NCBI GenBank assembly: GCA_048882505.1
Contig: JBHLRO010000008.1
Location: 30,001-62,000 of the forward strand
DNA length: 32,000 nucleotides
Direction of reading: 5' to 3'
Source: Candidatus Thorarchaeota archaeon
GTDB taxonomy: Archaea; Asgardarchaeota; Heimdallarchaeia; Hodarchaeales; Hodarchaeaceae
The notes under the pieces were generated by a model, which saw only the letters and a list, made by a program, of their open reading frames with translations, ran no database searches and was not told the DNA's origin. The translations under genes and the position numbers were made by a program. Below, piece by piece: positions 1 through 32,000 of the stretch; the stretch's first letter is position 1, and each line of letters begins with the position of its first letter.

Positions 1-1149
1 ATTCCAAGGTTTTTGCGTTCTCAGAATCTACTTGAACTCGCCCCGTTGGCTCATCAAACCATCGGGGGTTATCTAGATAGTCTCACCGATAATGAAGATC
101 TCAAGTTCGCATTGATTGGAAATCTTGGATATTATGGTGATGACCCTTACAATTTGAGTCTCATCTTTTTTACATCAGCCCAGCGATCATTTTTCACTGG
201 GGGTGGCCATTTCGTAAGAGGCGGATCACAGCTATTATCAAACTATTTGGCAGAGGTAATCGAGAAAAACGGGGGAACCGTCCTCCGACGCCATTTGGCA
301 AAAGAAATTCTCGCAGAAGGAGACAGGGTGACGGGAGTCGTTTACCAAAAGAGGAAACCAAAAAAGAAAAACGAAAAGACTGGAAAAGTGGCATCCGAAG
401 ATAGGGACGAACGGGTTCAACTTCAAACTGCTTACGCTGATGTCGTGATCTCAAACGCATCACTCCCGCAACTGGTAAATACCCTAATTCCTAGTCTTAA
501 AGATACCGAGTTCGGTAACACAGTTAATTCTATGGAACTCCCGTGTTCGTTGTTTTCATTTTACCTCGGATTCAGTGATCCTCCATCCACCGTGGGTTGT
601 CAACACTATTCGACCTTTGTTTTCTCCCCAGAATTAAAAAAGTTGAAGGATTTCATAAGATTTGAAAAATCCGAAGATTACGAGAAAAAAGGGTTCGTTT
701 TTGTGGACTATCAATCCTTTGATACTGGTTTGAACGAGGAAGGGAAATATGCCGGCGTGATCTGCGGCATTGATTATCTGGATCATTGGCAAAAAACGAT
801 TGGACAAGGAGAGGCGGCGTATGACCAGAAAAAAAGACAAACAGAAGAAATCCTTCTTGATCGTCTAGATCAAGTTTATCCCGGGATTAAGGATCTTGTG
901 ACAGTACGTGAATTTGCAACCCCCCGCACCATTGTAAAGTATACTATGAATCCTCAAGGCAGTGTGTATGGATTCGCGCAAACCCCTGCTCAATCGGGTC
1001 CTAAAATTCGAGGCCTTAGAAGTTCTCCCTTTATGAACCTCTATTTTGCATCAGTTTGGGTTGGATCGGGAGGATTTTCAGGTGCTATCTCCGCAGGTTA
1101 CGGATGTGCTTCCAAGATATTGAAAAATCATCCTGTTATTAATAGTTGA
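1..1149 (+). CDS. Phytoene desaturase / retinol saturase-family FAD-dependent oxidoreductase (5'-truncated by window edge)
   Basis: The frame is open from position 1 (IPRFLRSQN...). It has GGGHFVRGGSQLLSNYLAEVIEKNGG, ADVVISNAS and the C-terminal ATPRTIVKYTMNPQGSVYG...NLYFAS...GGFSGAISAG typical of the CrtI/RetSat family. The N-terminal GxGxxG is not in the window. Confidence 0.85.
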   Translation: MPRFLRSQNLLELAPLAHQTIGGYLDSLTDNEDLKFALIGNLGYYGDDPYNLSLIFFTSAQRSFFTGGGHFVRGGSQLLSNYLAEVIEKNGGTVLRRHLAKEILAEGDRVTGVVYQKRKPKKKNEKTGKVASEDRDERVQLQTAYADVVISNASLPQLVNTLIPSLKDTEFGNTVNSMELPCSLFSFYLGFSDPPSTVGCQHYSTFVFSPELKKLKDFIRFEKSEDYEKKGFVFVDYQSFDTGLNEEGKYAGVICGIDYLDHWQKTIGQGEAAYDQKKRQTEEILLDRLDQVYPGIKDLVTVREFATPRTIVKYTMNPQGSVYGFAQTPAQSGPKIRGLRSSPFMNLYFASVWVGSGGFSGAISAGYGCASKILKNHPVINS

Positions 1150-1185
1150 AGATTTAACATTGGAATTCCATTATTATTTTCCCAT

Positions 1186-1192
1186 AGGAGGT
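1186..1192 (+). promoter_or_regulatory. Shine-Dalgarno site (AGGAGGT) for the acyl-CoA dehydrogenase TTG start
   Basis: AGGAGGT lies 7 nt upstream of TTG at 1200. Confidence 0.75.
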
Positions 1193-1199
1193 TTTTAAC

Positions 1200-2447
1200 T
1201 TGTTTGACGTTTTATTGAATCAAGAAGAAAAGGAAGTCAAATATAAGGTTCGGGAATTTGTGAAAACCATACCTTCTAGCTGGCTTCGGAAAATGGATCA
1301 AGAAGAGATCCAATATCCCCGAGAGTATGTAGAACGGTTAGGAAACCAAGGTCTCCTTGGTTTAAGATTTCCCCAGGAATATGGCGGAAAGAATCTTGGA
1401 TGGGTGGCCGAAGTTACGGCAATTGAGGAGATCGGGGTGCTCGGAGCCGCCCTTGGATGCTTGTATTCATTACCCAGTATTGTAGGAGAAGCTCTGGAAC
1501 GATTTGGTACAAGAGAACAGAAAGAAAAGTATCTCAAGCCCATCGTTGAGGGAAAACTATTTTGTGCCGAAGCCCTTACCGAACCTCGGGGGGGATCGGA
1601 CTTTTTCGGAGCAACCTGTACTGCCGTAAAGGAGGGTGATATCTTCCTTTTAAGCGGGCAAAAACGATTTGTGGTTGGTTCTGAAGGTGCTGACGTCTTT
1701 TTGGTCTATGCGAAGACCAACCCAGATGCATCTGATCCACGTCAGTCTCTAGGTTGTTTCATTGTAGATAGAACGGATAAGATACACGTCAAGCACGTTT
1801 ATGGACTAATGGGATCCCGAGGCGGTGGAACTGGTCGGCTATTATTCGATAATGCGGAAGTTCCTGAAGAGAATCTGATAGGAAAAGTAGATGCAGGTGG
1901 AGCGATATTCAATCAGATGATGATTCCGGAGAGAATGACATCCGCTGCTGGCGCCATTGGAAGTGCACGTGCAGGGATTGAAGTGGCAGCCAAATACAGC
2001 ACGCGAAGAAAGGCCTTCGGACAAAAGATTAAGCAGTTCCAAGGGGTTTCTTTCAAAGTCGCCAATGCAATTACGCAGTTAGATGCGGCACGAGGCCTAT
2101 TATATGCAACTAGTCGTCACATTGACATGAACAATGGTAAGACTGGCAGTAAAATTCGTCGAATGGTTTCAGAAAGTAAGAAATTTGCCACAGATATTGC
2201 CTGGGAGGTTATCAACAACGCTTTGCAAATAATGGGCGGGATAGGATATACGAATGTGTTCCCTATAGAGCGCCTATTGAGAGACATCCGTTTGACATCG
2301 ATTTGGACAGGCACCAATGAGATTATGAATCTCCTCATACAGCATGAATACTACAAGGAAATTGAAAGATTGGCAGCTAGAGGTTCTCGTGACATTGAAA
2401 ACGATGCAGTAGGTGCCGAATATGTTGAAGAAAAGGTATTTGAATAG
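1200..2447 (+). CDS. Acyl-CoA dehydrogenase
   Basis: Motifs [48 protein letters not shown]...IERLLRDIR and IWTGTNEIM. Confidence 0.95.
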
Positions 2448-2460
2448 GTAGATCTGCGAT

Positions 2461-3000
2461 ATGGACGTAGAAGAGTTCACTGCCAGCAATAGAGCAGAAC
2501 CCAGAAAATATCGCCATGATCCAGAAGAGCTACGAAAAAACCTTTGTCATCTCTTGGATAACTATAACCCAATTATTGAATATTTGGCTGCGGCCTCTAT
2601 TCCCTTAAATTCAATTGCTACTTCTGCGTCCATCCTAACGTTTCTTTCTCTTATGCTATTTCTTAATGGAAAGATCCGAATGACTAGAACCATATCAGGA
2701 CTTAATGTGATAATTCTACTTGTCATGGTTGCACTTGCCTTAGGAATTCAGTTGGGAATTGGTTCCGCTAGACTTCGGTTCACTCGGATCAACCATGATA
2801 GATCCGCATTCAATGAATTTACGGAAGCTGAGGACACCCATCTTGTCCGTTTAGTTAGTATTGCACAAAATAGCTCCAAAATCCTTGATAGGATTCAGTG
2901 GCTGTATTTGAACGGCCTTTTCAAAGTTTTGTATGGTTTTTTGGGGCTCACGGTTACATTACTAATCTGGGGTATGCTTATAGAACTTCTAGCAATTTGA
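2461..3000 (+). CDS. Hypothetical membrane protein, about 3 TM helices
   Basis: 179-aa ORF with ATG start directly after the acyl-CoA dehydrogenase. Three hydrophobic segments (ASILTFLSLMLFL, LNVIILLVMVALALGIQLGIG, VLYGFLGLTVTLLIWGMLI). Confidence 0.7.
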   Translation: MDVEEFTASNRAEPRKYRHDPEELRKNLCHLLDNYNPIIEYLAAASIPLNSIATSASILTFLSLMLFLNGKIRMTRTISGLNVIILLVMVALALGIQLGIGSARLRFTRINHDRSAFNEFTEAEDTHLVRLVSIAQNSSKILDRIQWLYLNGLFKVLYGFLGLTVTLLIWGMLIELLAI

Positions 3001-3079
3001 ATCACGATTTTGAGAAAAAAATCCGATGGGTTATAGAAATACTCGGGTTATTATTAGAGAATCAAAGAACTAGCTAGTT

Positions 3080-3425
3080 ATGGCCGAATGGTCTGGAACC
3101 TCTACTGTCCTAAGCGTCTCCGTTTATGCGAGTGCTTCATTCATCGGGACTTCGGATGCCAGATATACCGAATATGCCAGATTTTCTGAAAGCAGAGCGT
3201 GTGATATTAATAATGATGGATATGATGATTCTGTAATCAGTGCATCACGGGCAAATAAAACATTAGGTGAAATTCGTATTATTTATGGCCAGTTTCGAAT
3301 AGTGATTTGCCTACCCTGATCATGACGACCATTACACCAGCTGTTTCGACTCCTGGTTTTGAATTGGGAGTATCGATAATAGTAATTATCCAATCACGTT
3401 CGGAACTCGAAATAGAACGAATTAG
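3080..3425 (+). pseudogene. Frameshifted remnant of an FG-GAP-repeat surface protein with a PGF-CTERM-like C-terminal anchor
   Basis: ORF 3080-3319 encodes a degenerate FG-GAP repeat (ASASFIG...ACDINNDGYDDSVISASRAN...GEIRIIYG). Restoring one C near 3290 continues as PVSNSDLPTLIMTTITPAVSTPGFELGVSIIVII. Restoring one C near 3390 continues as PITFGTRNRTN-stop (3423-3425). Confidence 0.6.
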
Positions 3426-3576
3426 GCTCTATTTCTCGATTCTTCTCTCCCTTATCCGAATCCAGTGACTGCTTTTGCTAATCTGTTGGTTACCAGAAAG
3501 TTCTTCAATTCCGACTTCGTGCAATTTTTAAACACCCTTGACGTTCATCACACGACTAAATAGCTAGGCGAAAAAA

Positions 3577-3897
3577 ATGGTCTTTTGTGAGAAATGTGGA
3601 ACAGAAAACACAGCATCTGCCAAATTTTGCAAGAGCTGTGGAAATGGCCTGCAAGATAATCCTATATCCCAGCCGGTGAAGCCTCCCCAAACCTCAATAG
3701 GTTTTGGACACCAGCCAACTGGAGAGGAACTAGTTTTGCATTGCAGTTTGTGCGGACATCAAGATTTTGCTAAAGATAGCGGTCGTCTAGATAGTAAATG
3801 GGGTTTTACATCGTTTAAGGTGGCTATTCTGACCTGTAAGCGATGTGGACATGTGGAACTGTTTAACAAGGGTAGGAGTATCTGGGATTTCGACTAG
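3577..3897 (+). CDS. Double zinc-ribbon protein
   Basis: N-terminal CEKC...CKSC ribbon, a P/Q-rich linker, and a C-terminal CSLC...CKRC ribbon. Confidence 0.85.
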   Translation: MVFCEKCGTENTASAKFCKSCGNGLQDNPISQPVKPPQTSIGFGHQPTGEELVLHCSLCGHQDFAKDSGRLDSKWGFTSFKVAILTCKRCGHVELFNKGRSIWDFD

Positions 3898-3913
3898 GAA
3901 ATAAAAAAAAGTA

Positions 3914-3989
3914 TTTGGATTTGAATTGTAATCCAAAATTAAAAAGTAATGAAGAGGGGGAATTTCGGTTTTTAATTCGCACCGAAATT
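3914..3989. terminator. Two tandem stem-loops between convergent genes (possible terminator or 3' UTR structures)
   Basis: tttggatt(3914-3921)/aatccaaa(3930-3937) is a perfect 8-bp stem and aatttcggt(3961-3969)/accgaaatt(3981-3989) is a perfect 9-bp stem. The A-run at 3903-3910 is a T-tract on the minus strand, downstream of ssb. Confidence 0.45.
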
Positions 3990-4024
3990 AATTCTCAAAC
4001 CAGATTTGATCCTGTTTATCTCTC

Positions 4025-4540
4025 TTACCAGCGAGACCGTCTATTGGAACTCTGATTATCATAGTTTCCCGATGAACGGTTGCTTCCGTATGATCCATAT
4101 GATTGCTGCGACCCGTAACTTCCTCTCCTATTTCCGAAGGATTGTCTCCTCGGATCTTCAACGTGAGCGGCAGATCGATCATTCTCAGTGTCGATATTCT
4201 CAAAAACTGTCGAATCTGTATTTATACTGCCGTATTTTCCTTTAGATAAACGTAGCGAATTTTGAAAGACATTAGCAAACCCATTTGATAATTTATAGAC
4301 ATTTTCTTCTTCTAAAGCGTCAATATCTTCATTCCAAAGAGTTAGAGTAATTATTCCTGTCTCATCCGCAACCGTGAAATCACACACTCTGTGAGTCTCA
4401 CCTGTTCGTTTATTGATCTCTCGCTCTTGATTTTTGCTGGTCACCTGAAAAACGACATTTAAGCGTTTTTCCAGGGGCTTGACGTTGGCAATTTTGACGT
4501 CATGTGTTTCTTCTGATTTATAGTTTGACATTAAGTACAC
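4025..4540 (-). CDS. ssb: Single-stranded DNA-binding protein (single OB fold, crenarchaeal SSB/RPA-like) with low-complexity C-terminal tail
   Basis: KIANVKPLEKRLNVVFQV...HRVCDFTVADETGIITLTLWNE...YKLSNGFANVFQNSLRLSKGKYG matches the SSB/RPA OB fold. The start may be the second Met (MSNYKS). Confidence 0.88.
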   Translation of the reverse strand: MYLMSNYKSEETHDVKIANVKPLEKRLNVVFQVTSKNQEREINKRTGETHRVCDFTVADETGIITLTLWNEDIDALEEENVYKLSNGFANVFQNSLRLSKGKYGSINTDSTVFENIDTENDRSAAHVEDPRRQSFGNRRGSYGSQQSYGSYGSNRSSGNYDNQSSNRRSRW

Positions 4541-4805
4541 TTCTTTTTCTGAACGAATAAAACCCTAATCACAACAAAAAGAAAGCAAAACAAGCAAACG
4601 ATTTCAAACATCAACGCTCTTTAGCGAAAAGAGGTTCTAAACTGTTCCATTCGTCACTTTTACTTCTTAAAAGCAGATTTTGGTTCTGTCAGACAGTTTC
4701 GTGGCTCGTATTTAAGTTTGATCTAGGTTGTTTTTTCTTCTAAACTTTTTTGCGTTGAAAATCCTGCCAAAATTCTCATCCCCTATGCTGTGTATATTCG
4801 TCACC

Positions 4806-5576
4806 TTATCGAGCGGTTGTGTCTCTTCCTAGGAAGAAATCAAAGGTATCAAAACTAAGTGGAGTTGGAGAAACTAGATGTTCAGCATACTTCACACCAA
4901 TTCTTGAACCTAAAGTTCGGTTCCATCGTAATAGAAGTTCTGGGAAATGGGTGTGTCCCTGATCCTCAAATTGGGATTTGTAGGCTAAAATTGCCTCTTT
5001 TTTCCTTTCCGCATAATCTGTGATATCGCTTAAAAACGAGGTATAGCCATTCGGATTTAAATCAATGAAACGTACAGGAAAGTACAGTAAAGTATTTATT
5101 CGGTGAACAGGAAGGTTATCAAAATATTTATCCCATTTTGTGAGCCGAGAATAAAATATCGCCGCTTCAGTAATGAGTTGGGCCTGATAATGATCGGGTG
5201 AGGCCATCAAAGTTTTTCCAAACATCACGATGACAACTTTAGGGCGCCACCGTCTAAAAATCGTTGCCAATTGACAGCGAGCCTCAAAATTGTCAAATAA
5301 CCTCCTATTTGGAAGATCTAAACTTATTCTTTCCACCCCAAGAATTCGAGCCGCCTTTTGTGCTTCGGCCAAACGCTTTTCCGCATAATCTGGATCGAAA
5401 TCGTCAGGACTTCGGTATTTTTCATTTAATGGGGTAGGTTCTGCGTTTGTCAAGTCAATAATCCCTGTTCTAATTCCGCTATCAGCCAATTTAGCTAATG
5501 TTCCCCCGACCCCTAATTCTGTATCATCCGGATGGGGGCCGATCGCGACCACTTCCACAGGATTCTCTTCAGTCAT
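4806..5576 (-). CDS. PIG-L/LmbE-family deacetylase (BshB1-like)
   Basis: Metal motif AIGPHPDDTELGVGGTL, R..EA..AARILG, SPDH, and K.EAILAYKSQF. Confidence 0.9.
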   Translation of the reverse strand: MTEENPVEVVAIGPHPDDTELGVGGTLAKLADSGIRTGIIDLTNAEPTPLNEKYRSPDDFDPDYAEKRLAEAQKAARILGVERISLDLPNRRLFDNFEARCQLATIFRRWRPKVVIVMFGKTLMASPDHYQAQLITEAAIFYSRLTKWDKYFDNLPVHRINTLLYFPVRFIDLNPNGYTSFLSDITDYAERKKEAILAYKSQFEDQGHTHFPELLLRWNRTLGSRIGVKYAEHLVSPTPLSFDTFDFFLGRDTTAR

Positions 5577-5753
5577 TGGTTCTTCTTCCGGGCTATTGAG
5601 GATTTGCGGGTCAAAATTCAGCTTTAAAGAATCGTTTCGATGCCAGGATTACTCGATTTTTTCTTTTGGGCTTCTAAGTTCGTATTTTTCGACATCTGAA
5701 GAGTCTTTTTTATCACTTTAACTATGATAGAGCTTGCCCAGAGGCTAACTTGA

Positions 5754-7856
5754 ATGTCTGAGGAGCAATTTGAGAACAATCTTGCGAATGAAACCAGTCC
5801 ATATCTTCTTCAACATAAGAATAATCCGGTGAATTGGCACGCGTGGGACCAAGGAATTGTTAAAGCTAAGGAGCTAAAAAAACCGCTTTTAATCTCGATC
5901 GGATACGCCGCATGCCACTGGTGCCATGTAATGGAGGAGGAATCATTCAATGACCCGGAAACGGCGGATTTGATGAATAGACACTTTGTTAACGTTAAAA
6001 TCGATCGCGAGGAACGTCCGGATCTGGATTCATACTATCAGAAAGCACTGGCTCTGTTGGGGACAGGTGGAGGATGGCCATTAACCGTTTTCGCGACCCC
6101 AAATGGAGAACCATTTACTGGGGGCACGTATTTTCCCAGGAGATCGTCGTACGGACGGCCAAGTTTTCGTAAAGTGCTTCAATATGTAGCTAAAGAATAC
6201 GAAGAAAACCGTGACAAGGTAACTGAACTAGTTATGAAAGTACATGGAGCGATGCGTCATCAGTTCGAAATCACGCCGCAGCATTTGACTCAGGGAAAAA
6301 TTGACGGAATCTTGGATAGATTTGTAAGCAAGTTGATGGACAACTCTGATTCCCTGTTTGGAGGCTTTGGAACCCAGCCAAAGTTTCCCCAGGTTGGCGA
6401 CCTACGGTTTTTACTTCTCTCAGCATCTCCATGGCGGAAAGACAATCAAGAGATTATGTCTGCCGTTACCCTCAGCCTAGATAAAATGGCTGAAGGGGGT
6501 ATTTACGACCATTTGGGTTACGGATTCCACCGTTATAGCGTGGATCGGAAGTGGTTGATCCCTCACTTTGAAAAAATGTTGTATGATAACGGGCAATTAA
6601 TTAACTTATATCTTGAAGGTTACCAAGCCACAGGTAATCCGAAATACGCGCAGGTTGTTGAAGAGGTTATAGAGTATTTGTTCCGTGATATGCAACATCC
6701 TGAAGGAGCATTCTACTCATCTGAGGATGCTGATTCCGAGGGCGAGGAGGGAAGATTTTATGTATGGACTGAAACAGAAATTAAGACGGTTCTCGGGGAA
6801 GAAAAGGGAAACAGGTTTTGCAAATATTACGGTGTTAAAAAAGGAGGTAATTTTGAGCACGGATTGTCAGTCTTACAGGCCACACCGCAGCTCAAACAGG
6901 CCTTGAAAGATCCGGATTTAGAACTCGAAATCCAAAAAATGAAGACCGAGCTTCTTTCATACCGTAACAAGAGGGAAAGACCTTTTCTTAATGACAACAT
7001 TATTCTTGCCTGGAATGCCCTTGTAATCCATGGCCTAGCAAAGGCCTCTTATGTACTTACGAACCAGGCATATCTTGATAGCGCCATAAAAGCATCCAAA
7101 TTCATTCTGTCGAACCTTAGGGATCAAAACACTGGATTCCTTTTTCGATCCTATCGAGATGGTTTGGCCAAGACTGAAGCATTCGCGGAAGACTATGTTT
7201 TGTTAATTCGTGCACTCCTCGAGATTTTTTCAGTTTCTGGGGAATTTTCGTTCTTCCAAGTAGCCAATGACTTACAGAATATTCTAAATGCAAATTTTTG
7301 GGATAAAAGTTCTTTCGGATATTTTTTTAGCAGACGCGGTTCAGACCTAGTTGGGCCACGGGAAAAGCCAGTAATATCTTTTGCTGTACCAAGCGCCAAT
7401 GCAGTTGCGCTTGAAAATCTACTAAAATTCTACCACATAACGGGGAAAACTCAGTTTTTGGAACAGGCTGAAGCTCAGGTCGAAGTTCTTATCGGTTGGG
7501 CAGAAGATCATGGTTATCTCAATGGAGATGCGCTGTTGGCACTGGATAGCTATCGTTACAAACCACTGGAGATTACCTTGTTTTTTAACGGGGGAACTAT
7601 CTCTTCCACATCTCCGGCAAAATATTTACACTCAAAATACCTGCCACCTGCCGTTTTCTTGAAGATTACCCAGCAAACGTTGCCAGATCTTCGTCAGTTA
7701 CCCCTAGTTGGTGCGCGGGTGGATAAAGGAGTTGAATCCGAGTTATTTGTTGGAACAGCATTTATTTGCAGGGATCTAACCTGTTCTCTTCCTTTGAAAA
7801 GCTACGAAGAGGTACAGCTGTATCTCTCTCAAGAAATTGGGAAAGAGACTATCTAG
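5754..7856 (+). CDS. yyaL: Thioredoxin domain-containing protein, YyaL/SPATA20 family
   Basis: NNLANETSPYLLQHKNNPVNW, GYAACHWCHVMEEESF, DREERPDLD, GGWPLTVF, GGIYDHLGYGFHRYSVD..W.IPHFEKMLYDNGQL. Confidence 0.95.
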   Translation: MSEEQFENNLANETSPYLLQHKNNPVNWHAWDQGIVKAKELKKPLLISIGYAACHWCHVMEEESFNDPETADLMNRHFVNVKIDREERPDLDSYYQKALALLGTGGGWPLTVFATPNGEPFTGGTYFPRRSSYGRPSFRKVLQYVAKEYEENRDKVTELVMKVHGAMRHQFEITPQHLTQGKIDGILDRFVSKLMDNSDSLFGGFGTQPKFPQVGDLRFLLLSASPWRKDNQEIMSAVTLSLDKMAEGGIYDHLGYGFHRYSVDRKWLIPHFEKMLYDNGQLINLYLEGYQATGNPKYAQVVEEVIEYLFRDMQHPEGAFYSSEDADSEGEEGRFYVWTETEIKTVLGEEKGNRFCKYYGVKKGGNFEHGLSVLQATPQLKQALKDPDLELEIQKMKTELLSYRNKRERPFLNDNIILAWNALVIHGLAKASYVLTNQAYLDSAIKASKFILSNLRDQNTGFLFRSYRDGLAKTEAFAEDYVLLIRALLEIFSVSGEFSFFQVANDLQNILNANFWDKSSFGYFFSRRGSDLVGPREKPVISFAVPSANAVALENLLKFYHITGKTQFLEQAEAQVEVLIGWAEDHGYLNGDALLALDSYRYKPLEITLFFNGGTISSTSPAKYLHSKYLPPAVFLKITQQTLPDLRQLPLVGARVDKGVESELFVGTAFICRDLTCSLPLKSYEEVQLYLSQEIGKETI

Positions 7857-7861
7857 ATTAA

Positions 7862-7891
7862 AATACCTTAAGGAATTTCCCCTCAGGTATT
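7862..7891. terminator. Imperfect stem-loop between convergent yyaL and thioesterase genes
   Basis: aatacct(7862-7868)/aggtatt(7885-7891) forms a 7-bp stem with partial inner pairing. Confidence 0.3.
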
Positions 7892-7907
7892 AAGGTTCTG
7901 ATTTTTA

Positions 7908-8342
7908 CTAAAGCGAATAGCTCGGAACTTCACTAAGCAACAATTTTGACCTAACATAAATACCACTCCCTCTTCCCACTTCCTTTCCATCATTGTAAAG
8001 AATTGCCTCTGCAACGAACTGAGACTTATTTTGATTGACCAGTCGACCGACTGAGCGTAATTCTCCTGATGAAACGGGACGCGTAAGATAAATAGTAAAG
8101 GTTGTTGTGAGAACAAATACGTCAAATACAATAGAGTTCGCAGCAAAGAAAGCAGCGTCATCTAATGCTTTAAAATAGACCGCGCCATGGACTGCATTTG
8201 CCGCGTGAAACAATGTAGGGCTTACCGGTATCACAAGCTCGGTCTGACGCTCTTGGACTGTGAGCTTCGCCTTAAATACCCTGTTTAACGGGTGTTCATG
8301 ATACATATGTTCTAATCTTTGATAATGCTGTCTTTTTTCCAT
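7908..8342 (-). CDS. PaaI-family (hotdog-fold) thioesterase
   Basis: LFHAANAVHGAVYFKALDDAAFFAAN...VLTTTFTIYLTRPV..GELRSVGRLV. Confidence 0.9.
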   Translation of the reverse strand: MEKRQHYQRLEHMYHEHPLNRVFKAKLTVQERQTELVIPVSPTLFHAANAVHGAVYFKALDDAAFFAANSIVFDVFVLTTTFTIYLTRPVSSGELRSVGRLVNQNKSQFVAEAILYNDGKEVGRGSGIYVRSKLLLSEVPSYSL

Positions 8343-8355
8343 AATAAGTCACAAT

Positions 8356-8395
8356 AACCACGTAAGTGTATGAATCGATTCGTATAATCGTGGTT
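8356..8395. promoter_or_regulatory. 40-bp imperfect dyad just upstream of the thioesterase start (candidate operator or hairpin)
   Basis: Outer arms aaccacg(8356-8362)/cgtggtt(8389-8395) flank a central palindrome gaatcgattc(8372-8381). Confidence 0.4.
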
Positions 8396-8566
8396 TCACT
8401 TCACAAAACCAAAGAATACTTCATTCAACAAAAATTTAGATTTTCTGTCTGTATCTTTTTAAAAAGGCAGCATAGATATCCTTGGACTATTCTGTATTGG
8501 AAAATAAAAAAGGCGTTTCTTGTGAAACAGGATGAGCACGGATTAAACTAATAAACCTAACCGAAA

Positions 8567-9151
8567 TCATAATTCTTCTTCGACAAACTCTGCGGCATCC
8601 CCATAGATCTTTTCATAGGATATTATGATCTGTGATACGTAGCTTCGAAGCTTTCTAACTTTATTTATCACCTTTGTTTTATCTGTATCCTCATTCATGA
8701 GTTTATGTAAGATTTTTACCTGTTGCTGAATCTTTATCAGAAATTGGTTTACTAGCGGAAAAAACTCTTGATGTATCAGAATATTCGCCGTGAGATCTTC
8801 CTTGCCACCTCTTGCTCCAGGTCGTTCTAATGCGTAACCAAATGACATGACTTTGGCTCTTGTTCCATGAGCTAATACAAAGTCGTAACTTGAAGTAATC
8901 TCTGTATTAAAGGTATCACAGAAACCAGTGCCACTGAAAGATCGATCAGATAGATCCACAAGTTTAGCAAAATTGTCTCTCAAGATTTCAGGTTCCACGA
9001 TGATGGGGATAGGACCATGGCGCTGATCGAAGAAGGAAATTACCACTCCGATGGTATGCTCATCCAGAGAATTGCCTATTTCTCTGTCATTGACTTCTGA
9101 GAGTGTACTCATCACCAATTCTTTGTCAAGACCGACCAATTCAGGTTTCCT
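8567..9151 (-). other. Cytoplasmic uDENN/longin-like domain of the giant protein
   Basis: GVVISFFDQRHGPIPIIVEP resembles the uDENN/longin first strand (FxxxxGP). SFGYALERPGARGGKEDLTANILI resembles the FLCN/SMCR8 'D..ARG..R' hairpin. A C-terminal helical segment follows. Confidence 0.65.
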
Positions 9152-12100
9152 AATGAATTTGACATACACGAGCGAACCAAATATCGCTGCAATAACTGTA
9201 ACGAGGATTACAACTATAACAATAGGCAGAGCCACACCTGGTGGATTATAGGTGAATGCAGTTGCTTGAATGCTGTTGGGATCATCCCGTAGAACATCAA
9301 ATGCAACAATACTGTTACCAGTGCTATCGGTTGTTACAATATAGTAGATGATTTCCCTACTTGTTCCATTGTGATCAAAAGGTACAACCACTTGATAAGT
9401 TGGTATCCCATCAATTGAAGTGTTATGATAAGCCATCTCAACCATTCTATAGCTATAATCGCCGTTTTGATACATACTTGCTCCGTTTCCACCATTTCCT
9501 GAAGCATTAACTGGTTTGAAGTAGTAATAAAGAAGAACTTCTGAAATATTAGATCCATATTCCAGAATACCAGTAATAAATGTCAAATTAGTAGGATTTT
9601 GGTTGTCATCAAAAACCCAGTATGGATCAATTACCCGGGGCGCAACTTCGTCTCTAACGGTGAAATTAAAATGGTAAAGTGAATAAATTTCAAATTGGTT
9701 GCCAAAATAATTGACAGAAGAGATGATTTTTATCCTAACATTGAGGTCTTTATTTAGAGACATGCTCAGCTGATCAGGGGAGATTTCCAGCACTGCAATC
9801 CATAAATCCTTATTGAAACTGCTCTTATCAGCAATTTCAACCAATGAATCATTGAACAATAATTCTACCGCAATTACGTCATTTAGCTGATCAAACGTCA
9901 AAATATTGAACTGATAATGGCCTTCCGTGTCGTTCAGTGGAACAAGAATTTCCTCTGCCTGATTCAGCATTTTTGGTCGGCTTTCAATGGAAATGATATT
10001 TGAGGTTACCTGGAACCAAATAAATCCAGTGTATCTATCATAGGGTGTCACTGTAAAGTACCATTGATCCCCCGCTACGGTATCATTTGCACAGATGATT
10101 GTTCGGTTCTCATAAGATGCTTGCTCGATCCACGATCCATTGATCAGTTTAAACCATTGAATTCTAGAATCCTGGGCATCATTTCCTTCTGAAAAATAAA
10201 ATGAAACTGTTATATTCTCATCTTCCACCAAAAACTCATTCACTCTAATATCTGGATCTACTAGGCTTGTTTGTGTATCAAAACTGAATTGTGCACTTAA
10301 AACTTTTACAGGAATTTGAATTTGCGCCACTATACTATAATTTGAACCATCGTATACCCATAACTGCGCTTGCCATAGATCATCATTACTTAGATAACCG
10401 CTTGGTATCATAACAGAATTGGCCCAAATGGACTGATTTTCTCCATTCCTAAACCAGTTGATTTTGTGTGACGAATCTTCAGGATCATTATCAACGTCAA
10501 AATAACTCCAGTTCAAGTAGAGTACGTTAGCACCATCAATTACTGCAGGGAATAGCTTAATATCTGTGATTTCTGGTTTCGAATTGACAATAAAGATGGA
10601 AGTACTTGTAAAATTCCCGGTTGCCCAATTTGTGCCATCATAAGGACGAATGATAACAATGATTTCATCACCTTTAACGAAATACTGGGAAGAAAGAATA
10701 GAGGTATTTTCAGTCCCACTGATGATCTGCCCGTTCTTCAACCAAAGAAAGATAGTTCGCGTCATATCTAGTGGGTCTCCATCCCAGTCAAAGTAATCGA
10801 ACAAGAATTGAAGATCATCGCTGGTGGTGGGTTTTGGAGTTAACCAGGTAAAACCATGGACTTCAGGATAACTATTCCCGATTATGATAGAGGAAGTATT
10901 TACCCATGATCCAAAAAATCCATAATTGTCTCTTGGACGGATACTAGCCATCCACCTTTCACCTTTGTTAAGATAATATCCGTTAACAACTGAACTTGTT
11001 AGCTCAATCTGCAATTCCCATCTACTAGATGTACCATTGAATTTATACCACCGATATTGAGCTCCAATGTTTTCTGTTACCGCTGCGTATTGAACAGCAG
11101 GATTAAGCTGGAAATCAACATCAAAACTGAAATCAGACTCACCAGAATCTATATCAACGACGAGAGAGGAATAATTAAGATAAATAGGATAGATTCCAGT
11201 GAAAACATTCGTCCCATATGGATGGTCCGCTAAAATAGAGGGCAAGCCTTGAGTAGTGTTGATTTCGGGTGCGGTATTACCTATCAGCTTGATTACATTT
11301 GAACCAGATAACGTCGAAGAATCCACAGGTTGTCCTGTCAACATTCCTCCATCATTGTCATCCGGAGTGATCACTACCCAAATTAAATCCCCTGCAGTAA
11401 ATTCTACGTTCGACAGTGTTGTTATGCCTTCAATTGTTTTAACCGAACCTTGATGAACGATTTTCCATTCTATTTTCGAGTTTTCTGGATCGCCATCTGC
11501 GTCAAAGAAATCGTAGGATAGAAAAACATCATCAGTGGTTGTTGATCCGCCAGTAAGCGTTATATTATCTGCAAATGGTTCTGAATTAGCGATAGTTGTC
11601 GTTCCATATTTCCATAAAATTGGATTACCAAGGGGATCAGACCAATCTTCACCGTCGAAAACATTAACGTAAAAGCGCCAGTTGTCATTTTTGGTTGTAA
11701 AGTTTGAAGAAATTTGAGTTAAATTCTCTAATTGGGGAACAGGATTCAAGTTCTGGTACCAGATAATTATATAGTCCGTTATATTGTCGCCATCTGGATC
11801 CCAATCATCCCACATTGCCAACAACGTATTTGTTGTGAAAATCCCCGTGGGTGGAACGTAGATCTCAGGAGTAAAGGAAACGACTGAAGGCGCTGAATTA
11901 GTAATGGAGACACTTGCATTCAACCAATTCCCAAATTCAGTTCCGTCTGCCACCCTAATTGACACATTCCAAAGATCACCTTTGACAATTAAGCCGCTGT
12001 CAATTACCATCTTGTCATTGTAGGACGGAAGAAAAACATTATTACGGTACCATCTTATAATTGTTCCAGATTCCAAATCAGAATCCGCATCAGAGTAAGA

Positions 12101-15100
12101 ATATGTGACTGAAAGAATATTCCCGCCCTTTGGAATTGTAGGGGAGAAAACGAGACTATTCGCACTTGGTCCAGTATTCCCAATTGTGGTAGACAATGAG
12201 ATTTTGAGGATACCATATTCAGTTCCATCGTGAGGAAGTATCGTTACGTACCAGCTTTGTCCTTTCGCAATTTCGGAGCTAAAAACTGTGGTTTGGTTTC
12301 TAAGGCTGATTTGCTCGATGTCGTTTTTATACCAGCGAATATACGACATCCCCTCCAAATCAGTATCTAAGTCAGAATAATCATAATTTAACATTAAATT
12401 GTCTGTAGTTTTCGGGGTACTTGGAGAAATCACTAGATTATTAACACTCGGCTTTGTATTCAGAATAGTTATATTACTAAGAGAATCTACCCAATTACCA
12501 AAGTCAGCACCATCGGATGGGCGAATCTTGACATGCCATACTTCTCCTTTGGTAGTGTTTCCTGCCTGTACAATTTGAGAATTATTGAGTATACCCTGCA
12601 GTACCCCATCTTTGTACCAAATGATATCAGATCCGCTTTCTGGATCTGAATTAACATCTGTATATGTGTAGACGACAGAGAGATCGTTAGCAGTTTTGGG
12701 ATCAGTAGGAGTAATAGAAATATCAGATATAACAGGAGCGCTATTCATGACTGTTATATTCGATAAGCAACTTGCCCAGTTCCCGAATTCAACACCGTCT
12801 TTAGGTAGAACCTTGAAATGCCAGATATCTCCCTTAGACGTATACCCGGAATCCACGGTCATCGAATTATTCAGAGCACCCTGTAAAACACCATTTTTAT
12901 ACCAAATTATTAATGAACCACTATTTGAATCAGTGGCATTATCAGGGTCTAGCCAATCATATGTTGCGGTCAACGGTTCAGTTGTTTGTGGATTAAAAGG
13001 GCTTATCGCCAAATTATTAGCTGAAGGAGCTGAATTCAGAATAGTGACCGCTGCGGATGTACGCTCTGGCCCGTAATTACTTCCATCTTTAGGGATTAAA
13101 ATAAAGTACCATGTTTGACCCTTGCTAGTGTTAATACCTGGCACCATGGTTTGATTTTCAAAAGCGGCTTCTTCAAGACCATTTCTAAACCAACGTATGT
13201 AAGATCCACTTTCTAGGTCCCCATCTACATCAAAATAATCATAAGATGCAATAAGATTGTCCCCAGTTTTTGCGTTATTGGGTGTAACGGCCAAGTTATT
13301 TGTACTGGGTTGTGTATTTCCTATTGTAACGTTCACTGGGCAGCTTACCCAGTTACCAAAATCAGTTCCATCCTTGGGGTGGACTTTAAAATGCCATACG
13401 TCTCCTTTGGTCGTATTCCCAGCTTTAATAGTACTGGAACCATTTAGGGCACCTTGAAGAACTCCATCCAAATACCAAATGATTTCCGATCCAGTCTCAA
13501 TATCAGAATCAGTGTCACTAAAAATATAGCTTGCGAGAAGATCGTTTCCTGTTAATGCATTTAGAGGAGTGATTTCCAAACCAGCTGCGCTTGGAGGGGT
13601 ATTTCCTATCGTTACATTAACAGAGACACCTATCACGGTTCCGAAGTCCTTTCCGTCACGAGGTTGAACTTTGACATGCCATTGTTCACCTTTTAACGTT
13701 GATGATGCAGAAAGATTTCTGAGGCCATCATACTGACTTAAATGGATCCCATTTCGATACCAATAGTACATTGAGCCAGATTCAGGATCACCATCGCCAT
13801 CAGAATAAGTGTAGTTAATATATAAGTAATCTGATGTAGTAGGATTGGAGTTAGTGAAATTTAAATTACTTGCTACTGGAATCTGGTTTGGGATCGATTG
13901 AATGCTGACCGATGGAGACGTTTGTAGGGAGCTATGATCATATCCATCGGATACCCGAATTGTGAAATACCATATGTCCCCAACTGTTGTATTACCTTCC
14001 CCCACGATCATGCTATCATTTAACGAGGTAACCAAAATCCCATCTTTGTACCATCTTATCTCTCGTGATCCATTATCTTGAGGATCATTGTCAAAATCTG
14101 AATAAACATAAGACACGTGAAGGTCAGAATTATCAGCAACTGGGGATGATTCATTGATCTTCGCACTATTAACTTGTGGTGCTGTATTTCCTATCGTTAC
14201 ATTGTTTAATGACGGAATCCAATTTCCGTAGTCTAACCCATCTGAAGGGTGGACCCTACAATGCCACTCATCGCTTCTTGTAGTGTTTCCTGATCCTATT
14301 ACCATTGTATTATTCAGTTCAGGTTGTAGAACACCATTTTTATACCAGCGAATTTGAGTTCCGCTTTCTAGGTCGCCAATGTCAGCATCAGTCCAGGTAT
14401 AGCTAATTATGAGGCCGTCGGAAGTGGTTGGATTTCCTGGCAATATATCGACGTTACTCGCTATAGGAGCGCTATTACCAATTGTAGCATTTACAATGCT
14501 TTCGACCCAATTACCATAAACAGTACCATCTGAAGGTCGGACTTTGCAGTGCCATTCCTCTCCCCTTGTTGTATAACTTGAATCGACGATATTTGAATTG
14601 TTTAAAGCTCCTTGAAGGATTCCGTCTTTGTACCAAATAATTAACGTACCACTTTCAGTATCGGCATCAGCGTCTGAATACACATAGTTAACATTCAGGT
14701 TATCACTTGTTTTCGGATTTCCAGGAAGGAGAGTCGTACTGCTTGCAGTTGGTGGAGTGTTTCCAACCGTTACAGTGGAAGATTGCTGAAGAATCCCAAA
14801 GTCTCCGCCGTCATTTGGTTTGATGGTAAAGTACCATATCTCACCCTTAGAAGTGTTGCCTGATTGAATCATCAAAGAATTATTAAGGTTTGACTGCAAA
14901 ACGCCATTTTTATACCAGCGAATTTCGGTTAAACCTTCTGGATCGCCATCTACGTCAGAATAATCATAGTTTGCCACTAGATCTTCCCCTGTTACTGGAC
15001 TACTCGGGGAAAGATTTAGATTATTTGCAACGGGAATAGTATTACCTATTGTAACATTTGTACCCAGAGACACCCAGTTTCCATAGTCTTCTCCGTCATT

Positions 15101-18100
15101 AGGACGAACTTTGAAGTGCCATTTTTCGCCTTTGTTGGTACTGCTTGAGGTAACACTTATCGAATCATTTAGGGCCCCTTGTAAGACTCCATCCTTATAC
15201 CAAATTATCCTACTTCCGCTCTGACTATCTGAATCTATATCTGAAAAATCGTAACTTGCTATCAATGAGTCTCCAGTTTTTGGACTATTGGGCGTAATAA
15301 TTAGATTACTTGCTATAGGAGCTGTATTAGCAATAGTAATGTTAGTTAAACAGCTATACCATTGCCCATAATCGGTACCATCAGAAGGTTTTATCTTATA
15401 GTGCCATTCTTCTCCTTTAGCTGAATAACTTGAGCTTATTATCTTCGTATCGTTCAATACTCCCTGAAGGATCCCGTTTTTATACCATATAATCTGGCTC
15501 CCTATCTCAAGGTCACTGTCATTGTCTGAAAAGTCATAAAATGCCTCAAAATTCTCCCCTGTTTTTGGGGCCGAGGAGGTTATATTCAGATTGGCCACAA
15601 TAGGTGCAGTATTGATAATGGTCACTGCAGCTGATTGCTGTTGATTACCATAATCTTCACCATCACTAGGTCGAATAGTGAAGTACCAGTTCTCACCTTT
15701 AGTTGTCACGGAGGAAGGAACCGTGGTTTGGTTTTCGTAGCTAGATTGTTCAATCCCATTTTTAAACCAACGAATGTAAGTTCCGCTTTCTAGGTCCCCG
15801 TTTGGATCAGAATAATCATAGGAAGCAATTAGATTATGATCGGTTTTTGGATTGCTGGGTGAGATAGCTAAATTACTCACTAAGGGAATACTATTGTAAA
15901 TAATAACACTAGACGAACTCATCCAGTTTGAATTATTGATACCATCATTAACCTTAATTTCGTAATGCCACTGTTGATTCTTAGTGGTATTTCCTGATGT
16001 AATAAAAGCCGAATCGTTTAAATTAACCTGAAGGACTCCATCCTTATACCAATAGATCTGTCGATTGCCAATATTCTCTGAATCTCCGTCATAATCATTA
16101 AAATTATAATTTACGCTTAATATGGACGTTGTCACTGGATTTACAGGAGATATGACAGCATTAAATACAGTAGGAGCCGTATTCTGGACCGTAACTGTCT
16201 CCGTATCGTTTAATATCCCGAATTCTTGACCGTCTTTCGGTTTTACAGTAGCATTCCATGAATCTGATTTGAACAGAGCTGAAGCTGGTATTTGTTTTAT
16301 GTCATTATAGGCGGTTTGAAGAATTCCATTTTTATACCAACGGATTTCTGTTCCCCCTTCACTGTCTCCATCTTTGTCATAGAAGTCATAATCCAGATAA
16401 AGAGTACTATTACTATAAACAGGGAGGAGAACTGAACCTGAATCACGAGATAACGTTAAATTTTCCGCTAGAGGAAAATGGTTAATAATAGGGACATATC
16501 CCTGGTGTACACCAGAGGTAACGGAATTGCCTGAAGTGTCATTTACTGTTATCACAAATTTAATCGAACCTGAGTCCATTATGATTGTATCATTTATGTA
16601 ACCTGCTGGTGTTGATTGCATAACTGCCCACCGTTTCCCTTGGGGGACGGTTCCCTCTGTAACATTAACAATGACTGTATCAACCACCCCCCAGGTATCT
16701 GAAACGTTTGTTTTAAATGTACCATATTCTCCTGTGTCAGGGTAATATTCCCAATCATCAACGTTTGGATCGGTGGTATCTATGCTAAATGTATGATTTT
16801 TGATACCTGATGGTGATTGTAGGTAATTATTCCAATAATCTGAGGCATTTACGATTTGGTATTCATAACTAGATAAGAAAGTCACGGATTTTTGATAGGT
16901 CCAATGTGTTCCATTAAAGTTCATCCCATATTCAGTGCCGTTAATTTTTATTGTTACGCTTTTCACATTCGTTGTTGAATCTGTTACATCAGCCCAGAAT
17001 TTTCCTACCCCTTTTCCGGGATCATCAATCCCAAAATCATTTATTACCGGAGGATTTTTATCAATTACAATTTCAGGACCGATGGAATAGAAACTAGTGG
17101 GATTAAGTTGATTTTGATATTCTGTCATGATCCACCCACCAGAATGTGGAACATTGGAAATTCTAACTTCATCAATAACACCGTCAAAAAAATCAGAATA
17201 AAAACCAGAGTCTCCCCAAATCCCAATGAGGAAATTTCGAGAGATTTCTCCCCAGCTTGTTGAATTTGAACCCTGGTTTTGTGAATTAACGATTCCTCTA
17301 ACATTAGCTCCGTTATAAGAGCTCATCACGTAATACCATTCCCCAACCGTTAAAGCTGAACCGAAAGAATAAGTGATTCCTCCATCTATGATAAAAACAC
17401 GATCAAGTAATCCCATATACCTAAAATCGACCCCATTTTCTTCCCCGATGCTGACAATGCTACGATAACTGGGATTTACCGCCTCCAATTTTATCCAAGC
17501 GGATATAGTAAAACTCGTAGTGGTAACAGTACTAACGCTAATAAGACCGTCATCTATTCCATCAAAATCTATACCTTTAGATATTTGTGCATCTACTATA
17601 TCCGCAGTGCTCATTGATCCTACGGTGGATAAATCCGCATCGTTGTCCGTACTATCAAATACTGAGGCGGGAGTATAGCTAATCTTAATCCAAACCTGTG
17701 TAGCCTTGGTAACCATGGAATAGCTACTCCCCAGTTCGACACCGATTTCCAGGTTGTTAAGTTCTTCCCAAGTCCAGGTCGTACCTGTATAAGGACTTTC
17801 TGTGTATTCAGTAAAATAATTCTGATACGCTGTTGTAAGAGAGGTATCGGTTCCAAAATAATTTGTACTATAAGATCTTATGAAAGTTCTAACTTTAGGT
17901 GTACCCATAGGAATGCTATCGACGCTAGCTCGAACATATATCGTCACTTTATCAATTCTCCCGAGACCGTTAATCGGATCCATAAAATTATAGGAATCTA
18001 TTCTTCGTTGTGTAGATGAGCTTGAAGTTGACCATTGAACATGAGTCGAGTCCTCATCAGGATTTTCCTCATCTACCATTGCCCAGTTGTTTCCAGCTGG

Positions 18101-20878
18101 AGAAGAAGTAAGTTCAGTATAGGTACCTATACTGTTCGGTCTAAATATAATGGATGAGCTACTGGCTACAACAGGCGATTCGTCCATATGATGGACTGCT
18201 AAATACTTTGATGGCCAGACTTGTTCAGGATTTTCCTGCTTTGGAAGCTCATTATTTCCATAATACATCGAGAATGGAGTATCCTCTGTATTAAATACCT
18301 CTGGCAGATTCACCCACGCCACAAGATGACCTTCAATACTGGTCTGCGTAAAACTATCGATTTCATGAGCTAATTTGGTGCCATCAGCACTAATAAATAA
18401 AATATCGTCTGCATCGGGTTGAACACGTCCAGTTTTTAATGCACTATCTGTTATATCCACCAATACTGGAAAGTCAATCAAATTCTGAAAAACTTTTGTA
18501 TTATTAACGAGTATGTCTTTCTTATAGTCAAATGAGGCATCTCTGAACCAAAAACCAAATTCTTCCTCTTCTCTTATGATATAAAAGCTGTTTGGATCAT
18601 ACTGATTGTTATATTCAGTAGCAATCCAATTAGCTGACCTTTTGAAGTTGGAAATACGAATTTCATCCATATAACCTCTATAGGTATCGCCCCAATATTG
18701 TTCACGACCAAATTGTAAAGGCTGATTGTTGGGAGTTATTGTCCCAGGTTTACTAGCCGAATATATTGAGGTTCCATTTGTATAAATCTCAACATAGGAT
18801 CCATCATAGGTTAAAACGACATACAACCAGACTTCTCTATTAACAGTCACACCAGAATCTACCGAAGAGGTAGTTACTCCTTCTAAGTTATATGTGATTT
18901 GATTAGAATTATTTATATACCAGATCGCATAAGGACTATTAGGAGCTTCATCCTTCGCTAATACAGGTAAGCTCCATTGAAAATAATCAGCTTTTGTCCA
19001 CACAGAGATGGTAAGATTTTGCGTAATATCTAAACTAGGACTATCAGCTATGCTAACAAAATCTTCAAACGCGTTGAAACCGACACTGCCATAAATCTGT
19101 CCTGACGCTCCTAGTTCAACTGTACCGTAATCTGTTCCATGATTATAATTACTGGTTGAGTCCTTAATAGCTAAACTACCCCCATTAGCTTCGCTTAGAT
19201 GCCAAACACCTGCATAATTACTATCCCAAACTCCCTCTGGATTTTGCTGAGGTCCCAGCGCGGCATTTCCGTAATACATTGAAATGGTTGTATTACTAGT
19301 TCCAGATAAATTAGGTACTTTTATCCAAGCAATCAAGCGAGCATGTGTTGAAGTATAAGTTTGATTGAAGAGCTCAATCTCATGATCAAGTTTTGTACCC
19401 AAAACATCGGCGAACGCGATATCGTCACCATCTACTTGAACCTTATCCGTACTGTGAAGATCGGTATCATAAAGATCTAATAATACTGGAAAATTAACTA
19501 AAGTGCCGCTCCCGCTAACTTGTGAAGCCAAGATTGTTACATTCTTACGGAATTTTAACATCGGAATAGCCCACTCCCCCTCACCTACATATTCTTCTTC
19601 GGTCCCAATTGAGTAGAATGTTGAGGGGTCTTTTTGATTGTTGTATTCAGTCTGTATCCATTCGAGTGAATGTATTTCATTGGAGACGCGGGGTTCATCT
19701 ATTGTTCCATTAACGGGGTAGAAAGAATTAGAAAAAACAAGACTGTTGGCAGTATCAACACTATCCACGAAATCAAAATTCTGAGCTGAAATGAATAAAC
19801 CATTTTTATAGATTCTAATATTATTGTCCAATCTGTTAGCTACACCAACAAGATAGGTCCAAGAACCATAAGGGATTGTTGGCCAGCCTGCTGCGGCTCC
19901 TCCATCAGCTGTTGTACCGTCATTATCTCCATCACAAACATAAAAAGCAGCGCTTTGGCCACTATTTATTTCTAATGTATAACCTTGGTTACCACTGCTT
20001 GTTCCTCCCTTATAAAGGGGCATTTGAAATGTCCCAGTGTATTCAATATTAATCCACGTACTAACTGTGAAATTACCAGTCCCAAAATCTAAGTGCCCGT
20101 CAATTGGGTCGCCTGCACTAACCGTTGTCCCTGAATTGCCATCGAAGTCATATGCATAACCAATTTGACCCAAGTTGCCTTGAGTCACTCCCCCATTCAA
20201 GTTTCCAGAGGTGGCGAAAGATGTGGAATCTCTAGCATTCCCACTTTTTTCCCCTAAATGCCATACACCGACGTAATTTTCTTCCCATACGGCAGTGGGG
20301 TTTTCTTGAGCTGCTGCTGCCGGATTTCCATAATACATGGATACGATAGTATTCTGCGTGCTAGAAAGATTCATTTTTACCCAGGCAACCAGATGAGAAT
20401 GAGTCCTATTGTAAACTCTTTCATAACTTTCAATTTCATGATCTAGGATATTTCCAGAGTTATCTGAAAACATTATATCATTTCCACTAGCCTGAGCATC
20501 TTGCTGTAAGTCTGGGTCATATAAATTTACTAGTACAGGAAAATTGGCAAGATCAGCAAGTACCTTAGAAGATTGAATAGTGATGTTTTTTCTGAACTCC
20601 CACCTAGTATCCGCCCATCCTGGTACAAAGTAATTCGATCGTTTTAGCCTGACAGATGTTGTATTGTTTAGAAGATTTGTTGAATCCTTGGTCAATTTCG
20701 GTATAGTTTTTTGAATGGCCTTCCTATTCATGTTCAACTTCCCTTCTCTTAAAAAATCTGCAATAAAATGATTTGAATCCAACAATTCTTCCTCTTGGAG
20801 GGGAATTGTAGATAGGATGATATTGATGGTCAAAATGCTGATTAAAAAAAATTTAACGACATAATGGGAGGAAAGCAA
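8567..20878 (-). CDS. Giant (4103 aa) single-pass cell-surface protein: signal peptide, 3x DUF2341+LamG-like modules, about 22 cadherin/Ig-like repeats, TM helix, cytoplasmic uDENN/longin-like domain
   Basis: Uninterrupted 12.3-kb ORF with a hydrophobic N-terminus (VVKFFLISILTINIILS). It has three 'RKNITI...NFPVL...D..F.D..G..L.HEIE...AWV...SMYYGN' modules, tandem ~95-100 aa N.AP...DxDxD.E...WYKNG...W...P.DG repeats, and a TM segment VALPIVIVVILVTVIAAIFGSLVYVKFI followed by RK and a 194-aa tail. Confidence 0.93.
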   Translation of the reverse strand: MLSSHYVVKFFLISILTINIILSTIPLQEEELLDSNHFIADFLREGKLNMNRKAIQKTIPKLTKDSTNLLNNTTSVRLKRSNYFVPGWADTRWEFRKNITIQSSKVLADLANFPVLVNLYDPDLQQDAQASGNDIMFSDNSGNILDHEIESYERVYNRTHSHLVAWVKMNLSSTQNTIVSMYYGNPAAAAQENPTAVWEENYVGVWHLGEKSGNARDSTSFATSGNLNGGVTQGNLGQIGYAYDFDGNSGTTVSAGDPIDGHLDFGTGNFTVSTWINIEYTGTFQMPLYKGGTSSGNQGYTLEINSGQSAAFYVCDGDNDGTTADGGAAAGWPTIPYGSWTYLVGVANRLDNNIRIYKNGLFISAQNFDFVDSVDTANSLVFSNSFYPVNGTIDEPRVSNEIHSLEWIQTEYNNQKDPSTFYSIGTEEEYVGEGEWAIPMLKFRKNVTILASQVSGSGTLVNFPVLLDLYDTDLHSTDKVQVDGDDIAFADVLGTKLDHEIELFNQTYTSTHARLIAWIKVPNLSGTSNTTISMYYGNAALGPQQNPEGVWDSNYAGVWHLSEANGGSLAIKDSTSNYNHGTDYGTVELGASGQIYGSVGFNAFEDFVSIADSPSLDITQNLTISVWTKADYFQWSLPVLAKDEAPNSPYAIWYINNSNQITYNLEGVTTSSVDSGVTVNREVWLYVVLTYDGSYVEIYTNGTSIYSASKPGTITPNNQPLQFGREQYWGDTYRGYMDEIRISNFKRSANWIATEYNNQYDPNSFYIIREEEEFGFWFRDASFDYKKDILVNNTKVFQNLIDFPVLVDITDSALKTGRVQPDADDILFISADGTKLAHEIDSFTQTSIEGHLVAWVNLPEVFNTEDTPFSMYYGNNELPKQENPEQVWPSKYLAVHHMDESPVVASSSSIIFRPNSIGTYTELTSSPAGNNWAMVDEENPDEDSTHVQWSTSSSSTQRRIDSYNFMDPINGLGRIDKVTIYVRASVDSIPMGTPKVRTFIRSYSTNYFGTDTSLTTAYQNYFTEYTESPYTGTTWTWEELNNLEIGVELGSSYSMVTKATQVWIKISYTPASVFDSTDNDADLSTVGSMSTADIVDAQISKGIDFDGIDDGLISVSTVTTTSFTISAWIKLEAVNPSYRSIVSIGEENGVDFRYMGLLDRVFIIDGGITYSFGSALTVGEWYYVMSSYNGANVRGIVNSQNQGSNSTSWGEISRNFLIGIWGDSGFYSDFFDGVIDEVRISNVPHSGGWIMTEYQNQLNPTSFYSIGPEIVIDKNPPVINDFGIDDPGKGVGKFWADVTDSTTNVKSVTIKINGTEYGMNFNGTHWTYQKSVTFLSSYEYQIVNASDYWNNYLQSPSGIKNHTFSIDTTDPNVDDWEYYPDTGEYGTFKTNVSDTWGVVDTVIVNVTEGTVPQGKRWAVMQSTPAGYINDTIIMDSGSIKFVITVNDTSGNSVTSGVHQGYVPIINHFPLAENLTLSRDSGSVLLPVYSNSTLYLDYDFYDKDGDSEGGTEIRWYKNGILQTAYNDIKQIPASALFKSDSWNATVKPKDGQEFGILNDTETVTVQNTAPTVFNAVISPVNPVTTSILSVNYNFNDYDGDSENIGNRQIYWYKDGVLQVNLNDSAFITSGNTTKNQQWHYEIKVNDGINNSNWMSSSSVIIYNSIPLVSNLAISPSNPKTDHNLIASYDYSDPNGDLESGTYIRWFKNGIEQSSYENQTTVPSSVTTKGENWYFTIRPSDGEDYGNQQQSAAVTIINTAPIVANLNITSSAPKTGENFEAFYDFSDNDSDLEIGSQIIWYKNGILQGVLNDTKIISSSYSAKGEEWHYKIKPSDGTDYGQWYSCLTNITIANTAPIASNLIITPNSPKTGDSLIASYDFSDIDSDSQSGSRIIWYKDGVLQGALNDSISVTSSSTNKGEKWHFKVRPNDGEDYGNWVSLGTNVTIGNTIPVANNLNLSPSSPVTGEDLVANYDYSDVDGDPEGLTEIRWYKNGVLQSNLNNSLMIQSGNTSKGEIWYFTIKPNDGGDFGILQQSSTVTVGNTPPTASSTTLLPGNPKTSDNLNVNYVYSDADADTESGTLIIWYKDGILQGALNNSNIVDSSYTTRGEEWHCKVRPSDGTVYGNWVESIVNATIGNSAPIASNVDILPGNPTTSDGLIISYTWTDADIGDLESGTQIRWYKNGVLQPELNNTMVIGSGNTTRSDEWHCRVHPSDGLDYGNWIPSLNNVTIGNTAPQVNSAKINESSPVADNSDLHVSYVYSDFDNDPQDNGSREIRWYKDGILVTSLNDSMIVGEGNTTVGDIWYFTIRVSDGYDHSSLQTSPSVSIQSIPNQIPVASNLNFTNSNPTTSDYLYINYTYSDGDGDPESGSMYYWYRNGIHLSQYDGLRNLSASSTLKGEQWHVKVQPRDGKDFGTVIGVSVNVTIGNTPPSAAGLEITPLNALTGNDLLASYIFSDTDSDIETGSEIIWYLDGVLQGALNGSSTIKAGNTTKGDVWHFKVHPKDGTDFGNWVSCPVNVTIGNTQPSTNNLAVTPNNAKTGDNLIASYDYFDVDGDLESGSYIRWFRNGLEEAAFENQTMVPGINTSKGQTWYFILIPKDGSNYGPERTSAAVTILNSAPSANNLAISPFNPQTTEPLTATYDWLDPDNATDSNSGSLIIWYKNGVLQGALNNSMTVDSGYTSKGDIWHFKVLPKDGVEFGNWASCLSNITVMNSAPVISDISITPTDPKTANDLSVVYTYTDVNSDPESGSDIIWYKDGVLQGILNNSQIVQAGNTTKGEVWHVKIRPSDGADFGNWVDSLSNITILNTKPSVNNLVISPSTPKTTDNLMLNYDYSDLDTDLEGMSYIRWYKNDIEQISLRNQTTVFSSEIAKGQSWYVTILPHDGTEYGILKISLSTTIGNTGPSANSLVFSPTIPKGGNILSVTYSYSDADSDLESGTIIRWYRNNVFLPSYNDKMVIDSGLIVKGDLWNVSIRVADGTEFGNWLNASVSITNSAPSVVSFTPEIYVPPTGIFTTNTLLAMWDDWDPDGDNITDYIIIWYQNLNPVPQLENLTQISSNFTTKNDNWRFYVNVFDGEDWSDPLGNPILWKYGTTTIANSEPFADNITLTGGSTTTDDVFLSYDFFDADGDPENSKIEWKIVHQGSVKTIEGITTLSNVEFTAGDLIWVVITPDDNDGGMLTGQPVDSSTLSGSNVIKLIGNTAPEINTTQGLPSILADHPYGTNVFTGIYPIYLNYSSLVVDIDSGESDFSFDVDFQLNPAVQYAAVTENIGAQYRWYKFNGTSSRWELQIELTSSVVNGYYLNKGERWMASIRPRDNYGFFGSWVNTSSIIIGNSYPEVHGFTWLTPKPTTSDDLQFLFDYFDWDGDPLDMTRTIFLWLKNGQIISGTENTSILSSQYFVKGDEIIVIIRPYDGTNWATGNFTSTSIFIVNSKPEITDIKLFPAVIDGANVLYLNWSYFDVDNDPEDSSHKINWFRNGENQSIWANSVMIPSGYLSNDDLWQAQLWVYDGSNYSIVAQIQIPVKVLSAQFSFDTQTSLVDPDIRVNEFLVEDENITVSFYFSEGNDAQDSRIQWFKLINGSWIEQASYENRTIICANDTVAGDQWYFTVTPYDRYTGFIWFQVTSNIISIESRPKMLNQAEEILVPLNDTEGHYQFNILTFDQLNDVIAVELLFNDSLVEIADKSSFNKDLWIAVLEISPDQLSMSLNKDLNVRIKIISSVNYFGNQFEIYSLYHFNFTVRDEVAPRVIDPYWVFDDNQNPTNLTFITGILEYGSNISEVLLYYYFKPVNASGNGGNGASMYQNGDYSYRMVEMAYHNTSIDGIPTYQVVVPFDHNGTSREIIYYIVTTDSTGNSIVAFDVLRDDPNSIQATAFTYNPPGVALPIVIVVILVTVIAAIFGSLVYVKFIRKPELVGLDKELVMSTLSEVNDREIGNSLDEHTIGVVISFFDQRHGPIPIIVEPEILRDNFAKLVDLSDRSFSGTGFCDTFNTEITSSYDFVLAHGTRAKVMSFGYALERPGARGGKEDLTANILIHQEFFPLVNQFLIKIQQQVKILHKLMNEDTDKTKVINKVRKLRSYVSQIIISYEKIYGDAAEFVEEEL
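9983..16483 (-). repeat. About 22 tandem ~95-100 aa cadherin-like/Ig-like repeats
   Basis: Counted by hand from NHFP (16483) to SNIISIE (9983). Nearly every unit has an N-x-x-P start, a DxDxD-x-E loop, WY[KR][ND]G, and W-x5-P-x-DG. Confidence 0.85.
17065..20617 (-). repeat. Three tandem DUF2341 + LamG/concanavalin-like modules (approx. 19580-20617, 18555-19573, 17065-18550)
   Basis: Repeated motifs FPVL, HEIE/HEID, MYYGN, ENP..VW...Y.GVWHL.E, DEPRVS/DEIRIS/DEVRIS and WI.TEY.NQ..P.SFY, read in the translation. Confidence 0.8.
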
Positions 20879-20911
20879 CTTCTCTCATACTCTTTAGATT
20901 TTCTAGAGGAT

Positions 20912-20926
20912 CTATAAAGTTTAATA
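20912..20926 (-). promoter_or_regulatory. Putative archaeal BRE/TATA promoter for the giant surface-protein gene
   Basis: The minus strand reads ATTAAAC-TTTATAG, ending about 34 nt upstream of the TTG at 20878, which fits a near-leaderless transcript. Confidence 0.4.
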
Positions 20927-22321
20927 TTGACACCAGAGCTTCAAATATATGTACTGCACCCCTCATCCTGAACAAAAAGTTCATTGAAACAGTGAATCCC
21001 ATTTAACTTGCGAAATATCGTTTTTTATAAATTTAGAACGAGGGAAGTTTCACAGATTATTGTAGCTACACTCTTCTGAGTGATTTGCCTGTAGATTCAC
21101 GATAGCCCGAAACTGAGATTTCTCATTTTCGAAGAGTTTACTTTTAATGGTGATCGACCATACAGAGCCACCATATTAAAGTAAAACTAGATATTCTCTT
21201 CGGTATTAATTCAAATTAACAACTGTGCTCATGATCCAGCGAAACCCTCTTTCAAGCCACCGATTACAGGTTAGAGTGGCCGAATATAACGTGGGTATCA
21301 ATTATTAACAGAGTTTCCGAACATCAACTAGTATATTTCGATTCGTCTTGATCTGTTGATTCCTACTGGCGAGCATTAACATCAAAAGATTGAATAGGTC
21401 CAGTCCTTGAAAGAGTGGGCGTCTCACAACTTCCTATCTGGATTCATTTAATTATACCGATGTTCCTTAGAAAATGGTTTCAACCTCACTTGGCATTATA
21501 GAAAGAAACTAGATAATCTAAATTCATAGAATCAACTTTTGAAGATTTAAGCGATCAAAGACGATTTATATAGCCAAAAAGGATTTGTATTTATGTTTGT
21601 ACCAAAACTCGATTAGTTTATATGAATATAAATGATGACGATTTTTTTCTTGGCACTCACCCTTTATCAGCGGTATATAACTTTCACCCAGAATACTCGT
21701 TCTTCCTTCTTCCGTTCCGTTTTTGTACATTCGTGCCTCTACAATATGCTTGGACTTGTTGTGATTGAGTAAGTGATAAATGGAGCTTAGTTTGGCTGGA
21801 GAAACAATACATGTTAGATTGGCGGTAAAAATTGTGATAAGAATAAGAGAATTTAAACACCAAATTCACAGGAAGAAGTCAAAACCACCCAAGGTTTTTA
21901 GAGTAGACCCCATCATGGACTACGTTTACCCTATGAAACAGATCAGGTTTGACTGCGATAAGAAGTTCGGTCTGGCGATCTGGTATAGCCAACTTGGCGT
22001 AAGATAGTTTGTCTAATGTGTGTCAATGGTATGAGTATCTAGTTTCCGATGATGTTGTACCTTTGGATAAGATATCACCATAATCCCGTAGGTTTTGTTG
22101 TTTGACTCCTTGTATGGCCGTTTGCCTTTAAAAAGAAATGAAAAAAACGCCGTTCTGGTTACCTTGTGTAGGTGCTAGGTATCCAGAATTCTATTAAAAG
22201 CAAGTTACGGTCTAAATTCCTTCCGTTTTTTCAAAACGATCGCCCAGTCCAGGCCGCTTTTCCTGGTTAAGCAAGGATTTGTTTTTAATTTCAGCATCAG
22301 AAAGCCAATAGACATCATTAA

Positions 22322-24394
22322 ATGGTCATTCTCGCCTGGAACGAGGTGGTACCACGATTGGCAATTAAGAGCGAAGATTTTGTAAAACTTAGATTTCCAA
22401 ACTTTCCAACTCTGTCACCAGATGGAAAAAAATTGGCATTTGCCGTGAAAACTATTGATGAATCTAAAAATCGGTACAAATCAGGTATTTATCTTAAAAC
22501 AAAAGGTCAAGAAGGAGTAATCCAGTTTACCTCGGGAGCATCAGTTGATACCAACCCACAATTCTCACCTGATGGTAAATACCTAGCCTTCCTTTCCTCC
22601 AGGGCTGAAAACGGAATGCAGCTTTATTGTATGCCTGCTGAAGGTGGAGAGGCTATTGGCGTCACAAACTTCCCGAAGGGCGTTGTCGGTTTTACCTGGA
22701 GTAATGATAGCTTGTCATTTCTCGTTTCGGCGCTAGTGAATCAGGAAGAACTCACCACTGTTTTGGATCCAGAAGAAAAGGCGCCTTCATTTGTATTAAA
22801 ACCAGCCGAATATAAAGCATACAAAGCAAAGAAGGAAGAGCTTAAAACGCTAAAAACGGACCCCCGAGTGATAACCGAGGGGTACAACAGAGAAGGTACA
22901 TCTTATCTTGAGGGAAGATTTCTCCAACCGTTTTTGGTAAAACTTCCCAGCTTTGATATTCTAAATAAGTCCAAGAGCTCAAGCAACGTAAGGCATATCG
23001 GTAAATTTGGGCATCATTATAGTTTAGGAACTTTTGGTCCAGGAGATAACAGCGTATATATTTCAAGGTCCAAGGAGGACCCCTCGATCTCCTTAATTCA
23101 AGAAATCTTTAAAATTAGTTGCGAAAATCCATCGAATGCTGAGCTAATTGGAGAAGCTTTTGGTTGGATAGAGAACTTTCAGTTGTCACCAGAAGGAGAT
23201 TATGTTTCGTTTGAAGCGATTAGAGAGGAAAAAATCGTATATGATGATGATCAAATATTCCTGGTGGACTTGAAAAGCCCCAGTACTCACAGCATTACAT
23301 GTATAACTGCGGATTACAATCGTTCCGCCATTCAATCACGATGGTTCGGGAATGATTCGCTTCTATTTCTCTCTCCCAGTAACGGAAAAATCAATATTCA
23401 TGAAATTAAAATCGAAGATAGAAGCACCACCAATATCGTTGGTGGAAACCGAAATATCTTATCTTTTGCTGTTTCAAAAAACAAAGCTCGAATCGCCTAC
23501 TCAGTTTCTCACGCAACGTTCCTAAATGACATTTTTTGGTGTAAAGGTGATGGATCCGATGAACAACGAATAACTAAGTCAAACGAGGAGTTCGTAAATG
23601 ATCGTACCATTGCTCAATATGAAGAGTTTCAGTATGAACGAGAGGGAACTACCTTCCAGGGATGGGTCTTATATCCAAGGGATCATAGCCGTAATGATAA
23701 ATTTCCCGTAGTGTTGGAGATTCATGGCGGACCTAATGCAATGTGGACGCCACACGAAATAACTTTATGGCACGAGTGGAATACTCTAGTATCGAATGGT
23801 TATGCAGTAGTGTTTTGCAATCCTCGAGGTTCAAATGGATATGGAATTGACTTCAGGGCGGCTGTATACAAAGATTGGGGCGAAACTCCCGGAAATGACA
23901 TTCTTAAGGGTTTAGATATGGCGCTAGAGCGCTACCCGTTTCTGGATGCAAATCGGATTGCTGTAACTGGTGGAAGTTATGGAGGCTATATGACTGCCTG
24001 GCTAGTAACTCATACCGATCGGTTCAAAGCTGCGATCAGTCAAAGGGGAGTCTACGAATTTGTGGCATTTGGTACCACTACCGACATTCCAATCTGGTTT
24101 GAAAAGCAAATGGAAGGAGAAGTGATAGAGCGATTTGCTGAGACTTGGAACCATTCGCCTGCAGCTCATATAAAGAATTTAAATACTCCTCTGTTAATTG
24201 TTCATTCTGATAATGATTTTCGTGTCCCAGTTGTGAACGCGGAACAGTTATTTTGGCTTGGGAAGCGATATAAAAAGAATATAGAATTCGTCCGCTACCC
24301 CCGAGATGGCCATGAACTTTCCAGAAGTGGTGAACCGCGTCACGTTATTGATCGAATAAATAGGATTCTCAATTGGATTAAGAAGTATACCTAG
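22322..24394 (+). CDS. S9-family serine peptidase (acylaminoacyl/dipeptidyl peptidase) with N-terminal beta-propeller
   Basis: PD40-like repeats (SPDGK), LEIHGGP, CNPRGSNGYG, nucleophile GGSYGG, HSDNDFRVP (Asp) and RYPRDGHELSR (His). Confidence 0.95.
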   Translation: MVILAWNEVVPRLAIKSEDFVKLRFPNFPTLSPDGKKLAFAVKTIDESKNRYKSGIYLKTKGQEGVIQFTSGASVDTNPQFSPDGKYLAFLSSRAENGMQLYCMPAEGGEAIGVTNFPKGVVGFTWSNDSLSFLVSALVNQEELTTVLDPEEKAPSFVLKPAEYKAYKAKKEELKTLKTDPRVITEGYNREGTSYLEGRFLQPFLVKLPSFDILNKSKSSSNVRHIGKFGHHYSLGTFGPGDNSVYISRSKEDPSISLIQEIFKISCENPSNAELIGEAFGWIENFQLSPEGDYVSFEAIREEKIVYDDDQIFLVDLKSPSTHSITCITADYNRSAIQSRWFGNDSLLFLSPSNGKINIHEIKIEDRSTTNIVGGNRNILSFAVSKNKARIAYSVSHATFLNDIFWCKGDGSDEQRITKSNEEFVNDRTIAQYEEFQYEREGTTFQGWVLYPRDHSRNDKFPVVLEIHGGPNAMWTPHEITLWHEWNTLVSNGYAVVFCNPRGSNGYGIDFRAAVYKDWGETPGNDILKGLDMALERYPFLDANRIAVTGGSYGGYMTAWLVTHTDRFKAAISQRGVYEFVAFGTTTDIPIWFEKQMEGEVIERFAETWNHSPAAHIKNLNTPLLIVHSDNDFRVPVVNAEQLFWLGKRYKKNIEFVRYPRDGHELSRSGEPRHVIDRINRILNWIKKYT

Positions 24395-24399
24395 TTACA

Positions 24400-24432
24400 A
24401 GGGATAACAATTATCCCTAATTTCTTTTCTCT
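24400..24432 (+). terminator. Stem-loop plus T-rich tract after the S9 peptidase (terminator-like, or operator of the next gene)
   Basis: agggataa(24400-24407)-caa-ttatccct(24411-24418) is a perfect 8-bp stem, followed by tttcttttctct. Confidence 0.5.
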
Positions 24433-24450
24433 GAATTAGGCGATCTAAAA

Positions 24451-25362
24451 ATGCCTTATGCTACACTCGAGGGCAAAGTTAAGATATATCACAAGTTCGA
24501 GAGGCTTGAAAATGACAGTATACCCGTAGTCTTTGTAAATGGATCAATCTTCAACCATCGGCAATGGTACTACTCCTATTTACCTGCCTTCCGTTCGTTG
24601 ACAAAAGATTCGTATTCCTATCTCCTATACGATTATCAAGGAATTGGAAAATCATCGCCAAGGACGGGGCAGTTCACGCTTCAGGGCCTGGCCGATGAGC
24701 TGTTAGGGTTGCTGGACTTTTTGGGAATTGAAAGGGTACACATCTTTGGAGTCTCCAAAGGAACGTTGGTTAGTCAGATTTTCACATCTCTTTACCCTGA
24801 TCGAGTTCAGACGGTCGGAGGATACGGTATCGTAAACTTACTTGGACCTCAGGAGGTCACTGTTAAAAAAATATTTCAGGATAGATTGAAGGATCTATTA
24901 ACATTAAGGGATATATTGAATGAAAGGATCGATCGATCTAATTTTCGAAGAGTAGTAAGAATATTGTATACGCCAGCAATTTTTCAAAAAACTTACAATC
25001 AATTGAATTACAAGGAAAAAATCATGAGCTGGATTTTGGAACGGAGGGCGTACAAGCTACTCGAGGGGACCCCCCTTGAAACTCTAGAGCTTCTATTTCG
25101 GTATTGGGCAGAGGATGTGTTATCGGAAGTAGGTTTTTACACATCTTGTCTTGAATCAATCGAAGAAACCCCCTTTTTGTTACTTAACGGAAACAAAGAT
25201 ATTGTGACTCCCTTGGTAAATGCCCGAGATCTTGAAGCACGTTTAAAAAGAGTTAAGCTGGTCGAATATGGGGGATTTGAACATATAAGTCCGAATATCA
25301 AGAAAAGTCAGGGTCGGACAGTTATGGCTGATTATGCTGGATTTCTTTCCCAATACGTCTAA
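24451..25362 (+). CDS. Alpha/beta-fold hydrolase
   Basis: VFVNG, LLYDYQGIGKSS, nucleophile elbow GVSKG, LLLNGNKDIVTP and the C-terminal His (FEHISP). Confidence 0.9.
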   Translation: MPYATLEGKVKIYHKFERLENDSIPVVFVNGSIFNHRQWYYSYLPAFRSLTKDSYSYLLYDYQGIGKSSPRTGQFTLQGLADELLGLLDFLGIERVHIFGVSKGTLVSQIFTSLYPDRVQTVGGYGIVNLLGPQEVTVKKIFQDRLKDLLTLRDILNERIDRSNFRRVVRILYTPAIFQKTYNQLNYKEKIMSWILERRAYKLLEGTPLETLELLFRYWAEDVLSEVGFYTSCLESIEETPFLLLNGNKDIVTPLVNARDLEARLKRVKLVEYGGFEHISPNIKKSQGRTVMADYAGFLSQYV

Positions 25363-25480
25363 TCAAGAGCTTCTATATACCTAATAGCCCTATAAAACAA
25401 AAACGCATTTGGAAGGGAACAATAAACCGTTTTCGAACCAAAAAAAAGAAGAAGAAATGTTTGAAGAGAAAAAACTTGCT

Positions 25481-25651
25481 TCATTGCATTACAGAGAGTA
25501 CCTTATTGCGTACTTCCTCTGAAACCTCATTCATGCCGTGAGCTTCCTTTGCATGCGCAGCAACTTTCATCAGTACTTCCTCTTCAGTATTTCCTTCCAC
25601 TACTCCATCACAATCAAATCCTAAATCTCTACATTGTACTTTTTTGCCCAT
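25481..25651 (-). CDS. DUF1059-family small metal-binding protein (56 aa; below the ORF-track cutoff)
   Basis: Translated by hand: MGKKVQCRDLGFDCDGVVEGNTEEEVLMKVAAHAKEAHG...VLSVMQ. The CxDxGxxC...HxxxxH pattern is characteristic. A GAGGTG ribosome-binding site lies at 25663-25658 and a minus-strand T-rich terminator at about 25440-25475. Confidence 0.9.
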   Translation of the reverse strand: MGKKVQCRDLGFDCDGVVEGNTEEEVLMKVAAHAKEAHGMNEVSEEVRNKVLSVMQ

Positions 25652-26141
25652 AAGTCACACCTCATCTTCCTGTTCTTTCTTTGGACCTTAATGGCCCGCT
25701 ATAGCGTTGGCTAACGATGATGGGCATTTTTAAGATTATTTGCTCAAAAAACGTATCTGAATCTTCACGGGGCATTCGATTTCTCTCTTTTCCAATGGCA
25801 AATGCTATAATCATTAACAAGCCAAAACAAAGTTTTCTATTAAATCCAAGGATCTTAAATGAGTCTAAACGTCGCAACAACAACGTTTATCCCTGATTTT
25901 CTTATTACTCATTTCTGAGTAGATCCACCATCCTTAAGTAATCTCACCTATTAAAGACATTCTGATCCTTGTATCCCAAATATTGGGCCAAGGAAAGAAT
26001 AGCGGTACTAGTATTAGGTAAACAGAGAATAAACAACGCTTAATGAACGATTATATCATTGAAACATGTAACTCATTAACCATCGCATCAAATATTGAAT
26101 TAATAATATATGTTGAATTCAGAAGGACAGAAGGAAAAAAC

Positions 26142-27218
26142 ATGCTTGAAAACAGATCGAGAACCACACTTAATCTTCATAAAATCGGCCCCTTGTTTAT
26201 CATGATGGCGGCATTTTTGTGGACACTAGATGCCTTTTTTCGAACGTTTTTGGTGGGAGCCATTGGATTCATCTCAATCCAGATAGTCGGGATTGAACAT
26301 ATAATCATAGTATTAGTTCTATTTCCCTGGTTGTTTCGTTATTTGGCTCGATTAAGGGAGTTTAATAAAAAGGAATGGGGTGCTCTATTGTTCATTGGCA
26401 TTGGAGGATCTGCATTAGCAACCATAGCATTAACAGAGGCCTTTGCTTTAGCTTTTAATCCTACGCATCCGTTATCTGTAACTATGGTGGTATTATTGCA
26501 GCAAACCCAACCTTTTATTGCCATTGGATTGGCTAGTCTAATATTGAATGAGAGACTACCAAAAGAATATTTCATTCTTGGTTTTATTGCGATATTTGGG
26601 GTTTTCCTGATATTCTTCCCAACTTTGACGAATTATACAGAGGATCTGACTCAACTGTTCGTTATAGCAGATATCGACTTCTTGGCCGCGAATACCTTGG
26701 GAATCTTAGCCCTTATTGCTGCGTTTTTTTGGGGTGGTAGTACCGTTTTTGGACGGTATTTGCTTGAACACACCGATAAACGCTTGGAATATCAGGCCAT
26801 GACCACCTATCGTTTCTTCATTGCGTTTGTCTTCCTCATAACTTTAAACATGATCCTATTATTAACTGGTACAACTTTTCCCAATACCAACCTTATTCTC
26901 CAAAACCTGCTCGGAATAACCTGGGCATTTCTTTTTATTGCCTTGATAGTCGGCCTCCTTTCCTTAGGATTATATTATTACGGCTTAAAAAATACTCACG
27001 CTACGGTTTCTACTATTTGTGAACTATTTTACCCTCTATCAGCATTTGTTCTATTACCTATTTTGCTGAGTGAAACCCTTTTCTTTAGCCAAATTGTTGG
27101 TGGACTCGTCCTTGTTCTAGCTTCAGCTATCCTTTCATATCGATATTCAAAGTTTGTTGGCGTTGAGGAATCGAAGGCTGATCAAGTTTCTGGCCTTGAA
27201 AGCTATATTACATCTTGA
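26142..27218 (+). CDS. DMT/EamA-family transporter
   Basis: About 10 TM helices in two EamA halves (LLQQTQPFIAIGLASLILNERL, GGSTVFGRYLL, STICELFYPL). The start is probably ATG 26142 rather than 26043. Confidence 0.88.
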   Translation: MLENRSRTTLNLHKIGPLFIMMAAFLWTLDAFFRTFLVGAIGFISIQIVGIEHIIIVLVLFPWLFRYLARLREFNKKEWGALLFIGIGGSALATIALTEAFALAFNPTHPLSVTMVVLLQQTQPFIAIGLASLILNERLPKEYFILGFIAIFGVFLIFFPTLTNYTEDLTQLFVIADIDFLAANTLGILALIAAFFWGGSTVFGRYLLEHTDKRLEYQAMTTYRFFIAFVFLITLNMILLLTGTTFPNTNLILQNLLGITWAFLFIALIVGLLSLGLYYYGLKNTHATVSTICELFYPLSAFVLLPILLSETLFFSQIVGGLVLVLASAILSYRYSKFVGVEESKADQVSGLESYITS

Positions 27219-27257
27219 ACGAATCCCAGAGTTTAAATCCCCGTTTTTCTCTATAAC

Positions 27258-27797
27258 TTAATGAGGAAAGTTTTTTTCGCCTGCTTCGATTCTTACATTA
27301 AGTCGATTCTCTCGTGGAGTGAGTGGACACGAATATTCTGGGGCATAAACACAGGTTGGGTTATAAGCGAGATTGAAATCCAATGTAAAAGTGCCATTTC
27401 GCTGTTTTTCGAGTTCTACATATCTTCCTGAACCGTAGGTTTCCTCAGTAAGAGCGGTTTCATCCCAGAATGGGACGAAGAAATAGTTAGATCCTACCTC
27501 TGGATTAGTGTATACGATTAACTCTTGTTCTTGACCTTCAATGATGAATTTCACACTTCCAAAGACATTATAATAAACTACATCGCCTCCTGTCCTCCGC
27601 ATAGGATAAACGTCCTTGGGGTTTTGAAATTCGGTTAGGTTAACGTCATTAAAGCACAGGTTTTCATCAATCTTGAAATACTCAAGGCCTTTGAATCGCG
27701 TTTTAACCTCCCCTGGTATTGGACTATCAGGATGAGACCTAAAGTATTCGTCCTTTTGATTTCGAAACTGTATTATTCTTTTTAGATATTCCGACAT
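27258..27797 (-). CDS. DUF1684 domain-containing protein
   Basis: FR..KDEYFRSHPDSPIP, FKGLEYF, FVPFWDET...ETYGSGRY, LDFNLAYNPTCVY.PEYSCPLTP.ENRL...IEAGEK. The start is probably MSEY (27797); the track start is 27812. Confidence 0.92.
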   Translation of the reverse strand: MSEYLKRIIQFRNQKDEYFRSHPDSPIPGEVKTRFKGLEYFKIDENLCFNDVNLTEFQNPKDVYPMRRTGGDVVYYNVFGSVKFIIEGQEQELIVYTNPEVGSNYFFVPFWDETALTEETYGSGRYVELEKQRNGTFTLDFNLAYNPTCVYAPEYSCPLTPRENRLNVRIEAGEKNFPH

Positions 27798-27845
27798 TAT
27801 AAATCCAAACATTAACAGTCAAATTTGATTAAAAAGGAAATAATA

Positions 27846-28202
27846 TTATTCGTTATACTCTAGATTCTCTGGTAAACGATTATCCTTATTATTTGGTTTT
27901 GGTATATTGCTATTCACATTTTGTTTAGCTGAATCTTGTTTATTTCCGGTAGATGAGGGTAACAGTCCCCAAATGTCCAACGCTATAATTAAGGCAACGA
28001 TCAAACCGATCCATGGAATATCATCCATGAAAGATTGCCATAAGTCGTCGCCTTGCATTAAGATTCTAAGGATAACGCTAGATAGCGATGCCGTTCCCGT
28101 GATTACTGCAACAATAGTTATGCCACTTAAGAAGCGTTTCGTTCTCGATTGAGTGTAAAAACTTCTGAACCGGATTCTATATTCGCTAACAAGTTTGAAC
28201 AT
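27846..28202 (-). CDS. Small hypothetical membrane protein (2 TM, polar tail)
   Basis: 118-aa ORF with ATG start, two hydrophobic segments and an N/K/Q-rich tail. Confidence 0.6.
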   Translation of the reverse strand: MFKLVSEYRIRFRSFYTQSRTKRFLSGITIVAVITGTASLSSVILRILMQGDDLWQSFMDDIPWIGLIVALIIALDIWGLLPSSTGNKQDSAKQNVNSNIPKPNNKDNRLPENLEYNE

Positions 28203-28450
28203 TGGCTACACCCTGATTACTTTATTAAACCAGAGCAGGGGCGAAATTTAAAAAATTTCCTAATCGATCCCTCTAAAATTACGTTTTTGCATATAAACGT
28301 TTGAATTAGAAAACTGTAGAACATAGTTCCTAAGATTCTCTGCGAATTATGAACTTTTTGTTCGATCCAAGAGTAGATTCGAATGGTTTTTGAAGGCCTT
28401 CCTTTCATTGGTTTTCGGATTAAAACTTATGTTACTGGAAGCTGGCCATC

Positions 28451-29077
28451 ATGCTAAACTATTTTAACGTAAGTTTGTTTATCGGCATAAACATCATTCT
28501 CTACGCAATCGTACACATTCCATTGGATTATAAAACCTACGTTTCCAAGATAGCGGCAAAACATCCTGAAAAGAGTCCTCCTCATTGGAAAAATAATATC
28601 AACATGTTTTTAGTTCTTTTCTCATCGTTTTTCCTCTGGATATTGTTTCTTGTAATCCCCTTTACAGGAGCTATCGGCATGGAGGTTTTCTATCTCTTCC
28701 CAATTATTCCAATTGACGATTGGTCCTTGACTATTCAAATGATGGGCCTGGTTATGATATCATTTGCCACTCTTATTGCATGCTGGGGTCGAATATCAAG
28801 ACAATTACGAGCCATTTCGTGGGGAATTCCCTTGAGACTGGAAACTCAGGGCATGTTTAAGTTTATTCGTCATCCGCTGTATGCTTCGTACTGTTACTAC
28901 TTCCTAGGATTTTTGTTCCTGTTTCAATCATACTTTGTGCTCCCTCTTCTCCTTGGAATCCCTGGATACTATATGATGTCTGGTTATGAGGACCAACTGT
29001 TAGAAACACAATTTGGAGAGGAGTTCAGATCATATCGCGATAGAACGGGCAGATTCTTCCCCAAATTGATGCCATGA
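28451..29077 (+). CDS. Isoprenylcysteine carboxyl methyltransferase (ICMT/Ste14/PEMT)-family membrane protein
   Basis: Multi-TM protein with L.T.G.FKFIRHPLYASY and E...L...FGEEF..Y..RTGRFFP. Confidence 0.88.
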   Translation: MLNYFNVSLFIGINIILYAIVHIPLDYKTYVSKIAAKHPEKSPPHWKNNINMFLVLFSSFFLWILFLVIPFTGAIGMEVFYLFPIIPIDDWSLTIQMMGLVMISFATLIACWGRISRQLRAISWGIPLRLETQGMFKFIRHPLYASYCYYFLGFLFLFQSYFVLPLLLGIPGYYMMSGYEDQLLETQFGEEFRSYRDRTGRFFPKLMP

Positions 29078-29187
29078 AGGGGAAATTAGAAAATAGGATA
29101 GCTGAACCTCTATACATTTAAACCGGTTTTCGATTTATTTAAACTGGATATCACATTATTAGACGAATTACTAGTATCAGAGCTCGT

Positions 29188-30096
29188 TCAGGTTTTTCTT
29201 TTCTTGAAGTCCTTTCGAGTCTCATTTTTTTCCACAGAATTAACGGGAATTAAACAAGCTTTACCGTTTCGGGCCTCTATCCTAACATAGTTTCCTATAC
29301 CAGTTTCTCGTCTTATATTCTCGGGAATCCTCATATTTCCATCGTCATCAACAAAAGTAAGTTCTTCGCGCTCGCCATCGGGAGTTTCTGGGCCTAAAAT
29401 GCCTTGTACTCCAATGATTCTTCCGTCTTTAATCCTTAAAACCTTATCGGTCATCCTAGCAAACCGGAGGTCATGCGTGACAACAAGGAAAGTTTTACCT
29501 AGTGAATAATTCAGTTCCTTGAAATAATCTATTATATTTAAGGTAGTCGCGCTATCCAACTCACCTGTAGGTTCATCAGCTAATAGGATTTCAGGATCGT
29601 TGGCCAGAGCAACTGCAATTCCTGCTCTTTGAGCTTCACCACCCGAGAGTTGGGAAGGTTTATGCTTTATCCTGTTTTTAAGACCGACATCTTCAAGGAG
29701 TTGCTTCGCTCGTATCTTTTTTTCAGTTCCAGACAAATTCCCGGCAAGTTTCATGGGTATAATGACGTTCTTTAGGATGGTAAGATTCCACATTAGGTTT
29801 CGCCTTGGAAACTGATACAAGAAACCAACGCTTTCTCGGCGAAAACGGTTCAATTGTCTTCTTGTCATGGATGTAATGACATTTTCCCCAACAGTTATTT
29901 CGCCTGAGGAAGCGGGTTCAAGCCCACCAAGCATTTTGATCAATGTCGATTTTCCCGATCCACTGGGCCCCACTATTGCTATAAGTTCTCCCTCATTTCC
30001 TGAGAGTTCAATACCACGTAAAGCTGCTACTTGAACTTCACTGTTTAATCCAGTGTAGATTTTTATAACGTCTTTACACTCAAGAAACGCCATCAT
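29188..30096 (-). CDS. ABC transporter ATP-binding protein (LolD/MacB-type) with C-terminal AbrB-like extension
   Basis: Walker A GPSGSGKST, LSGGEAQR, ILLADEPTGELD, VVTHD. The tail DDDGNMRIPENIRRETGIG resembles AbrB/SpoVT. An ATGA overlap with the upstream permease stop suggests translational coupling. Confidence 0.93.
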   Translation of the reverse strand: MMAFLECKDVIKIYTGLNSEVQVAALRGIELSGNEGELIAIVGPSGSGKSTLIKMLGGLEPASSGEITVGENVITSMTRRQLNRFRRESVGFLYQFPRRNLMWNLTILKNVIIPMKLAGNLSGTEKKIRAKQLLEDVGLKNRIKHKPSQLSGGEAQRAGIAVALANDPEILLADEPTGELDSATTLNIIDYFKELNYSLGKTFLVVTHDLRFARMTDKVLRIKDGRIIGVQGILGPETPDGEREELTFVDDDGNMRIPENIRRETGIGNYVRIEARNGKACLIPVNSVEKNETRKDFKKRKT

Positions 30097-32000
30097 TCGA
30101 CCTTCAGCAACCGACTAATGTCTGTCTGGGAGATAAAGATGATTGGAATAAGACTACTTCCACTAGAAACCAGGAAAACCGCAAGGATAATCGGAAGAAT
30201 CGGGGTAGGGAAAGTGATGACAAAAGGTGTCGTTAATGCCTGAATCTGAACCACCTGAAAAAAGATTGAAGTAAAGAAAAAACCAGAAATAACCCCGAGA
30301 AGTGTTCCGAAAACAATAATGGTGGATGATTCTAGCAGGAGTAGTTGCCACGACTGAATTCGAGTGAGTCCTAAAGCTCTTTCAACAGCCATCTCCCTTC
30401 CACGCTCAAGATAGATAAACAATGCGAACATAATCATACTTGCAATTGAAATAGTGACACTGAAAATAAGAGCAGAATTGAGAACAGCAAGATTAAAGCG
30501 GTGGTTGAAAGAATCCAAGTATTCATTATACTCCAACCACGGAACCTTTATAGAAGTAGAAGTTAGATTCTCCACTGACTCCGTTACTGTTCCAATGTTT
30601 GGTTCGAAATCAACATTTATCAGACACCTTGAACCAATCGAGCCCGGAATTATGATACTACGAGAAAGTAAACTGGAGAACAGGTTAATCGAACCGATCA
30701 GATATACGTTTGATTTAAAGTCGGTTACTGTCTCAAGATTGATGGATGGCCAATAGTTGAACGTTCCTACAAGCCGAAAAGGGCTTAGAACATTATACCT
30801 GTAATACGATGAATAAAGACTTGGTTGTAATAACCATCCAATTCTTAGCTGAAGTTCACTTAAATTCTTACTGAGGATCAAGACTGACGAATTGCCTTCT
30901 TCCAAAGCTTTAAAGGCGTTCTTTACTGAGGTGCTCAATCCGAATTCTGGAAAGCTTATTATTGTCTCAGGATAAGATTTTGGATCGACGAATAGGAAAT
31001 GGTACGTCACATCAGACTGTGATCCCAGTATACGTCGAGATTCAGCCCTTGCAGTATATTCTACCGTTGCTTGTGAAACATGAGACGAATTTCTGAGTTT
31101 CTCTATCAGAAAGGGATCTTCTGAGCCGTCCAGCGAAAAAGAAATATCCGCTCCTGACGAGAAATACAAACGTAAATTCTCAGAGTGATCCAAGCTGACG
31201 ATCAGCGCAGAAGAGACAACTGAAAAGGCGATGGCTAGAGTAAAAACAAGTGCGGCACGGCTGGCTCGGTGTTTATACCGCCTAACGTTGCTTAGAGCAT
31301 AGAATAAAACATCCCGCTCATACCGCCAGGCCATTTTTGCGGCCTTTTTTATGGAGTAATAGAATATTCTTGCTGTAATCGTTACAAAGCCGATAAAAAT
31401 GAGGAAAGGAGCAATAATGAAAAAAATCTGCACTAGATTCATCACTGAGGGCGTTCGTTCCGCACTAGTTAATCCGTTGACAAAAGAGATCACACCGATC
31501 CATAACACGATCCCCAGTATGAAAACAAACATGTCTAAGTAATATCTTTTCCAGAATGGAGCCTGAATTTCGATTGGAACCGTAGTTTCTTCAATGTCCT
31601 GGCGACTCATTTTGATGATTCGGAGGATGTTTACAGCAAGAGCTAGTAAAACACCTAGAAGGATTAAATTTTGCAGCGTTCCAATAGACGTTCTAACGTC
31701 TTTCGATTGACCTAGAAATTCCAAGAAAGCTGTGGATCGTAAGACCAGGGATGTTAAAAAAACGCTAAGTACAAAACTTAAAGTTATAGCAACCATTGTT
31801 GAGACCAGCATCTCCCCGAACAAAATTCCTAAGACCTGCCGTCGACTTCCTCCCCGTGTCTTCAATATGGCTATTTGGTTTTGTTTCTGACGTCCAATCA
31901 ATCCAAAGGCGTATACCATCAAGTAAAGCGAGATCCCCAAGAGTGGTGCTCCCAATAATAAAAGCTCTAAAACCAGTTCTGAACTCCTTCTCTCATATGC
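30093..32000 (-). CDS. ABC transporter permease, FtsX/MacB-like (5'-truncated by window edge)
   Basis: The frame is open to the window edge. It has QIAILKTRGGSRRQVLGILFGE and ER.REMAVERALGLTRIQSWQLLLLES FtsX motifs and a large extracytoplasmic loop. Confidence 0.9.
   Translation of the reverse strand, partial: AYERRSSELVLELLLLGAPLLGISLYLMVYAFGLIGRQKQNQIAILKTRGGSRRQVLGILFGEMLVSTMVAITLSFVLSVFLTSLVLRSTAFLEFLGQSKDVRTSIGTLQNLILLGVLLALAVNILRIIKMSRQDIEETTVPIEIQAPFWKRYYLDMFVFILGIVLWIGVISFVNGLTSAERTPSVMNLVQIFFIIAPFLIFIGFVTITARIFYYSIKKAAKMAWRYERDVLFYALSNVRRYKHRASRAALVFTLAIAFSVVSSALIVSLDHSENLRLYFSSGADISFSLDGSEDPFLIEKLRNSSHVSQATVEYTARAESRRILGSQSDVTYHFLFVDPKSYPETIISFPEFGLSTSVKNAFKALEEGNSSVLILSKNLSELQLRIGWLLQPSLYSSYYRYNVLSPFRLVGTFNYWPSINLETVTDFKSNVYLIGSINLFSSLLSRSIIIPGSIGSRCLINVDFEPNIGTVTESVENLTSTSIKVPWLEYNEYLDSFNHRFNLAVLNSALIFSVTISIASMIMFALFIYLERGREMAVERALGLTRIQSWQLLLLESSTIIVFGTLLGVISGFFFTSIFFQVVQIQALTTPFVITFPTPILPIILAVFLVSSGSSLIPIIFISQTDISRLLKVE

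Follow-up and report, generated by a model that had tools for sequence, protein, structure and literature searches.

The giant surface protein and its tail

The 32-kb stretch of DNA that we analysed (the window) comes from an Asgard archaeon and carries on its minus strand one unbroken open reading frame of 4,103 codons (Table 1). The other genes around it encode a peptidase S9, an alpha/beta hydrolase, EamA, DUF1684, ABC/FtsX, thioesterase and DUF255 proteins. The giant protein begins with a hydrophobic segment, VVKFFLISILTINIILSTIP, which we presume from the sequence to be a signal peptide or anchor, and continues into a very long presumed ectodomain. Three DUF2341 and three Laminin_G_3 domains were matched by Pfam within residues 1-1300, while neither the repeat stalk nor the tail matched any curated Pfam family. 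The only transmembrane helix, ALPIVIVVILVTVIAAIFGSLVYV, lies close to the C-terminus and is directly followed by the basic residues KFIRK, which according to the positive-inside rule places the C-terminal tail in the cytoplasm. There are 93 N-x-S/T sequons ahead of the transmembrane helix and none in the tail. Because an N-terminal hydrophobic segment is combined with one transmembrane helix flanked by KFIRK, and because the sequons are confined to the ectodomain, the sequence fits that of a type-I surface protein with a cytoplasmic tail of 197 residues.

Table 1. Features of the giant gene and its product (window coordinates; residues in full-length numbering unless stated)
Feature	Position	Strand	Remarks
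Giant open reading frame, 4,103-aa single-pass surface protein	8567..20878	(-)	TTG start; stop codon 8567-8569
N-terminal hydrophobic segment, residues 7-26	20801..20860	(-)	read from sequence
Presumed ectodomain, residues 27-3882	9233..20800	(-)	DUF2341/LamG modules, then ~95-aa repeats
Single transmembrane helix, residues 3883-3906	9161..9232	(-)	basic KFIRK directly after
Cytoplasmic tail, residues 3907-4103, 197 aa	8570..9160	(-)	conserved C-terminal module
Juxtamembrane G-L-D, residues 3916-3918	9125..9133	(-)	G in 95/106, D in 97/106 tails
Longin-fold core, residues 3942-4092 (tail 36-186)	8603..9055	(-)	topology b1-b2-a1-b3-b4-b5-a2-a3
GP motif G3955-P3956, just ahead of beta2 (FFDQRHGPIPIIVEP)	9011..9016	(-)	G in 106/106, P in 104/106 tails
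beta4-beta5 hairpin loop P-G-A-R-G-G-K-E-D, residues 4020-4028	8795..8821	(-)	family consensus P-E-A-R-G-G-x-E-N
R4023 (codon AGA; R117 of tail), candidate arginine finger	8810..8812	(-)	conservation and profile position
R4078, last long helix	8645..8647	(-)	invariant Arg, 106/106 tails

The first-pass annotation had pointed to a peptide of this tail, FGYALERPGARGGKEDLTANILI, as the possible arginine finger of a GTPase-activating protein (GAP). The peptide is real and in frame (residues 4013-4035, 8774-8842 on the minus strand), and it lies between residues 3907 and 4103, C-terminal to the sole transmembrane helix, so the motif is located in the cytoplasmic tail as had been proposed. The pentapeptide G-A-R-G-G corresponds to residues 4021-4025, its arginine codon is found where it had been placed, and the span of 8790-8850 given for the motif takes in its core.

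Longin fold, family and conserved motifs of the tail

The tail was compared by an exhaustive phmmer search with 1.84 billion representative proteins, which yielded 137 relatives; for 120 of these the E-value was 1e-10 or lower. The proteins among the matches listed are 69-5,809 residues long, and 105 relatives were matched over almost the whole tail, with the match stopping no more than about 12 residues from the C-terminus. Alignment A1 comprises 106 full-length tails, and its invariant or near-invariant positions (in the numbering of the tail) are G49, P50, P52 and P57 of the stretch FFDQxxGPIPxxxxP; D72, S74, F75, S76 and F80; P114, R117, E121 and N122 of the stretch P-E-A-R-G-G-x-E-N; and F140, R172 and Y186.

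All public records of the family are named “hypothetical protein” and carry no precomputed Pfam domain; they originate mostly from metagenome-assembled genomes of Hodarchaeales, Hodarchaeota and Kariarchaeaceae. When the A1 profile was searched against 301 sampled genomes of the phylum, 79 contained matches. The window's own genus is represented by 19 of its 20 genomes, mostly with 2-10 copies each, and two other families of the class by 20 of 29 and 8 of 11 genomes, where the open reading frames are typically about 1,500 codons long; outside these groups the matches are scattered and weaker. The host genome itself (4.3 Mb in 83 contigs, 94.6% complete) contains nine strong copies and one divergent copy of the tail, each forming the last part of an open frame of 823-10,069 residues. 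Both the GP motif and the arginine are retained in all nine strong copies, and the closest paralogue, on contig C1, has a tail with 67% identity to that of the window.

The AlphaFold2 model of the tail, built on alignment A1, has a mean pLDDT of 93.1 and a pTM of 0.88. In tail numbering it consists of five strands (36-45, 49-56, 88-95, 101-112 and 120-130) and three helices (58-78, 131-156 and 161-186), and the order of these elements identifies the tail as a longin domain. Using VIA-align, the best match of known structure was a Lokiarchaeal longin (8yqg_B, Z 13.7, r.m.s.d. of 3.0 Å over 140 residues). Longins of GAP complexes follow: folliculin (FLCN) chains 8dhb_J, 6nzd_H and 6ulg_L at Z 12.7, 11.6 and 11.5, respectively, the Lst4 longin at Z 11.7, GATOR1 chains of about 370 residues at Z 11.2 over their residues 5-143, GATOR1 and SEA-complex chains of the size of NPRL2 (residues 5-143) at Z 10-11, and C9orf72 (7o2w_A) at Z 11.1. 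The chain identity of folliculin was confirmed; chain B of 7o2w is SMCR8. The longin of DENND1B gave Z 9.1, and those of TRAPP, Ykt6, sedlin and AP sigma gave Z 7-8. The tail is thus nearer in fold to the GAP longins (Z 11-12.7) than to generic longins (Z 7-8).

Foldseek likewise returned as its top match a chain of the FLCN-FNIP2-Rag-Ragulator complex. LOV/PAS domains were also matched by Foldseek with good E-values, but at r.m.s.d. values of 8-18 Å and a TM-score of about 0.3, indicative of a generic alpha/beta likeness; these matches drop out under VIA-align and were rejected. Searches of the ESM-Atlas by features and by shape led to Asgard clusters, some of them with PF11704, and also pointed to clusters of LST7/Folliculin, NPR2, C9orf72 and Avl9/uDENN proteins. 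A prediction for two copies of the tail with alignment A1 scored 0.00 and is neutral on dimerisation.

At the level of sequence profiles, Folliculin (PF11704) is by far the commonest and the only recurrent Pfam match among the tails, found in 28 of the 106 (best E 2e-4) and always below threshold. The gathering threshold of this family is 23.3 bits, and two paralogous tails reach 18.0 and 14.5 bits; the window's own tail gave no match to PF11704 even at an E-value of 10. No longin GAP was found among the PDB sequences, whether these were searched by phmmer with the tail or with the A1 profile, and the weak matches that did appear (reverse gyrase, designed helical bundles) were set aside as noise. 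The longin is not followed by a DENN domain, as the protein ends about 10 residues past the last longin helix.

The arginine R4023 is located in the loop of residues 113-119 of the tail, between the strands 101-112 and 120-130 of the model, which form the beta4-beta5 hairpin. Its column in A1 is occupied by arginine in 104 of the 106 tails, including 31 of the 33 whose identity to the query is below 35%; another residue stands there only in the two rows of the alignment that diverge most. The suggestion that this arginine should recur among Asgard homologues therefore holds. By itself the tripeptide ARG is uninformative, since chance alone predicts 0.32 occurrences over the length of the protein and 0.015 over that of the tail; its conservation together with its position exceeds what chance would give.

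Does this residue correspond to the arginine finger of the eukaryotic GAPs? The two human motifs with which it had been compared are correct: chain 6ulg_L reads KDSLAR164GFQRW in FLCN, and chain 6lt0_B reads LYDLEAR147GFVRPF in SMCR8. Three fragments of folliculin align to PF11704 without gaps (residues 140-200 to profile positions 37-97, 150-189 to 47-86 and 158-212 to 55-109), which puts FLCN R164 at position 61 of the profile. The hairpin arginine of the paralogous tails on contigs C10 (R112) and C9 (R110) falls on the same position, as do R109 of a 446-residue cytosolic FLCN-like protein on contig C2 and R238 of a 299-residue REC-longin response regulator on contig C6. These four local matches, all below the Pfam threshold, begin at differing profile positions (47, 49, 44 and 54). 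A comparison of the A1 profile with a single folliculin sequence by hhalign gave one local match, which sets R117 on R164; with an E-value of 0.38 and a probability of 0.15% it is not significant and serves as a consistency check. The proposed likeness to folliculin stands at the level of the fold, where folliculin chains are among the best matches, while the correspondence of the arginines is taken from profile coordinates and topology, not from a residue-level superposition.

The second shared element is the GP motif, which adjoins the start of strand 49-56 in the model. The VIA-align alignment starts with model residue 36 on FLCN residue 2, so that H48-G49-P50 of the tail (H3954-G3955-P3956) would fall on H14-G15-P16 of FLCN (CELHGPRTLF) if the first strand and the loop are ungapped. 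A recent study defines GAP longins by the arginine finger and, next to it in space, a GP motif where beta2 begins; FLCN, NPRL2, SMCR8 and C9orf72 have this signature, and FNIP2, NPRL3 and the longins of TRAPP, adaptins and DENND proteins do not (PMC12290439). Both features are described there for 15 Asgard “FLCN/SMCR8-type” longins (Traffic 2025, PMC12290439). R4023 is therefore most likely the equivalent of FLCN R164 and SMCR8 R147, with G3955-P3956 as the adjoining GP motif. Of the two outcomes that were to tell against the first-pass idea, an arginine out of register with the FLCN/SMCR8 finger and one that varies among homologues, neither was observed. A conserved arginine need not be catalytic, however, because R4078 is invariant as well.

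Genomic association with Rag-type GTPases

We searched the host genome for members of the Gtr1_RagA family (PF04670) and compared their location with that of the tail-bearing genes. Five of the seven best matches lie within 5 kb of such a gene, at three loci; a simple binomial estimate gives P ~1e-7 for this proximity, and 4e-4 when the count is made by locus. On contig C1, 57 nt separate the giant gene from a following gene of the same strand, which encodes a Gtr1/RagA protein of 300 residues; another such protein is encoded 4 kb off. On contig C4 a 739-residue protein with an N-terminal Rag-like G domain is encoded convergently to the tail gene and is followed by a Rag-like protein of 313 residues, while on contig C50 a Rag-like protein of 648 residues is convergent on the tail gene. 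Candidate substrates among the Rag-like GTPases of this genome include those encoded at C1:25193-26095, C1:29098-30003, C4:49729-50670, C4:50863-53082 and C50:3947-5893. The paralogous loci also encode longin or roadblock proteins without the arginine, such as that of a 304-aa open reading frame at C1:28178-29092, which are candidate partners. In total, only 3 of the approximately 10 tail genes of the host genome have a GTPase neighbour.

The association recurs outside this genome. In six genomes from two other families of the class, a Rag-like gene is located 160-190 nt downstream of the tail gene, usually with a second Rag-like gene a few kb further along. In the single-contig genome G026, two of four Rag-like genes lie less than 3 kb from the sole tail gene (P ~2e-5); the homologue of this genome has GA instead of GP. 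In G213 and G147, which belong to two more distant families, the longin is found N-terminal to a Rag-like G domain within one polypeptide of about 470-480 residues, and these fusions retain EGP and ARG. Fusions of longins with Rag GTPases, as well as NPRL2-like longins fused to two-component domains, have been reported for Asgard archaea (Liu et al., bioRxiv 10.1101/2020.10.19.343400; Tran et al., PMC10933270).

The 32-kb window around the giant gene encodes neither a GTPase nor a roadblock protein, and no second longin that could serve as a partner; the nearest small-GTPase matches on the contig are about 35 kb distant. We therefore dropped an operon-based assignment of a substrate to this paralogue, whose neighbours are related to metabolism and transport. 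The association with Rag GTPases is thus seen in the family, by synteny and by fusion, but not at the window's own gene; the closest paralogue, on contig C1, is the one with an adjoining Rag gene.

Function of the tail and comparison with known longin GAPs

From its sequence and predicted structure, the tail is very probably a membrane-tethered longin of the FLCN/SMCR8/NPRL2 type and a candidate Rag GAP. We slightly favour the view that within this longin R4023 is a genuine finger equivalent that acts on a Rag-like GTPase. The giant protein is thereby a plausible membrane-anchored off-switch for a GTPase. The tail would be held at the inner face of the membrane, below the huge lectin/Ig-like ectodomain, and there could bind a small GTPase of the Rag family (Gtr1/RagA-like). 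R4023 would then enter the nucleotide pocket and speed up GTP hydrolysis, and contacts or clustering of the ectodomain could set the local state of the GTPase, following the logic of a receptor-type GAP. The computations show the topology, the fold, the match of the motifs, their conservation and the linkage or fusion of the domain family with Rag-like GTPases; that this paralogue itself binds a GTPase, that R4023 is catalytic and that the ectodomain regulates the tail is inferred.

Eukaryotic GAP longins carry DENN domains and act as heterodimers (FLCN-FNIP, NPRL2-NPRL3 and SMCR8-C9orf72), in which another longin is an obligate subunit of the catalytic platform. The first-pass view of the tail as a GTPase-activating module is supported in part by its fold, by the arginine and by the Rag linkage of the family. 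It is weakened by the lack of a DENN domain in the tail, of a partner in the window and of a GTPase gene next to the giant gene or elsewhere in the 32 kb, and by the sub-threshold Pfam scores.

In a less likely reading, the tail binds Rag-like GTPases without catalysis, as an anchor or scaffold, an effector dock or a GEF-like platform, and the arginine and GP motif serve binding or stability. The fold, the synteny and the fusions indicate an association with GTPases and not the direction of regulation. Longin and roadblock platforms are more often GEFs or scaffolds than GAPs, as is the case for most longin/roadblock dimers (PMC10933270), and the tail has neither a DENN domain nor a known partner; the GA of the G026 homologue also fits binding without catalysis. 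On the other hand, the pairing of GP with an arginine between beta4 and beta5 is specific to GAP-type longins according to PMC12290439. The arginine is moreover kept in almost all homologues and in the longin-Rag fusions, and it maps to the position of FLCN R164.

A passive role of the tail, as an element of adhesins that serves structure, sorting or anchoring to the cytoskeleton without control over any GTPase, is improbable; its likeness to folliculin would then reflect nothing but the shared longin fold. Such a role would suit the window's gene, which has no GTPase neighbour, and the small share of tail genes that do have one, and longin folds occur in SNAREs and coat subunits too. These latter longins are, however, clearly outscored by those of the GAP type. 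In addition, a Rag-like gene lies directly downstream in three families, in-frame longin-Rag fusions occur in two more, and the near-invariance of P-E-A-R-G-G-x-E-N in a surface loop is typical of a functional site. It is very unlikely that the tail shares A-R-G with FLCN and SMCR8 by chance and without homology: although the tripeptide is expected at 0.32 copies in a protein of this size and the direct alignment of the profile to FLCN is not significant, the arginine is conserved in 104 of 106 tails at the same place in the secondary structure, has the GP motif alongside, and falls on the same Pfam profile position in four independent local alignments.

The preferred reading, a membrane-tethered candidate Rag GAP, can be compared with several known systems. 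In the FLCN-FNIP complex, a GAP for RagC/D, the catalytic subunit is FLCN (Lst7 in yeast). The tail shares with it the longin fold (PDB-codes: 6NZD, 6ULG and 8DHB; Z 11.5-12.7), an HGP sequence before beta2, an A-R-G in the beta4-beta5 hairpin at PF11704 position 61 and the association with the Rag family. Unlike FLCN, it lacks a DENN domain, a known FNIP-like partner and the long insert that separates b2 from a1, and it is covalently tethered to the membrane below an ectodomain of 3,900 residues; sequence identity is about 13% and the Pfam match is below threshold.

SMCR8 is a soluble longin-DENN protein of 937 residues that acts as an Arf/Rab GAP in a heterotrimer with C9orf72 and WDR41, with R147 as its finger. 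Its L-E-A-R147-G-F resembles the tail consensus P-E-A-R-G-G, and the longin of its partner C9orf72 fits the model at Z ~11. A GP motif is present in both SMCR8 and the tail (PMC12290439). The two differ in their GTPases, which are Arf and Rab proteins for SMCR8, whereas the tail family is linked to Rag-like ones.

NPRL2 (Npr2 in yeast) is the subunit of GATOR1 that works with NPRL3 and DEPDC5 as a GAP for RagA/B. The tail matched Atlas clusters annotated as NPR2, and the substrate family of NPRL2 agrees with the synteny; NPRL2 differs by a C-terminal region specific to it.

Among archaeal longins, the structure that matches best, a dimeric Roadblock-Longin protein of Lokiarchaeota (PDB-code: 8YQG), differs from the tail in being a soluble fusion of roadblock and longin. 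“NPRL2-like longin” asCOGs of Asgard archaea are described by Liu et al. (bioRxiv 10.1101/2020.10.19.343400). The published Asgard longins with GP and arginine share with the tail the phylum, the fold and both motifs, and the published fusions to two-component domains and Rag GTPases recur in the host genome and its relatives. The texts consulted contain no mention of such longins in the cytoplasmic tails of giant surface proteins that cross the membrane once.

A looser parallel can be drawn with animals. Plexins are receptors that span the membrane once and carry a Rap/Ras GAP domain on the cytoplasmic side. By analogy, the giant protein would combine a large adhesive or ligand-binding ectodomain, one transmembrane helix and an intracellular GAP module, the last being putative in the tail. 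The GAP domain of plexins is RasGAP-like and not a longin, and there is no homology between the two.

What, then, does the tail family add? At the lysosome, Rag and Arf GTPases are under the control of longin GAPs (FLCN-FNIP, GATOR1 and C9orf72-SMCR8), which have been connected with Birt-Hogg-Dube syndrome, epilepsy and ALS/FTD. Asgard longins of the NPRL2/FLCN type, their GP and arginine motifs, and their Rag and two-component fusions are already known from the literature. In the papers searched we found no description of such a longin forming the cytoplasmic tail in an expanded family of giant surface proteins that span the membrane once and have conserved Rag genes beside them. Here, giant surface proteins of the archaea most closely related to eukaryotes carry the signature of GP motif and b4-b5 arginine at their cytoplasmic end, and the family is encoded next to Rag-like GTPases or fused to them. 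The window's own locus adds less to this than others, being one of about 10 paralogues and having no GTPase neighbour, and the other loci offer better entry points.

A small domain of 197 residues that is modelled with confidence, together with named candidate substrates, makes it possible to test whether Rag-GAP chemistry predates eukaryotes, and also whether its first site was the cell membrane, downstream of surface contact, or an internal organelle. We tentatively propose, while judging it somewhat more likely to fail than to hold, that Hodarchaeales-type Asgard archaea use giant adhesin-like receptors whose folliculin-type longin tails are direct arginine-finger GAPs on Rag-like GTPases. 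If so, the protein of the window would be one such receptor, with its GTPase encoded elsewhere in the genome. These receptors would then represent a “receptor-GAP” at the plasma membrane that is an ancestor or an analogue of the eukaryotic FLCN/GATOR1-Rag axis, and surface contact would have been coupled to the switching of small GTPases before eukaryotes.

Conserved residues and relatives of the tail

Arg-4078 in the last helix of the tail is invariant (106/106 aligned full-length tails), and its conservation is above that of the candidate arginine finger, Arg-4023. The juxtamembrane stretch Gly-3916-Leu-Asp-3918 is nearly invariant. The orthologous tail of another Asgard genome, G026, belongs to a 1,535-aa protein and reads FDQRKGAIPLV, a naturally occurring variation on the GP motif in which GA replaces GP; AARGGFEN is kept. 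Every relative of the tail is Asgard by label except P0277, which has 63% identity to the tail and carries the NCBI label 'Planctomycetota bacterium'; this record is probably a mis-binned contig.

The genome that contains the window has nine strong copies of the tail and one divergent copy, each ending an open frame of 823-10,069 aa. The 10,069-aa frame, on contig C10, reaches near the contig end.

Within the window, the upstream flank of the giant gene, ~1.4 kb long, contains no ORF of at least 100 aa on either strand, a non-coding stretch that is unusually long for an archaeal genome. Elsewhere in the window, a 171-aa ORF has a low-complexity C-terminal end rich in S/Y/G/N/Q/R (…SYGSQQSYGSYGSNRSSGNYDNQSSNRRSRW).

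FLCN-like longins outside the surface proteins

The same genome encodes a cytosolic 446-aa protein on contig C2, whose N-terminal FLCN-like longin carries an AGP motif and PDPSVRGKN. It scores 22.4-23.1 bits against the Pfam Folliculin family (PF11704), right at the cut-off of 23.3 bits, and its C-terminal half is uncharacterised. Downstream, at a distance of 4.4 kb, is a gene for an Arf-like GTPase.

Contig C6 encodes a response regulator of 299 aa, built from a REC domain and an FLCN-like longin that has YGP and DPEVRGG motifs; it is an instance of the two-component/NPRL2-like longin fusions of Liu et al. (bioRxiv 10.1101/2020.10.19.343400). Directly upstream is a REC-PAS-PAS-HisKA-HATPase hybrid kinase gene, and genes for a Ras-family and a Rag-like GTPase flank the regulator.

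Positions of the features discussed
Feature	Location	Strand
Arg-4078	window 8645-8647	
Gly-3916-Leu-Asp-3918	window 9125-9133	
171-aa ORF	window 4025-4540	-
Non-coding stretch	window 20879-22321	
Tail copies	C35, C4 (x2), C1, C17, C50, C9 (x2), C10	
G026 orthologous tail protein	L024:836-5443	
446-aa FLCN-like protein	G000:C2:281500-282840 = L001:1228-2568	+
299-aa REC-longin regulator	G000:C6:54848-55747 = L004:1423-2322	-
Neighbour genes of the regulator	C6:55800-57878, C6:54033-54752, C6:52307-53551	
Longin-G domain fusion, 469 aa	L022 = G213:C1:3013450-3014859	
Longin-G domain fusion, 480 aa	L023 = G147:C1:208112-209554	

Longin-GTPase fusions in other Asgard families

In genomes G213 and G147, from two other Asgard families, a longin with the GP motif and the arginine is joined in frame with a G domain of the Gtr1/RagA type. 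A single chain thereby holds both the candidate GAP and the GTPase.
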